Shown: positions 1 through 64,000 of the stretch, one piece after another
Layout: each line of letters opens with the position of its first letter
Position numbering within the stretch: the stretch's first letter is position 1
Assembly: GCA_965217895.1 (NCBI GenBank)
Contig: CBDCJV010000002.1
Coordinates: 3,392,001 to 3,456,000, forward strand
Source: Waterburya sp.
GTDB lineage: Bacteria > Cyanobacteriota > Cyanobacteriia > Cyanobacteriales > Xenococcaceae
Length of the DNA stretch: 64,000 nucleotides
Direction of reading: 5' to 3'
Program-made: the position numbers and the translations under genes
The notes under the pieces: model-generated
What the model was told of the DNA's origin: nothing
Database searches by the model: none
The model's input: only the letters and a program-made list of their open reading frames with translations

Positions 1-154
1 AGTGACTTTAGCCAGAGCTTTAGAAGGTAGACAAGAATTGAATTGAGGCTCTAGCAGTGCCAAGGGTAGTAATCAATAAACAATTATCAATTATCAATGA
101 ACAATAAATGTTGGTCTTGCTTAGTAATTAGTAATTTGGTAGGTAGTAAATAGT

Positions 155-229
155 GCGAACGGTCGTTCGCCGCCTTTCCGAAGGAAAGTCGAGCCGCAAA
201 AAGCGGCTGGCGACACGCGAAGCACGTGT
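155..229. repeat. Cluster of four adjacent GC-rich hairpins embedded in heptamer (STRR-like) repeats
   Basis: GCGAAC-ggtc-GTTCGC, CTTTCC-gaa-GGAAAG, AGCCGC-aaaaa-GCGGCT and ACACG-cgaagca-CGTGT in an AT-rich intergenic region. Confidence 0.7.
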
Positions 230-325
230 GTAGGTAGTCACAAAAGACTACAAACGACTTACTACAAACTACAAACTTAATGTTTAAAATACTTTTTCCA
301 AACAGAATTTAGTATGATATCGTTT

Positions 326-760
326 TTAGCTATCAGCTTTTAAAGACACGCTAGAAATCAATGGACAAACTTCTTGGGGCTTTGATTCAAGATTGGGGTT
401 ATTTGTCCAAACAGTGCGATATTCTTCTAATTCTGCTTTAAATAAGCTCATTCGCCTAATTTGAATTTGAATTTGCTCAATTTTACTATCTAATAAACTT
501 TGTACCAAAGCACAAGGTTTTTCGCCGAGATCGCGTACATCGAGAATTTGCTTGATTTCTTCGAGGGTAAAGCCAATAGCCTGAGCTTTCTTGATGAATT
601 CTACTTGTTGACTAGCATCCTGGCTATAGTAGCGATAGCCATTATTTGCTCTATGTGCTGGTTGCAAAAGTTTTAAATCGCTATAGTAACGTAAAGTTCC
701 TACGGCTAAACCCGTTTGTTTTGCCAGTTCGCCAATTTTGAGATTGATTGATTTACTCAT
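326..760 (-). CDS. MerR-family (heavy-metal-responsive) transcriptional regulator
   Basis: N-terminal IGELAK..TLRYY..GYRYY HTH; C-terminal Cys residues (PC, CP) typical of metal-sensing MerR proteins. Confidence 0.92.
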   Translation of the reverse strand: MSKSINLKIGELAKQTGLAVGTLRYYSDLKLLQPAHRANNGYRYYSQDASQQVEFIKKAQAIGFTLEEIKQILDVRDLGEKPCALVQSLLDSKIEQIQIQIRRMSLFKAELEEYRTVWTNNPNLESKPQEVCPLISSVSLKADS

Positions 761-789
761 AATGCCTTAGATCATAATCATCTTTTTTT

Positions 790-820
790 ACTGTAACTCT
801 TTAGTCTACTAGAGAGTCAA
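790..820 (-). promoter_or_regulatory. MerR-type promoter/operator upstream of the MerR gene
   Basis: Minus strand reads TTGACT-N19-TACAGT with the dyad ACTCTcTAGT-a-gACTAaAGAGT spanning the spacer; a 19-bp spacer is the hallmark of MerR-controlled promoters. Confidence 0.8.
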
Positions 821-880
821 GATTTTATTCCTCGAACCAGAAAAATATAAACTCTGAGGTTAATTCCACCGTATTTGCAT

Positions 881-1276
881 TTATCTAGAAAACTCTTGAA
901 GTAGCATCATTGCTACTCTAGTGCGTAAAACAGGCACAAATAAATAATCGTGATAATAAGCTGAAACAGGATTGACGCTGATATTGTGTTCGGCTAGTTT
1001 ATTAGCGATCGCAGCAAGAAAACCGACTGCTTCTAAACTAGAATGAACCGAAAGAGTGATCATCGAAAAGACTGATGTGTAAGACAAATTTGCTGTATCA
1101 GCCTGTTCTCGCTTTAGAATCAGAGTTAATCCCTCATTTTCTCGGAATTGACCCAGAGGATCGAGGTGAGAAAGGCAATTATTTTGATTATTGACGCTAC
1201 AAAAAACATACTCCCCTGAGCAGAGAACAGGCTGCATGGATTTTAACAAAGCCTTTAGATTGGTTTCACCTGGCAT
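881..1276 (-). CDS. ACT-domain protein (DUF2241-like)
   Basis: MPGETNL..LL..MQP..GEYVF, ENEGLTLI and HSSLEAVGF..NPVSAYYHD motifs. Confidence 0.85.
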   Translation of the reverse strand: MPGETNLKALLKSMQPVLCSGEYVFCSVNNQNNCLSHLDPLGQFRENEGLTLILKREQADTANLSYTSVFSMITLSVHSSLEAVGFLAAIANKLAEHNISVNPVSAYYHDYLFVPVLRTRVAMMLLQEFSR

Positions 1277-1303
1277 TAGTTTTAGGTTAATATTTCAATC
1301 GAT

Positions 1304-2647
1304 TTAATACATACTCATAAACTCTTCGCCAATAGTAGGATGAATACCAAAAGAATCGTCCAAATCTTGTTTAGTAATTCCTAGACGCACAGCGACACCA
1401 ATACACTGAATAATATCTGCTGCGTGTTCTCCTACCATGTGCGCGCCAACAATTTTCTCTTCCTTACCCACCGTAATTAATTTTATCGTTACTGTTTCTT
1501 GGTTTACCTCATCCGCCAAACTATAAAGCATGGGAGTAGTGCGATCGCAATGGCAATTGACCCGATCTCCATACTTATCTTTAGCTTCTGCCTCATTCAT
1601 GCCAACAGTAGCAGCTTCTGGACGAGAAAACACCGCCGAGGTGACGTAAGTATAGTCAATGGACTTTGGTTGTTTGCCGTATAAAGTTTCTACCACCGCT
1701 AAAGCTTCGGCTTTGGCAACAGGAGTTAAAGGAACGCGATCTATACAGTCTCCTACAGCATAAATATGCTGGTTTTCAGTACGGCAAAATTCATCTACCT
1801 TAATTTCTCCTTTATCTCCTACTTTGACTCCAGCCTTATCTAAATTAAGGCTTTTGGTGTTTGGTGCGCGTCCTGTTGCCAGCAATACTCGATCTGCGGT
1901 GATGGTTTGCTCATTAGATAGGTGAAGTTGTAATTTATTTTCAGCCTGTTCTATTTTTTGGGCGGTAGTTTCACCAATAAACTCGATCCCACGCTCAATT
2001 AATCCCTGCTGTACTGTCTTTCTTAAGTCTTGATCGAATCCAGATAAGATAAGTTCGTTAGTATCCATAAACACAACTTCTGCACCAAAAGCATTCATCA
2101 TGCTGGCAAACTCTACGCCAATATAGCCACCGCCAACAATTGCTAGCTTTTGAGGTATTTCTTGTAGCTGAAACATTTCTCTAGAAGTTATGGCTAAATT
2201 TTTTCCTGAAATGTCTGGCTTGATAGGATGTCCACCTACAGCAATTAAAATTTTATCGGCACTAATTTCTTGGTCGTTTACTTTTACTTTACGACAATCA
2301 ACAAACTTTGCTTCTCCGTAAATTAGCTCAATTCCTTTTTCTTTCAATGTCTTAATAAAAGAATCGTTAATACTATCAAGTCGCTGATGGATTTTCTGCA
2401 TCAACAAAGACCAATCAAGCTGACGCTGACATTCTTGCCAGCCATAGCTAACCGCCAATGATTCCTTGAGCGCAAAATCAGCAGCATACACCATCAATTT
2501 TTTAGGAGTGCAGCCACGATTAAGACAAGTCCCGCCTACTTTTTCTTTTTCTATTACCGCTACTTTTGCACCGTATTCCGCAGCTTTTTTGGCTGCTGCC
2601 ACTCCTCCTGTACCTGCACCAATAATTAGAAAATCGTAGTTAGCCAT
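1304..2647 (-). CDS. gor: Glutathione-disulfide reductase
   Basis: GAGTGG FAD motif, GGTCLNRGC redox disulfide, GGGYIGVE and C-terminal HPT..EE. Confidence 0.9.
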   Translation of the reverse strand: MANYDFLIIGAGTGGVAAAKKAAEYGAKVAVIEKEKVGGTCLNRGCTPKKLMVYAADFALKESLAVSYGWQECQRQLDWSLLMQKIHQRLDSINDSFIKTLKEKGIELIYGEAKFVDCRKVKVNDQEISADKILIAVGGHPIKPDISGKNLAITSREMFQLQEIPQKLAIVGGGYIGVEFASMMNAFGAEVVFMDTNELILSGFDQDLRKTVQQGLIERGIEFIGETTAQKIEQAENKLQLHLSNEQTITADRVLLATGRAPNTKSLNLDKAGVKVGDKGEIKVDEFCRTENQHIYAVGDCIDRVPLTPVAKAEALAVVETLYGKQPKSIDYTYVTSAVFSRPEAATVGMNEAEAKDKYGDRVNCHCDRTTPMLYSLADEVNQETVTIKLITVGKEEKIVGAHMVGEHAADIIQCIGVAVRLGITKQDLDDSFGIHPTIGEEFMSMY

Positions 2648-2705
2648 GATTAAATTACTTAATGTTTCTTTACATTATCGTACTTACAACCATGTTTTTC
2701 ATCTT

Positions 2706-3281
2706 TCATAAGAGTGAATCGATCGCCTTTTGCCACTCTTGTAAATCTGTTTGAGATGATAGATCGCTTGCCTCTGCACCATTAATAAAAAAGGTAGGGG
2801 TTGACCAAACTCCTTTTGCTGCTGCATAGCGTGCAGGTATTCTTGCTTGGTTATATATCTCTTTGCTGTTTAATAGTTCAATAAACTTGTCTTTGTCTGA
2901 CCATTCTGTAGCATCTAGAACATAATCAGCTAAAAGATGATGCAGGTCTGTTTGGGTTTTATCTTTAAAAGCATCCCCCGCAAATTCTTTTTGATGGTCA
3001 AAAACATAGTTGACAAAATCAATAAATTTCTGAGTGTTATTTCCTGCCACGGCGATCGCTGCTTTGGTTACATCCCAACTCTGACGATGATTGCTCAAGG
3101 TCATTGGCTGAAATATGAAGTGTACTTGTTCAGCAGAATAAGCTGCAATCACCTGCAAAAATGTCTGCCAACCTTTTCTAGAAAAGGGACACTCAAGATC
3201 GAAAAACATTTCTACAATTATAGATGCATTAGCATCACTCAGCTTATAACCACTGGATCTTCGAGGAATAGGAATAGACAT
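2706..3281 (-). CDS. DsbA/thioredoxin-fold protein (CxxS)
   Basis: FFDLECPFS motif and GVWSTPTFFING cis-Pro loop. Confidence 0.85.
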   Translation of the reverse strand: MSIPIPRRSSGYKLSDANASIIVEMFFDLECPFSRKGWQTFLQVIAAYSAEQVHFIFQPMTLSNHRQSWDVTKAAIAVAGNNTQKFIDFVNYVFDHQKEFAGDAFKDKTQTDLHHLLADYVLDATEWSDKDKFIELLNSKEIYNQARIPARYAAAKGVWSTPTFFINGAEASDLSSQTDLQEWQKAIDSLL

Positions 3282-3389
3282 GATTATAATTGGTAATAAG
3301 TATTTATTCTTAAATGAATTATATTTATTATTTGTAACTATCTTCAGAAATTGAACTTGGGATAGAACAAAAGATAAAAAGTTTTTTAA

Positions 3390-4703
3390 TTACACACTAG
3401 GCATAAAATAACTTCTGGTTCCTTTAGCATCTAAAGCTGTTCCCAAGCGGTTTAGTGCATGAACATAAGCGGCGGTACGCAGATCAATGGTTAAATCTTG
3501 GCTAATACTCCAGGTTTTCTCAGCTTCGATCAGCATTTTTGACTTAAGGCGTTGATTTACTTCTGCTAAAGTCCAGTACCAACCACTACGATTTTGTACC
3601 CACTCGAAATAACTTACGGTAACTCCACCTGCATTGACTAAAATATCAGGAAAAACATAAATACCTTTGGCTGCAAGAATTCGATCGGCATCAGAACTAA
3701 TTGGACCATTAGCCACTTCAAAGATATATTTAGCTTTAACATCTGCTGCATTACTAGCGGTAATTTGATTTTCTAAAGCAGCAGGAATTAAGACATCTAC
3801 ATCTAAAGCCAATAGCTCTTGATTAGATATAACCTGATGTTCGACAATGCTGCATACACTATCATGACAATATACTGCCTTCATTTCCCGATTCTGGTTT
3901 TTGTGTTTTTTAACGCCAGTAATATCCAAACCTTGAGGTGCATAAATGCCACCTTGGGAATCACTAACAGCCACTACTTTATACCCCGCCTCAGCGAGCA
4001 AATCTGCTATAGTTGCACCTGCATTACCAAAACCCTGAATCGCAACGGTAGTTTCTGAGGGAATAAGCTTAAATTTGGGCAGCATGGTTTGAATTACGGT
4101 AAATGCTCCCATTGCTGTAGCTGTATCTCTGCCTTGGCTTCCTCCTAGAGCTAATGGTTTTCCTGTAACTACCCCGCGACATAGCTGCCGTCGAATCGTG
4201 CTGTATTGATCCATCATCCAACCCATGATGGTTGCGTTGGTATAAACATCAGGAGCAAGAATATCAATATCTATACCAACAGCATCGGCGATCGCATCTA
4301 TATAACCGCGACTCAATCTTTCTAACTCTGCCTTGGATAATTCTTTAGGATTAACGATAATACCCCCCTTAGCACCACCAAAGGGTAAATCCAATAAGGC
4401 ACATTTAAAGGTCATCCAGAAAGCTAATGACTGCACCTCGTCTAGAGTGACATGGGGATGATAGCGAACGCCTCCTTTCCCTGCGCCTCTGGTGTCGTCG
4501 TAGCGCACCCGATAGCCAGAGAATACCTTTAATTTGCCATCGTCCATGCGCACGGGAATAGATACACTCAAGCTTGTCTTGGGTTGCTGCAAACGAGCGA
4601 TCGCATCTTCAGAAATCGTTACGTGCTTTAAAGCCTTTTCTAATCTTTTACTAGCATCAGCTAATAAAGAAGCTTGATCGCCTTGGTTTTGCATTACTGT
4701 CAT
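3390..4703 (-). CDS. gdhA: Glu/Leu/Phe/Val (glutamate) dehydrogenase
   Basis: GKGGVRY, GGAKGG, GFGNAG and NAGGVTVSYFEW motifs. Confidence 0.93.
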   Translation of the reverse strand: MTVMQNQGDQASLLADASKRLEKALKHVTISEDAIARLQQPKTSLSVSIPVRMDDGKLKVFSGYRVRYDDTRGAGKGGVRYHPHVTLDEVQSLAFWMTFKCALLDLPFGGAKGGIIVNPKELSKAELERLSRGYIDAIADAVGIDIDILAPDVYTNATIMGWMMDQYSTIRRQLCRGVVTGKPLALGGSQGRDTATAMGAFTVIQTMLPKFKLIPSETTVAIQGFGNAGATIADLLAEAGYKVVAVSDSQGGIYAPQGLDITGVKKHKNQNREMKAVYCHDSVCSIVEHQVISNQELLALDVDVLIPAALENQITASNAADVKAKYIFEVANGPISSDADRILAAKGIYVFPDILVNAGGVTVSYFEWVQNRSGWYWTLAEVNQRLKSKMLIEAEKTWSISQDLTIDLRTAAYVHALNRLGTALDAKGTRSYFMPSV

Positions 4704-5021
4704 TATTTTATTTAAGCAAGTTTTCTAATGTTATGTTGCGATCGCTACCAAGATTTAATATTTATATTCTCTCCGTTTACAGCTAGCATCGTCAAATTTT
4801 CGTTATCTAAACAGGCTAAAAATCTTACGCAGCAAATTTGGCCATTTTTGAGTTTAATGTCAAAAAAATTAACACTAATTAACAAAAAAACCTAGTGCTT
4901 GTTTTTAGTCTTTTGACACGATAGTCTTAAATGAAACTCACAAATTATAACTTCTACACAAATCGATAAAGTAAAAATTTAGTATTTTAATCTCAAATAT
5001 TTACAACATATAGAACTAGAT

Positions 5022-6110
5022 TTGCCAAAGCCTATGTCTACTCAGGATCAACCTCCCTTAAGAAATATTACTTTAGGTCAAAATGTGGTTTGCCCTTGTT
5101 GTCTCTATATGTATAATTCTCTATCAGATAATCTCTGCAAAAAATGTGGCAAAGTAATAACCGTAAGTGTAGAAGCGGTGGATTTAGAAGCATCTGATGT
5201 CAAAAAAATAGTTAATCAAAAGCGTCCAAATCTCAGTCTGAAGAAAAATTTTCAAAAATCTACTCGGACAATTTTAACCTTTGTTATTTTCTCTAGTGCA
5301 ATCTTGTTTTCTGGCGTTACTTACTACATAGTGCAAAAGAATTCAGCACAGCAAGAACTAGCAACAACTAAAGCAGAAATAAAGACCAAAGCAGTAATAG
5401 CCGCTCGTAATTTAGAGCAATTTGTCAGCACACAATATTTTCAGGTTCAAGAAATGGCTGCGAGTCCTTTCCTTACTGACATTTCTCTTTGGTCAGCTTG
5501 GTCTATTGAGCGCAAGCAAGAGTATTTTCAGAATAATTTTTTGGCTCATTCAAACAGTATAGATGGCTATCTGATTATTGATGCTCAAACTGGAGACACA
5601 GTTTTTAGCGGTGGAACAGAAGCTAACAACAGCAAAGACATAAATTACTACCAGCAGGTAGTCAAATTTAAACAACCAGTGATCGTTCCTTACCAAAAAT
5701 CGACCGAAACAGGAATTGCCTATATGTATATGGTGGCTCCTTCTTTTGATAAAACAGGAAAACTGTTATTTGTTACTCAAACTAGAATTAGATTTGATAA
5801 GGTGCAAAGAAAAATAGCTACTAATTTAAATAATTTAGGTTTGATTGTTGGTGATTCAAGTCAATCTTTTGGTTTTTCCCTCGTCAACGGAATTGGAAAA
5901 ATTATTGCTAGTGAAAAGATAGAAAATTTGAATCAGCAGATCGATCATTTTTTCGCCTCTTCTCGTATTCAGCGACAAAACAACTTATTAGCTGTAGACG
6001 TAGAAACAATAGATGGCTCATCCTATCTTGTGGCGTATGCACCAGTTATAGAAACAAGAGGACTACCAAAATTAGACTGGGGCTTAATTTTCACAACTAA
6101 AGTAGATTAA
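5022..6110 (+). CDS. Membrane protein with N-terminal Cys4 zinc ribbon and periplasmic Cache-like domain, no output domain
   Basis: CPCC..CKKC, one TM segment, YYQ..PY..MVAP Cache features; ends at DWGLIF. Confidence 0.65.
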   Translation: MPKPMSTQDQPPLRNITLGQNVVCPCCLYMYNSLSDNLCKKCGKVITVSVEAVDLEASDVKKIVNQKRPNLSLKKNFQKSTRTILTFVIFSSAILFSGVTYYIVQKNSAQQELATTKAEIKTKAVIAARNLEQFVSTQYFQVQEMAASPFLTDISLWSAWSIERKQEYFQNNFLAHSNSIDGYLIIDAQTGDTVFSGGTEANNSKDINYYQQVVKFKQPVIVPYQKSTETGIAYMYMVAPSFDKTGKLLFVTQTRIRFDKVQRKIATNLNNLGLIVGDSSQSFGFSLVNGIGKIIASEKIENLNQQIDHFFASSRIQRQNNLLAVDVETIDGSSYLVAYAPVIETRGLPKLDWGLIFTTKVD

Positions 6111-6381
6111 ATTTTGATTTTACGTTTGATGTGAATTAAAAGACCGAGAAATGCCTTCAAAAAGCTATTTTCTCATTTTATTTTGATACTCACCGCTAAT
6201 TCAAATTAAGCGTATTGTGTTAGTGGCAATGGAAAAAGATCGTTGAAAGTTTTGACAAGCAGTCCATATTTAATCTAATGTCTATAAATTATCATTATCC
6301 TAGTTTTCTGCTGCGCTTTTACCGATTGGCTAACTTCAGGGGTAGTCCTGACAAAATTGTCTCCTATATTAAACCTCTTGC

Positions 6382-7890
6382 ATGAATAAAAAAAATCAAG
6401 GAATCACAATTTTCTCGATTCTTGCTATTATTTCATTGGCTATTTGGTTGATTGTTCGTCAACAAATGGGCATATTTCAAAATCAAAGCGATCGCATTTC
6501 AAAGTTGACAGCTTCTGGCGAAAATGGACAAGCAGACCAAAAAGAAAGTAGTTTCAAAGCTGAAAATAGATTTAGTTCGGGGGAGAAAATTTTAATTGGT
6601 GCGGATAACAATCCCGATAAGCAATTGGCAGCACAGATGTATGCAAAAAAAGATTTTGGTGAGGCAATAAGTAAATTTCAGAAATCTTTAGAAACTTATC
6701 CAAACGATCCAGAAGCATTAATTTATCTGAACAATTCTATTGCAGCAATCGATCCCAATGCGATCGCAATTGGTGTAAGCGTACCAATTGGTGGAAGTCT
6801 AGACGTAGCCAAGGAAATATTAAGGGGAGTAGCTCAGGCACAAAACGCAATCAATTCCCAAAACGGCATCGCCAATAGTGGCAGGAACGATCTACTTCAA
6901 ATCATCATTGCCAATGATGACAATGAGCCTGAAGTTGCCAAGCAAATTGCTACTGACTTTTTGGATAATTCTCAGGTTGAGGCAGTGATTGGTCATAATT
7001 CTAGCAGTGCTTCGATCGCAGCAGCACCAATATATCAACAGGGTGGCTTGGTAATGATTTCTCCTACTAGCGTTGCCACAGAACTATCTCAGGCAGGAAA
7101 CTATATATTCCGAACTACACCTACTACCAGAATATTAGCCCAGACTTTAGCAGAATATACGATCGAGAAGCTGCATCGACAGAAGATAGCCGTTTGTTCT
7201 GATTCAGAAGATTCTGCTAGCAGTTCGTTTAGAGAAGATTTTTCTTTATCTATATTTGAGTTGGATGGAGAAATTACTGCTACTGAGTGCGATTTTAGCA
7301 GTGATAATTTTAATGCTGATGAAATTCCAGGAAAAGCGATCGCCGATGGAGCAGAAGCTCTTTTACTTATTCCTTCGGTAGACAAAATTAACCAGGCTTT
7401 GGAAGTAGCTCAATCTAATCAAAATCGTTTGACTTTATTGGGTAATCATTCAATGTACGGCTACGAAACTTTAAAGGTTGGCGGCTCTAATACCAATGGA
7501 ATGATTCTGCCTGTTGCTTGGCATCCTGAGGCTACAGCCAATTCTTCGTTTAACGCAGAGGCTAAAAATCTTTGGGGTATGGCTGGAAGCTGGCGTACCG
7601 CTACAGCCTATGAGGCAACGAAAGCCCTCATTGCTGGGTTGAGTCGTATCGATGATTCTAATACTGTGACTGCTCGGCAACAATTACAGAAAGTATTGAC
7701 CAATTCAGGCTTTTCTGTTCCTGGAGTTTTAGGTAATATTACTTTTCAACGTTCAGGCGATCGCTTAGTAAAGGGAGCTTTAGTCAAGATACAACCAGGC
7801 ACATCCTCTGGTACGGGATATGATTTCAAATACATTAATACCTCTCAACCCAGTAATAAAACCGAAAAAGCAAAATCAGAAAACTTTTAG
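6382..7890 (+). CDS. Branched-chain amino-acid-type ABC substrate-binding (Peripla_BP_6) protein with TPR
   Basis: N-terminal TM, PNDPEALIYLNN, GVAQAQ, AVIGHNSS and WRTATAYEA motifs. Confidence 0.85.
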   Translation: MNKKNQGITIFSILAIISLAIWLIVRQQMGIFQNQSDRISKLTASGENGQADQKESSFKAENRFSSGEKILIGADNNPDKQLAAQMYAKKDFGEAISKFQKSLETYPNDPEALIYLNNSIAAIDPNAIAIGVSVPIGGSLDVAKEILRGVAQAQNAINSQNGIANSGRNDLLQIIIANDDNEPEVAKQIATDFLDNSQVEAVIGHNSSSASIAAAPIYQQGGLVMISPTSVATELSQAGNYIFRTTPTTRILAQTLAEYTIEKLHRQKIAVCSDSEDSASSSFREDFSLSIFELDGEITATECDFSSDNFNADEIPGKAIADGAEALLLIPSVDKINQALEVAQSNQNRLTLLGNHSMYGYETLKVGGSNTNGMILPVAWHPEATANSSFNAEAKNLWGMAGSWRTATAYEATKALIAGLSRIDDSNTVTARQQLQKVLTNSGFSVPGVLGNITFQRSGDRLVKGALVKIQPGTSSGTGYDFKYINTSQPSNKTEKAKSENF

Positions 7891-8892
7891 CCACCCAAAG
7901 AGAACTATGGGTAAAAATAAAGTACTCAATAAAATACCGCTAGCAGCCACATTTCGATTTAAATCATAGGCTTCTGCCAAAATAACGCTAGCAAATGCCG
8001 TAGGCATACCAGACATTAAAACTAATACTAAACGACCGTCACCCTCAAAACCAAACAAAGTTAATACCAGTCCAGTTACACCTGGCAAAACCAGCATTTT
8101 GATTAGGGTGGAAAAAACTCCCGTTTTCAAATTTTGCCATTGTTGAAACATACTCAACTGCATTCCAATTAAGACAAAAGCTCCAGGTAAAATGGTCATA
8201 GTTCCTAGGGAAATTCCTGTTTCAAACAAGCCAGCCAGAGTTAAGCCTTGGCTGAGATAGCCAAAGATAAAAGCCCATAAAGAAGGTAAAAGTACTATAC
8301 TGCTCAACTGATTCAACCAATTGCTTTGTTCTTTTAAGCAGCTATATCGATCTGCTACTAATACACCCAATCCATAGCTTCCTAAAACATTGTGAGCAAT
8401 TCCATATAAGACAATCCAACTCCAATAGCTTTGAGCTACAAAATGCGGTACCAAAGCCAAACCAATGAAGCCTGTGTTACCCAAAATTGAGGTGATAATA
8501 AAGCTTCCTCTTCCAGCATTGGTAAAGGGTAATAAGTCTGGGCTAATTGCGTTATTAGAAGCTAGAAAATATCTAGCCTCGACAGTAGAATTTTGTGGAT
8601 TGTTTGACACAATCGACATATGGTAGCTGTTGATGTATCTTTCTTTGTGTATATGAAGAATCAGTATGGTTAATAGCAAACCTAACAACAGAACGGTTAC
8701 AGTGACGGTAATTGGCAGCCAAACGATTTGTTCAAAATTAGATTTTCGCGCCAAAGCAAAAATCTGTAAGGGTACGCCAAGCCAATACAAGGTTTTTCCC
8801 AGCAGTTTTGTTACTCGATCGCCAACAATTTTTTTGCGGTAGATTAGGATTCCCAGAACAACCCATAATACGCTTTGTAATATAGTTATCAC
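7876..8892 (-). CDS. AEC (auxin efflux carrier) family transporter
   Basis: Multiple TM segments; GNTGFIGL and MPTAF..AEAY motifs. Confidence 0.88.
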   Translation of the reverse strand: MITILQSVLWVVLGILIYRKKIVGDRVTKLLGKTLYWLGVPLQIFALARKSNFEQIVWLPITVTVTVLLLGLLLTILILHIHKERYINSYHMSIVSNNPQNSTVEARYFLASNNAISPDLLPFTNAGRGSFIITSILGNTGFIGLALVPHFVAQSYWSWIVLYGIAHNVLGSYGLGVLVADRYSCLKEQSNWLNQLSSIVLLPSLWAFIFGYLSQGLTLAGLFETGISLGTMTILPGAFVLIGMQLSMFQQWQNLKTGVFSTLIKMLVLPGVTGLVLTLFGFEGDGRLVLVLMSGMPTAFASVILAEAYDLNRNVAASGILLSTLFLPIVLFGWLKVF

Positions 8893-9101
8893 TTTTTCCC
8901 CGTAAAACTACATAGTCATTGTCAGGTTAGTTTAACGTGAGTTTAGATAAGAAAAAGGCAAATAATAACTTGAGTTTGGTTGTTGGCGATCGCACTATAT
9001 CTTGGACGAAAAATGGTTCAAATTAAATTCCTCGAAGCTGGAAAACTTAAATAGATTCAACAGATAGTGTTTTAATTTGCTGTTAAATATTCAGCAGATT
9101 G

Positions 9102-9728
9102 CTATTTTTTGGACAACAAACTTTTAGTGAAATTTAACAGTTCTGGGTTTTTGGCTACACAAGTAAAATTTTGATTTAATTGAACTATTTCAAATCGATC
9201 ATCCAAGATTATTTGACTTAACTTATCTTTTGGTAAAAATAAAAGATCTGGTGAATCATGATATTTTAAAGTTTCTTTCTGTTTAGTTATAAAAGAATCA
9301 AAATTATCATCATAATCAGTTTGACCATACTGATCTATACTAAAACCCAGAAAGTTTTCGCCAATTTCTCTTAATTCCTGTAGTGCATATTCAATTAAAA
9401 CTTTAGATAATTTTTCCAGATAAAGATCTAATAAAGAAGAAAATGAAAAATTTTGAAAAAAGTAATTATCTATTTGAGAAAATGACCAAAAAATGCAATG
9501 TTCAGGTTCTAACCACAGGTTTATTCCCAAATTATTATTGTTGTGAATCAACTCTTTGATCTTTTTTTGCTTAGTTTCGGTAATATCGTCTTCCAAGCCT
9601 ATACCAGTAATTAGCTGTGTACCAGGCTGTTTGATAAAGAATCCAGATTTTGCTAAATAATTACACGCTTTTTCAAGGTCGAAAGAACATCTAGAACGAT
9701 AGTATAAAGTTACTCCATCATCAGCCAT
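9102..9728 (-). CDS. Hypothetical protein, putative orphan immunity protein (paralog of 9886..10509)
   Basis: Aligns end to end with 9886..10509; the MADD start was chosen by analogy to the paralog's MADQ; lies downstream of the toxin-like gene. Confidence 0.6.
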   Translation of the reverse strand: MADDGVTLYYRSRCSFDLEKACNYLAKSGFFIKQPGTQLITGIGLEDDITETKQKKIKELIHNNNNLGINLWLEPEHCIFWSFSQIDNYFFQNFSFSSLLDLYLEKLSKVLIEYALQELREIGENFLGFSIDQYGQTDYDDNFDSFITKQKETLKYHDSPDLLFLPKDKLSQIILDDRFEIVQLNQNFTCVAKNPELLNFTKSLLSKK

Positions 9729-9783
9729 ATAATTCACCTAATAGTTGTTCACCAAGATTTGTACCTAAAATTTCTGAGTTCAT
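9721..9783 (-). CDS. 20-aa mini-ORF (MNSEILGTNLGEQLLGELYG) coupled to the downstream gene
   Basis: Purine-rich AGAGAG precedes the ATG; its TGA overlaps the next start as ATGGCTGA. Confidence 0.4.
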   Translation of the reverse strand: MNSEILGTNLGEQLLGELYG

Positions 9784-9885
9784 GATTTATCTCTCTATTG
9801 TTGTTTTTATTGGTTGGTATTAGAGAGATAGAGCTAGAGGTTAACAAATAGTGTTTTAACTTGCTGTTAAATATTCAGCAGATTG

Positions 9886-10509
9886 CTATTCCTTGGACAG
9901 CAGACTTTTAGTGAAATTTAACAAATCTAGGTTTTTGGCTACACAAGTAAATTTTTGATTTAATGGAACTATTTCAAATCGATCATCCAGGATTATTTGA
10001 CTTAACTTATCTTTTGGCAAAAATAAAACATCTGGTGAATCATGATATTTTAAAGTTTCTTTCCGTCCAACCAGGAAAGGAGCAAAGTCGTAGTCACTGG
10101 TTTGCCCGTACTGGTCTATGATAAAGCCTATAATTCCTCTGTTAATTTCAGCCAATTCATTTAGTGCATAGCCGATTAAAATTCTAGACACCTTTTCCAT
10201 AGAAAGATCATCCAAATAATATAAACCGAAATTTTGGAGAAAGTAATTATCTTTTTGAACAAAAGACCAAAAAACATAAACTTCATTATTTAGCCAAAGT
10301 TTGACACCTAATTCAGTTTTGCCCAAGATAAGATCTTTAAGTTTTTCTTGATTAGCTTCTGTGAAATAATTGACTCCATTAGTGTAAGTAATTAGCTGTG
10401 TTTCTGGGTTTTTTATAAAAAGGTTAGATTTTATAAAATATTCATATATTTTTTTAAAGTTAAAAACTTGTTTGGAAACGTAGTACAAAGTTGCTTCTTG
10501 ATCAGCCAT
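9886..10509 (-). CDS. Hypothetical protein, putative orphan immunity protein
   Basis: Paralog of 9102..9728, same orientation, in the toxin-like locus. Confidence 0.6.
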   Translation of the reverse strand: MADQEATLYYVSKQVFNFKKIYEYFIKSNLFIKNPETQLITYTNGVNYFTEANQEKLKDLILGKTELGVKLWLNNEVYVFWSFVQKDNYFLQNFGLYYLDDLSMEKVSRILIGYALNELAEINRGIIGFIIDQYGQTSDYDFAPFLVGRKETLKYHDSPDVLFLPKDKLSQIILDDRFEIVPLNQKFTCVAKNLDLLNFTKSLLSKE

Positions 10510-10586
10510 CTAATTTAGCCATATAAATTACCTCTCTATTGTGGTTTTTATTAGTTGGTATTAGAAAGATAGAGCTATTAGTTAAT

Positions 10587-10622
10587 AAGATAAGGTTTGA
10601 TTTATAAATCAAACCTTATCTT
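10587..10622. repeat. Perfect 36-bp palindrome (possible terminator or processing site)
   Basis: AAGATAAGGTTTGATTTA|TAAATCAAACCTTATCTT. Confidence 0.75.
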
Positions 10623-10702
10623 TTTGTAGTTCAGCTACAGCAAAATTTTTGTAAAGTAAGTTGAAGCCTTTATATTTAGTTAACTTTTTTTCCCTGGTCA
10701 TT

Positions 10703-11245
10703 TTAGTTAGAAAATTTCATTTCTGCTTGTTGAAATACAGTCGGTGTATAAACTCCAACATCCAAAGTAAATACGTCGTTCATTACTATAACGTAACCTT
10801 TGCAGAGATAAGCAATAGCCGTTGCTAAAGCGACAAACAAAGGAGGTTCCCACTTACTCCTACCTGCATTACTAGTAACACCATAGACGTAACCTATTGA
10901 TTTCCATTTTTGTACTAAGGTTTGGATAGTAACAGAATCTAAGTTACGACCAAAATCCTCAAGCATATCAAGTTCACCAACATAATTTGGTTCGTTTCTA
11001 CGAATATTCATTCCCAGAGTATTAGGAATGCCCGAAGACAAGTAGTAATAATCGTGATTTTCATTATTGAGAAGAGATATCTTCTCGTTTTCTGCCACTA
11101 TTTCATCGCTGCCTAGCTTACACAAAGATACTTTTCCTAGTCTTTGTGCATCTTCTAGAATTAACAATTCTAAAAACTTATTTTTTAGTTCGCCCCAATA
11201 AAAATATTCTGGGCTGGTAGGAAAAATGTAAAGGTCAATACTCAT
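10703..11245 (-). CDS. Hypothetical protein, putative cognate immunity protein
   Basis: 180 aa, starts 8 bp after the stop of the toxin-like gene, no recognisable enzyme motif. Confidence 0.6.
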   Translation of the reverse strand: MSIDLYIFPTSPEYFYWGELKNKFLELLILEDAQRLGKVSLCKLGSDEIVAENEKISLLNNENHDYYYLSSGIPNTLGMNIRRNEPNYVGELDMLEDFGRNLDSVTIQTLVQKWKSIGYVYGVTSNAGRSKWEPPLFVALATAIAYLCKGYVIVMNDVFTLDVGVYTPTVFQQAEMKFSN

Positions 11246-11253
11246 AGTTCTAA

Positions 11254-14200
11254 TTATCTTATAGAAGTACCTGTTGAATCTACTACGACCGTTCCGTCCG
11301 CAGTATCAAAATATATTTTTTCAAATATACCCTCTAAAGGAATATTTTTAATCGGTCCATTGTCAACAAAATTCTTGATTTCTTCTGCACCAAATTGTTT
11401 AACCTCAATTCGGAGCAAGGTGGGATCTGTTATTCCAGCCCTTTGAATTTGAATCCCATTATCATTTATGATCTGTATTAAGTTAGTCTTTCTACCGACA
11501 TTGCTAGCATTCTTCAGCGAGAAAGGTTTTTCTCGTATCTCACCAGATGGTATAAAATAACCTTCAATTCCTTGAGAATTCCCACCTAGAAATCTAACAG
11601 TTCCTCCTCCTTCTAATTCACCTAAACGAACAGCTTGAGGTATTTCTGCTTCAAAATCTGCGTCACCTTCAACAATAACTTTGTTTGCTAAAACATAAGT
11701 TCCTTGAATAGTTGTCTCTCCACCAATGAAAAGTCCACCATTGAGAAGATTTCCAAGAATTTCATCTCTTTGGGGAAAGCTTGTATTATTAGGAATATTG
11801 AGAGCAGATTTTGTAGGAGTAACAAATATATTGCCTCCATCAGTATTCAAAATGTCGTTAATTTGTTTTCCATTAGGAAAACTTTCAACTATTATGCGAG
11901 CTTCTTTCTGTCCAGGGAATGGAGGAGGATTAAAATCGATATCTCCTTTGGTAATAGAAAAATTCTCAAACGTACCGCCATCTTGAAAAGCGTTATATAT
12001 AATACCAGGAAGCGATCTTTCTTTAATTAGAAAAACAGCACCTGTAAAAACTGTATATACTATAGCTCCTCCCACACCAATTATATCAACACCTCCCTCT
12101 GAATTTCTTTGAGCAATTTGGATTCCACCATTTTCACGTGGAGTTAATTCAAAATTAAGTTTTCCAAACTCATTTTGAGCAAACGCGAAACCTTTTGATT
12201 CTGGAGTAATGACCGTTTTAAATTTAAGTTGATTTTCTGATTGAAAAATCGGGTGTGTAATTCTTTTTATTGCGTCAGTTTGACCAAACTCTAAATAGTG
12301 TTGAAGTGGATTTTTGCTAGGGTCGGTTAGTGCTGCAAGCCTCACATCTTCGTAGATTTTGAAATAAAATTCTGTATCAAACAAAGCATTGGGGTCACGG
12401 TTAGGGTTTGTACCTCCAGGATTATTAGGAAGACTTTCTCTCCAGCCATATCTTATATAATGTTCTAGAGGATTTATTCCAGTTTTTACTACATCTGGAT
12501 TGTTAGCTCTGTAGTAAGAAGAATCAAACAAAGCATTTGGATCTCTAATGTCAAAGTCTTCAGAATATCCTTTAAAAATGTAATGCTCTAGAGGATTCAT
12601 TCCAGCTTTTACTACATCAGGATTTTTGGCGTTATAGTAAGAGGTGTCAAACAGAGCGTTTGGATCTCTATTGAGGCTATTTTCGGCAAAACCATATCTT
12701 ATATAGTGTTCTAAAGGATTCATCCCAGACCTTACTACATCAAGATTTTTGGCGTTGTAGTAAGAAGTATCAAACAGAGCGTTTGGATCTCGATTGAGAT
12801 TATTTTCCTTGTATCCTGTAGTCAAGAAATGTACTAGGGGATTGATGCTGTATTTGACTACATCGGGATTTTTCTCGTTGTAGTAAGAGGTGTCGAATAA
12901 AGGATGTGGATCTCGATTGAGATTATTTTCCTTGTATCCTGTAGTCGAGAAATGTACTAGGGGGTTGATGCTGTATTTGACTACATCGGGATTTTTCTCG
13001 TTGTAGTAAGAGGTGTCGAATAAAGGATGTGGATCTCTGTTGAGATTATTTTCCTTGTATCCTGTAGTCGAGAAATGTACTAGGGGATTGATGCTGTATT
13101 TGACTACATCGGGATTTTTCTCGTTGTAGTAAGAGGTGTCGAATAAAGGATGGGGATCTCGATTGAGATTATTTTCCTTGTATCCTGTAGTCAAGAAATG
13201 TACTAGGGGATTGATGCTGTATTTGACTACATCGGGATTTTTCTCGTTGTAGTAAGAGGTGTCGAATAAAGGATGTGGATCTCTGTTGAGATTATTTTCC
13301 TTGTATCCTGTAGTCGAGAAATGTACTAGGGGGTTGATGCTGTATTTGACTACATCGGGATTTTTCTCGTTGTAGTAAGAGGTGTCGAATAAAGGATGTG
13401 GATCTCTGTTGAGATTATTTTCCTTGTATCCTGTAGTCGAGAAATGTACTAGGGGGTTGATGCTGTATTTGACTACATCGGGATTTTTCTCGTTGTAGTA
13501 AGAGGTGTCGAATAAAGGATGGGGATCTCGATTGAGATTATTTTCCTTGTATCCTGTAGTCGAGAAATGTACCATAGGCTCTACTCCTTGTGCTACTACA
13601 TCAGGATTGTTTTGATTGTAATAAGAGGTGTCAAATAAAGGGTTAGGATCTTTCCCAGCAGCATAGCCATTCTCGAAATAGTCAGTAAATGGATTCATTC
13701 CCTTAGGAATTGCGCCTTGTGCTAAATAGTAGTTGGAATCAAATAATTCATCTCCTGAAAAAGCATATTCTAAGGCTCGATAATCACTAGCATTGAAATT
13801 TTTGTAGAAGTCTGCATCATCTGCCTGAGTAAATGAAAACTTAGCACCATTTAAAAACTTATAGTCGAATAAATGAGAGTTTATTTTAAACAAGTTAGCG
13901 TTAAAGTTGACAGATTTAGGTAAATAGTCAAATGTTACTGAGGTAGATGTAAATGTTACTGCCTTTGCATCAAAAGATAGCATTGAATTAAAATCGACTT
14001 TTTCAATTGCAGACGTATAAGTTCCTGGTTTATAAAACTCAAATTTTAATGAATTATTAGAAGTAAATGAACTGAAATCAAATTTTCCAGTTTCAAAACC
14101 AAAAGTTATTGAATTTTCGTTGGGAGTTATTGAACTAAATTCAAAATTATGATGATTAAAAGTTAAAGAATCAGTACTGAAATCAAATGCTAAACTATTT

Positions 14201-14670
14201 AACCTTGGTTTATCAAATTTATAAGGATTTGCATTGTTAAGTAGAGCTAAGTTGGTATTGTTAGGCTTTAGTGAAAATGCTTCATTTCCAATATTTTTCA
14301 AAGGTAAACCTTTGGTTATATCTGTATAAATTGGTGTATAACTATATCTTGGAACATCAAAACCTTTTAAAGCAAGATAGTTAACGGCATCTAAAGGAGT
14401 AAAGGGAATATTACCAACAAGAATGCTGCTATAGTCATTTTTAATTTCTGTATTAAAAATTGACTCCGCCTCAATTTTTCCAATTGCATACTCTAAATCC
14501 CAATCACCACCAAGCGTTTCGCTGCCAGTTGTATCAGTAGAGGCTAAGATATCTGCTTGAGTATACTCACTCAAGTCCTTGACAAATTCTGCACCTGCAA
14601 GATCCTTAGCGACTTCACAACCGTAAAGAATAATGTCACCATCTGCTTCTATAGAATTCCCCCAACCCAT
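11254..14670 (-). CDS. Large repeat protein: C-terminal half of DUF4347, about 12 FD-x-YY-NPDV-NPL-H repeats, hydrophobic segment and putative nuclease-like toxin tip
   Basis: DIILYGC..ADILAS..TG..LGGDWDLE (DUF4347); 41-aa repeats; C-terminal E..A..L/GIEG..SLK. Confidence 0.75.
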   Translation of the reverse strand: MGWGNSIEADGDIILYGCEVAKDLAGAEFVKDLSEYTQADILASTDTTGSETLGGDWDLEYAIGKIEAESIFNTEIKNDYSSILVGNIPFTPLDAVNYLALKGFDVPRYSYTPIYTDITKGLPLKNIGNEAFSLKPNNTNLALLNNANPYKFDKPRLNSLAFDFSTDSLTFNHHNFEFSSITPNENSITFGFETGKFDFSSFTSNNSLKFEFYKPGTYTSAIEKVDFNSMLSFDAKAVTFTSTSVTFDYLPKSVNFNANLFKINSHLFDYKFLNGAKFSFTQADDADFYKNFNASDYRALEYAFSGDELFDSNYYLAQGAIPKGMNPFTDYFENGYAAGKDPNPLFDTSYYNQNNPDVVAQGVEPMVHFSTTGYKENNLNRDPHPLFDTSYYNEKNPDVVKYSINPLVHFSTTGYKENNLNRDPHPLFDTSYYNEKNPDVVKYSINPLVHFSTTGYKENNLNRDPHPLFDTSYYNEKNPDVVKYSINPLVHFLTTGYKENNLNRDPHPLFDTSYYNEKNPDVVKYSINPLVHFSTTGYKENNLNRDPHPLFDTSYYNEKNPDVVKYSINPLVHFSTTGYKENNLNRDPHPLFDTSYYNEKNPDVVKYSINPLVHFLTTGYKENNLNRDPNALFDTSYYNAKNLDVVRSGMNPLEHYIRYGFAENSLNRDPNALFDTSYYNAKNPDVVKAGMNPLEHYIFKGYSEDFDIRDPNALFDSSYYRANNPDVVKTGINPLEHYIRYGWRESLPNNPGGTNPNRDPNALFDTEFYFKIYEDVRLAALTDPSKNPLQHYLEFGQTDAIKRITHPIFQSENQLKFKTVITPESKGFAFAQNEFGKLNFELTPRENGGIQIAQRNSEGGVDIIGVGGAIVYTVFTGAVFLIKERSLPGIIYNAFQDGGTFENFSITKGDIDFNPPPFPGQKEARIIVESFPNGKQINDILNTDGGNIFVTPTKSALNIPNNTSFPQRDEILGNLLNGGLFIGGETTIQGTYVLANKVIVEGDADFEAEIPQAVRLGELEGGGTVRFLGGNSQGIEGYFIPSGEIREKPFSLKNASNVGRKTNLIQIINDNGIQIQRAGITDPTLLRIEVKQFGAEEIKNFVDNGPIKNIPLEGIFEKIYFDTADGTVVVDSTGTSIR
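12790..13527 (-). repeat. Six near-identical 123-bp tandem units within a roughly 12-unit coding array (about 12280-13750)
   Basis: DPHPLFDTSYYNEKNPDVVKYSINPLVHF(S/L)TTGYKENNLNR x6; 123-bp period seen in the DNA. Confidence 0.95.
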
Positions 14671-15050
14671 TAGTATGTCTGAATACTGTGAGGTAATGTA
14701 TCCTGATTTAATTTGGTATTACCCAGAAATAGTTGACCTGCACTGCCATGAGAAACAATATGAACTGCATTTAAATCATCATATTGACTGAGGTAATTTG
14801 TTATTTGAAATATTCCATCTCGCTGAGAATCTAGAACTACAACATCGGTAGGTTGAGATAAATTATCGATTAAGCTTTGATAATCTTCTACGGCTGAATC
14901 AATAAATAAAACTTGACTGTCTTGAGTTGAACTTTGAATATTATCTACCGATAAATCAGTATCTAATCCATAATTTTGAGTTTGTAAAGAAGTAGAAGAT
15001 GCTGATATTTTTTGCTCCAGTAAATTTGACTCGATGTTGATGGTTTCCAT
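14670..15050 (-). CDS. N-terminal half of DUF4347 (frameshifted fragment of the downstream gene)
   Basis: VLFIDSAVEDYQSL..DGIFQI..HIVSHGSAGQLFLG; removing a CA duplication at about 14687-14690 restores TLPQYSDILMGW in frame. Confidence 0.85.
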   Translation of the reverse strand: METINIESNLLEQKISASSTSLQTQNYGLDTDLSVDNIQSSTQDSQVLFIDSAVEDYQSLIDNLSQPTDVVVLDSQRDGIFQITNYLSQYDDLNAVHIVSHGSAGQLFLGNTKLNQDTLPHSIQTY

Positions 15051-15320
15051 GATAATTTGATGTAGTTATAAAAAAAGTCGATTTAAAATAACTAAAAAAA
15101 TATCTTTTATTGCCTTAGAGGTAAAAAAACACTTTTGAATAGCTACATTTTCTTTTATACTTTACGAGAGCTTTTATATGACTAGATCACAATCCCGAAG
15201 GAAAATAATCTAGATCACCGAATTATTTTCCTTTGTAGGCATTACCTTTGAAAACCTTAGAAAATTACTAAATTAACCAGAATATTTGGTGGATTTCTGT
15301 AAAAATAGCGATTAGACTCT

Positions 15321-18014
15321 TTGTTTAATCTGTTGATGTTTTCTAAAACGCGGTTTAATCTTTCTCGTTTGGCAATTGAATATTCTCGTTTAACTATCTG
15401 CTTTTGGTTAGCGATCGCCGTAGCTGGTATATTTGCCTTTAGTTCTTTAAAATACTCTCTTTTTCCTGCGGTAAACTTCCCTGTGGTGGTAATTCGCGCC
15501 CAAGCCGATACAACAACGGTTTTAGATACGGAAGCTAAAATTACTAAACCCTTGGAAACAGCTTTGGCTAATATTCCAGGATTGGCACAGCTATTTTCTT
15601 CTACTTATTCAGGACAAACGATAGTTAATCTTTTACTAGATACTGATATCGATATTGAAGACGCTACGGCTAATATAAAAACCAGTCTCAAACAATTATC
15701 TTTACCTACGACTGATTTAGAGGTAATTCCTTTTAACTTAAACGAAACTAGCGCGATTAGTTATGTTATTACTAGTCAAAAAAGCACTCTTGAAGAATTA
15801 AATGATCTTGCCTCTACCAAAATTGCGCCGATTATAGAAAAATTACCAGGAGTACAGCGAGTAGATATTTTAGGTAATCCTAATAGTAGCGTAGATTCAG
15901 ATATTCCTACAGCTAACAGCAATACTCTAGTTCACTTTAATGGGGACAAGGCGATCGCTTTTCAGGTAATTAAACAAGGTGATGCTAACACCCTCGAAGT
16001 AGTCAGACAGGTAAAAGAAAAAGTCGCTCAACTCCAGCAAAGCCTGCCAACTATTAAGTTTATTTTAGCCGAAACCCCCGCAGGATACATACGTGACAGC
16101 ACCAACGCCACTATTCAAGCCTTGTTTGGCGCAGTAGCACTGGCAATTTTAGTAATTTTTCCCTTCTTACGTAATCTTAGGGCAACTTTGGTCACGGCGA
16201 TCGCTATTCCCATCTCTTTACTAGGGACATTTATTGTCATGGCTGGGCTGGGGTTTAATTTAGAAACCCTAACCTTACTAGCTTTGGCACTAGCTATCGG
16301 CATTATTGTCGATGATGCCATTGTTGAGGTAGAAAACATCATGCGTCATTTAGAAGAGGGTAAAAGTCCTCGCGAGGCTGCCTTATCTGCTACTCGCGAG
16401 ATTGGTTTGACAGCATCTATTTCGACTCTAACTATCGTGGCGGTATTTTTGCCGATTGGCTTAATGGGCGGTACATTAGGACAGTTTTTTCGTCCCTTTG
16501 GCATCACTATTTCGGCTGCGGTTTTGACTTCTCTGCTGGCTGCACGTACCTTAGTTCCTGTATTAGCTATATATTGGTTTAAAAATATAACCAGAGATAG
16601 TAATAATAAACAAGAAACACAAGGCTTTGTTGCCAATAAGTATCGTCAGGTATTGCAATGGGCATTAAATCATCGTCGTGCCGTAATCGGTATCGCGATC
16701 GCCAGTTTTATTACCGGAATTGCTCTGATTCCCCTTATTCCCCAAGGTTTTGTCCCTCAGTTAGATCGGGGAGAATTTAAAATCACTTACACAACTCCCT
16801 TACCAAAACTAACTAGTCGTGCAGATGTAAAGGCTAATAATAGTTCTCCTGAAAAACCTCAATCTAAACAGTTTGACTGGCTGAGAAATATTGCGCGATC
16901 GCCCGAACGTATTTTATTAAATAGAACTATTACAGTAGGGCAAGAAATAGAAACTGTCGTTTTAAATTATCCTGATGTAGCCTCTGTTTACACTATTGCT
17001 GGAGTGCAGGGTGAATTTAATAAGGGCAAACTTTATATTAAGCTTAAAGACAATCGCCGTCTAACTACTAGCCAGGTACAGACAGAGATACGTCAGAAGC
17101 TGCCCAACATTCCCCAGGTAATTATCAGCGTTGAAGATATACCCTTTGTGGAAACAGGAGAAGATCCTTCCTTTAAAGTGGCATTAGCAGGAGAAAATAT
17201 AGAGCAGTTAAGAACCAGCGCGATCGCTTTTCAGCAGAAAATTCAAAACTTATCAGGGTTTGAAGATGTGCGTATTGATGGAGTCGAGCGACCTTTAGAT
17301 AAATTGATTCATCTTGACGGTAAACGGGTGGCTTACATCAACGCCAATCTCACGGCAGATCGAGGAATAGGTGATGCTACCAAAAAGGCGCAGGCGATCG
17401 CCAAGCAGATTTTACCCCCTGGAATTACCTTCGATCTAGAAGGAGACTCAGCGCGATCGCAAAAGATCCTAGGAGAATTTGCCATAACTCTCACTCTGGC
17501 GGTAATTTGTATGCTGGTGGTTTTATACTTGCCCTTTCGTCGTTGGCTTGAACCCTTGGTAATTGGTTTATCTTTGCCCTTATCAATCGTCGGGGCAATG
17601 TTAGCTCTACTCGTTACTCAAAGCGATTTTGGCATGATTTCTCTAATTGGTCTAATTTTTCTATTGGGCTTATTAGATAAAAACGCCATTCTGCTTTTAG
17701 ACTATGCCAACCAACTACGTAACTCTGGCATGAGTCGCACCGAAGCCATTCTACAAACTGGAGTTGTACGACTTCGCCCCATTGTCATGACTACCTTTTC
17801 TACCATACTAGGAATGTTACCGATCGCTTTAGGATGGGGTGCAGGTTCAGAATTACGTCAACCGATGGCAGTGGCTATCATTGGCGGGTTAATAACTTCA
17901 TCTTTGCTCAGTCTAATTGTGGTGCCTGTGATCTATACATTGCTCGAAGATTGGGGTTTAAGCCGTCAAGCATTTAATTTATCTGTTGAGGTTAATCGGC
18001 AAGTAGGAAGGTAG
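15321..18014 (+). CDS. RND (AcrB/AcrD/AcrF) efflux transporter permease
   Basis: GIIVDDAIVEVENI, KNAILLLD and RLRPIVMTT motifs; start position uncertain. Confidence 0.92.
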   Translation: MFNLLMFSKTRFNLSRLAIEYSRLTICFWLAIAVAGIFAFSSLKYSLFPAVNFPVVVIRAQADTTTVLDTEAKITKPLETALANIPGLAQLFSSTYSGQTIVNLLLDTDIDIEDATANIKTSLKQLSLPTTDLEVIPFNLNETSAISYVITSQKSTLEELNDLASTKIAPIIEKLPGVQRVDILGNPNSSVDSDIPTANSNTLVHFNGDKAIAFQVIKQGDANTLEVVRQVKEKVAQLQQSLPTIKFILAETPAGYIRDSTNATIQALFGAVALAILVIFPFLRNLRATLVTAIAIPISLLGTFIVMAGLGFNLETLTLLALALAIGIIVDDAIVEVENIMRHLEEGKSPREAALSATREIGLTASISTLTIVAVFLPIGLMGGTLGQFFRPFGITISAAVLTSLLAARTLVPVLAIYWFKNITRDSNNKQETQGFVANKYRQVLQWALNHRRAVIGIAIASFITGIALIPLIPQGFVPQLDRGEFKITYTTPLPKLTSRADVKANNSSPEKPQSKQFDWLRNIARSPERILLNRTITVGQEIETVVLNYPDVASVYTIAGVQGEFNKGKLYIKLKDNRRLTTSQVQTEIRQKLPNIPQVIISVEDIPFVETGEDPSFKVALAGENIEQLRTSAIAFQQKIQNLSGFEDVRIDGVERPLDKLIHLDGKRVAYINANLTADRGIGDATKKAQAIAKQILPPGITFDLEGDSARSQKILGEFAITLTLAVICMLVVLYLPFRRWLEPLVIGLSLPLSIVGAMLALLVTQSDFGMISLIGLIFLLGLLDKNAILLLDYANQLRNSGMSRTEAILQTGVVRLRPIVMTTFSTILGMLPIALGWGAGSELRQPMAVAIIGGLITSSLLSLIVVPVIYTLLEDWGLSRQAFNLSVEVNRQVGR

Positions 18015-18042
18015 AGGAAGAGAGTTTAACATTTTATTTTCT

Positions 18043-18171
18043 GGCGTTGCTGAATTAGGGTATGATTTTTAAAAACTAATATTTGGTATTAAATTATTAA
18101 ATTTAAAAAGCTAATAGCTGATAGCTGATAGCTAAAAGCTACGAACCGAAACATTTTGAATCATCAACGCC
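18043..18171. mobile_element. MITE with GGCGTTGCTGAAT-type terminal inverted repeats
   Basis: GGCGTTGCTGAAT ... AATCATCAACGCC with internal AGCTAAT/AGCTGAT heptamers; second family member at 44419. Confidence 0.65.
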
Positions 18172-18176
18172 CAAAA

Positions 18177-18665
18177 ATGAATAAAGAAGATTTAATCAAA
18201 CATCTATCTTTAGTTGAACATATTGAGGGTGGTTATTTCTCGGAAACTTATCGCTCAGAAATAAGTATAACAACCTCAAGAATAGACAGCGATCGCAGTA
18301 TACTCACCTCTATCTACTATCTGCTTACCGACGATCGTCCTATAGATTATTTTCACCAGAATCAGTCGGATATTCTACATTATTTTCAAGCAGGTTCGCC
18401 CATTACCTATCTAATTCTTAGTCCATCTGGGGAATTAAATAAAGTTAAGCTTGGACTCAATTTTGCCCAGGGAGAAGTAGCGCAGCTATTAGTACCAGGA
18501 AATCATTGGAAAGCTGCCGTACTAGAAGCAGGAGAATTTGGTCTATTGGGTGAATCTGTAGCTCCAGGCTTTGATTATCGCGATATGGAATTAGGAAAAG
18601 CAGACTACTTTCGAGATGCTTTTCCTGATTTATGGTCAGAATTAGCTATTTATGTCAAGAATTAA
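18177..18665 (+). CDS. Cupin_5 (DUF985) family protein
   Basis: HIEGGYFSETY, TSIYYLL and VAPGFDYRD; ATG at 18177 preferred because the upstream TTG lies inside the MITE. Confidence 0.88.
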   Translation: MNKEDLIKHLSLVEHIEGGYFSETYRSEISITTSRIDSDRSILTSIYYLLTDDRPIDYFHQNQSDILHYFQAGSPITYLILSPSGELNKVKLGLNFAQGEVAQLLVPGNHWKAAVLEAGEFGLLGESVAPGFDYRDMELGKADYFRDAFPDLWSELAIYVKN

Positions 18666-18713
18666 AGGTAGAGAGAATAGCTGATTTACTTTTTATCCTT
18701 CATCTCTTCAAAC

Positions 18714-19265
18714 TCACCTGACGGTAAAGGATTTTGCTGCAACTTCAAAACTGTCCTTAACTTTGTCCCAACGTCTTTGAGGAGTAGACAGACTAAAGGT
18801 AAATATTTTACCTCGGCTAACAGAAACGCTGGCAATATTATGTCTCTCTTCACGATCGGCTAGGTTTTCTTCATACTCTAGAAGATAGTAAGTTTTGTCT
18901 TTATTTTGACGAGATTCGGCTCTGAGAAATTCTGCTTTTTTATCAGGATCGGTATTATTAATTACTTTGAGCAGACGATATCCAACTTCTGAGGGATCGC
19001 CCAAATCTTCTAAGGTTTTGTCATCAGGAACATCATTAATAATAACGCTGAGATTTTCGGTTCTTTCCACCAAATCGCGAAATACAACATCTACGGTTTT
19101 TCGAGCAGATGTTCCTAGGTTAACGGGTATCCAACCGTTAGGATACAAAAACTCATAACCTTTACTGGTGTTGACGTAACTTTGTAACCCACTTACCCCT
19201 GTAGAACAACTTGTTACCAATAAGCTTAAAACAATTAACAAGCCAGCGAAGAAAGACTTGAACAT
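18714..19265 (-). CDS. psbP: CyanoP (PsbP-like) photosystem II lipoprotein
   Basis: Lipobox LVTSC, GYEFLYPNGW and DVVFRDL..ENLSV; likely start MFKSFF at 19265. Confidence 0.9.
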   Translation of the reverse strand: MFKSFFAGLLIVLSLLVTSCSTGVSGLQSYVNTSKGYEFLYPNGWIPVNLGTSARKTVDVVFRDLVERTENLSVIINDVPDDKTLEDLGDPSEVGYRLLKVINNTDPDKKAEFLRAESRQNKDKTYYLLEYEENLADREERHNIASVSVSRGKIFTFSLSTPQRRWDKVKDSFEVAAKSFTVR

Positions 19266-19429
19266 TTTTATTTTATTACCCCTATAAATCTTGTTTTTAA
19301 TACTATTACTTTGCATTTTTATTGTCTCATAGCATACCAAAGACACCAAAGCAAAATAAATACCCCGTGCTGCAAATATGAAAACACGAGGCAAAATCAT
19401 AATAGTTTTTTTTATTTGATGTTTAGAAA

Positions 19430-19609
19430 TTAACTGGCAGTAGATGCGAATACTGCAACTGCTATGATACCCCCCACCAGCAAAAACCCTAATACTCCGA
19501 GAATGGCATAGTTGCGTTTTTCAGCTTTATCAGGCTCGTCGGCTGTATACATTTTTGGTTCTCTAGCAAAGTTGTTTAATAATCCGCCTTCTTCTTCTGT
19601 ATATGGCAT
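19430..19609 (-). CDS. psb34: PSII assembly factor Psb34 (Ssl1498 family), 59 aa, absent from the ORF track
   Basis: Translates as MPYTEEEGGLLNNFAREPKMY...KRNYAILGVLGFLLVGGIIAVAVFASTAS. Confidence 0.88.
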   Translation of the reverse strand: MPYTEEEGGLLNNFAREPKMYTADEPDKAEKRNYAILGVLGFLLVGGIIAVAVFASTAS

Positions 19610-19805
19610 AAATTTAAAAATCCTCTTGTTTTTATTTGTAAACCTTAATAAATAGTAATCTTATTTATCCGATCGCACAATAAAAAAGCTGAGGGCGTTT
19701 TACTATTCAGTATTTTTAGATAGCGATCGCCTTCTTTCAGCTAAAAGCAAATAAGGAAAATGTTACAACGGTAGTAGTTCTTATGCTCTATTAAAATAAT
19801 TTGGC

Positions 19806-21539
19806 ATGATATTCTCCTCGCTTACTAGCTCGATCGCCAATCAATCTACCTTAAACATCAATCGGCAATCTCGGTCTAGGAGTAAAATTGTCCAGAGCTT
19901 TGGTTCATATATTGTTTTAGGAGCTTTACAGGTAGTTTGCTCCCTGGGGCTGATTGGCTATTGGACAAAAAAAGCGGTAGCAGCAGAAGAAATCATCTTA
20001 AATTATGGGGCTTTGGAGTTTCCTGTTTCAATTAAGTCTCTAGAAACCTATGCCACTACAGGAAAAATTGAAGGAGAATTGGCTGGCTATGCTGGATTTC
20101 TGACCCCAGAACAATTACAGCAATTTAAAGTGGGTTTAACAACCAGTGCGGATTTCGATCATTTAGCGATCGCTCAATTTCTCTATTCTTTCCAGGGAGA
20201 AAAAATTTTAGACCGAGTTTCTAAAGTCATTAAAACCAAGGCTCGTCAACCTGGGTTTTATGCAATTCGTTCGGCGTTGATCTTAGCAGCAGCAGACGCT
20301 AAGGATGGTGGTTTAACACCCCTGAACTTTCTGCAAAAGTTTCCTACCAAAGTACTGCGAATTGACTCTAGCCAAGGTTTAAAAATTATCAAAGATCTCA
20401 GTCAAGTGGTTAAAAGCAATGAGCAGGCGATCGCTGCTGTGCAAACTGAAGCCACAAAAGAAAGCCAAGATTTAACCACGACTGCTCCTATAGCTCTAGA
20501 TTTAGCTCTATCAAAACCTGGTAAATATGCCTTTGCCAAACAGGTGTTGACGATGAAAGATAGCCGTCGCAATGATCCTTCGGGTCTGCTTGGCGATCGC
20601 ACTTTTCCCGTAGAGCTTTATTTACCTAAAGTCAAAAACAAGCAGCCATTACCATTGATTATTATTTCTCATGGTTTGGGTAGCGACCTGACTACTTTTG
20701 CTTATTTTGCTAAACATCTTGCCTCTCATGGTTTTGCCGTTGCTGTACCCGAACATCCAGGCAGCAGTGCTAGACAAATTGGAGCATTGTTAAATGGTTT
20801 GGTCAAGGATGTAACTCCACCCAAGGAATTAATCGATCGTCCTTTAGACATTAAGTTCGTGCTGGATTATCTAACTCGTAACTATGGCAAAAAGATTGAT
20901 ACCAACAATGTCGGCATGATTGGACAGTCTTTTGGAGCATATACCGCTTTGGCGATCGCAGGAGCAGAATTAAATTGGCAAACTCTAAATCGAGATTGCA
21001 CTAACCTGGATGATTCTTGGAATTTATCTTTACTGCTTCAGTGTCTGGCATTACAGATTCCTATTATAGAAACTGGCGTAAATTTAAAAGACGAGCGCAT
21101 TAAAGCAGTAATTGCCATTAATCCTTTGACTAGCTCCGTCTTTGGCGAACAAAGCCTAAGTAAAATTAAGATTCCTGTAATGCTAGTATCAGGTAGCTCA
21201 GATCCCGTCACGCCCTCTTTGTCTGAGCAAATTATTCCCTTTACTTGGCTAAAAACTCCCAAAAAGTATTTAGTGCTGCTAGAGGGTGGGACACACTTCT
21301 CAACCCTTAATGAGTCGGCTGGGAGTATTCCTGTTCCTGCTGGCGCGCTCGGTCCCGATCCTAAAATAGCTCAAGGCTATATCAAACAATTAGGATTAGC
21401 GTTTTTTAGTACTTATATTACTGACAAGTCAACTTATGCTCAGTATCTCAATGCCCAATACGGATCGCTAATCAGTAAACCAGCCATACCCTTGAGCTTG
21501 ATAGAATTTCTAAATTCAGAATCTCTACAGCTAAATTAG
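19806..21539 (+). CDS. DUF1400-containing alpha/beta hydrolase
   Basis: AAEEI..YG..SLE..A..G N-terminal domain, SHGLGS, GQSFG nucleophile elbow and GGTHFS. Confidence 0.88.
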   Translation: MIFSSLTSSIANQSTLNINRQSRSRSKIVQSFGSYIVLGALQVVCSLGLIGYWTKKAVAAEEIILNYGALEFPVSIKSLETYATTGKIEGELAGYAGFLTPEQLQQFKVGLTTSADFDHLAIAQFLYSFQGEKILDRVSKVIKTKARQPGFYAIRSALILAAADAKDGGLTPLNFLQKFPTKVLRIDSSQGLKIIKDLSQVVKSNEQAIAAVQTEATKESQDLTTTAPIALDLALSKPGKYAFAKQVLTMKDSRRNDPSGLLGDRTFPVELYLPKVKNKQPLPLIIISHGLGSDLTTFAYFAKHLASHGFAVAVPEHPGSSARQIGALLNGLVKDVTPPKELIDRPLDIKFVLDYLTRNYGKKIDTNNVGMIGQSFGAYTALAIAGAELNWQTLNRDCTNLDDSWNLSLLLQCLALQIPIIETGVNLKDERIKAVIAINPLTSSVFGEQSLSKIKIPVMLVSGSSDPVTPSLSEQIIPFTWLKTPKKYLVLLEGGTHFSTLNESAGSIPVPAGALGPDPKIAQGYIKQLGLAFFSTYITDKSTYAQYLNAQYGSLISKPAIPLSLIEFLNSESLQLN

Positions 21540-21815
21540 GTAAGAGTAGATAAAATTGGCAATTAGAGATAGGGCGATCGCTACTACGCTACCACCAATT
21601 ATTTTTAACCAGCCGAGTAATTTTTCAATCTCACTCAATCGATGATCTAGGTTGTCTATCTTCGATTCAACTTCACCCATTCGACGATCTAGATTGTCTA
21701 TCTTCGGTTCAATTTGGCTAAATTTAAATTCAATTACCGACAGCTTTTCAGCATTTTTAACTAGCTGATTTAGTATTGCTCCTTCGTATTGAGCTTTGGT
21801 TTCTGGGTTGGTCAT
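21531..21815 (-). CDS. Small coiled-coil protein with C-terminal TM helix
   Basis: Duplicated KIDNLD(R/H)R heptads followed by a hydrophobic tail. Confidence 0.6.
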   Translation of the reverse strand: MTNPETKAQYEGAILNQLVKNAEKLSVIEFKFSQIEPKIDNLDRRMGEVESKIDNLDHRLSEIEKLLGWLKIIGGSVVAIALSLIANFIYSYLI

Positions 21816-22033
21816 TGTTATGATTAGTTTGATTGAGAAAAAAGCATCTCCTGTATTGGCAGTACGCGCAGATGCTTTTATTCTACCTTTAGCGTTTTTC
21901 GGATTCAGAGACTACTGAAAGATTCATGGTTGGCAATTGTGACTTATCCAGAATTATCAATCCAGACAAGCCTTTGTGTACCGATCGCTATCGCTAAAAT
22001 CTACCAACTCAATGCAACCCTAACTGATTACTG

Positions 22034-22306
22034 TTACAAAACCCCTGCATTGCCCAAGCCGAGAATAATTCCCGCGCCCAGAATATGACCTAAGCTAGTA
22101 GTTGCCAACAGTTCAGGTAAACCGAAATTATCCCATACTTCAGGTTTGGGTACGGGCAAGCTAGGGCCTTGTCCTGAATTTTGAATCGCATAGCGACCAA
22201 TGGCAATACAAAATAGATTAGACATAATCATGACTATTGCCACGGTAGGTGTCCAATCGGCTGTTGAAGGAGCGTATTGAACTGCTAAAAGAAAATTAGA
22301 TATCAT
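22034..22306 (-). CDS. psaK: Photosystem I subunit PsaK
   Basis: WTPTVAIVM..N..AIGRYAI..GP.LP..ELLATTSLGHILGAGIILGL. Confidence 0.95.
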   Translation of the reverse strand: MISNFLLAVQYAPSTADWTPTVAIVMIMSNLFCIAIGRYAIQNSGQGPSLPVPKPEVWDNFGLPELLATTSLGHILGAGIILGLGNAGVL

Positions 22307-22466
22307 TATGAATCTTGACTCCTCTGCTCTTTAAATATTTTTTTGATTACGCTAGTTTATAGGAATTATAAAAATCTCTCTGTGCAAAACCGCGTTTCTT
22401 CTAAATAATTAACAGTAGTTCAAAGTTTTACTAAAAAAACACGGTGTTATCTGGAAAAGAGTACGT

Positions 22467-23114
22467 ATGCGAGTTAAAATCTGCGGAATCACTCAAATTA
22501 AACAGAGTCAAGAAATTGCGGCATTGGGCGCAGATAGCTTGGGCTTCATTTGTGTAGAGCGATCGCCTCGCTATATTACTCCAGTCAATATTAAGGCGAT
22601 CGGCGATCGCCTGCCACCTCAAGTTAATAAGGTAGGAGTTTTTGCCGATCATTCTTTAACTGAAATTATCACGGTAGTTAATACAGCAAATTTAACTGTG
22701 GTGCAGCTACACGGTTTAGAAACTCCAGACTTTTGCGCTCAATTACGTCAGGCACTTCCTAGTGAAATTGAACTAATCAAAGCCTTTCGGATTAAAACTG
22801 CTGCATCTTTGCAAGACACTAAAGCCTATACAGACAAGGTTGATACTTTGCTCTTGGATGCTTATCATCCTCAAATGCTGGGTGGGACAGGTCAAACTAT
22901 TGATTGGCAAGACCTAAAACAATTTAAACCAGCTTTACCTTGGATGCTGGCTGGGGGATTAACCCCTGATAATATTGTTGATGCTTTATCTCGCCTCCAA
23001 CCCAACGGCATCGATCTTTCTAGTGGCGTAGAGCGATCGCCTGGAGACAAAGACTTAAATAAGGTAATTCAACTCTTTAAACAATTAACAAACTCACGTA
23101 TCACGTGCGGCTAA
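22467..23114 (+). CDS. trpF: Phosphoribosylanthranilate isomerase
   Basis: VKICGIT, VQLHG, GGTG, LAGGL and DLSSGVE motifs. Confidence 0.96.
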   Translation: MRVKICGITQIKQSQEIAALGADSLGFICVERSPRYITPVNIKAIGDRLPPQVNKVGVFADHSLTEIITVVNTANLTVVQLHGLETPDFCAQLRQALPSEIELIKAFRIKTAASLQDTKAYTDKVDTLLLDAYHPQMLGGTGQTIDWQDLKQFKPALPWMLAGGLTPDNIVDALSRLQPNGIDLSSGVERSPGDKDLNKVIQLFKQLTNSRITCG

Positions 23115-23148
23115 AGCCTTAGTTTGCGTCTTGATGCGAACAAGTCTT

Positions 23149-24426
23149 TTAAATCACTAACACTGGAATTTCTACATTTATCCAACATCCTTGACCGTAT
23201 TTACTGATAATGGCGATCTTTCCTGATAATGCTGCGGTACGCTCTTTCATTCCTTGTAACCCAAAGCCAGTAGTATTATCGCTTTGATTGAAGCCACAGC
23301 CGTTGTCTTGGATAGCCAGCAAAATCTTTGACCCTGTTTCTTTCAAAGATAGGTTTACTTTGGTTGCTTGACTATGTTTACTAATGTTGGTTAGTGCTTC
23401 TTGGACGATACGGTACAGTGCCGTATTAACTTCAGTTGGTAAGGTAGAAATCAAATCAATTTCTGAGGCGATCGCAATATTTGTATTAGACTGAAACTCT
23501 AAGATTAATTCTTCTATGGTTGTCAAGAGCGATCGCTCTTGGAGCGGATTTGTTCTTAGTGTTGCGATCGAAGCTCGAATGTTAGCCAGGGCATCTTTGC
23601 CTAACTGTCTGGCTTTGGCTAAATGACTAGCAGCTTTAAGTCGATCTTGAGCTAAAAACATCGCAGCATTTTCTAGCTGAATACTTTGAGCAGTTAGATA
23701 ATGACCAACAGAGTCGTGAATTTCCCTGGCAATGCGATTTCTTTCCTGTAAGGTTGCCTGATTTTCGATTTGCAGCGCATATTCTCTTAAACGACGATTG
23801 GCTTGAACTAACTTAGCTCTACTTTCATGTTCAGCTATGACTGCACTTACCAATAAAATAACAAACGCCAGCACAAAAGCAAACAGCAACGCAGAATTAA
23901 AAGCCAAACCAAATAAAACTCCACGCAATTCTTCTGGTGGTAAACGTTTTGGCAGTGGCAATGGTTTATCTAGAGGAATGCCAAACAGACTTATCTTCAT
24001 CAAAGCCATGATTTGCACAGTCAAAAACGAAGCATAAGCCAAAATGGCGGTCAAAATTCTGCCACTCCAGGAAAATAATAAACAGGCGCGAATTACCACC
24101 ACTAAGAGTAAAGCAGGAAAGACTCTTTCTCCTCTTCCTACTAATAATATTGTGAGCCAACTTAAAATGAATCCGCTACCAATATAAACTTGTGAAATTA
24201 ATCTTGAGTTGCTAGGTAATCTCAAACCCATTACTCCCAAAAGGGCAATACAGGCAATTCCTAATGCAGTCAACCAAGGTGAATAAGATAAGTGAGAATG
24301 GTGATGAGGACGAGGAGGAGGGTGAGAAATTGTCCAACTAAATGCAGCGAGTAAAGCAATTCCTAATAAGACCCATTCTAGATATAAAAGTAAACGAAAC
24401 GAATGTCTGTGCCAAGTATTAGCCAT
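23149..24426 (-). CDS. Membrane sensor histidine kinase (HisKA_3)
   Basis: ERNRIAREIHDSVGH, QEALTNI.KH, DNGCGF and GFGL.GM.ER. Confidence 0.92.
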   Translation of the reverse strand: MANTWHRHSFRLLLYLEWVLLGIALLAAFSWTISHPPPRPHHHSHLSYSPWLTALGIACIALLGVMGLRLPSNSRLISQVYIGSGFILSWLTILLVGRGERVFPALLLVVVIRACLLFSWSGRILTAILAYASFLTVQIMALMKISLFGIPLDKPLPLPKRLPPEELRGVLFGLAFNSALLFAFVLAFVILLVSAVIAEHESRAKLVQANRRLREYALQIENQATLQERNRIAREIHDSVGHYLTAQSIQLENAAMFLAQDRLKAASHLAKARQLGKDALANIRASIATLRTNPLQERSLLTTIEELILEFQSNTNIAIASEIDLISTLPTEVNTALYRIVQEALTNISKHSQATKVNLSLKETGSKILLAIQDNGCGFNQSDNTTGFGLQGMKERTAALSGKIAIISKYGQGCWINVEIPVLVI

Positions 24427-24602
24427 TACGAAAATAAAAATTCAAGATTCACTTCCTATCTTCCTATTATTTATGGCTTCGCGAAAGTAGCAATAGTCCT
24501 AAAGTACCAAAAGAATTTAGGAATTTAGATCGAGGTAGATAGATAGAGCAATTTTCTAATATTTAGGTAATTGATACTTTAAACAATTCTAGGAGACGTT
24601 AC

Positions 24603-25079
24603 ATGAACTGGCGCACTTTTTCAGCAATTTTAGGCGTTTTATTAATTTTTCAAACCTGTCAAAGAATTAACGATAAACCGACCACTATGGCACAAGTACC
24701 ACCACCACCCCACGCTAAACATGACAAAAAACCTAAAGGAGAGAAAGTAGAGAAATTATTACAACAAATAGATCTCACTACAGAACAAAGGCAAAAAATC
24801 GCAGCAATTCAAGAAGAGTCCAATACTAAGACTGAAGCTTTAGAAGCTTTACATCAAGAAATGCACTCTCAGCATCAAAAAATGGAATCTCTATTAGTCA
24901 GCAATGCTAGTATCGAACAATTACGACAACAACACCAACAGCTTGAGAAACTCCATCAGCAATTGGGTAATAACCGTTTTGAAACGATGCTGCGGATACG
25001 AGAAGTACTAACCTCCGAGCAAAGAGCAAAAATAGCTGAATTGATGGAACAACATCGCGGCGAAAGATTCGATCGCTAA
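24603..25079 (+). CDS. Spy/CpxP family periplasmic chaperone
   Basis: Signal peptide and two LTxEQR motifs; divergent from the histidine kinase. Confidence 0.88.
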   Translation: MNWRTFSAILGVLLIFQTCQRINDKPTTMAQVPPPPHAKHDKKPKGEKVEKLLQQIDLTTEQRQKIAAIQEESNTKTEALEALHQEMHSQHQKMESLLVSNASIEQLRQQHQQLEKLHQQLGNNRFETMLRIREVLTSEQRAKIAELMEQHRGERFDR

Positions 25080-25348
25080 CAGGCTTTTTTCGCCAATATC
25101 TCTGGCAGGCGATCGCGTCTGGGTTCGACTAAACTGAAAACTAAAAGTCACTTTAAGCCAATATTTTAGCCAAGTTAAGATCGACTTCAAAACGCGATCG
25201 CAAAACAATCAGTCGTGATTCGGCAATGTCTGTCCAAGATAAACATCGATTTGTTTAGCTTAAAGCTTAAGGCTTAGAGCTAAAGGCTTTTGATAAAATT
25301 GCAGCAGTTGCTACAAATTGCAGTAGATTTAAAAATTATGCTAGAGGT

Positions 25349-26641
25349 ATGAAGCTCAATAATTCTCGTCTTGGACTAGAGCAAGAATTTTTTATCGTCA
25401 ATCCAGAAGGGTTTCTATCCCATCGCGCTGATGAATTTTTAGAACGCTGTTGGCAGATAGCTAAGGCAAGAGATCGTTGTGCTGATTGTTTTGCTCCCGA
25501 ATTTGTTAAAAGCATTGTCGAAATTAATACCGTTCCCGTTAATAACTTTGCCGAATTAACTGCCGAATATCTCGACCTATTGAGGATTTTGCTGCAAGCA
25601 GCCAAAGAATTAGATTTGCGGGTATATCCCCTTTCTACCTATCCTCTGTACAGTACGCCAGTAATCAGGAATAAGCCCAATTATCATTTACAGGTTAGAA
25701 CTGTGGGAGCAGGAAGATTTGATAATGCGGCAAAGTGTACGGGGACGCATATTCATTTAGATCTGCCCGATGAAGTAGTAGATCCCCAAATCGGAATTGC
25801 TTACAATTCCTCTGCCGAAGCTAGAGCTAGGGTACTTAGTCTTTATAATCTGGCGATCGCTTTTGATGCGGCTATTATCTCTTTATCTCGTGCCTGCCCT
25901 TTTTATGAAGGCAAAGTAGCGGGAAAAGCCATGCGAACCATCCACTATCGAGGAAGCAAACGTTTTGCTTGGTCGGGAGTTTATACTAATCTCCAGTCTG
26001 TAGGCGGCTTAATGCCCTATGCCGAAACCGTAGAAGATTTAACCCAACAGCTATTTGCTCGCTATCATAGTTGGTTACAGGCGATGGATAATGCTGGTGT
26101 TGAGCGGTCATTATTTTTAGATTCTGGCGGTCAACTGTTGACTGCGGGATGGAATCCAGTTCGACTCAATTCTATCGGTACAGTAGAGCTAAGAAATGCC
26201 GACAGCAACTATCCCCAGGTAACATTAGCGTTAGTCGCTCTAATTTCTGAGGCTGCCAATCGAGTTCGTCGTGAAAACATAACCGTTAGACCAAAGCCAG
26301 GATGTAAAATATTTAAGCTACAGGGACAAGAATTAAGCGTGCCTGAATTTGATTATTTAAATAATGAGTTGCTATACGCTGCGGTAACAGAGGGCATCAA
26401 AAACACTGCGGTTAAAGACTATCTCGATTCAATTTTAGAATTTAGTTGTCAAAATGATAATGAAGTGGGGAATTATTTGTCTCGGTTCAAAACAACCCTG
26501 GGAGAATATACCACCACTGAGGAGCAATTATTGGCTAAATATTCCACCACCACGGGCATTATCTCACAGTCAGACGGTTTAGCTTTAGTTCGCTATTGCT
26601 GCGATCGCCTGGAAGAAGAGGTAAATTGTTTTACCAAATAA
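25349..26641 (+). CDS. Glutamate-cysteine ligase family 2 (GCS2) protein
   Basis: GLEQEFF, E..VEINT, GTHIHL and GTVELR motifs. Confidence 0.8.
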   Translation: MKLNNSRLGLEQEFFIVNPEGFLSHRADEFLERCWQIAKARDRCADCFAPEFVKSIVEINTVPVNNFAELTAEYLDLLRILLQAAKELDLRVYPLSTYPLYSTPVIRNKPNYHLQVRTVGAGRFDNAAKCTGTHIHLDLPDEVVDPQIGIAYNSSAEARARVLSLYNLAIAFDAAIISLSRACPFYEGKVAGKAMRTIHYRGSKRFAWSGVYTNLQSVGGLMPYAETVEDLTQQLFARYHSWLQAMDNAGVERSLFLDSGGQLLTAGWNPVRLNSIGTVELRNADSNYPQVTLALVALISEAANRVRRENITVRPKPGCKIFKLQGQELSVPEFDYLNNELLYAAVTEGIKNTAVKDYLDSILEFSCQNDNEVGNYLSRFKTTLGEYTTTEEQLLAKYSTTTGIISQSDGLALVRYCCDRLEEEVNCFTK

Positions 26642-26650
26642 CTGGGTTTG

Positions 26651-27472
26651 GTAGAGTCGAGGAAGGTTATTAAGCCTCGCCCCTTTCTGTTAGAGCTGGG
26701 CGGGCGATTTTCATTGCACCCAGCTCTCGATATTCTTAGCTTTCGCTTTTGCTCATGTGTAAGAATTGGTGGCACGTCTGATGTATTGCTACTAAATTCG
26801 TTACTCTCCAATTCTGGTGATTTCCGTCTACGTGGTGTAGATGTACTTTCTGTTCCCCTAGGAATTTTAATCCGCAGGAACTACATGAATGGTTTTGCCT
26901 TTTGAGGGCTTTTGTTTTCGGAGTAAGAAACGTTAGGGAACGCTATGTCTAACAGTTTCTTGCTAGTGTGGCGGTTTTTGCTTTGTTTCTTTATTAAATA
27001 CCTTGTATGTGCGATTTTGGATGTGGTAAAGAGAGTTCCTTGACCCATCCATCTTGCAGTTTTTGTGATATTGTCTCCATCCTCTAACGAGTGCTAGTTT
27101 ATTAGCTTTTACTGTCGCTCCATAGTTTGATACTAAATCCGATTGGAAAAAGCATCTTAAGTATTAAGTTAGTTGTTCGTAGTTTGTAGTTCGTAATCCC
27201 AAAAAACTACAAACGACTAACTACCTACTACCTACTTCTTAATCCAACAGTTAAGTAACCTATACCAACAGGATTTAGTATGAGTTGTTAACGATGGCTT
27301 TTACTTTCTGGCGAAAAGTTTTGTAGTTACCCACTGAAGAAGTGCTACGAAACTTGCCGTTTTTCTGTACTTTAAAGTGCTAGCCTAGGAAGTCAAATTC
27401 ATCTGTCGTGGCGGTTAGCTTGGTTTTCTGCTCACTGACTTTCATTCCTCTTGTCGCTAGAAATTCGCTAAT
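26651..27472 (-). mobile_element. 5'-truncated group II intron: degraded RT/maturase/HNH ORF plus domains V and VI
   Basis: Minus-strand peptides ISEFLATRGMKVSEQKTKLTATTDEFDFLG*HFKVQ, NYGATVKA..., CSSCG..HLHHVDGNH.N..N..H..CH; domain V GAGCTGGGTGCAATGAAAATCGCCCGCCCAGCTC at 26692-26727; 3' end ...ACTCTAC. Confidence 0.9.
27131..27280. mobile_element. 150-bp MITE inserted in the intron ORF
   Basis: TIRs TACTAAATCCgaTTGG / CCAAcaGGATTTAGTA, flanked by a TGA duplication; removal restores the coding sequence NNS-NYG. Confidence 0.88.
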
Positions 27473-29136
27473 GTTGAATCAAAGCTATAAATAGTTTGGC
27501 TTTGAAGCACATTGAGGCTTGAAGGTTTTTGCTCAAGACGATAATTTTGACGATCTAATTTGACCTGTAAACCAGTCATCGGGTCATCTCCAGAAGCAAT
27601 CAAAAATTCTAAACGACCAAGGTTTTGCCATTGGGCTAAAGTATCTAAAATTTTGATGACCCCCCATAGATAGGGATGCTTACTGTCTTGATACCAATCT
27701 GAACTAGCTAAATTAGGTTGGTCAAAACCGAGATGAAAAATCAGAGAAGATCTGCTAAACAGAGCGATCGCGATCGGTCGAGCCTCTTCCTGAACTAAAA
27801 AGTTATGTTCTTGAGCAAGATAGCGAATTTTATCTAGCTTTTCATATTGAACTTCCGGGGTAATATCCTCTTGCCAAGTAATTCCTACGGTAATCAAATA
27901 AGTCTGCAATAGCAGATGACCCAGTTTTTTAGCTTTAGTAGCCAAATATCCAGAGTTGTAGTCAGTGGCTTCAATCAGCAAAGGCAGGCGATCCACCATT
28001 TCTAAACCATAACCTTTTAAACCAGCTATTTTCCTGGGATTATTAGTGATCAGGCGAATCTGTTTGATACCTAAATCATTGAGAATTTGCGCTCCCATGC
28101 CATAATCTCGCAAGTCGGCAGGAAAACCTAGCCTCTCGTTAGCTTCTACGGTATCTAGACCCATATCTTGGAGAGTATATGCCTTGAGCTTATTTACTAG
28201 TCCAATACCTCTACCTTCCTGGCGTAAATAAACTACAACTCCTAATCCATGCGCCTCGATCATTTTTAGAGCAGCCTGTAGCTGCATCCGACAATCACAA
28301 CGCATCGATCCCAGAGAATCTCCTGTTAAGCATTCAGAGTGCATCCGTACTACGGCAGGTTTAGTTGCCAGTTCCGCTAGATCTCCTTTGACAATTGCCA
28401 AATGTTCTGTATTGTCTAAAGTGTTGCGGTAAGCGTAAATTTGAAAGTCGCCAAACTGACTAGGAAACTTGCAGACTGTCTCTCGATAGACAAAGCGGTC
28501 GTGCTTCAGACGATAGCTGATCAGGTCAGCAATGCTAATCAGTTTAAGCTTATGTTCACGGGCATATTCTACTAATTCTGGTAGCCTTGCCATCGAACCA
28601 TTTCGATTTTGAATTTCACAGATGACTCCTGCTGGATATAAACCCGCCAATCTTGCCAAGTCTACTGCTGCTTCTGTATGCCCTGCCCTTTTTAAAACTC
28701 CGCCATTTCTCGCTCGTAAAGGGAAAATATGCCCAGGACGAACTAAGTCATCGGGAATACTGGCAGGATTGATTGCCACTTGAATCGTGCGGGCGCGATC
28801 ATCGGCAGAAATGCCCGTAGTCACTCCCAATTTTGGAGAAGCGTCAATACTAACCGTAAAGGCAGTTTGATTGCGATCGGTATTTTTGCTAACCATTAGA
28901 GGTAAATCTAAGGTATCCAGGCGATCGCCAGTCATTGCCAGGCAAATTAACCCTCTAGCTTCTACTGCCATAAAGTTAATCATGGCAGGAGTGGCAAATT
29001 GGGCAGCACAAATAAGATCTCCCTCATTTTCGCGATTTTCGTCGTCTACTACAACTATTGAGCGACCTGCTTTGATCTCAGCCAAAGCTGAATCGATAGA
29101 ATCAAAATTGACGGAACTGGTTTGAGGCGTTTGCAC
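27457..29136 (-). CDS. ribBA: Bifunctional DHBP synthase / GTP cyclohydrolase II
   Basis: DDENRENEGD, RAGHTEA, RMHSECLTGD..RCDC and QEGRGIG motifs. Confidence 0.96.
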   Translation of the reverse strand: MQTPQTSSVNFDSIDSALAEIKAGRSIVVVDDENRENEGDLICAAQFATPAMINFMAVEARGLICLAMTGDRLDTLDLPLMVSKNTDRNQTAFTVSIDASPKLGVTTGISADDRARTIQVAINPASIPDDLVRPGHIFPLRARNGGVLKRAGHTEAAVDLARLAGLYPAGVICEIQNRNGSMARLPELVEYAREHKLKLISIADLISYRLKHDRFVYRETVCKFPSQFGDFQIYAYRNTLDNTEHLAIVKGDLAELATKPAVVRMHSECLTGDSLGSMRCDCRMQLQAALKMIEAHGLGVVVYLRQEGRGIGLVNKLKAYTLQDMGLDTVEANERLGFPADLRDYGMGAQILNDLGIKQIRLITNNPRKIAGLKGYGLEMVDRLPLLIEATDYNSGYLATKAKKLGHLLLQTYLITVGITWQEDITPEVQYEKLDKIRYLAQEHNFLVQEEARPIAIALFSRSSLIFHLGFDQPNLASSDWYQDSKHPYLWGVIKILDTLAQWQNLGRLEFLIASGDDPMTGLQVKLDRQNYRLEQKPSSLNVLQSQTIYSFDSTLANF

Positions 29137-29491
29137 TACAAAAACTCAAATTAAATTAAAGTACCTAAAAATAAATCCTGAGTACTTAAACAATTGTAAC
29201 TTTTTCTCCCTGTAATTTTTACTAGCTAATTTTTAATTATTGGCTTATGGCTTTTAGATTGCTTTTTAGTATGAGCTATGTATTAAAGCTGCAACTTACT
29301 TGGTAACTGCTAATTGTCTTGAAAAATAAAATTATTAGCTGATGTTACGCACTTAATTAATCTGTAAAGATTGGGAAAGATTTCAGAGTCAAAGAAAAAA
29401 GGACTTGTTTTTTTATTCTTGTAGCTTATGCTGACTACCGATTTTCTTTTATAAGACTTAACATTAGATGATTAAATGACATTGCTGTTCT

Positions 29492-30265
29492 ATGGACATA
29501 TTTACGATCATTAAGCTTTTTCTAATTAACTTCTGGTGGCTTATAGCTATTGCTTTGGTACTATCAGTATTTAGAACTCCTTGGTTCAAAGGTGCCTTTG
29601 GCGAGTTTTTGGTCAAAGTTTTGCCGCGTTTAATGCTTGACAAAAAACAGTTTCATGCTTTTCATAATGTTATGCTTGCTACGCCTGATGGTACAACGCA
29701 AATCGATCATATTTTCGTATCAAAGTTCGGTGTTTTTGTTGTCGAAACGAAAAATATGAAGGGCTGGATTTTTGGTGACTCTTGGCAAGCAACTTGGACA
29801 CAGCAAATTTATAAGAGTAAGTACAAGTTTCAAAATCCACTAAGGCAAAACTACAAGCATACGAAAGCACTCGAATCTTTGCTCTCTATTCCTGAATCTG
29901 CTATTTATTCGGTGATTGTATTTGTCGGTGAAAGCACATTCAAAACTACCATGCCTGACAATGTTACCTACGCTAGAGGTTTTATTCGTTACATAAAATC
30001 AAAGACACAAGCTATTCTAAACGATTCGCAAGTACAAGCCGTGGTTTCAGCTATCAAATCGGGTAATCTTAAGGCTACGTTTCAGGCGCAACGAGGACAT
30101 ATTCGTAATCTTCAATCCCGAAGTAATCCAGACTCCCAGCAGCTTTGTCCTAAGTGTGGTAGTCTAATGTTTTTAAGAACTTCAAACAATGGTAAAAATC
30201 ACAGTAAGCACTTTTGGGGCTGCTCTCAGTATCCTAAATGCCGAACCATTCGGTCTGTCATTTGA
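29492..30265 (+). CDS. NERD-domain protein with C-terminal topoisomerase C4 zinc finger
   Basis: KG.FGE, TQIDH..VETKN, QNPLRQN and CPKCG..FWGCSQYPKC. Confidence 0.9.
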   Translation: MDIFTIIKLFLINFWWLIAIALVLSVFRTPWFKGAFGEFLVKVLPRLMLDKKQFHAFHNVMLATPDGTTQIDHIFVSKFGVFVVETKNMKGWIFGDSWQATWTQQIYKSKYKFQNPLRQNYKHTKALESLLSIPESAIYSVIVFVGESTFKTTMPDNVTYARGFIRYIKSKTQAILNDSQVQAVVSAIKSGNLKATFQAQRGHIRNLQSRSNPDSQQLCPKCGSLMFLRTSNNGKNHSKHFWGCSQYPKCRTIRSVI

Positions 30266-30616
30266 CTAGACGCTGCAAGGGATAGAGACTCTTTCTACTG
30301 CTTAAATTCAATTATTAGGTAAGACACATAAGAAAATTAAACACCTTGACGTAAGAATTATCAGACCAAATACAAACAAAAAGAAAAGATTATTATCTTC
30401 ATCAATCTTTCTTAAAAGTTTATTGATTTTTCTGACAAGCTGGTTAATTGACTATAAACTTAACTTAAATAAAATATTTACAGTCGCTACACTTAAACAC
30501 AATTAACTTTCCCCAATCTATTAGTTTCTAGGTTTGTCTTTTCTTCAAACACTCAAAGAGATCTATTTAGTTTTTAAATATCCAGCTAATCTTTTATTTA
30601 TAGAGAATATTCGACT

Positions 30617-33178
30617 ATGGTATCCAGTCTACCCAGCAAAACTATTGCCCCTCTTCAGCCGACAACAAAAACTAAGCACGATCCCCTCAAAACTGCTCAA
30701 GGAGTATACATTACTGTTCACGGACATTTTTATCAGCCGCCGAGAGAAAACCCCTACCTCAATACAATTGAGAGGCAACCTAGCGCGCATCCATATCATG
30801 ATTGGAATGAACGCATCCATCATGAATGCTATCGTCCTAATGCTTTTGCCCGCATCCTCAATCATCAACGAGAAGTGGTGGGGATCGTTAATAACTTTGA
30901 ATATCTCAGCTTTAATATCGGTGCGACTTTGATGTCGTGGTTAGAAAAATACGATCCCGAAGTCTATCAACGCATACTAGAGGCGGACAAAAAAAGTTGC
31001 CAAAGACTAAACGGACACGGCAATGCGATCGCCCAGGTTTATAATCACATTATTCTCCCCTTGGCAAATCAGCGGGATAAAATTACGCAAATTCGCTGGG
31101 GGAAAGAAGATTTTCGCGATCGCTTTGGGCGCGATCCCGAAGGGATGTGGTTAGCGGAAACTGCCGTTGATTACCAAACTTTAGAAGTATTAATTGATGA
31201 AAAGATCGAGTTTATTATTCTTGCTCCTTCTCAAGCACAAAGATGTCGCTTGATGTCTACCAAAAAAGAAAGCGAATGGCAAGAAGTAGGAAGTTCGCAG
31301 ATAGATCCTACTCGCCCCTATCGTTGCTTTGTAGATGAACGCTATATTGACATTTTCTTTTATGATGGTCCTATCTCTCGCGATATGGGCTTTAACGATG
31401 TTCTCGAAACAACAGATAATTTTGTCACCAGATTAGGACAAGCTATAAAAAGAGATGAGGATCGGCGTCCTTCTCAATTAATCAACGTTGCTACCGATGG
31501 TGAAACCTTTGGACATCACAAAGGTGGAACTGAAAAATGCCTTGCCTATGCCTTCAAGCAAGAATTTGTCAACTATGGCTGGACGGTTACTAACTATGCT
31601 CACTATCTTAGTATTTGTCCTCCTACCTGGGAAGTTGTTCTCAAGCCTGTAACAGCCTGGAGTTGCGCCCATGGAGTCGATCGCTGGCAAGATGATTGTG
31701 GCTGCGCTGGTGGTGGCGGTTGGCATCAAAAATGGCGTAAACCGCTGCGAGATTCTTTAGACTGGCTACGGGATCGATTAGTAACGATATATCAAGAGGC
31801 AGGAAGCAAGTTTTTCCGCGATCCTTGGCTTACTAGAAATGAATATATTGAGGTGCTGCGCGATCGCTCTTCGGCAAATATCGAGCAGTTTTTACAGCGT
31901 CATCAGCAAAAAGAATTATCCTCCCCAGAGAGAATTGACGCTTTACGCCTACTAGAAATGCAGCGTCATACACTGCTGATGTATACAAGCTGCGGCTGGT
32001 TTTTTGAAGAGATTTCACGTCCTGAAGGTACTCAAATTCTACGCTATGCAGCACGAGCTTTGGAGTTGGCTGGAGAAGTATCAGGGATCGATCTCAAGCA
32101 AGAATTTGTGCGTCGTTTAGCTAAAGCTCCTAGTAATGTTATCACTTTTGGAAATGGCGAAAAAGTATATCAGGAGCTAGTTATCCCTTCTCAAGTTAGT
32201 TTGCAGCAGGTAGCTGCTCACTACGCTATTAGCTCTTTATTCACTAACTATCGGCAACAAAAACAAAAACGCATTTACTGTTATGAAGTAGAGCAGTTAG
32301 ATTATCAAAAGCAAGAGCTAGGGACGCTGACTCTTTCTGTAGGACAGGTGCGTTTAACTTCGGAGATTACCTGGAAAAGCCAGCATTTTGTCTTTGCAGT
32401 GCTGCATCTTGGAGGATGGGATTTTCATTGCTGCATTAATAGTTTTGATGGTCGTTTAGCTTATGCAGAATTAAAACAACAGCTATTTACTAGTATTCAA
32501 CAGGCAAGTGCTGCTCAAGTGATCTTAACCATGAATCGTTTAATGGGGAATCAATCATTTAATCTCAAACATTTATTTGCTGAAGAAAGACAACGTATCA
32601 TTAGACTTTTGACCACTAAAACTAAAAAACACTTAGATCAGCTATACACTCAGGTATACCGCGAAAACTATAGTATGCTGGCAGCTTTCCACAGGGAAGA
32701 ATTACCTGTCCCCCAAGAATTAAAAGTGGCTGCCGATGTTGCCCTATCCTATCGTTGTCTAGAAACAGTCAAGAATTTAGAAAAAGTGATTGAAGATCCT
32801 CTTGCAGTGGATAGTTGTTTGGCAGAATTAACGGCAACAGCAACGGAAGCTTACTATCTTCAATGCCAGCTAAATATTGACGAAGCTAAGAAAATTCTCG
32901 AACAAACAATCTTACGCTTGCTATGGAAACTACTTTACAATGGCGATCCCGCAACTTTAGAAGCAGATATATGCAGATTAGAAAAAGCGATCGCCGTTGG
33001 TGAACAATTGAACCTTGGTTTAGCTTTAGATCGCGCTCAAGAGGTTTATTTCAACTTTTTCCATCAACGTATATTGCCCGACTGTTTGCTCAACAACCAT
33101 AGCTGTCGTTGGGAAAGCGGACAATTAAAGCCTTTGCTAAAACTCGGACAAAAACTAGCGATTAACGTTAGTGGTTGA
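30617..33178 (+). CDS. Glycoside hydrolase family 57 / DUF3536 protein
   Basis: HGHFYQPPRENP, GMWLAET, DGETFGHH and MYTSCGWFF. Confidence 0.92.
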   Translation: MVSSLPSKTIAPLQPTTKTKHDPLKTAQGVYITVHGHFYQPPRENPYLNTIERQPSAHPYHDWNERIHHECYRPNAFARILNHQREVVGIVNNFEYLSFNIGATLMSWLEKYDPEVYQRILEADKKSCQRLNGHGNAIAQVYNHIILPLANQRDKITQIRWGKEDFRDRFGRDPEGMWLAETAVDYQTLEVLIDEKIEFIILAPSQAQRCRLMSTKKESEWQEVGSSQIDPTRPYRCFVDERYIDIFFYDGPISRDMGFNDVLETTDNFVTRLGQAIKRDEDRRPSQLINVATDGETFGHHKGGTEKCLAYAFKQEFVNYGWTVTNYAHYLSICPPTWEVVLKPVTAWSCAHGVDRWQDDCGCAGGGGWHQKWRKPLRDSLDWLRDRLVTIYQEAGSKFFRDPWLTRNEYIEVLRDRSSANIEQFLQRHQQKELSSPERIDALRLLEMQRHTLLMYTSCGWFFEEISRPEGTQILRYAARALELAGEVSGIDLKQEFVRRLAKAPSNVITFGNGEKVYQELVIPSQVSLQQVAAHYAISSLFTNYRQQKQKRIYCYEVEQLDYQKQELGTLTLSVGQVRLTSEITWKSQHFVFAVLHLGGWDFHCCINSFDGRLAYAELKQQLFTSIQQASAAQVILTMNRLMGNQSFNLKHLFAEERQRIIRLLTTKTKKHLDQLYTQVYRENYSMLAAFHREELPVPQELKVAADVALSYRCLETVKNLEKVIEDPLAVDSCLAELTATATEAYYLQCQLNIDEAKKILEQTILRLLWKLLYNGDPATLEADICRLEKAIAVGEQLNLGLALDRAQEVYFNFFHQRILPDCLLNNHSCRWESGQLKPLLKLGQKLAINVSG

Positions 33179-33342
33179 TTGAGTTAGTGGGTAGTGGGTA
33201 GCAAGTCGCAAGTAAACAATTTAAAAATGTCAACACCGCGATTAGATAAAGGCTTGCCCCTAAATGGAAGTACCCTTTAGGGTTAGGACAAACTACAAAC
33301 AACCAACTACCTACTACGAACTTATTATTGAAGATACTTTTT

Positions 33343-34968
33343 TCAATCGGATTTAGGATAACGACTTAGCCAAATCTGTTGTTGAGGTATTGGTAAGGGC
33401 ATATCTGCTGCTTCAAAGGCATTTTTAAGCCGACGGCGAAATTCGCGAGAGATATCCCACTGTTTGAGGGGTTCGGTCTTAAACCAGATACGAATAACAA
33501 AGCCTCGCTCGGCGAAATCTTCTACACCTAACACCTGTGGCGGTTCGAGAATGTTATCGCGACATTCACAGTCTTGGTACATTTTCGTTGCCACCTGTTC
33601 AATTAAGGCGATCGCTTCATCCACATCGGCCTGATATGCTATGTGAATCTTTAAGTCAGATCTAGACCAGCCATTAGAATGGTTGGCGACAATGTTGACA
33701 CAACTATTAGGAATAGTAATCAAACGCCCTTCTCCATCCCGAAGCTGAGTAATCCGTAAATTCAAATTTTCAACTAATCCTCCTACTTCGCCGATAGTTA
33801 CCACATCACCGACGGCATATTGATCTTCAAAAATAATTAACAAACCATTGATAGTGTCTTTAATCAGGTTTTGAGAAGCAAAAGAAAAAGCTAAACCCAA
33901 AACTCCCGCACCAGCTAACAAAGGAGTGATGTTCAAACCAATAATTGTCAGGGAGATAAATAAAGCAATACCCGCCCAAAAGCAGGTGATGATGCCTCTA
34001 AACAGACGAGAAAAAGTATTTACCCTAACCTGAAGTCGGCGATTTGTGTCAGGACTTAATACATAGTTGTCAGTAAAAGCTTTACCCGTGATAATTGTAT
34101 TAATTCTAGCGATCGCAGCGAAGCTGAGGCGGATCAAAACATAACAAATCCAGACAACAACTATTAACCGCAGCGGAATCCTGAGGATGGTAACGATCCA
34201 CAGTTGAGTCAAGCGAGTGTCAGGAAATAAGCCCAAAATCAGCAAAATTCCACTAATCCAGATAGTTATCTGAGTCAGTTGTAATAGGCGGTACTGTACT
34301 TCTTTGAGGTTAAATGTTTTTCTTTGCTCTAATTGAGATGGTAAAGACTCAGCGTCTTGGCTTAAGGTAACTTTGTCTTTGGTTAGGCGTTTGCTCCAGC
34401 GCAATATAACAAAGTTGATCAGCACCATCAGCAGCAAGACAACTGCTGATAATTTGGCTTGCTTGAGCAAAAATACAGGCTGTCTTTCTGACTTGGCTTT
34501 TTCCAATCCTGTTTCGATGCGAGCGGCTATTTGCTGTGCCTGAGATTCTAAATTGACATCGCTAACAGCTATATCGCTACTATCAAGGGTCAAAACAGGA
34601 ATCTTTTTGTCGCCTACTGCCACATCAAGACTTTGCTTATTTTGATTTCCTTGAGTAAAAACGTTTAATGGGGCGTGGTTAGATTTGAGATAGACACTTT
34701 TGATATCAGCTAACTTTTCTTCTGTATATTTAATTCGTTGACTCAAATTTGCTTTTTGGTCTGATAATTTAAATACACAACGACCATCCAAATATACGCA
34801 AGCTGAAAGAGTAGTATCAGTTGAATCACTATCTAGCTTGAGAGTTTCTAAATTCAGTTTGGGCAACAGTGGTAACTGCGCCCAAATTGGACTAGCAAAA
34901 AGATTAATAAAAATAATCGTGCTGATTAATACCCATAAGAAAAAATTTTTTTTAGTCATGCTACCCAT
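33343..34968 (-). CDS. MscS-family mechanosensitive channel
   Basis: LLAGAG..SQNLIKD..G..FEDQY.VGD..G.VE..LRITQLR. Confidence 0.9.
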   Translation of the reverse strand: MGSMTKKNFFLWVLISTIIFINLFASPIWAQLPLLPKLNLETLKLDSDSTDTTLSACVYLDGRCVFKLSDQKANLSQRIKYTEEKLADIKSVYLKSNHAPLNVFTQGNQNKQSLDVAVGDKKIPVLTLDSSDIAVSDVNLESQAQQIAARIETGLEKAKSERQPVFLLKQAKLSAVVLLLMVLINFVILRWSKRLTKDKVTLSQDAESLPSQLEQRKTFNLKEVQYRLLQLTQITIWISGILLILGLFPDTRLTQLWIVTILRIPLRLIVVVWICYVLIRLSFAAIARINTIITGKAFTDNYVLSPDTNRRLQVRVNTFSRLFRGIITCFWAGIALFISLTIIGLNITPLLAGAGVLGLAFSFASQNLIKDTINGLLIIFEDQYAVGDVVTIGEVGGLVENLNLRITQLRDGEGRLITIPNSCVNIVANHSNGWSRSDLKIHIAYQADVDEAIALIEQVATKMYQDCECRDNILEPPQVLGVEDFAERGFVIRIWFKTEPLKQWDISREFRRRLKNAFEAADMPLPIPQQQIWLSRYPKSD

Positions 34969-35220
34969 AAACTAATCTGCCATCAACTAGCGATCGCCGT
35001 TAATAATGTTAATAACTTGTCTTATCTACTTGTGATTTGACCAACGGTGATAAATTACTCGGCCTGTTTAGGATAAAGTAACTATCACTCACGTTCGATT
35101 TTTAATCATTTATAACTCAACAAATATTAGGACTTACATCCATTAATTTGTTAATCTTTCATAAAGTTGTCTTAAACTTAATTTTTCACCTTAACTCAGC
35201 GTTTGTAGCAGCAACGCCTT

Positions 35221-36102
35221 ATGCCCTTGTCTCGTATAGTAAGTTCAATAGTGGCGATCGCCCTAGCTTTGGGAATGATTATTCTCGGAGGATGGTATTT
35301 TACCCTTGGTATAGGTATTTTAATTGTCCTGGCACAATTAGAATACTTTCGATTAGTTCGTGCTAAAGGTGTAGAGCCTGCTGCAAAAACTACTTTAATC
35401 GTATCTCAACTTCTGCTGATCAGCTCTACCGTTGCGCCGAGCATAACTGACGCGATGTTTTGCTTGGGAGGAACAATTATTTGTTTCTATCTGTTGTTTC
35501 AACCCAAAATGGCAACTATTGCCGACATTTCAAGCTCTATTTTAGGCTTGTTTTACACGGGTTATCTGCCTACTTTTTGGGTACGACTGCGAGTTAGCTT
35601 ACCCAATACAAACAACGGCAGTAATCTACCTTTAGACGGCTATTGGCCCGACTCTTGGCTCGATCCTAGCCAGTTTCCTACCGCTTTAACCCTGACGTTT
35701 TTAGTGATGGCCTGTATTTGGGCAGCAGATATTGGCGCCTATACTATGGGTAAAAGTTTTGGTCGTACCAGACTTTCAGATATTAGCCCGAAAAAAACCG
35801 TCGAAGGTGCTGTATTTGGGGTAATTGGTAGCTTAATAGTGGCAGAATTGGGAGCTTGGTATTTTGATTTTCCTGCATGGCAGCTCAGTGGAGTTATGCT
35901 GGGTACGCTGATTGGCGTTACTAGCTTGTTGGGGGATTTAACCGAGTCAATGATGAAGCGAGATGCTGGAGTAAAAGATTCAGGACAGTTAATTCCTGGA
36001 CATGGAGGTATTTTAGATAGAACGGATAGTTATGTTTTTACTGCTCCTTTAGTATATTATTTTTTTACTTTATTATTACCTTTGCTCTCAGCTAATGTAT
36101 AA
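35221..36102 (+). CDS. cdsA: Phosphatidate cytidylyltransferase
   Basis: SPKKTVEG and KRDAGVKDSG.LIPGHGGILDR.DS. Confidence 0.95.
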   Translation: MPLSRIVSSIVAIALALGMIILGGWYFTLGIGILIVLAQLEYFRLVRAKGVEPAAKTTLIVSQLLLISSTVAPSITDAMFCLGGTIICFYLLFQPKMATIADISSSILGLFYTGYLPTFWVRLRVSLPNTNNGSNLPLDGYWPDSWLDPSQFPTALTLTFLVMACIWAADIGAYTMGKSFGRTRLSDISPKKTVEGAVFGVIGSLIVAELGAWYFDFPAWQLSGVMLGTLIGVTSLLGDLTESMMKRDAGVKDSGQLIPGHGGILDRTDSYVFTAPLVYYFFTLLLPLLSANV

Positions 36103-36109
36103 ACATTAC

Positions 36110-36144
36110 AAAAAAAAAGGCGGGCTTTTAATGCTCGCCTTTTT
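36110..36144. terminator. Bidirectional intrinsic terminator
   Basis: A-tract, GGCGGGC/GCTCGCC stem and T-tract between convergent genes. Confidence 0.75.
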
Positions 36145-36165
36145 AATAATTTGATGTAATTTTAT

Positions 36166-37131
36166 TTAACCTGGTTCTTCCTCATATTCAGGAGCTTTTT
36201 CTTTTTTGGGAATATTTACGGGAGGAGGATTATAGGGTTCGGGTTTGATATCATCATCCCAAACATCCTCATTAGTAACTTCTTCATATTCGTATTCCTT
36301 AACTGGTGGCGCATCATACACTGGTGCATCATAAACTTCAGGTTCTGCATCTTGCCAATTGTTTTCTTCATATTCCTCTTCATAGGGAATCGCTTGTGCC
36401 TGTTGTCTAATTGGCTGTTGAGCAACGCGATTTTCTTGCCATTCGTCTTCATCCCATCTTTCTTCCATTACAGGTTCTCTAGAATCTACAGGGGTAGAAA
36501 TCGGTGTACGAATCGGAGTTCCTGTGCCTAGCTGGTTTTCCGCATTGATAGTTTGAGGATAATAGTCTTCGCGATCTTTTTCCCAAGGAGGACGACCAAT
36601 ACCCAAACGCTCCAAAAGACCGACTGAAATTTGTTCGATCCGTTCTTCTGAGCCTTCAAAAACAATCAAGCGATTAGGTCCACTGCTAACCACCTCTTCA
36701 ATGGATAGTTCGTAAGTACTAATGAACTGTTCGGGGATCTGCGGTATTCCCAGTGAAGCAATCACAATCGAGTTTACTGCTCCATTTTCGGCATCAAACT
36801 GAAAATCCCTAACTTTGCCTAGAGGTTCGCCAGCTTCAGTAATCACTTCGCAACTAATTAATTTACTGTAAGCCTCAATATCTATATCTTCTATTACACT
36901 TTCATCATCGACTAAAATCACGTCTCCAGTCTGACGAATACTATCAAGGTACATATACTTTGGTATTCCAGAAACCGAAAGCAAATTATCTCGCAGTCCT
37001 AAAGCCACTATTTCTCTGCGATCTATATCGACCAAAACCTCTTTTACCACCCCTAATCGTTTACCGCTGTTACGAGCGATAACCTGAGTGTTGATAAATT
37101 CAGAGCGCAGATGTATGTTTTCAGTTGTCAT
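36166..37131 (-). CDS. PRC-barrel domain protein
   Basis: Two PRC barrels (G.RLG.V; GEPLGKVRDF) and an acidic tail. Confidence 0.88.
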   Translation of the reverse strand: MTTENIHLRSEFINTQVIARNSGKRLGVVKEVLVDIDRREIVALGLRDNLLSVSGIPKYMYLDSIRQTGDVILVDDESVIEDIDIEAYSKLISCEVITEAGEPLGKVRDFQFDAENGAVNSIVIASLGIPQIPEQFISTYELSIEEVVSSGPNRLIVFEGSEERIEQISVGLLERLGIGRPPWEKDREDYYPQTINAENQLGTGTPIRTPISTPVDSREPVMEERWDEDEWQENRVAQQPIRQQAQAIPYEEEYEENNWQDAEPEVYDAPVYDAPPVKEYEYEEVTNEDVWDDDIKPEPYNPPPVNIPKKEKAPEYEEEPG

Positions 37132-37554
37132 TTTATTGTTTGGTTAATGTAAGCTGTTGCTTGCACTTGCTATCTATATAGTAATTTTTTTAAATCGAGA
37201 CAGTGTAAGTGTTTATTTTAAAATAACGTCACAAAAGTCACTAGACTAAAATATTCTATAGGTATCTAAAGACTATTTTAGCTAATCCTGATGCGTTTGC
37301 CTTATTGGAGCATGAATAATACCTTTTGGCAAGAAAGTTTAGACATGATTGGCGATAAGACATATTAAGAATACATTCAAAATTAAGAATTAAACTTTAG
37401 ATTCAAATTGTCGTGTATATTGCCCTCAAACTGAGCTAAAACGGTATGTATAAAAAAACCAAAGCAGTTTTTATCTATTTAAGGTGTTAATCTCCAGATA
37501 TGAAATGGGTATTTTAAGATTGTGCCGTCTGATTTAAAGTAGCCCTGAGAGTGC

Positions 37555-38847
37555 ATGAATCATCAACATTCTGTAGACAACAGAAAAGATCGACAAACAT
37601 TTTTTACCGATACATTAGCTAATGTATTAGACCAAATATCTCGTCTACAAGAAAACAGTTGTTTACAAGTTGTCTATAATTCCATCACTTTTTTTATCCA
37701 TTTTAATCGTGAGGGTAGATTAGTTTATGCTACCAATTCTCTAGCTCCTTTTGAAAGATTAGAACGCCATTTGCGCCGTTTAAGCAATCAAAACCCCAAG
37801 CTTGACAATTTAGTTATCAAGCAGCCTCGCATTCAGTTTAACAACGATCTCCAATCGTATACTCAATCACCTTCAGATTATCAGGCTATTTTCTGGCTGG
37901 CTGAACAAGGTCATTTAAACTCTCAAGAAGCCACTGCTATAGTTAGAAGGATAACAAGAGAAGTATTTGAATCTTTTTTGTGTTTACAAGATGTTTCGTG
38001 TCAGTATAAGTTTGCACCAAAGTCAGAGCAAATTGAGGAGTTGTGCCAATTTGACTTAAATGTTTATCTGGCTCAATGTCGCCAAAGACTAAAAGCTTGG
38101 AATGTCTTTGCTGATAAAATTTGGTCTACTTACCAGCGTCCATATTTGGTTACAGAAAAAACTAAAGCCATTGGCGACTTAACAACCCAACAAAATCAAG
38201 CTATCTGCAAGTTATTAAAAGGATTAAATTTTCGCCAAATCAGTGCAGTGCTAGATTTGGATGAATTGGCGATCGCTAAATTATTATATCCCTCGATCCT
38301 AGATCGGGATATTGTTGTCCGAGATCCCAAGCCTCCGTTTGACAAACTACCTAAACTGCCTCAGTCAAAAAGCGACAAAGCATCATCCAATTCTAGTTGG
38401 TCAGATGATGATAACCATAGTGGGTTTAATACCAATATTAATACCAATATTTATAGCCAAGGTACGCTTCTTTCTGTTGAAAAAATTGGGAAGGTTGCCT
38501 ACGTAGACGATGATTCTGCTTTACATCAGAATTTTTTACAGTATTTAGATCATAGTGTGTTTTCTACTTTGACTATTAAAGATGCAATGAATGCTTTTAC
38601 TGAGTTAATTGAATTTGCTCCAGATTTGATTTTATTGGATGCAGATATGCCTCATCTCAATGGCTATGAATTGTGTACTTTGCTAAGAAACCATAACAAT
38701 TTCAAAACAGTTCCTATAGTTATACTGGAGGAATCACAAAAATTTGCCAATTCAACAAAGTTTAGACTGGTAGGGGCAACAGATATTTTAATTAAGCCAT
38801 TTGATCGTATTCAGTTACTTAGTGTAATTCGGCAGTATCTTCAATAA
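37555..38847 (+). CDS. PatA-type response regulator
   Basis: N-terminal PATAN-like region (YATNS..ERL.RHL) and C-terminal receiver (VDDD, LLDADMP, KPF). Confidence 0.85.
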   Translation: MNHQHSVDNRKDRQTFFTDTLANVLDQISRLQENSCLQVVYNSITFFIHFNREGRLVYATNSLAPFERLERHLRRLSNQNPKLDNLVIKQPRIQFNNDLQSYTQSPSDYQAIFWLAEQGHLNSQEATAIVRRITREVFESFLCLQDVSCQYKFAPKSEQIEELCQFDLNVYLAQCRQRLKAWNVFADKIWSTYQRPYLVTEKTKAIGDLTTQQNQAICKLLKGLNFRQISAVLDLDELAIAKLLYPSILDRDIVVRDPKPPFDKLPKLPQSKSDKASSNSSWSDDDNHSGFNTNINTNIYSQGTLLSVEKIGKVAYVDDDSALHQNFLQYLDHSVFSTLTIKDAMNAFTELIEFAPDLILLDADMPHLNGYELCTLLRNHNNFKTVPIVILEESQKFANSTKFRLVGATDILIKPFDRIQLLSVIRQYLQ

Positions 38848-38920
38848 AATAATTTCTTGATTAAGAGTTGCGATCGCAAAGCTAGCCGTAGGCATTGCCT
38901 TATTAAAAACAACATCATTA

Positions 38921-39038
38921 TAAGTAGATAGGACAAATTAATTAGAAGATAGTCTCGTTACTTGAGTAATGAGTAACAAAAATAGATCGTAATATCTTGC
39001 TTACGCTTGTTTTACATTTAATTTCACCCACTCACTTA
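38921..39038. mobile_element. Degenerate TA-flanked MITE
   Basis: Imperfect TIRs TAAGTAGATAGGACAAATTAA / TTAATTTCACCCACTCACTTA with internal heptamers. Confidence 0.45.
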
Positions 39039-39052
39039 AATGTTAATTAAAA

Positions 39053-40858
39053 CTACATTCTTTCCAAGACATTGATACCCAACAATGACAAGCCTAATTT
39101 AATCGTACGTGCTGTTAAGTTAGCCAAGATTAGACGAGATGTGCGTTGTGGTTCATCTGCATTTAAAATGTCACATTGTTCATAAAATTGATTGAATTTT
39201 TGACTTAATTCAAACAAATACAGACAAATGCGATTAGGCAATAGATTTTGTTCTACCTCTTTAAGTATTTCCTCAAGCTGTAAAATATGTTTTGCCAAAG
39301 CTAATTCTGTATCTTCAGCCAAGGCAATTTCTGTATTCTTATCTAATTGAGAAAAATCAACATTTCCCTTACGACTGACTCCCTGCACCCGCACGTAAGC
39401 ATAGAGTAAATAAGGTGCAGTATTGCCTTTGAGGTCAAGCATCTTATCGTAGTCAAACTTATAGTCAGAGGTGCGATTTTGGCTCAGATCGGCATATTTA
39501 ACGGCACTTAGTCCAACTACTTGAGAAACATGATTAACAAATTCTGTAGTTTCTTCTCTTTCTTCTTCTTTGAGTCTTATTACTAAATCTTGGCGTGAAC
39601 GTTTTATAGCTTCGTCCAACAAATCTTTAAGTTTAATTACTTCACTAGAACGAGTCTTGAATCTTTTGCCATCTTCACCCAAAACCAAACCAAAAGGCAC
39701 ATGAACTACTTTTACAGACTCAGGCAATATTCCCGCTTTTCTTGCTACTTGAAACACCCCTGCAAAGTGATTAGCCTGTCCTGAGTCTGTGACGTAAATA
39801 ACTCGTTTTGCTTTATCTTCTTGGACTCGATACTTGATAGCTGCTAAATCGGTAGTGGCATAATTGAATCCGCCATCAGTTTTCTGCACAATTAAAGGTA
39901 AAGGATCGCCATCTTTGTTAGTAAAACCATCCAGAAAGACACACATTGCACCTTCGCTTTTGGTGAGCAAACCTTCTCGATCTAATTTACTGACAATATC
40001 CGTTAAAAAAGGATTATAAAAAGATTCCCCTCTTTCTTCTATTTTGATATCAAGCCAATCATAAATGACCTGAAACTCTCGACGAGATTGATCGCATAAT
40101 AGCTTCCAAGCACGACGACTATCCTCTGCACCCTCTTGTAACTTAACCACCTCTTGTCTAGCGGTTTGTTTAAATGCTTCGTCTTCATCAAAGCGAACCT
40201 TGGCTTTCTTATACAGCGAAACCAAATCACCAATATCTAAAGCATTGGCGGTTGTTAATGCCTCGGGATAGGCTTCTCTAAGATAAGCAATTAACATTCC
40301 AAACTGAGTACCCCAATCACCTACATGATTAAGACGCAAGACATCGTAACCCCGAAATTCTAGAATACGAGCGATCGCATCACCAATAATTGTCGAACGT
40401 AAATGCCCGACGTGCATTTCTTTGGCAATGTTGGGACTAGAAAAATCGACAATAACTTTCTCTGCTGGCTCTACTTTAGAAATACCCAATCTTGTGTCGG
40501 CTTGGATTTTTTGCAGCAAGTTCCCAATGTAATTAGATTTTAGCGTAAAGTTGATAAATCCTGGTCCAGCGATTGTCGGAGTTTCGCACATATCCTCAAA
40601 CGAGACTTGCGCTTGCCGAGGCAACCTCGGCGCGCTTCCTCGTTCTAATTGAAGCCGCTCGACAATCAATTGAGCGATCGCTCTAGGATTTTGCTTGAGA
40701 GGTTTGGCTAAAGACAAAGCCACGTTGGACTGATAATCACCAAACTTAGGATTATTTGTCGGCGCAATCAAAGGATCTGTATCTGCCAATTCTGCACCAA
40801 AAGCAGCAACTAGAGCTTGGCTAACAGAATCTTGAAGCTGTTTTAAGATAGAAGTCAT
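39053..40858 (-). CDS. argS: Arginine-tRNA ligase
   Basis: [26 protein letters not shown] and GNTAPYL.YAY.R. Confidence 0.97.
40598..40645. repeat. 48-bp GC-rich palindromic element inserted in frame in argS
   Basis: AACGAG..GCGC..GCCGAGG-caa-CCTCGGC-GCGC..CTCGTT, encoding [16 protein letters not shown]. Confidence 0.75.
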
Positions 40859-41035
40859 GAGAGATATTTATTTACTTGAGCCAGAAGTCAGTATTAGCCG
40901 AAAGCAGCTATTTCTTAGAATAATAAATCTATCACTTATTTGGCTATTTCTCTTTATAAGTAGTTGTTTACTATAAAATTGCTTAGATAAGCAACTCAAT
41001 CAATAGAGCGTAATAGCCAAAATTATCGAATATAC

Positions 41036-41713
41036 TTATTTCAGATATTCATCATTAAGTATATAGTTTTCCACATTCTCTAATATTTCTCGTAAATAAC
41101 AATTGACTCTTTTTTGAATCACTAATAATTCATCGGCAGTAGCATCTTTACCTACTTCTTCAAAAGATTTGAAACCATGAGCCAAATAATTTCTGTTAGT
41201 TTTGACTCTCAACAAATCTCTACCATCTTGAGTCTTTTTAGCATTTGTCTTGACCTAAAAACCATATAATATAGCTGTATCTTTGATTTTTTTAGCATCA
41301 ATATTACCAGAAAACATTTTTTCTTTGTTAAAGCTAGCAGAAATAATATCTTGGGAAATCGTATTTATCTCAGATATGAGCTTTTCTGCTGAATTGTTAT
41401 TTTTAAAATTTTTGACTATTACCATTTTTAATTCATCTCTCACGTCATCAAAAGAAATATTCTTATTTTGAATTTCATCAAAAATTGATTCGATCGCATT
41501 ACGCACAGTTGATTCGACCAAATTATATAAAAGTAAAAATCCTGTTGCCTTAAGCGTTTTTTCTAAATCGGAGTCTATATTTTTGATCTTAGGATTTCGA
41601 TCATTACCCATCTTTAACTGAATCGAACTTTGCTCTAAATTTTTCAGGAATAGAAAATATTTACTTACTTCTTTAGAGCGTCGATCAAAATCTTCAAATA
41701 GCGCACTTCTCAT
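41036..41713 (-). pseudogene. HEPN-like nuclease (MAE_28990/MAE_18760 type) with an in-frame TAG at 41255-41257
   Basis: LLLYNLVEST, FSGNIDA; the frame continues past the stop through RNYLAHG to TAA at 41036. Confidence 0.85.
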
Positions 41714-42813
41714 TAATTACTTAATAACCGATCTCGAACGTACTCTATGCGACGAGCAACTTTGCTTTTAGAACTACTAGCATCCGACTTAGTAAGATTA
41801 TCAAATTCATTAGAGCCAACAAAAGATACTGATTTTGGTTTTAAATTCTTATTTTCTCTTAGTGCTAAAGCTGTTCCTACAGTAATTGATTCAAATTTTA
41901 TTCTTGTCGTTGGCTCGTATCTATCTTTCATCTTCCGATAGATATGTAAACTATGTGGTATATGAGTTTCAATAAAACCAAAAATTTGCTTAAACTCGTT
42001 TTTCATAGCCTTAGTATCTAATGCTTGAGAGTTATTTTCTTGCTCTAAATAGAGATCTAAAAACTCATGTACTTTTTTTCCTGAATAGTTATGATAATTA
42101 TTTAAAAATGCAAAAAAACGCAAAACAAATTCTTGCGGATCTCGTTTATTTATTTCAGTTGGAGTAAAAGAACATAATTCCCTAAATTGTTCATCTTTGG
42201 ATAAATCTTCAATTAAATCAAGAAACCTACCTGGTCTAATTCCTCTCCTCTTTTCCATTTCATTTAATTCAACGCTGCCAGTATTGAGCCTCTCAAAAAT
42301 ATCTCTTCTTATTTTCTCATTTGCTTTATCTGTTAATTGAATCATTCTGATCGTGCTTCTGTTAAATCTTCGTCGGCGAGATAATGGCAGATCTTCAAAC
42401 CTAAAACCATTGAGACTTCCCAATTCCTTTAGATCAGATAATTTTAGCTCATTGTTTATAAACCTTGATAGGGTACGAATACGTTGAGTACCATCTATTA
42501 TTTCTAAACGTGCTAAGTCTTCAGATTCTGTTGTATCATCAGCAAAATCGGCAACGAATATGTAAGGTATTGGTAGACCTAATAATATTGACTCAATAAA
42601 TTTTGATTGTCTATCTTCATCCCATGCCATTTCTCGTTGATAGTCAGGAATAAATAATTCATTTTCATCTTTATCTATTCCATCTAAATATTTTTTTGCA
42701 ATTATTTCTATTGGATATTCTAATGTATTGTAATCAACTGGTTTTCTCTTATCACGTATTTCCGCTTCGGCATTTTCCTTCTTCTCATTTGAAATTTCAA
42801 CTTGAGTAACCAT
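41713..42813 (-). CDS. DUF262 (GmrSD-N/ParB-like) domain protein
   Basis: PDYQR..W, FIESILLGLPIP, IIDGTQR and IFERLN.G..L...E.R. Confidence 0.9.
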   Translation of the reverse strand: MVTQVEISNEKKENAEAEIRDKRKPVDYNTLEYPIEIIAKKYLDGIDKDENELFIPDYQREMAWDEDRQSKFIESILLGLPIPYIFVADFADDTTESEDLARLEIIDGTQRIRTLSRFINNELKLSDLKELGSLNGFRFEDLPLSRRRRFNRSTIRMIQLTDKANEKIRRDIFERLNTGSVELNEMEKRRGIRPGRFLDLIEDLSKDEQFRELCSFTPTEINKRDPQEFVLRFFAFLNNYHNYSGKKVHEFLDLYLEQENNSQALDTKAMKNEFKQIFGFIETHIPHSLHIYRKMKDRYEPTTRIKFESITVGTALALRENKNLKPKSVSFVGSNEFDNLTKSDASSSKSKVARRIEYVRDRLLSN

Positions 42814-42977
42814 ATTTAAGATTAAAAAATGATTTTTGCTGCTTTACTGGTGCTTGATATTTATTATCATGCAACACTGTCTTTACTTTGAATGCCTTTG
42901 CTCTTCTGTAGTCAGCAGTAATAAAGAATTTATAGTTTGGCAATTAGCTATTTTATTAACTCATGTAAACTTATTAT

Positions 42978-43775
42978 CTACTTAAAACTATCCTCAGTAG
43001 ACATCAAGATCGAACCCTGATGTGCTTGAGGAGCAGATACGTCTTCAACAGTTATAGCAACTATCTTAATTGTTTTGGGTTCAAGATAGGGTTGAGGAAC
43101 CGCAATTTCTTGTCTAAAATTGCCTGATTTGTTGACTTGAAATACCGCAGTTAAAATAGCTCCTTTCTCATCCGAAGTATAGGGAACATCTTTGCCTACC
43201 ACTGTCCATAGAGCATAGGCTTTTTCTGGAGGTAAAGGCGGTAAATTATTAACGTCCAAAGTAGCATTTAGCCGATTTGGAGAGACAACTAACTTAGCTG
43301 TTGATTTTTTAGCTGCATCTTCGCCCTTTAATAAATAGGTAAGTCGATCGCTCTGTGTATCTGTCTGCGTATCTGTTGTTTGTGCGGTTTGAATAGATTG
43401 CCATAAACGATAGTTAGCAAAACCTAATGTCGTAATTGCAGCTATGGCGATCGCCGCTAAAATTTTGTTCCAGGGTAATCTAGACTTTGAGGTAACAGTA
43501 CTTTCTGAGTTGCTAGGGGTCAAAGGTGCTGTTGCTTCTACATTTGTCTGAGAACTAGCTGCTGTTAAAATGCGATCGCGAAGGGTTGCCGTCGGCGATA
43601 TTTCTGATGGAGCATAGGCTAGATCTAAAGCTTCTTGCATAGCTGTAACCTGCTCGCTTAAATCAGGATTTTCGGTTAGCATCTCTTTGAATAGTAAAGC
43701 TTCAGCAGGACTTAGGTTGCCTAATACATAGCCCGAAACTAATAACTGTTCGCATTCTGGAGGTAATGTTGACAT
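42978..43775 (-). CDS. Anti-sigma factor (RskA-like)
   Basis: GYVLG.L, P...LRDRIL, one TM, LPPLP...Y.LW and AITVE. Confidence 0.88.
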   Translation of the reverse strand: MSTLPPECEQLLVSGYVLGNLSPAEALLFKEMLTENPDLSEQVTAMQEALDLAYAPSEISPTATLRDRILTAASSQTNVEATAPLTPSNSESTVTSKSRLPWNKILAAIAIAAITTLGFANYRLWQSIQTAQTTDTQTDTQSDRLTYLLKGEDAAKKSTAKLVVSPNRLNATLDVNNLPPLPPEKAYALWTVVGKDVPYTSDEKGAILTAVFQVNKSGNFRQEIAVPQPYLEPKTIKIVAITVEDVSAPQAHQGSILMSTEDSFK

Positions 43776-43779
43776 GATG

Positions 43780-44379
43780 TTATGATTGCCTCCTAGAATT
43801 AGCTAGAGCCTGACGCAATTTAAGTAAGCCACGACGGGTTCTCGACTTCACCGTTCCTAATGCAGTACTTAATCTTGTAGCAATTTCTGACTGGCTTAAT
43901 CCTTGATAATACGCCATTGTTAATACTTCTCGTTCTTTGGTTGATAGCTGTTCTAAAGCCTCTAAGACTTCTTGCGATCGCTCTAGTTGAGCAACCTCTT
44001 CTATGGGACTTCCAGACAACAATTGCTCACTTTCATTTGCTGCTTGATGGCGAAGTTTTTGTTGCCTCCTAGTGCGGGTTCTGAGGCGATCTAAGGCACG
44101 CGATCGCGTTAAGATGCTTAGGTAGGTGCGTAAACTTCCTCGCTGAGGATCGTAAGCAGATTTCTTCGTCAGAATGAGAAAAATATCTTGAGTCAAGTCT
44201 TCTGCTTCGGCTGTAATAGTTAATAAATGCAGTGCTATGCCGTAAACTAAGGCAGCATGGCGATCATACAAAGTAGCTAAAGCATCAGTTTCGCCATTTT
44301 GCAGTCGCAAAAACAAATCCGCATCAGTCAGATTGAGATTGTCATCCTCAGAATGATTATTAGGTGGTACAGAAGACAT
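43780..44379 (-). CDS. ECF RNA polymerase sigma factor (SigK-like)
   Basis: AEDLTQDIF, RSRALDRLR and YYQGLSQSEIA..LGTVKSR; directly upstream of the anti-sigma gene. Confidence 0.92.
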   Translation of the reverse strand: MSSVPPNNHSEDDNLNLTDADLFLRLQNGETDALATLYDRHAALVYGIALHLLTITAEAEDLTQDIFLILTKKSAYDPQRGSLRTYLSILTRSRALDRLRTRTRRQQKLRHQAANESEQLLSGSPIEEVAQLERSQEVLEALEQLSTKEREVLTMAYYQGLSQSEIATRLSTALGTVKSRTRRGLLKLRQALANSRRQS

Positions 44380-44418
44380 ATATGAAGACGAAAGTATGAC
44401 ATTGCTAAATCATATCTT

Positions 44419-44564
44419 GGCGTTGCTTATTTAGGTAATGACGTACATAGTGATATTGTTCGTAGCTCTTAGCTATCAGCTATTAGCTATTAGCTTTTGA
44501 GTGATCTGTATTTACCAAATGAATAAGTAAAATACTGTTTCAGCATTACATATTCAGCAACGCC
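44419..44564. mobile_element. MITE (GGCGTTGCT-type TIR) immediately upstream of the sigma gene
   Basis: GGCGTTGCTTAT ... ATTCAGCAACGCC, flanked by cATATCTT / tATATCTT (about 8-bp target duplication); internal TAGCTAT heptamers. Confidence 0.75.
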
Positions 44565-44629
44565 TATATCTTTTCTTAGCCTGCTTAAATTCGATTAGGA
44601 GAGAATTACTTTTGAAGAGCGAAATATAA

Positions 44630-45096
44630 TCCTTGAGAATCAATTACAGCATGGCGTTGATGCTCTTTAACTTTTTTAAGATCATCAACGCCGCAGATTC
44701 CTCTTTTTTTGCTAATGTTTTAACACATTGATAATCCTCGACAGTAACAATCAAGTCTACTGTTTGGCTTTGATTTTGCCCGCTCTTCGTTCGCAATCGA
44801 TCGTAAATTTCTTGCCATTTTCCCTGTCGCTGCCATTTTTGACAATAAGCATATACGGTAGTGTAAAGAGGTAAGTCATGGGGCAACATTTCCCATTGAC
44901 AACCTGTTCTTTGAACATAAAAAATGCCATTAAAAATTTCTCTCAAATCAACTGCGCTTGGATGTTCAAATTTTGATTCAATTAGTAATATCTTTAATAC
45001 CTTCCACTCGGCATCACTCACATCACTTGGATAAGCTTTTCTCGTAGGTGCTGCAACTTGAGGAAGACGGCTTACTTCTAAAAATTTATTTAACAT
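44630..45096 (-). pseudogene. Degraded IS5-family transposase fragment
   Basis: YPSDVSDAEW, TGCQW..LP.D.P..TVY..W; after an A-run the shifted frame gives KKVKEHQRHAVIDSQGL, then the sequence is truncated. Confidence 0.85.
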
Positions 45097-45229
45097 CGTC
45101 TAGTTTCTCGTCCCCTAATATCAACTTTTTTTTCTTTAGAATCACTTTGTAAACTAGCTATGAGTAAAAAACAAAAATGTTTTGAATTTACCCATAGCTC
45201 AACTTAAGTTAAATCAAAAATTCTGGTGT

Positions 45230-46717
45230 TTACACAAAATCAGATGCAACTATTAAATCATCTGCTTCTGAAATGGCGGTTAATCCCTGCAAATTGAGAG
45301 GATTAATCGATCCTACTTCACCAAGACTTTTGGCAGCACCACTTTCTAAATCTATCGAATATAAAGTTGTGTTAGAAACAGCAAAAGCTGTATTATCGCC
45401 TTCTACAGCAGAAACAATGTCAAATCCACCTAGAGTATCAAAATCAATTCCTAAATCCCCTACGGTGGTTAGTGTTCCATCGTTGGGCGGATCTTGCAAT
45501 ACTAAGTCGTTTAATAAAGTATCAATACCATACAGCTCAGTTGAAATAGTGCCATCAAAAGAATTTGTGTAAGCACCAGCAGTAATGTTAGGATTTACAT
45601 CTTGATTAAAATCTCCCTCATCAAAAGCCAAAGTCCCATCAACGGTTACTTCACCAGTGTCCACGTTAATCCGCAAGTCCTGGTCATTATCCCCTACTAA
45701 ACGCAGGCGATCGGCTACAGGATTAAAATCAAAACCTGATATAGTTCCTCCCTCAAACGGCGTATCCAGAGTGCTTACATAGGTAGCTTCACCACTATCA
45801 GGATCGATAGTATAAATATCATTAGCAGTGGAAATACCGTAGATAGAACCATCAGCAGGACGAGTATCGATACCAAGTAACGTACCTTCAACTCCTGTGA
45901 CATCGGTAAACTGACTTGCACCAGGATTGTTAGAATCAAAAGAAACTAATGAGTTGTGGTCGGTTAAAGCCACAAGCTGAGAAACATCTGTTGATGCTTG
46001 TGCTTGGATTTCTCCTGCTGCTACAGGTGCAGTAATGCGAAAAGCTTCACCATTACCCAGATCGATCCCTGCTGGTGCTGTTCCCATCGCAGTTGCGTCG
46101 ATCGCCTCAGAAGTTTCTGTAGGAATTGTCAAGCCATGTATAACCACTTCTCGCTCGTTTAAGGGCGTTAAATTGTTATACTGACGCAGTTGATCTGGAT
46201 CACTGAGATCGAAGGTATAGGTAGTATCTAGATTAAACTCTGTGCCTGAAGGAAACAAATCGGCTGGATTAATTTCACCTGCTGTTGCTAAATTAAGGAA
46301 ATTAGTTAGAGGTGGTGTGCCATCTGGTGCTGATTCAATCTGTTCTGAGGTTAAATTGAGAACTACTGGGCCATAATTGGGACGACCTTCAAGGAAATTA
46401 ACAAAGCCATCTCCATCAACATCGCTATTGGCTACAGTTGGCAGAATCGAATTTACGGGTTCTCCTCCCGTCCCATCAAAAAAGCTACCGTCACCTTGTT
46501 CTAAGAGAGGCTTGTCGGCATTTCCTACAAACTGTCCGTGAATATGGGAAACGTGAACTCCACCAATACCGCTAAGATCTTCTAAGCCGCTAGCGTCAAT
46601 TTGAACTCGCAGAGTACGAGTATCTTCAGTGGGTGCATCAAGGGTTAGTGTCGCCTCGCCACTGGCATCAGAACCAAATGAACTGTTGAGTGTACTTAAA
46701 TCTACTTTGTATTCCAT
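45230..46717 (-). CDS. DUF4394 protein with N-terminal His-rich (CHRD-like) domain
   Basis: GIDTRPA, GFDFNPVADRLR, AYTNS and QDPPNDGTL; N-terminal HVSHIHG and DVDGDG; likely start MEYKV at 46717. Confidence 0.8.
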   Translation of the reverse strand: MEYKVDLSTLNSSFGSDASGEATLTLDAPTEDTRTLRVQIDASGLEDLSGIGGVHVSHIHGQFVGNADKPLLEQGDGSFFDGTGGEPVNSILPTVANSDVDGDGFVNFLEGRPNYGPVVLNLTSEQIESAPDGTPPLTNFLNLATAGEINPADLFPSGTEFNLDTTYTFDLSDPDQLRQYNNLTPLNEREVVIHGLTIPTETSEAIDATAMGTAPAGIDLGNGEAFRITAPVAAGEIQAQASTDVSQLVALTDHNSLVSFDSNNPGASQFTDVTGVEGTLLGIDTRPADGSIYGISTANDIYTIDPDSGEATYVSTLDTPFEGGTISGFDFNPVADRLRLVGDNDQDLRINVDTGEVTVDGTLAFDEGDFNQDVNPNITAGAYTNSFDGTISTELYGIDTLLNDLVLQDPPNDGTLTTVGDLGIDFDTLGGFDIVSAVEGDNTAFAVSNTTLYSIDLESGAAKSLGEVGSINPLNLQGLTAISEADDLIVASDFV

Positions 46718-46978
46718 AAAAATTAAATCTCTGGCTAATTTTTTCATAGCGAAACCTGCCCTATTTTTTAATAAATAGAACAAGCGATCGCCTTTTGCGG
46801 TCGGAAAACCCGTATGCTATCGTGGGACTCACGCTAATTGCTGTACAATCCTAAAAGGTCTAAGAGATAGATAGTATCTAGCCTGTTGGCTATTTCCTAA
46901 CTTCTATCCAACCCATTTAGCAACCTCAACTAGGATTGTTACGGCGGACAGAGATTAATTTAGCTCTGCCTGTATTAC

Positions 46979-47008
46979 TAGTACGCTTATGCAAGGCAAT
47001 TGGATTCA
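46979..47008 (-). promoter_or_regulatory. Putative ECF-sigma promoter
   Basis: TGAATCC-N16-CGTACTA, matched at 50066. Confidence 0.6.
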
Positions 47009-47036
47009 TCCAAACTTTAAATTAAGCAAAATTTCC

Positions 47037-48071
47037 CTACGATTTTTTATTTTGATGAAAAGAGATTTGCAAATTTACCGCTCTAAGATATTGTGCGATA
47101 TAGGAGAGTAAGGCATAGATAAAAATTACAATGCCCAACATTTCCAAAGATTCTTCAAATATAGTAAGTAGCGAGTACATAAAATTATTTTGCCCATGGA
47201 GTTCAGCATAATATGCACCAATCATTTCTATACCAATGGCACTACCAACATAGATAGTTCCTGCCATAATAAATAAATTTCTGGTTTTGGGGGGTAAGGA
47301 TTGAATAAATCGCCGAAATATCAGCAAAAAGATTGCTGTAAAGATTATTCCAGGAATTACCCACGCAAAATATAGTAATCCTTTTGCATTTAATAGGGGT
47401 CTTAGAAAATTAAATATCTCGTGAATGCTGGAGATTTCGTCTATTGCCAAGTACAAAAAGATTAATGATAATGCTTTCCAGTACCCTGCATAGGCAGAGT
47501 TTATTTCTTTTTTTAGATAACTGATTATAGCGAGCAAGATCGAACAAAATAACAAAGCCAAGCTGGAATATAAAGTAGGAAAATTGTTTTCCTCATTTAA
47601 CGTAAATAGCCTAGCAGCATAAGTAGCTGATGCAGATTGCTCTATAAATAAGGCATTAGAACTTACTATAAAGCCAGCAAAAATAAGACAGAAAACAATA
47701 ATTAACAGTAAACGACTTACCTTTTTTGAGGATAGTTCTAAGATTGGTAAATTTAAAGTTTTAGTTACTCTATCTAAAGCTTCAGGGTAGGCGTTAAATT
47801 CTGTATTTGTAGGTTCGCTAACAAAATCTTGTTGAATATTTTCTGACCGTTCTTGCTTGATAATTTTCTCAACAAAATAGTCTAGGGTTTTTTGTTTAAT
47901 ATTGCCTTGACGAACCAATATATCTCCAATTTTTTCTTTGGATATTTTTTGTTCTTCTAAAGCTTCAGATAAATTATCTTGAGTAATTAGATTAGCTTCT
48001 ATTAAATGGCTGCCTATTAATCTAGAGTTTTTTGTATTGTTTGGTAGATTATTTTTTTGAGTATTTCGCAT
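47037..48071 (-). CDS. Multi-TM membrane protein with N-terminal MshEN-like segment
   Basis: RLIGSHLIEANLIT..L..AL..Q..KIGDILVRQG, followed by E.NFPT, DE...HE and EE.LEM.G membrane motifs. Confidence 0.7.
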   Translation of the reverse strand: MRNTQKNNLPNNTKNSRLIGSHLIEANLITQDNLSEALEEQKISKEKIGDILVRQGNIKQKTLDYFVEKIIKQERSENIQQDFVSEPTNTEFNAYPEALDRVTKTLNLPILELSSKKVSRLLLIIVFCLIFAGFIVSSNALFIEQSASATYAARLFTLNEENNFPTLYSSLALLFCSILLAIISYLKKEINSAYAGYWKALSLIFLYLAIDEISSIHEIFNFLRPLLNAKGLLYFAWVIPGIIFTAIFLLIFRRFIQSLPPKTRNLFIMAGTIYVGSAIGIEMIGAYYAELHGQNNFMYSLLTIFEESLEMLGIVIFIYALLSYIAQYLRAVNLQISFHQNKKS

Positions 48072-48219
48072 TTATTGTGACTTTTTGGCGAAATTAAATT
48101 TTGATTAAATATTGATTAAGAATAGTTTATTTTAGTATAACTACTTTTCTAAATCAAATGGGTAAAAATGTAATTAACTATCAATATATTGTTACCTACC
48201 AAAATTAAAACTCCGTGTT

Positions 48220-48339
48220 TATAGTGTTTCTCAAATAGGTAGGGTACGCTCAACCCGCTTGTCAATTAACGATTAACGATTAACAATCAACAAAAACCAA
48301 GGTTATTGAACGTACCTTATTCAAATGAGAACCGCTATA
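48220..48339. mobile_element. TA-flanked (IS630-type) MITE
   Basis: TATAGTGTTTCTCAAATAG ... TTCAAATGAGAACCGCTATA with internal TAACGAT heptamers. Confidence 0.65.
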
Positions 48340-48522
48340 GCCCTCTTATGTCAGACTCCGAAAACTTCTGTTATTTACAAATTCTAGAGTCTTTATAAAC
48401 AGAAGGATTGCTAGATTTTTTTCTAATAATAAAAACTAAAATTACCAAATGGCTGTAATTTAATCACTGTAAGGATCTATCTCAGAAAGTGACATAAGAG
48501 GGATAGAAACGCTACTCCTGAA

Positions 48523-50010
48523 CTAATGAAAATCTGCCTCCCAAACCGCTATATAGATACGATCTTTTTGATTGCGCTGAATAATACCTTTTAAGCCACG
48601 TACTGAAAAATTATAGGTAGCTTTTTGACGACGATATACGGCTTGCAATCCTTGTTCTAAGTCAGTAGTGAGTGGTTCTGCGGCCAAAAGCGAATCTAAG
48701 GCAGAGTGGACTGTTTTAAAGTTAGTTGTAGGTGGAACTGCTATTTCTGCTTGACGCAGCTTATTTGTTTGAGTATCGAACATATATCCAATGTCGATGC
48801 CCTCGGAAACAACATTTTCATAAGACCAGGCAATGCTATTTGCCCAAAAACCTGGTTTGCGCCAAACAGGTTCTCCTAAAGCCTGAAGAATTTTGCTTTC
48901 TGAAGTCCCAGGAATAAAAATTACAGCTTGAAGAGCATTATTTTTAGGTTCTGAATTCTTAGGTTTTGAATTCTCAGTTGTCTTATCTATGGGTTCAACA
49001 TCATCATCAGTTGGGAAAAGCAATTTAGCTTGAAGGGAGTCTAAAAAGTTGATCGGTGGTCGCTCATCTAGTTCGGAGGTTAGGTAATTCAAGCCTAGAC
49101 ACACCCCAGCAAGCTGGATACCGATCGCGAAATATTTTGCCCATGATTTTAAGCGAAATTTAGGCGTATTTGTCGGCGTTAAAGATGATGTTGCTTTAGA
49201 ATACTGCAACGCTGCAAGCATTTCCCTGGCAGAAATAAATCGCTGATTAGGATTGGGAGCGATCGCACGATCAATGACTGCCATTAGGTTCTGATTAGAA
49301 GCAGTGCTTTTTTGTTGTTCAAAACTGTTTTGATTTATTTCAAAATCGAAAGTTAGTGGCGATTTCCCTGTTAAAAGATGAATCGCTGTTAAACCCAGGC
49401 TATAGAGGTCGTTATTATAAGTCGTATGCCCCATTGCTTGTTCTAGGGACATATATCCTGGTGTACCAACTATAAGTTTCTGGCGACGAGCGTTAACTCT
49501 GTGGGCAACACCAAAATCAATCAGCACTGGTAAATTATCTTTTGCCCGTAAAATAATGTTGGCTGGTTTGATATCAAGATGAACAATTCCTAAGCTGTGA
49601 ATACATTCTAAAACAGGTAATAAATTTAGTAAAATGTCTCTGGTTTCATTTTCTGATAGCTTTTGTTGCTTACGTAGTTTTTGTTCCAAGGTAATTCCCT
49701 GAATCCATTCCTGCACCAAATATAAACAGTTAGAATCACTGAAGTAATCATAAAACTGGCATATTTGAGTATGTTTTCCAGCCAATTTTTTTAATATTTG
49801 GGCTTCTTCCTCAAAAATTAGCTCTCTTGTCTGCTTTTTCTGAGCAGAAGAAAAATTTAGACACAACTGTTTGATGACGCATTTTTGATGTCCGAAAACT
49901 AGATCGCTAGCCAAAAAAACTCGGCTATGGCTACTTTGAGCTATTAATTCATGAAGATAATAACGTTTATTTAATAGTTTTTCTCTCGAATCTAAGCTCA
50001 AGCTTGTCAT
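48523..50010 (-). CDS. Hanks-type Ser/Thr protein kinase with TM and C-terminal domain
   Basis: CVIKQL, HLDIKPANI, LIDFG and GTPGYM; Gly-rich loop degenerate. Confidence 0.88.
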   Translation of the reverse strand: MTSLSLDSREKLLNKRYYLHELIAQSSHSRVFLASDLVFGHQKCVIKQLCLNFSSAQKKQTRELIFEEEAQILKKLAGKHTQICQFYDYFSDSNCLYLVQEWIQGITLEQKLRKQQKLSENETRDILLNLLPVLECIHSLGIVHLDIKPANIILRAKDNLPVLIDFGVAHRVNARRQKLIVGTPGYMSLEQAMGHTTYNNDLYSLGLTAIHLLTGKSPLTFDFEINQNSFEQQKSTASNQNLMAVIDRAIAPNPNQRFISAREMLAALQYSKATSSLTPTNTPKFRLKSWAKYFAIGIQLAGVCLGLNYLTSELDERPPINFLDSLQAKLLFPTDDDVEPIDKTTENSKPKNSEPKNNALQAVIFIPGTSESKILQALGEPVWRKPGFWANSIAWSYENVVSEGIDIGYMFDTQTNKLRQAEIAVPPTTNFKTVHSALDSLLAAEPLTTDLEQGLQAVYRRQKATYNFSVRGLKGIIQRNQKDRIYIAVWEADFH

Positions 50011-50065
50011 TTTAACTTAATCGTCCCAGCAACTTGATTAATAAAAGCAACACCTGCATTTATAT

Positions 50066-50095
50066 TAGTACGTCTAAAAACTAAAATTGGTTTCA
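50066..50095 (-). promoter_or_regulatory. Putative ECF-sigma promoter
   Basis: TGAAACC-N16-CGTACTA, matching 46979. Confidence 0.6.
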
Positions 50096-50421
50096 AGCAA
50101 AGGATTAAGAATATACAATACTTTTGGTAGACAAAAACTAGACAAAATATTTAATTTAAGCAATTTCGCGAATTTACGATGTCTTGGCTATTGGATATAT
50201 TCGGGTAAATATTAATATGACAATTTCCATGGTCGAGACATGAGTTTTGAGCAGAAATTAGACATTTACTGGCGATCGCCTTTCACTTTGATACTAGTGC
50301 CTAATTTTGTTGATAAACTAACGATAATATAAAATCAACTATGTTAACTAGCAAAACGCCTTACAGCAGATAAAGCTAATTAAAAACCAGCAGTCTCATC
50401 ATATCTAGGGATTTTAAAAAA

Positions 50422-51792
50422 TTGATTGCCAAACAAAGTTATGTTATCGCTGCCGAGGCATGGCAAGCCCTTGAATCATCTATCATTTATTATCGAGGTC
50501 GCCCTATAGGGACTTTGGCTGCTAGTGATTACAGTTCACCCTCACTAAATTACGACCAGTGTTTTGTACGCGATTTTGTTCCGGCAGCCTTGATTTTTTT
50601 AATCAGAGGTAGGTCGGAAGTCGTCCATAATTTTTTGCTGGAAACTCTAAAGCTGCAAATTAAAGAAAAACAATTAGATTTTCTCGAACCAGGCAGAGGC
50701 TTGATGCCTGCTAGTTTCAAAGTGCTGCATCAAGGAGGCGAAGAGTTTCTCAAGGCTGATTTTGGCGATCATGCTATTGGTAGAGTTACTCCTGTAGACT
50801 CTTGTTTATGGTGGATGTTTTTGTTGAGGGCTTATGTCAAAGCGACAGCCGAAAATTCTTTTGCTCATACTCCCGAAATGCAGAAAGGAATTAGACTTAT
50901 TATTGAGCTTTGTCTATCGGCAAGATTTGATATGTATCCAACTTTACTCGTTCCTGATGGGGCGTGTATGATTGACCGTCGCATGGGAATTAATGGGCAT
51001 CCTTTAGAAATCCAGGCTTTGTTTCATACAACTTTGAAATGTGCCAGAGAATTGCTTTTAGATAATCAGGAAAATGAGAAAATTCTTCAAGCAATTGATG
51101 GTCGTCTTGCAGCTTTAACCAGCCACATTCGTCACAATTATTGGCTAGATCTGGAAAAGTTAAACGTTATTTATCGTTACCACTATGAAGAGTATGGAGA
51201 AGATGCTTTAAACCAGTTTAATATTTATGCAGAGTCAATTCCCTATGCCGAATTGAGCGAATGGTTTCCCGAAGAAGGAGGTTATCTGGCTGGCAATTTA
51301 GGGCCATCCCATTTAGACTGTCGCTTTTTTGCATTAGGTAACATGATGTCAATTTTATCTTCCTTGGTCATGCGCCAACAGGGACAGATTATTATGCACA
51401 CTATCGATACGAAATGGGAAGATTTGGTCGGCTGGATGCCAATGAAAATTTGTTTTCCTGCCCTCAAGGGTAGAGATTGGCAACTACTTACAGGTTGTGA
51501 CCCCAAGAATCGTCCTTGGTCATATCATAACGGGGGCAATTGGCCAGTGTTATTGTGTTTTATGGTGGCAGCAGCAATAAAAATGGATCGTTCAGACTTA
51601 GCTAAAAAAGCGATTGAAATTGCAGCTAAACGCCTACATAAAGACGAGTGGGCAGAATATTATGATGGTAAGAACGGTCGCTTAGTCGGCAAAGAAGCCA
51701 GAAAATATCAGAATTGGACAATATCTAGCTTCTTATTGGCTCAAGATTTGGTTGATGAACCTAAATATCTTGATTGGATTTGCCATGATTAA
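50422..51792 (+). CDS. Alkaline/neutral invertase (GH100)
   Basis: NYDQCFVRDF, GLMPASFKV, CMIDRRMG and WSYHNGG.WP. Confidence 0.93.
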   Translation: MIAKQSYVIAAEAWQALESSIIYYRGRPIGTLAASDYSSPSLNYDQCFVRDFVPAALIFLIRGRSEVVHNFLLETLKLQIKEKQLDFLEPGRGLMPASFKVLHQGGEEFLKADFGDHAIGRVTPVDSCLWWMFLLRAYVKATAENSFAHTPEMQKGIRLIIELCLSARFDMYPTLLVPDGACMIDRRMGINGHPLEIQALFHTTLKCARELLLDNQENEKILQAIDGRLAALTSHIRHNYWLDLEKLNVIYRYHYEEYGEDALNQFNIYAESIPYAELSEWFPEEGGYLAGNLGPSHLDCRFFALGNMMSILSSLVMRQQGQIIMHTIDTKWEDLVGWMPMKICFPALKGRDWQLLTGCDPKNRPWSYHNGGNWPVLLCFMVAAAIKMDRSDLAKKAIEIAAKRLHKDEWAEYYDGKNGRLVGKEARKYQNWTISSFLLAQDLVDEPKYLDWICHD

Positions 51793-51941
51793 AGCTTTAG
51801 TCATTATTAAATTTCTGGCATAAATATTTTTTAGATATTTTTAATGTCAGTTTTTAATTCCTGACCTCTGACTTCTGACCTCTGACCTCATATTCAACCA
51901 AGATTTATGATTCGTGCAAAAGGTCTATTGCCTCTTATTCT

Positions 51942-52637
51942 TCATCCCTCCAAAAATAGCTGTCTTTCTGCTTGTCTTCTTCTAGTTAGTCCTGGCATTT
52001 GTATCAGTGCGCCTCCGACATTGGCTTTGTCCCAGCGTAAAAATTCATTGGCTGCACCAGTATAATCTTCGGCATTGATTTTTCTGATCAGGGTACTTTG
52101 GGCAATGTAATCTACGCCCACATTAAAGGAAAGTGAAGCTAATGCACTCAACTGGCGATCGCTTAACTTGACTTTGATAGCTCGATCCAACTCCTGTTGA
52201 ATTTCTTGCACCTGAGCTTTTAAGGCAGCATTAGCCTGTTCGGCAGAAACGCGATCGCCAACCTGAACTGGTTTACCCCCTATTTGCGATAAGCCATAGC
52301 CAATTACAGCCGCACCGTTAGTATCCATATAAGCCTGCCCTTTAAATCCCTCAAACTCTTTGATGAGATTAATTGCTACAGGAGAAATGGGTTTGGGAGT
52401 TGCTTTTTTTAAGCTTGTCTTTTTAGGAGTTTTCCGAGTTTCAGTTTCTAAATTTTTTAAATCAACCTCTAAGGATCGATCTAGTTTTTGTAGTTGAATT
52501 TTGTGAACTACATGAGATTGTGGATCGGGAATTTTATCTTCGGCGAATGAGAAGGTTGCTAAAGTTATTGAGCAAACACTAGTCATCATAATCGCGCTAT
52601 CTAAATATTTATTCAAAATCTGTCGCCAAAATAACAA
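51942..52637 (-). CDS. GH24 lysozyme/muramidase with N-terminal extension
   Basis: LIKEFEG..AY.D..IGYG, FNVG and GL.RRR.AE. Confidence 0.88.
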   Translation of the reverse strand: MLFWRQILNKYLDSAIMMTSVCSITLATFSFAEDKIPDPQSHVVHKIQLQKLDRSLEVDLKNLETETRKTPKKTSLKKATPKPISPVAINLIKEFEGFKGQAYMDTNGAAVIGYGLSQIGGKPVQVGDRVSAEQANAALKAQVQEIQQELDRAIKVKLSDRQLSALASLSFNVGVDYIAQSTLIRKINAEDYTGAANEFLRWDKANVGGALIQMPGLTRRRQAERQLFLEG

Positions 52638-52794
52638 TTTTCTAAGTAAACAGTTTTAGTCGATTACCAAAAAAACAGCGACTAAATTAAGTTATTTTTG
52701 CTTGAAAATTTACATTAATTCATAACATTTGTAAAAGTTCTCAATTTCTCGTTGGTTTTTGCTTTAAAAATTAACTTTGACAAAGTTAATTTTT

Positions 52795-52819
52795 ATACCC
52801 GACAATTTAAGTCGGATAT
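52795..52819 (+). promoter_or_regulatory. Rrf2/IscR type-1-like operator upstream of thrC-moaD
   Basis: ATACCCGACAATTTAAGTCGGATAT, a 25-bp dyad just downstream of a TTGACA. Confidence 0.65.
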
Positions 52820-52884
52820 GATTGACTGGTTCTTTTTACCTGTGATACTATCAAAATCACTGTTGACGAATTAAAAAATAAATC

Positions 52885-54183
52885 ATGACCCAGACACCCA
52901 TCAAAACCACCAAAGGAAGAACTTTCACCAACTTAGTATCCAAAGAAGGTGGCGTAAGATATCCTCTTAAAGCTCTCAATGTTTGCGAAGAAACATTTTC
53001 TCCTTTAGAAGTTGAATATGATTACGATGAAATTCGTCGTCAAGTCAACCGTAAAACTATCGCAGCAGGGCCTAATTCAATTTGGCGTTACAAAGCATTT
53101 TTGCCAGTTGAAAGCGAAAATCCAATTGATGTCGGTACAGGGATGACTCCTTTGGTTAAGTCCAATCGTTTAGCTCGTCGTCTGGGTCTAAAAAATCTTT
53201 ATATTAAAAATGATGCGGTTAATATGCCTACCCTCAGTTTCAAAGATAGGGTAGTATCTGTAGCCTTGACTCGTGCTAGGGAACTAGGATTTTCTACTGT
53301 TTCCTGTGCTAGTACTGGTAACTTAGCTAATTCTACAGCAGCGATCGCAGCACACGCAGGTATGGACTGTTGCGTATTTATTCCTGCGGACTTAGAAGCA
53401 GGAAAAATCATGGGTACATTAATTTATAACCCTACGGTAATGGCGGTTAAAGGCAACTACGATCAGGTCAATCGTCTTTGTTCTGAAGTTGGTAACAGCT
53501 ACGGTTGGGGTTTTGTCAACATCAATCTCCGCCCTTACTACTCTGAAGGTTCTAAAACCCTTGGTTACGAAGTAGCCGAACAGTTAGGCTGGGAACTACC
53601 CGATCATATAGTTGCACCTTTAGCTTCTGGTTCATTGTTTACCAAGATCTATAAAGGCTTTAACGAATTTGTTAAAGTCGGTTTAGTAGAAGACAAAAAA
53701 GTTCGCTTTAGTGGCGCACAGGCAGAAGGCTGTTCTCCCATTGCTCAAGCATTTAAAGAAGGTAGAGACTTTGTTACGCCTGTTAAGCCCAATACGATCG
53801 CTAAATCCATTGCGATCGGCAATCCAGCAGATGGCTATTACGCTTTAGATGTTGCTCGCAAAACCAACGGCAACATCGAATCTGTAACCGATGCTGAGAT
53901 TATCGAAGGTATGAAGCTTTTGGCTGAAACCGAAGGTATCTTTACTGAAACTGCTGGTGGAACTACTGTCGCAGTCCTTAAAAAGCTGGTAGAAGCAGGT
54001 AAAATTAATCCCAACGAGAAAACAGTTGTCTATATAACTGGCAATGGCTTGAAAACTCAAGAAGCAGTACAGGGATATATTGGTGAGCCTCTAACTATTG
54101 AACCAAAACTAGACAGCTTTGAACGTGCGCTAGAACGCTCTCGCACTTTAGAACGTTTGGAATGGCAACAAACTAGCGTTTAA
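52885..54183 (+). CDS. thrC: Threonine synthase (fold-type II PLP enzyme)
   Basis: PTLSFKDR, ASTGNLA and TGNGLKT motifs. Confidence 0.9.
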   Translation: MTQTPIKTTKGRTFTNLVSKEGGVRYPLKALNVCEETFSPLEVEYDYDEIRRQVNRKTIAAGPNSIWRYKAFLPVESENPIDVGTGMTPLVKSNRLARRLGLKNLYIKNDAVNMPTLSFKDRVVSVALTRARELGFSTVSCASTGNLANSTAAIAAHAGMDCCVFIPADLEAGKIMGTLIYNPTVMAVKGNYDQVNRLCSEVGNSYGWGFVNINLRPYYSEGSKTLGYEVAEQLGWELPDHIVAPLASGSLFTKIYKGFNEFVKVGLVEDKKVRFSGAQAEGCSPIAQAFKEGRDFVTPVKPNTIAKSIAIGNPADGYYALDVARKTNGNIESVTDAEIIEGMKLLAETEGIFTETAGGTTVAVLKKLVEAGKINPNEKTVVYITGNGLKTQEAVQGYIGEPLTIEPKLDSFERALERSRTLERLEWQQTSV

Positions 54184-54271
54184 CATTTGACATCGATCAT
54201 TTACCATCGACCATTTTTTCTAACTAGGTAAATGGTTCAACTATCCATTATTAAATCTTTTTCTATCGATC

Positions 54272-54547
54272 ATGACCGTTAAAGTATTAGTTCCTACTCC
54301 CTTGCAAAAGTTTACCAACAATCAAGCTACTATCGAGTGTGCTGGTAGTAATATAGATGAGCTTATTAACTCTCTAGAAACTAATTGTCCTGGTATCAAG
54401 GCTCGTATTTGTGACGAAAGCGGAAAGCCCCGTCGTTTTTTAAATCTTTATGTCAACAGTGAAGATATTCGTTTCCTTGAAGGTACAGATACAACACTAA
54501 GTGATGGTGATGAAGTAAGTATAGTTCCTGCGGTTGCAGGGGGCTAA
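54272..54547 (+). CDS. MoaD/ThiS/CysO-type ubiquitin-like sulfur carrier
   Basis: [23 protein letters not shown] with C-terminal GG. Confidence 0.93.
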
Positions 54548-54853
54548 GGCTTAGATTTACAAATTTCGTAACAGTATAATTGGGGTTGGCGTGACTGCTA
54601 ACCTCTTTTTTTGTTGATTGATTACTTGAAATAAATTTAAGTGGTGTTTTTCTTCCGTTTCCAAGCAGCAATAATTTTAATGACTAGTTAGGGAATGATA
54701 AGGAAATGGATAGATATTTAGACATCTATTCATTTCTGTCAGACATTACAAAAATATTTTGGCGACCACATCTAAAAAATTTAAATTCTTTTGAGCAATA
54801 AAACAATAATTCTCAATTGTTAGCATTTACTGAGATATTTTACATACAAGACT

Positions 54854-55402
54854 ATGCAAACATCTAAAAAAAATATTGATAATTCAGAAAAGCGATCGCG
54901 CTTCTATGAAACTTTAAACTCGTTGCGATCGCATTTTACCACTTCCAAATTAAAGACAGTCTTGTTAGTCTGTCTGATTAGCTTTACATCACTATTAGTC
55001 AGACAAACCTTACGAGTTCAGCATTCTTGTAATCCTATGATTCATTGGTCTGGAGAATTTCCCGCAGAGTGTCAAGTAGCAGTAAAAAATGACTTTGACA
55101 GCTTTGATAAGTTTAGTTCTACAAGAACACGAACATCAAAGAATGAGTCCAGCAATTTTAATGATTTTAGTTCTCTAACAAAACAAGAATTAAAAACATC
55201 GAAACAACAACCTCAAATTGCTCAAAACATTTTTGAATCTCAACCTAATCAGATTACTTACGGTCTCCCATCTCCTACTCGAGAAAGCTCACAACACAAT
55301 ACAGAAACTAAGTCAAAAAATCTACTTGACGTAGTAGTAGAAGTAGTAGTGGTAATAAAGAACTTCTTATGGTGGTGGTGGGGAACCAAAAGATTTCTTT
55401 AA
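54854..55402 (+). CDS. Hypothetical membrane/secreted protein with Trp-rich C-terminus
   Basis: Hydrophobic N-terminal segment; ends VVVEVVVVIKNFLWWWWGTKRFL; first gene of a co-oriented cluster. Confidence 0.5.
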   Translation: MQTSKKNIDNSEKRSRFYETLNSLRSHFTTSKLKTVLLVCLISFTSLLVRQTLRVQHSCNPMIHWSGEFPAECQVAVKNDFDSFDKFSSTRTRTSKNESSNFNDFSSLTKQELKTSKQQPQIAQNIFESQPNQITYGLPSPTRESSQHNTETKSKNLLDVVVEVVVVIKNFLWWWWGTKRFL

Positions 55403-55450
55403 TAACATTGTCAATCATTTTTTTATTCAACAAAGGAGTAACAAATAATC

Positions 55451-55858
55451 ATGGAAAACAACCAATCTTGCGAAATCATTTCTAACAACCAAACTCAAAA
55501 CGAGATCGCCCAAAATGAATCCCCTGAAACCGTTTTACAAACTCAACCTGTCTCTATTATCAATTCTGAAAGCAGTAATTCTTTTGAACTAAAAAAATGG
55601 ATTATTATTTGCATTGCTGGAGTTGCAGCCATAACTTGTTTTTTCCTCTTTGCTAAAGAAACCGATGTTTGCTTTCTTAGTACCTGTAATGATTACAGCG
55701 ATTCCTTAGCCATAGGTTCAACATCCGTAGGTAATGAGTTTTTAGTTTACGCTGGTAGTGCAGCAACTCTTGTAGGTCTTACTTTAATCGGCGTTCCTCT
55801 ACTTTTTGCTATTGCCGTTTCCACAGGAGTTTGGTTTCTTGTACATCTTATCCATTAA
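55451..55858 (+). CDS. Hypothetical membrane protein (about 3 TM)
   Basis: AAGGAG RBS, polar N-terminus and hydrophobic segments. Confidence 0.65.
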   Translation: MENNQSCEIISNNQTQNEIAQNESPETVLQTQPVSIINSESSNSFELKKWIIICIAGVAAITCFFLFAKETDVCFLSTCNDYSDSLAIGSTSVGNEFLVYAGSAATLVGLTLIGVPLLFAIAVSTGVWFLVHLIH

Positions 55859-55895
55859 TCAAAAACTTTTAATTAATTTGAGATAAAACAAAACA

Positions 55896-57359
55896 ATGAA
55901 CTTAATTACCTTTGATCGCATTGATAAAACTTTCAGTAAAGGATTTGGGCAAAAAACAACTATCCTCGGAGATATCAGCTTTACCATTCAACAGGGTGAA
56001 TTTGTCATCCTGCGTGGGGAAAACGGTGCGGGAAAAAGCACTATTCTTAATCTCGCTTTAGGATTGCTCAAACCCAGTAAGGGAGAAGTAAAGCTAATGG
56101 GGCGATCGCCTCAAGATAGCAATTCTAAACTTAAGGTAGGAGTCGTTTTACAAGATACTCAAGTTCCCTCTAATGCCAAAGTCACCGAACTAGTAGAATT
56201 GTGGCGCAGTTACTATCCGAACCCATTATCTACAGCAGAAATTCTCAGTAAAGTTAACCTGAATGGTAAAGAACATCTCGATGCTAGTGATTTGTCTGGA
56301 GGACAAAAACAAAGGCTTTATTTTGCCTTGGCGTTAGTTGGTAATCCCGAATTACTTATTTTAGATGAACCGACGAGAAATTTAGATGACAAAGGCTATG
56401 AAGAGTTTTGGCAGCAAATTAAATTCTGTCAGCAAGCGGGAATAACTATTTTGATGGTGACAAATAATAAATCTGACTGGCAGGAATTAGAAAGTGTAGC
56501 AACCCGCGAAATAACTCTACACAGGCATTCTGAAGCACCAGAAAAGGGACAGATTTCCGAAAAAAATCTACAGAGACAGAGTAATGCTAGTAATTCTCAC
56601 ACTAACAAGCGGGTAATAGAGACAACTTCTAATTTATTATCCGCCTTCGTCGGACAACTGCGCTTTGAAATTCAGCAAATAATTCGCACTCCTGTATTTC
56701 TCATCATGATTTTGGCTTTAGTTGCTTTTATACCATTGCTCAAAAAGTTAGGTATTCAAGGAGATGGTGCAATGGAATCGATGGTGAGTATCTGTGGGCT
56801 TGCCTTATTTACCATTGTCATCGAGCGCCTGGGTAAAAGAGTTGCTGTCGAGCGATCGGAAAAGTGGCTCAAAATGCTTAAGGTGACTTGTTTACCGTCC
56901 TATGTTCATATTGCTGCTAAGGTTGCAACTTCTCTCTTAATTTGTTCTGTAAGTATTCTCTTGGCGTTTGTTCTAGGACATTGGCAATTAGAAATCAACG
57001 CTAGTTTCGGTATGTGGGTAAATCTATTTTTAGTGTTAATAGCTGGCATAATTCCCTTTGCTATTTTAGGTCTAACTCTGGGTTATCTACTCAACCCCAA
57101 AAGTGCTGACTCCATCATAGGTTTATCCCTTATTGTTATCCCCATAGCCTGTGGTACGTTTTCTTTGCCCATACCCAATTATCTACAGGATGCCATCACT
57201 CTATCGCCCTTTTATCACTACAAAGAAGCAATTCTCTGGGCAGCAAGGTTAGACTACGATAAACAGATATTTATCCATTTAATCTGGTTGATTTGGGCAA
57301 CGGTAGTTTTTAGCGCGATCGCACTTTGGTCATATCAGCGAGAACAAGCAGTTCAGTAG
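55896..57359 (+). CDS. Fused ABC ATPase + ABC-2-type permease
   Basis: GENGAGKST, LSGGQ and LILDEP, followed by about 6 TM segments; H-loop reads VTNN. Confidence 0.85.
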   Translation: MNLITFDRIDKTFSKGFGQKTTILGDISFTIQQGEFVILRGENGAGKSTILNLALGLLKPSKGEVKLMGRSPQDSNSKLKVGVVLQDTQVPSNAKVTELVELWRSYYPNPLSTAEILSKVNLNGKEHLDASDLSGGQKQRLYFALALVGNPELLILDEPTRNLDDKGYEEFWQQIKFCQQAGITILMVTNNKSDWQELESVATREITLHRHSEAPEKGQISEKNLQRQSNASNSHTNKRVIETTSNLLSAFVGQLRFEIQQIIRTPVFLIMILALVAFIPLLKKLGIQGDGAMESMVSICGLALFTIVIERLGKRVAVERSEKWLKMLKVTCLPSYVHIAAKVATSLLICSVSILLAFVLGHWQLEINASFGMWVNLFLVLIAGIIPFAILGLTLGYLLNPKSADSIIGLSLIVIPIACGTFSLPIPNYLQDAITLSPFYHYKEAILWAARLDYDKQIFIHLIWLIWATVVFSAIALWSYQREQAVQ

Positions 57360-57385
57360 AAAACACTATTTACCGATAGACAATA

Positions 57386-59632
57386 ATGCAGATTACTACA
57401 GCAGAACGAACAAAACAAATTCAAGCAATACTAGATCGACGACTTCCTTTGAGGGAAAAAATTGCTGCTGTTGAAGGTAATTTGCGATCGCTATCTCGTT
57501 TATTAGAAACCCTAGCCCAACACAGGAGTGGAATATGCTCTCTAGCCGAGAGCATTTCCTCCCGTCAAAATCGCGATCGCCTAATCTCTCAAGTTACCGA
57601 ACTAGAAGAACAAAACAGTCTACAGGAACTTAATTTCATACAGCTACAATCTCAAATTCAATCCCAGTTAGCAGGATTAGATTTACTCAAAAATCGCTTC
57701 AACCGTGACACCATCAACATTGGAGTCATCGGACGTGCGGGACAGGGAAAAAGCCAATTATTGCAGAGTTTAACGGGATTATCTAGTAACGAAATTCCGA
57801 CAGGCGATCGCGGACACTGTACGGGAGTTCGTAGCACGATTTTACATCAGCCTGGCATAGATACCTATGGAGAAATTACTTTTCACTCAGAGCCTTCTTT
57901 CCTTCAAGAAGTCATTGCACCCTATTATCAAGAGTTAGGTTTGGGTAAAGTTTCCTATAGTTTGGACGAGTTTAAAAACAATAGCTTACCTCCTTTGCCC
58001 GAAAATCTTGGTGATAGTGCCGAGGCGATCGCAAAATATGAAGATCATCTTCAGAAATACCGCGATAAATTACCTTTTTATCGTCATCTATTAGAAAAAA
58101 GAGATTCGCTCAAAGTTGCCAAAGAAAATATCAGAGAATATGTCGCTCAAGATTCTATTGACGGCAACGAGGAATATTACAATTACGTTGCCGTTAAAAG
58201 CGCAAAAATATTTTGTACTTTTCCAAAATCTGATGTAGGGCAAATTGCTCTAATTGATATGCCAGGATTAGGCGATACAGGTATAGGAGATGAAAGCAAA
58301 TTAATCGAAATTCTAGCGCAGGATGTCGATCTGGCATTATTTGTACGAATGCCTCGACCTATGAGAGATTTCTGGGCAGATGTAGATGTTAAGCTTTACG
58401 ATACAGCAAAATCTGCTTTGACTGCTTTACCTCTGAAACAGTGGTCATTTTTAATTCTTAACAATACCAAACAAAATTCACCAATCGGCGATAATTCAAT
58501 TCTCTGTCAAGATTTAGAACGCAAACGCGAAAATAAGGGATTATATTTTGCTGACTGTATCACCGCCAATTGTGCCGATCCTGACGCAGTAAACCAAAAA
58601 CTACTCGATCCTGTTTTAAGTTATCTATGCGATCGCATTACCGAACTTGATCGCGCCTATGTATCTTCCTGTCAGGAAAGTTTATTGGAGTTACAGCAAG
58701 AAGTAGCAGCAGAATTAAAAAAGGCAAGTCATGTATTAAAAGGTTTGGCTCAAAACAGTAATTATTTTCCTAAATTTATCGAATTGTTTGATGAGCTTTG
58801 GGTAGAGTTAGCCAGTGGCTTAGAAGGATTGCTACAGGATTTACGAGAAGAGAGAGACATAGAAAACTTAGAATTTAAGCAGCAGATAGAGACTGCGGTT
58901 GCTGCTTGTCGCGAAGATAACGGCATTCCTACAGAGGATGAAATTGAGAAAATGCGCCACAGCAAAGGAGGTTATCCCAATGCTTACTACGAGTATCTCA
59001 ATCAAGTTCGCGCTCACTTATCCCAACACTTTCTGCTTCTAGATGATGTTCTCAAAGAAGCAATAAACAAAGTAAAAACTCAAGTCTGTCAGATACTTAT
59101 AGAGCAAGGTAAATTAGGAAATCTAACCGAAGTCAGAGAAGCAGAATTTATTAGTGCGATCGCTGATATTATTCCCGATAATCTCAAACGTCTTAAACTA
59201 GGTTTCCAAACTTTAGCAGAATTCGATCTTTCCTATCGTGGCTTGATTCAGCACCGCATTCGCCAACATCTCGACGATCTCACCCCAGATGAAACCTCAT
59301 TACAGCTTTCTCCTTCTCCTTCTGCTGCGGAAGTATTAAGCTGCTTAAATTCCCTCCACGCCGAAGCCATTTATAAATGCGAGACGGCATTAGACGACTT
59401 ACTAGCCGAACCTAATCAAGCTGCATTTGCCATTGTAGAAGAATTTCTTGATCGCATCTTAAGAGCAAAACAAGTTAGACAAGAATGGCTCAAGTTCTTA
59501 CAAGAAATCTACGATCGCGTTTGGAGCGAAGAATTTGAAGAGTTTGGTCATAATAGCAAAATGAGTCAACAGTGGATGGCAGGAGTCGAAAGTGCGATCG
59601 CAGCCAATACAAAGGATAATTTCACGTTTTAA
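57386..59632 (+). CDS. Dynamin-like GTPase
   Basis: N-terminal coiled coil, G1 GRAGQGKS, G2 CTG, G3 DMPG and a long helical C-terminus. Confidence 0.78.
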   Translation: MQITTAERTKQIQAILDRRLPLREKIAAVEGNLRSLSRLLETLAQHRSGICSLAESISSRQNRDRLISQVTELEEQNSLQELNFIQLQSQIQSQLAGLDLLKNRFNRDTINIGVIGRAGQGKSQLLQSLTGLSSNEIPTGDRGHCTGVRSTILHQPGIDTYGEITFHSEPSFLQEVIAPYYQELGLGKVSYSLDEFKNNSLPPLPENLGDSAEAIAKYEDHLQKYRDKLPFYRHLLEKRDSLKVAKENIREYVAQDSIDGNEEYYNYVAVKSAKIFCTFPKSDVGQIALIDMPGLGDTGIGDESKLIEILAQDVDLALFVRMPRPMRDFWADVDVKLYDTAKSALTALPLKQWSFLILNNTKQNSPIGDNSILCQDLERKRENKGLYFADCITANCADPDAVNQKLLDPVLSYLCDRITELDRAYVSSCQESLLELQQEVAAELKKASHVLKGLAQNSNYFPKFIELFDELWVELASGLEGLLQDLREERDIENLEFKQQIETAVAACREDNGIPTEDEIEKMRHSKGGYPNAYYEYLNQVRAHLSQHFLLLDDVLKEAINKVKTQVCQILIEQGKLGNLTEVREAEFISAIADIIPDNLKRLKLGFQTLAEFDLSYRGLIQHRIRQHLDDLTPDETSLQLSPSPSAAEVLSCLNSLHAEAIYKCETALDDLLAEPNQAAFAIVEEFLDRILRAKQVRQEWLKFLQEIYDRVWSEEFEEFGHNSKMSQQWMAGVESAIAANTKDNFTF

Positions 59633-59644
59633 AAGGAAATATAA

Positions 59645-60631
59645 ATGCAAGAACTCAAAATCACTATGCTGGGAGCAAGTGGAGTAGGTAAGACTACTCT
59701 TTTAACAGCCATGTACGAACAGTTTGAAACTAACATTGGCAATACTAATCTGCAACTAACTCCTGACGATGAGAGTGCTGCAATCTTACAAGATCGTTTA
59801 ATCGAGTTAAAAAGCATGGTTGATGTATTTGAAGCAAGAGGAAGAGTAGGAATTGAAGGTACAGAGGCAATGGCTGGCCCTGAGTCTCTACGTTCCTTTT
59901 CTTTCGGTTTGGGTCGAAAAGGAGAAACCCCCTCTCTTAATCTGCGTTTTTACGATTATCCAGGAGGATATCATGCAACTCAAGCAACCAAAGAGGAAAA
60001 AGATTTCGTCAAAAAGACCTTGCGAGAATCAACAGCCGTTCTAATTCCCATTGATGCTCCCTCTTTAATGGAGAAAAACGGTAAATTTCATGAAAAAATC
60101 AATCGACCCCAACAGATTAAAGCCTTGTTTAATGCAGCATATCAAAATCTAGATTCCCCTCGCTTAATAATATTTGCTCCTGTCAAATGCGAGAAATATC
60201 TGAAAAACAATAAAACTGCCAAAGAGCTATTAGAAAAAGTAAAACAAGGATATGCACCACTACTAGATCATTTCAATTCACCGAGTCTAAATCCTTGGGT
60301 TGCTAATGTAATTACTCCAGTTCAAACAGTTGGTAGCGTCATATTTTCCCGTATGGAAGTAGATAGTGAAAATAATCCTCATTTTTACTTCCGCAAGACC
60401 AGACACGATGCAGAATACTCTCCCAGTGACAGCGAACAACCCTTGCGTTATTTACTACGTTTCCTGTTGAAAATACATCTTGACTCTCGACAATGGAAAT
60501 TTTTCAATTTTCTTCGTAATTGGCTGGAGTTAGATAATCATCTGGAAAAAGCAGTTGACGAATTTTCCCGTGGTTGCAAAACTAACGGCAGTTTTGCAGT
60601 AGTTAAAGGTGAAAAGTGGCTAAATATTTAG
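59645..60631 (+). CDS. TRAFAC-clade GTPase domain protein
   Basis: G1 GASGVGKT, G2 GT, G3 DYPG and G4-like VKCE; AAGGA RBS. Confidence 0.78.
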   Translation: MQELKITMLGASGVGKTTLLTAMYEQFETNIGNTNLQLTPDDESAAILQDRLIELKSMVDVFEARGRVGIEGTEAMAGPESLRSFSFGLGRKGETPSLNLRFYDYPGGYHATQATKEEKDFVKKTLRESTAVLIPIDAPSLMEKNGKFHEKINRPQQIKALFNAAYQNLDSPRLIIFAPVKCEKYLKNNKTAKELLEKVKQGYAPLLDHFNSPSLNPWVANVITPVQTVGSVIFSRMEVDSENNPHFYFRKTRHDAEYSPSDSEQPLRYLLRFLLKIHLDSRQWKFFNFLRNWLELDNHLEKAVDEFSRGCKTNGSFAVVKGEKWLNI

Positions 60632-60644
60632 GAGAAAGCAAAAA

Positions 60645-61583
60645 ATGCCTATTTACGTTCAAAGTCGTGGCAAGAACCAAGACCAAGATTATCGTTGGTT
60701 GAGAATAAAATCGGCTGAATATTATCCAGAAAATCCAGATTTTTTAATGCAGTCCCTTGATAATTCCACATTAAAACCAGTTAATTTGATTGAAAGTCAA
60801 AAACAATCTATCATTCTAGTCGCAGATCGAAATAATTATTATTTATTGGTTACTGGCTTAAAAGCGAGGGAAAATAGAACTGACTTTACAGGGCGTTCTA
60901 TCCGCAATTCTATTCTTTGGATTTGCCAAAAAGATAGTGAAAATGCAAAGGTACGTTCATTATTAATTCGAGCTTTAAAAGGAAAATTAGACCAAGAAAT
61001 AGATAAAACTATTAGTGCTTGTGGTGAATATGGTTTTAAAGTTGACTACAAAAGTCTAGCAGAGTTATCTAGTTCAGTTTCAGATGTAGAAAATAATCGA
61101 AATACCGATCCAAGTTGCAAAATCGGCAGCAATTCTGAATCATTAAGACAAGAAATTGCTTTGGAGTTACAAACCAGTCTTCTCCCCGATCGCAACGGCT
61201 TATTGATCTTAGTTACCAGTATTAAATCTGCTTCTATCTTAAAAGAAGCTACCGTCTGGCGTGGTTTATCTAACAGAATTGAAGATGAAGAGTTTGAAGA
61301 ATATTCTTTTTTAGGAACTGTAAATCAACAGGCTCAAAAAAAAACAATATTCCTGGGCATAGCGATCGCAATAATCTTATTAATCGCGATCGCACTGTTG
61401 ATAATCAAACTTACCACACCACAAAAACCACAACCCGAAATTACCCCGACCCCTTCGACAATCCAAAAGAATTCGCATACTACATTAAAAGAAGAATTGA
61501 ATCAATCAGTCAATCTCATCAAAGCCAAAGAGATAAATTATTCGACATCCTTACATATGTTCCAAGAAGAATATGGGATGTAA
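60645..61583 (+). CDS. Hypothetical GTPase-associated protein with C-terminal TM anchor
   Basis: AGGAG RBS 13 bp after the GTPase; globular N-terminal domain (SRG..DYRW, D..GR.IRN), TM and Pro-rich tail. Confidence 0.65.
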   Translation: MPIYVQSRGKNQDQDYRWLRIKSAEYYPENPDFLMQSLDNSTLKPVNLIESQKQSIILVADRNNYYLLVTGLKARENRTDFTGRSIRNSILWICQKDSENAKVRSLLIRALKGKLDQEIDKTISACGEYGFKVDYKSLAELSSSVSDVENNRNTDPSCKIGSNSESLRQEIALELQTSLLPDRNGLLILVTSIKSASILKEATVWRGLSNRIEDEEFEEYSFLGTVNQQAQKKTIFLGIAIAIILLIAIALLIIKLTTPQKPQPEITPTPSTIQKNSHTTLKEELNQSVNLIKAKEINYSTSLHMFQEEYGM

Positions 61584-61790
61584 ATAAGAGCCAAAATTTT
61601 AGTTTTACGCAATCTCTAGATATGAAACAGGTGATTTTGAATGAGATAGATTGCTTGTTTCAAGAACTTGATGATATGGATTAGTTCAGTTTGCACTTTT
61701 ATAGAAATAAAAAAAGCTATTTTAAGAAAAATTTAGATAAAAATTTGGTAATTATAAAGGCATAAGCCTATTTCAATTCTGAAGTTGAGC

Positions 61791-62144
61791 TTAATCAAAA
61801 CTCTTCTTACCAATAACTGCTTGATAATTTTTAATATAAAAACAAGTATCTGGTTCAACAGCCTGACTCATTTGTTCATTTTTAAATGTTGTCGAACCTA
61901 ATGGTTCAAAATCAATTTCTAATTGGTCTAATAAAATTCTGACCATTTCCCCTATTATCTCTTTGTCTTTTTCATGTTCTGGTAAGGGAATCATGAATTC
62001 TAAAACTCCATTGCTGTAAGAAATTCTAGAACTGCGATGTTCGCCTAGTTCTTCCAAAATCTCTTCAAAATCTTGCCAGCTAATATCCTGTAATAATAAT
62101 TGCTGACCTGGTTTTACAACAATTTTTTCTAAAGCTACCTGCAT
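61791..62144 (-). pseudogene. Uma2-family endonuclease, C-terminally truncated
   Basis: ISWQ.FE, Y..G.LE.M.PLPEHE, GSTT and EPD.CFY; stops before the PPDL.IE motif. Confidence 0.8.
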
Positions 62145-62202
62145 AATTGAATCAATTCGCCTAACGCTAAATGTGGCTTTAAGACACCTTATTTTATTTT
62201 AC

Positions 62203-62982
62203 TTAGTTGATAAATTTTTGCGGAAATTGTTCTAAGGACAATAGCTGGATTCTGGCATCTTGTTGTGCCAAATTGCGATCGCTTTCTAGGTTATAGCCCC
62301 AGTCGGCTAAAAACAAATTTACAAAACTTAGGTCGTCTTGTTGAGCTACTTGCTGTAAAGCTTTAAGACGATCTTCAACAAAAGAAATGCTAATATTTTT
62401 CCCTGGTTTTTGATGTCGATCTCGCAAAATTCTCAGGGTTTCATATTTAGGACGTTTACTCTCTTTGCCAATAATTTGCGCCTGAGGTAGATCGATTTCC
62501 TGCTGCTGTAATAGTTGTTTTACAAAGCGTCCTTCTTTAGTCGTGACGATATATAGCTTGACGCTGGAATTGATTATTTGTTGCAGATATTTAGTTACAC
62601 CAGGATAAATACGATGTAATGCTAACCAGCTATCTAAGTTGTTTTTAATCTGGCTATCTCTAACTCCATCTAGCTTTTGCACTACCGCCGATTTATTTAA
62701 CCCTTCTGAGTTGATAATCTCTGATGCAGTCTTTTGCCAATCCTGTAAGATTTCGGATTCAGGAATACCTAAAACTAAAGCTCTTAATAAAATAGGCATT
62801 TCCCAGCCTGTTTCAATAACTGGACGTAATCGATAAAAGATTGGTGCAAAGCGATCGCTTATTTCTTCTGATTGCCATATCTGTTGATAGGCTTTTTTGG
62901 TGCTGTCAAAATATTCAATTAAACCATCACAAATTACACCATCAAAGTCAAGTGCCAGAAGATCGGGAAGTGTTGCAGACAT
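62203..62982 (-). CDS. HAD-family hydrolase
   Basis: DFDGVICD, VTTK, FVEDR and LADWGYN. Confidence 0.9.
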   Translation of the reverse strand: MSATLPDLLALDFDGVICDGLIEYFDSTKKAYQQIWQSEEISDRFAPIFYRLRPVIETGWEMPILLRALVLGIPESEILQDWQKTASEIINSEGLNKSAVVQKLDGVRDSQIKNNLDSWLALHRIYPGVTKYLQQIINSSVKLYIVTTKEGRFVKQLLQQQEIDLPQAQIIGKESKRPKYETLRILRDRHQKPGKNISISFVEDRLKALQQVAQQDDLSFVNLFLADWGYNLESDRNLAQQDARIQLLSLEQFPQKFIN

Positions 62983-62996
62983 AATTAATACCTATT

Positions 62997-63162
62997 AGAT
63001 TAGGTTCGGATGAAGAGTTAAATTTAGGTAGGTAAAGTAGCAGATAGCAAGTAGCAGATAGCAGATAGCAAGTAGCAGATAGCAGATAGCAAGTTTTTTA
63101 GACCCAGTTTTAATTATTTCATGGATACATATTGTATTAAAGCAATTATCCGAACTTGATAT
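62997..63162. mobile_element. MITE-like element with internal TAGCAGA/TAGCAAG heptamer array
   Basis: Imperfect TIRs AGATTAGGTTCGGATGA / TTATCCGAACTTGATAT; about 8 heptamers at 63038-63093. Confidence 0.55.
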
Positions 63163-63200
63163 TGCCTATTACCGACCCTTAGCGACATTAAGATTAGAGA

Positions 63201-64000
63201 TTACTCAAACTCAATCTGTGGATGTGTAAATTTAAAACCCGCATCTTTTAGTTTTTGATTATAAAGCTTCAGGTTTAGGGTACGACTTGAAGTCTGTGTG
63301 CTATCCCAAGTAATATCGGCTAGGTTATGAGCCTGGAATAATTTCTGGAAAAACTCTTTAGTAGTTAATACTTCATCACTAGTAAGATTATAGATACCCT
63401 GTAGCTGTTGTTGCTGGGCAAACGCGATCGCCCGTGCAATATCATCGACATGAACCCAATTAGTGTAATCTTTTCCCGCTCCTGGTTGAGTTGTTCCTGC
63501 TCTACCTTTGAATATTTTAATTAATTCTCTGCCTGTGCCGTAAATGCCAGATAAGCGAAAAATACAGGTGTTGAGCTTCTTTGCTGAAGCTGAAAATAAA
63601 ATTTCTTCAGTCTGGTGCAGTATTTGACCTATTTCCGTGGCAGGATTAACCGCTATAGTTTCATCTACCGTATCGCCGTTTTGATTGCCCAAAATGCCAT
63701 AGCTACTGGTATAAATAAGTTGTTTAACACTATCATTTGCCCTAAGAGCATTAACAACATTCTTGGCTGTTTCTAAATAAGCTTTGGTGTAACCTTCTGT
63801 GCTGCGTTGTTTTGCCCCAACGCTTAGTAAAACCACTTCTCGATTGGCTAATACTTGTTGTAAAGTAGCCAGATCATCTCCTGTTAATATTACAACCTTG
63901 GATGCGATCGCCTTTAATGTAGATTGTTTACTTGGGGTTGTGGTGGTTACAGTAACTTCGTTGCCAGCTTCATGCCATAGGCGAGCTACTTTACTACCAA
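63201..64000 (-). CDS. NAD-dependent epimerase/SDR-family oxidoreductase (5' end outside window)
   Basis: YTSS, RLSGIYG and NWVHVDDI; the frame stays open to the window edge. Confidence 0.85.
   Translation of the reverse strand, partial: GSKVARLWHEAGNEVTVTTTTPSKQSTLKAIASKVVILTGDDLATLQQVLANREVVLLSVGAKQRSTEGYTKAYLETAKNVVNALRANDSVKQLIYTSSYGILGNQNGDTVDETIAVNPATEIGQILHQTEEILFSASAKKLNTCIFRLSGIYGTGRELIKIFKGRAGTTQPGAGKDYTNWVHVDDIARAIAFAQQQQLQGIYNLTSDEVLTTKEFFQKLFQAHNLADITWDSTQTSSRTLNLKLYNQKLKDAGFKFTHPQIEFE

Follow-up and report, generated by a model that had tools for sequence, protein, structure and literature searches.

A frameshifted copy of a candidate polymorphic toxin with a DUF4347 carrier, exchangeable tips and an immunity gene array in Waterburya

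The window, a stretch of 64,000 nucleotides from Waterburya sp., carries what is probably a frameshifted copy of a polymorphic toxin, whose exchangeable C-terminal tips likely poison neighbours and whose downstream genes likely protect against the strain's own tip and that of a rival. Sequence comparison with relatives reveals a conserved carrier, variable tips and a fixed pairing between tip and downstream gene, and it places the tip junction at the FPQRD motif. In this strain, the toxin has probably ceased to work as a weapon, and the three intact immunity genes would remain as a defensive array, although the TAA/ATG overlap between the two pieces of the carrier gene could permit re-initiation. 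Interbacterial toxins of cyanobacteria have been little studied.

Organisation of the locus

The initial annotation had read the toxin as a single ORF. The carrier gene consists of two ORFs in different frames (15050..14670 and 14670..11254), with a TAA/ATG overlap at 14670 (Table 1). The DUF4347 domain, confirmed by profile match, is split by the frameshift between its His and Cys motifs, with profile positions 1-75 and the His motif in the 126-residue piece, and positions 83-164 and the Cys motif in the 1138-residue piece. Near 14690, the window possesses two extra bases compared with G055, its closest relative. In contigs of runs X1 and X2, which stem from one sample and possibly from the window's own source, the window's form is in the majority, the form without the two bases having a depth of 9.1/35.5 and 80.9/258.8; contigs of X3 show the form without them. 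The codon count relative to G055 (16 synonymous and 16 non-synonymous differences, versus 17 and 13 in a flanking gene) is too small to indicate relaxed selection.

The other elements described initially are present. Phe or Ser accounts for 46 of the 170 residues of the Phe/Ser-rich region, the repeats estimated at about 12 number exactly 12 with a DNA period of 123 nt, the QIAQ motif is found as IQIAQ at residues 849-853 of the 1138-residue piece, followed by the hydrophobic helix at residues 863-882 (Kyte-Doolittle 2.05), and the C-terminal domain, thought to comprise about 130 residues, has about 148. The description of a repeat stalk unlike RHS or filamentous haemagglutinin also stands, as neither RHS/YD repeats or an RHS core, nor a TPS domain or haemagglutinin repeats, were matched in the carrier with Pfam and NCBIfam. 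No trafficking family was found in it with the same libraries, and no GGxGxD motif occurs in the 1138-residue piece. Matches of Ndc80_HEC, MACPF and DUF7669 on the repeats had no passing stretch and were taken as repeat artefacts. In fold searches with the whole model of the intact carrier of G019, both match lists were filled by DUF4347, so that the novelty of the repeat fold is not judged by them.

Table 1. Features of the locus, with positions in the window
Feature	Position	Strand	Remarks
Second likely orphan immunity gene, 208 aa counted from the ATG	9102..9728	-	61% identical to the 207-aa one
RTX partner 5'-end stub, 15 codons	9739..9783	-	from comparison with relatives
Hairpin leader copy 2	9784..9836	-	leader-pattern match
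Likely orphan immunity gene for tip group B, 207 aa	9886..10509	-	family pairing with group B
Hairpin leader copy 1	10523..10577	-	upstream of the RTX partner gene in relatives and of the 207-aa gene here
Long inverted repeat, terminator-like	10587..10622		follows the cognate immunity gene
Predicted cognate immunity protein, 180 aa	10703..11245	-	no family match; ORF starts 8 bp past the toxin stop
3' piece of the carrier-toxin gene	11254..14670	-	1138 aa; start codon overlapping the 5'-piece stop
Toxin tip, 148 aa	11257..11700	-	predicted PD-(D/E)xK nuclease; putative catalytic E1009, E1036, S1051, K1053
Pre-tip motif FPQRDEILxxLLxxxLF...G, conserved	11701..11778	-	likeness to relatives with other tips stops here
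Gly-rich hydrophobic helix after IQIAQ	12025..12084	-	possible membrane-crossing segment
Repeat region, 12 units of 36-49 aa, most of them 41	12262..13746	-	FDxxYYxxxNPDVxxxxxNPLxH; modelled as helices in a relative; without a credible Pfam family
Phe/Ser-rich region	13771..14280	-	27% F+S; unmatched in relatives G019 and G017
DUF4347 second half, YGC motif (Cys18)	14419..14664	-	model of an intact relative has a caspase-clan (clan CD) fold
5' piece of the carrier gene	14670..15050	-	126 aa: low-complexity leader, DUF4347 first half, SHG motif (His101), frameshift-derived tail
Frameshift site	14685..14695	-	+2 bases versus G055 and versus minority contigs of X1/X2 and X3

Variation of the tips and distribution of the carrier

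The initial annotation had proposed that homologues be searched for variable C-termini and variable downstream genes, and both were found. The 14 tips borne by carriers with DUF4347, the 41-residue repeat and the pre-tip motif fall into eight groups. At the same site, G055 is 92.6% identical in the 5' part, yet harbours a different tip and a different downstream gene; compared with the orphan module of G055, similarity stops at 11754. The term polymorphic toxin therefore holds for the gene family, by virtue of variable tips on a conserved carrier. It is not supported for the window's own copy, given the frameshift within DUF4347 and an RTX partner gene reduced to a stub. Among the tips of relatives, Pfam recognised two as DddA-like and one as Toxin-deaminase, and the downstream genes of relatives include SMI1/KNR4 and CdiI_ImmP.

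Among the genomes searched, the full-length carrier is confined to one cyanobacterial family. Weak matches to the pre-tip profile occurred order-wide in 92 of 401 genomes; outside this family, nearly all were short repeat-end matches and were not counted as carriers. A metagenome scan yielded two loci only, resembling a single one. Five of the 12 carrier loci are broken, including that of the window, the remaining four at other places. The window copy represents a decayed example, and the intact loci L128, L032, L036, L037 and L039 provide better models.

Relatives of the window's own tip numbered 63 at E≤0.001. In the 37 of their carriers that were scanned, eCIS_core, PT-HINT and DUF4347 were each found twice, and WXG100 once, just under the cut-off. 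Two WD40 proteins (P0095 and P0097) were discarded as tip homologues.

The tip as a predicted nuclease

Modelling predicts that the tip is a metal-dependent PD-(D/E)xK nuclease with DNA or tRNA as substrate. Its model (pLDDT 92.9) resembles the CdiA-CT nucleases 4g6v (Z 7.7, rmsd 3.5, 116 residues aligned), 5j4a (Z 7.2), 4zqu (Z 6.7) and 4g6u (Z 5.9), in a list headed by the unrelated central domain of acetyl-CoA carboxylase (Z 7.9), with which 4g6v is tied, Z values below 8 being common. Many restriction-fold proteins rank below the CdiA-CTs in the same list, and the order of secondary-structure elements fits PD-(D/E)xK. Four positions are highly conserved in the tip alignment, namely, E1009 (32/32 rows), E/D1036 (35/36), S1051 (36/38) and K1053 (38/39). 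Matched on their order and on secondary structure rather than through superposition, they correspond to E177, D198, S209 and K211 of CdiA-CT from TA271/YPIII (PMC9086364, available part). The CdiA-type PD-(D/E)xK assignment of the initial annotation is supported at the family level by the E/E/S-x-K residues and, subject to the tie in the fold list, by the predicted fold; the IYF...DG.V tail on which it had also drawn, while conserved, lies outside the putative catalytic residues. A Foldseek search with the tip, suggested at the time, gave no match at E≤0.001. No credible sequence family was found for the tip in Pfam, NCBIfam or PADLOC, PDB sequence searches with the tip and with its alignment returned nothing credible, and its matches to CdiA families in the Atlas score just 0.76-0.79.

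Cognate and orphan immunity genes

The 180-residue protein, whose ORF starts 8 bp after the toxin stop as first described, is predicted from the modelled complex to block the active site of the tip. A window-type tip lies directly upstream of its homologue in 7 of 12 loci, including those of Nostoc, Phormidesmis, Microbulbifer and Myxococcota, and wherever a homologue has an upstream tip, it is of this type; the other five loci have no upstream tip, one of them being close to a contig end. Since these 12 loci were located via the immunity gene, they do not give the rate at which tips are followed by it. The predicted complex of tip and 180-residue protein scored 0.87, compared with 0.00 for the best of three controls; the mark for this score is reached by 116 of 157 solved pairs and by 2 of 215 mismatched pairs. 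The runs gave 0.88, 0.04 and 0.87, the second being a failure, with a contact agreement of at least 0% and a partner pLDDT of at least 85, and the predicted interface spans all four putative catalytic residues. The proposal of cognate immunity is thus supported at the family level. The protein has no credible family in Pfam, NCBIfam or PADLOC, and a PDB sequence search with the immunity alignment gave nothing credible. In the Atlas, it resembles unnamed clusters (0.91-0.94), DUF6368 at 0.85 being a lead only.

With regard to the two paralogous ORFs of about 208 residues, they encode 207 and 208 residues, are 61% identical to each other and are both unrelated to the 180-residue protein. They are likely orphan immunity genes against the group B tip, another tip than the window's. 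The 207-residue family sits behind tip group B in 5/5 loci; the group B tip was not found in the window's genome (G000), and no foreign tip had a tblastn match there. The orphan immunity suggested initially is, in this sense, supported at the family level. In Pfam, NCBIfam and PADLOC, no credible family was found for either protein. Of the relatives, G023 has an orphan immunity array without any carrier.

DUF4347 as a predicted caspase-clan domain

The caspase-like fold attributed to DUF4347, a domain divided over two ORFs in the window, was recovered in the model of the intact G019 carrier, which predicts a caspase-clan (clan CD) cysteine protease. The closest match is Pseudomonas aeruginosa Tce1 (PA0256, PDB 9QPE; Z 12.6, rmsd 2.9, 143 residues aligned), followed by SAVED-CHAT and clostripains, and the His and Cys are invariant in 8/8 carriers. 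In the available part of PMC13323088, the His/Cys dyad of Tce1 is aligned to caspase-clan cysteine proteases, and Tce1, the closest solved DUF4347, is a putative protease only, not toxic in E. coli or yeast. It differs from the present proteins in being a 310-residue, Hcp3-loaded T6SS cargo without an immunity gene, whereas DUF4347 here heads a carrier of 820-1040 residues, in genomes with Hcp in 0/5. About 900 residues separate DUF4347 from the tip; caspase-like domains that release toxins are usually directly upstream of them (PMC3482391, section 11, in the part available). That the carrier is secreted and self-processing, as the initial annotation had it, may be inferred.

RTX partner, delivery and alternative readings

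In intact loci, the last gene is usually a separate RTX gene preceded by a conserved hairpin leader. Of seven intact carriers, five have a complete RTX gene behind them, and a sixth shows the leader and a PPC start at a contig end. Within 20 kb of the intact G019 carrier, neither the RTX gene nor the leader was found; the G017 carrier likewise has no RTX neighbour and no leader. In 61 genomes, 16 of 17 leader matches lay beside tested system members, and the reversed control pattern gave none. The RTX partner gene harbours 17 HemolysinCabind stretches, and RTX genes are present in 60/61 genomes of the family anyway. The window locus keeps just two leaders and the 15-codon stub. Of the five leader hairpins, four have z from -2.1 to -4.5; that of copy 1 lacks significance when taken alone (z -1.37). 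A promoter scan (39 sites versus 27.1 +/- 5.2 in shuffles) was not informative. The earlier reading had overlooked the frameshift, the separate RTX gene of intact loci, and the leaders and RTX stub present here.

At intact loci, the carrier would leave the cell, most likely through a type I exporter and with the aid of the RTX partner. DUF4347 would likely cleave itself off or mature the protein. The helical repeats would serve either as a stalk or for binding to surfaces, while entry of the tip into the target would be aided by the hydrophobic helix. Such help in export for a carrier without a recognisable signal of its own is a tentative proposal. It is also possible, if doubtful, that there is no dedicated exporter and that release takes place by lysis or vesicles in a colicin-like manner, the RTX gene coding for a co-regulated surface protein dispensable for delivery. 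The absence of a signal or RTX motif from the 1138-residue piece and the G019 and G017 carriers devoid of RTX neighbour and leader are consistent with such release. So is the survey of known systems in carrier genomes, which gave Hcp in 0/5 and eCIS tube genes in 1/5, not in the window's genome (four of the five genomes being shared between the two tests, and some being drafts). Against it, a dedicated leader and RTX gene end most loci of the window's genus, behind differing tips, and the four best matches to the N-terminus of one RTX partner, itself included, are all at carrier loci. No CdiB/ShlB lies next to the locus, the two ShlB genes of the window's genome being about 52 kb and 1.66 Mb off.

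An improbable reading is that the window copy still works, either as a split protein, through re-initiation at the overlapping ATG and re-association of the two DUF4347 halves, or through the 1138-residue piece acting alone. The stop of the first piece does overlap an in-frame ATG where G055 has ACG, no stop interrupts the 1138-residue frame, and both the immunity gene and the putative catalytic residues are intact; however, the breakage of five of 12 carrier loci, elsewhere in the others, is a pattern of repeated decay, the RTX partner has also been lost, and no purine-rich ribosome site is obvious by eye before the ATG. Very unlikely is a role inside the cell, where a signal sensed by DUF4347 would lead to release of the nuclease, as part of a toxin-antitoxin or abortive anti-phage module. 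The likeness of the DUF4347 fold to the CRISPR-associated caspase-like proteases SAVED-CHAT and Csx29, together with the missing export signal of the 1138-residue piece, speaks for such a module, but orphan immunity arrays, even carrier-free as in G023, fit an attack from outside, the tip is common to eCIS, HINT and WXG100 carriers, and PADLOC matched 0/5 proteins. We give hardly any credence to the idea of a DUF4347-class surface protein or adhesin whose C-terminus varies incidentally and whose downstream genes are unrelated to it: DUF4347 is found in large adhesin-like RTX proteins (PMC13723633, available part), and the tip and downstream genes lack a Pfam or NCBIfam family, but known toxin and immunity families fill the same slots in relatives, the pairing of tip and immunity gene is fixed across phyla, and the predicted complex also speaks against it. 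The frameshifted polymorphic toxin is thus the reading we retain.

Relation to known systems

With the polymorphic toxin systems described by Zhang et al. 2012 (PMC3482391, available part), the present family shares a conserved body that ends in a variable toxin, an immunity gene next to it, the presence of orphan modules and of a caspase-like peptidase, and tips common to other carriers. It differs from them by a carrier made of DUF4347 and a 41-residue helical repeat, without a match to a known trafficking domain, by the N-terminal position of the caspase-like domain, not beside the tip, and by the separate RTX gene with a conserved leader that ends the locus. DUF4347 and T1SS are absent from the text available of PMC3482391, the large data file of which lay outside the comparison. 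Among the CdiA-CTs (PMC9086364, available part), those of Burkholderia pseudomallei 1026b (4g6v) and E479 (5j4a) are tRNases, and those of E. coli TA271 (4g6u) and Yersinia pseudotuberculosis YPIII (4zqu) are DNases. The window tip is like them in predicted fold (Z 5.9-7.7) and has the E...D/E...S-x-K order of TA271 and YPIII, and its predicted complex, like the Burkholderia pairs, places the immunity protein over the active site. In contrast, its identity to these nucleases is 9-15%, it has neither a sequence-level or Pfam match nor a haemagglutinin stalk, and its immunity family is new. Adhesin-like surface proteins also unite DUF4347, repeats and RTX repeats (PMC13723633, available part), but in the present family the two are encoded by separate genes, the RTX one downstream, and a toxin-like tip terminates the DUF4347 protein. 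In the literature covered, from which subscription papers were mostly outside, no description of this carrier architecture was found. A large toxin screen reports new toxin families in few cyanobacteria, and the tip may sit among its unnamed candidates (bioRxiv 10.1101/2021.10.19.465003, available part).

Biological significance

DUF4347 gains a concrete role to test, two unnamed immunity families are defined together with their predicted targets, and the family offers a source of new predicted nuclease tips and of DddA-like deaminase tips. Should export truly depend on the RTX partner, polymorphic toxins would have a route that has so far gone unrecognised. More speculatively, we can propose a delivery class in which a signal-less DUF4347 carrier, with its N-terminal autoprotease and new helical repeat stalk, might piggy-back on an RTX partner and its type I exporter, the hairpin leader controlling the partner gene and serving as landing and ribosome site for captured immunity genes; Pleurocapsa-like cyanobacteria might use it as a weapon for kin discrimination at the level of strains, and it might yield new DddA-like deaminases. 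With a carrier found full-length in just one family among the genomes searched, at least eight tip groups, and strain differences within one sample, competition at the kin level becomes testable. The gene family points to what is likely an undescribed way for these cyanobacteria to poison rival bacteria.

Locus structure and decay of the carrier

The carrier, a protein body ending in a variable toxin-like tip, is encoded on a 5.2-Mb contig of the Waterburya genome (G000), between an RND-family transporter gene on one side and a membrane transporter gene on the other. The locus is AT-rich, with a GC content of 29-37% against about 38-44% in the flanks, and an empty site is seen in a contig of sequencing run X3, which joins both flanks with 506 different bases between them. 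The feature positions of the initial annotation hold, apart from one correction: the carrier, described as one ORF, consists of two ORFs in different frames that together span DUF4347. Relative to G055, the closest relative genome, the window has 2 additional bases near 14690. In contigs of X1 and X2, two runs of one sample, the window form is in the majority and a form without the 2 bases in the minority (depth 9.1 of 35.5 and 80.9 of 258.8), which argues against a plain assembly error, with independence limited in that this sample is possibly the window's own source. The window's copy is decayed; among the 12 loci spanning the carrier from DUF4347 to tip, the reading frame is uninterrupted in 7 (L032, L033, L036, L037, L039, L046 and L128) and broken in 5 (window, L031, L035, L038 and L049).

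Positions of the carrier ORFs and of further features in the window, in G000 and in fetched loci
Feature	Sequence	Position	Strand	Remark
Carrier 5' ORF	window	15050..14670	-	DUF4347 profile positions 1-75
Carrier 3' ORF	window	14670..11254	-	DUF4347 profile positions 83-164
41-aa repeats	window	12262-13746
Second low-GC stretch	window	41001-43000		about 30% GC; ORFs of 152 and 366 aa
Stand-alone DUF4347-like ORF	G000 C2	4863000-4863500		166 aa; Gln replaces catalytic His, YGC kept
Start of orphan module	L031 (G055)	8741-8820
Later repeat piece	L031 (G055)	11638-11800
DddA-like deaminase tip	L039	3160-3759
DddA-like deaminase tip	L046	6245-6844
DddA-like deaminase tip	L137	5022-5627
Immunity-only array	L132 (G023)	6048-7760
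340-370-aa paralogous genes	L033	7561-9699
340-370-aa paralogous genes	L038	8499-9611

Tip exchange on a conserved carrier

A search with the repeat region gave a match in 20 of the 61 genomes of the family, and 20 stretches were fetched. As had been anticipated, the homologues combine a conserved body with variable C-termini and variable downstream genes: the 14 tips, taken from the window and the loci having the pre-tip region, fall by BLASTP into 8 groups, namely, the window's (n=3), group B (n=3), two pairs and four singles, and an FPQRD...LF...G motif immediately before the tip is common to all carriers. At the same site, G055 is 92.6% identical at the 5' end over 2,555 bases, but its tip is a different one, the gene behind it codes for 122 aa, and the locus also contains an orphan repeat-tip module with a gene of the 207-aa family after it. 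A Pleurocapsa sp. record holds the same carrier with a tip 57% identical to the window's. The near-full-length pre-tip region is present in 10 of the 60 family genomes other than G000, and in 401 genomes sampled across the order it was not found outside the family. Among 21 proteins scanned with Pfam, two tips are DddA-like and one is Toxin-deaminase, while SMI1/KNR4 and CdiI_ImmP (one above, one below the cut-off) were found in downstream genes. The genes behind the DddA-like tips of L039, L046 and L137 gave no credible Pfam family.

The orphan module of G055 opens with the first 14 codons of a gene of the 207-aa family, joined to a carrier repeat; further along, another piece of repeat runs into the remaining part of such a gene. 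An identical 18-nt motif, with 2 more copies elsewhere in G000, lies just upstream of both fusions and may be an insertion-sequence end.

The putative toxin tip

The tip has 63 relatives at E<=0.001. The 37 scanned include two proteins with DUF4347, two with eCIS_core, two with PT-HINT, one with WXG100 just below the cut-off, four with other domains and 24 without any family; two WD40 proteins among the matches were discarded as spurious. The confident tip model (pLDDT 92.9) gave no Foldseek match at E<=0.001. VIA-align ranked four CdiA-CT nucleases (Z 7.7, 7.2, 6.7 and 5.9) along with many restriction-fold enzymes, and an acetyl-CoA carboxylase ties in this ranking (Z 7.9). The conserved residues E1009, E/D1036, S1051 and K1053 follow the same order as E177, D198, S209 and K211 of the TA271/YPIII DNases, described in the part of PMC9086364 compared here. 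The best fold match among the CdiA-CTs is 1026b, a tRNase according to the same part of that paper. The tip is likely a nuclease, with a DNase-like residue order but a tRNase as best fold match.

Predicted cognate and orphan immunity

The 180-aa protein has 39 matches, itself included. Among 12 loci collected through its gene, a window-type tip lies directly upstream of the homologue in 7 and is absent from 5; the 7, two of which are family carrier loci and may duplicate carrier loci counted separately, include Nostoc, Phormidesmis, Microbulbifer and a Myxococcota genome. The predicted complex of tip and 180-aa protein reaches a score of 0.87, the best of three controls 0.00, on a scale whose mark was reached by 116 of 157 solved pairs and 2 of 215 mismatched ones; one of three runs failed, contact agreement between runs was at least 0%, and partner pLDDT was at least 85. 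The modelled interface spans all four putative catalytic residues, and the 180-aa protein is predicted to block the active site.

Members of the 207/208-aa family are present in 9 of the 61 genomes. The family lies directly behind group B tips in L031, L034, L098, L122 and L128, four of these loci having been found via the carrier rather than the immunity gene, and the tip of L128 being assigned by eye. Because the family follows group B, and foreign tips have no match in G000 (99.89% complete), the 207- and 208-aa genes are read from sequence as orphan immunity genes directed at the tip of a rival. An immunity-only array in genome G023 comprises a SUKH-like gene (by eye), the 122-aa family and the 207-aa family, with no adjoining carrier.

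The RTX partner and its leader

The layout is cleanest in L128, where a 965-aa carrier is followed by an immunity gene and a 504-aa RTX gene. An RTX gene stands behind 5 of 7 intact carriers; in L046, a leader and a PPC start lie at the contig end, this PPC type being fused to RTX repeats in L130, and L033 has no RTX gene. The leader, a conserved stretch of about 55 nt preceding the RTX gene, forms a stem of 10-11 bp that covers the likely ribosome site. Its pattern gave 17 matches in 12 of 61 genomes (reversed control, 0): 13 at loci already collected, three next to either a decayed carrier or a homologue of the 180-aa protein, and one adjoining an ORF that looks, by eye, like an array gene.

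The window retains a pair of leaders and, as a stub, 15 codons of the RTX gene; searching G000 for the C-terminal region of the partner gave no match at E<=1e-5. Since each orphan gene sits directly behind a leader, capture at the leader site is suggested. P0009 (255 aa), which joins the beginning of the RTX partner and a pre-tip piece to a homologue of the 180-aa immunity protein, likewise points to recombination at the start of the RTX gene. In a second genus (L033 and L038), the locus ends not in RTX but in 340-370-aa paralogous genes without a Pfam family, behind which L033 holds a second 180-aa immunity copy.

Repeats and DUF4347

The carrier repeats model as short helices (pLDDT > 90). 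RHS and haemagglutinin stalks are beta-rich, and the stalk is thus unlike either, as initially proposed. The 41-aa repeat, which gave no credible Pfam family, recurs outside toxins (L040-L045, L072-L093), for example in long proteins inside apparent glycosyltransferase clusters, with weak matches in many cyanobacteria; speculatively, it may bind surface glycans.

In a profile of 8 carriers, the SHG and YGC motifs of DUF4347 are invariant. The profile matches PDB entry 9qpe weakly (E 0.0084). Structure searches with a model of G019's intact carrier returned Tce1 (Foldseek E 2.6e-6, Z 12.6), as well as legumain, SAVED-CHAT, clostripain and caspases. The suspected caspase-like fold was correct, as to fold, and DUF4347 is predicted to be a caspase-clan protease. 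In part of PMC13323088, Tce1 is presented as a putative cysteine protease whose dyad resembles that of TcdB, and as not toxic in E. coli or yeast.

Possible export, classification and biological meaning

By comparative tests, the locus belongs to the polymorphic toxin systems and falls outside CDI, RHS toxins, T6SS/eCIS cargo and RTX toxins. Literature searches returned no description of this carrier; the comparison covered parts of PMC3482391 (including section 11), PMC9086364, PMC13323088, PMC8262886, PMC13723633 and bioRxiv 10.1101/2021.10.19.465003, and 'DUF4347' is absent from 300,000 of the 357,715 characters of PMC3482391, its main data file aside.

Following presumed export and entry of the tip into target cells, the putative nuclease would act as the toxin, and immunity would block its active site. 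In five genomes tested, type I adaptors are present in all, ShlB also in all (in G000 not near the carrier locus), an eCIS tube in one and Hcp in none. Export with help of the RTX partner is the favoured route, if a doubtful one, and release of the carrier by lysis or vesicles is about equally probable. Joints and loose ends in X1/X2 reveal further arrangements of the locus within one sample, one resembling that of G055, and this variety fits competition among close strains.
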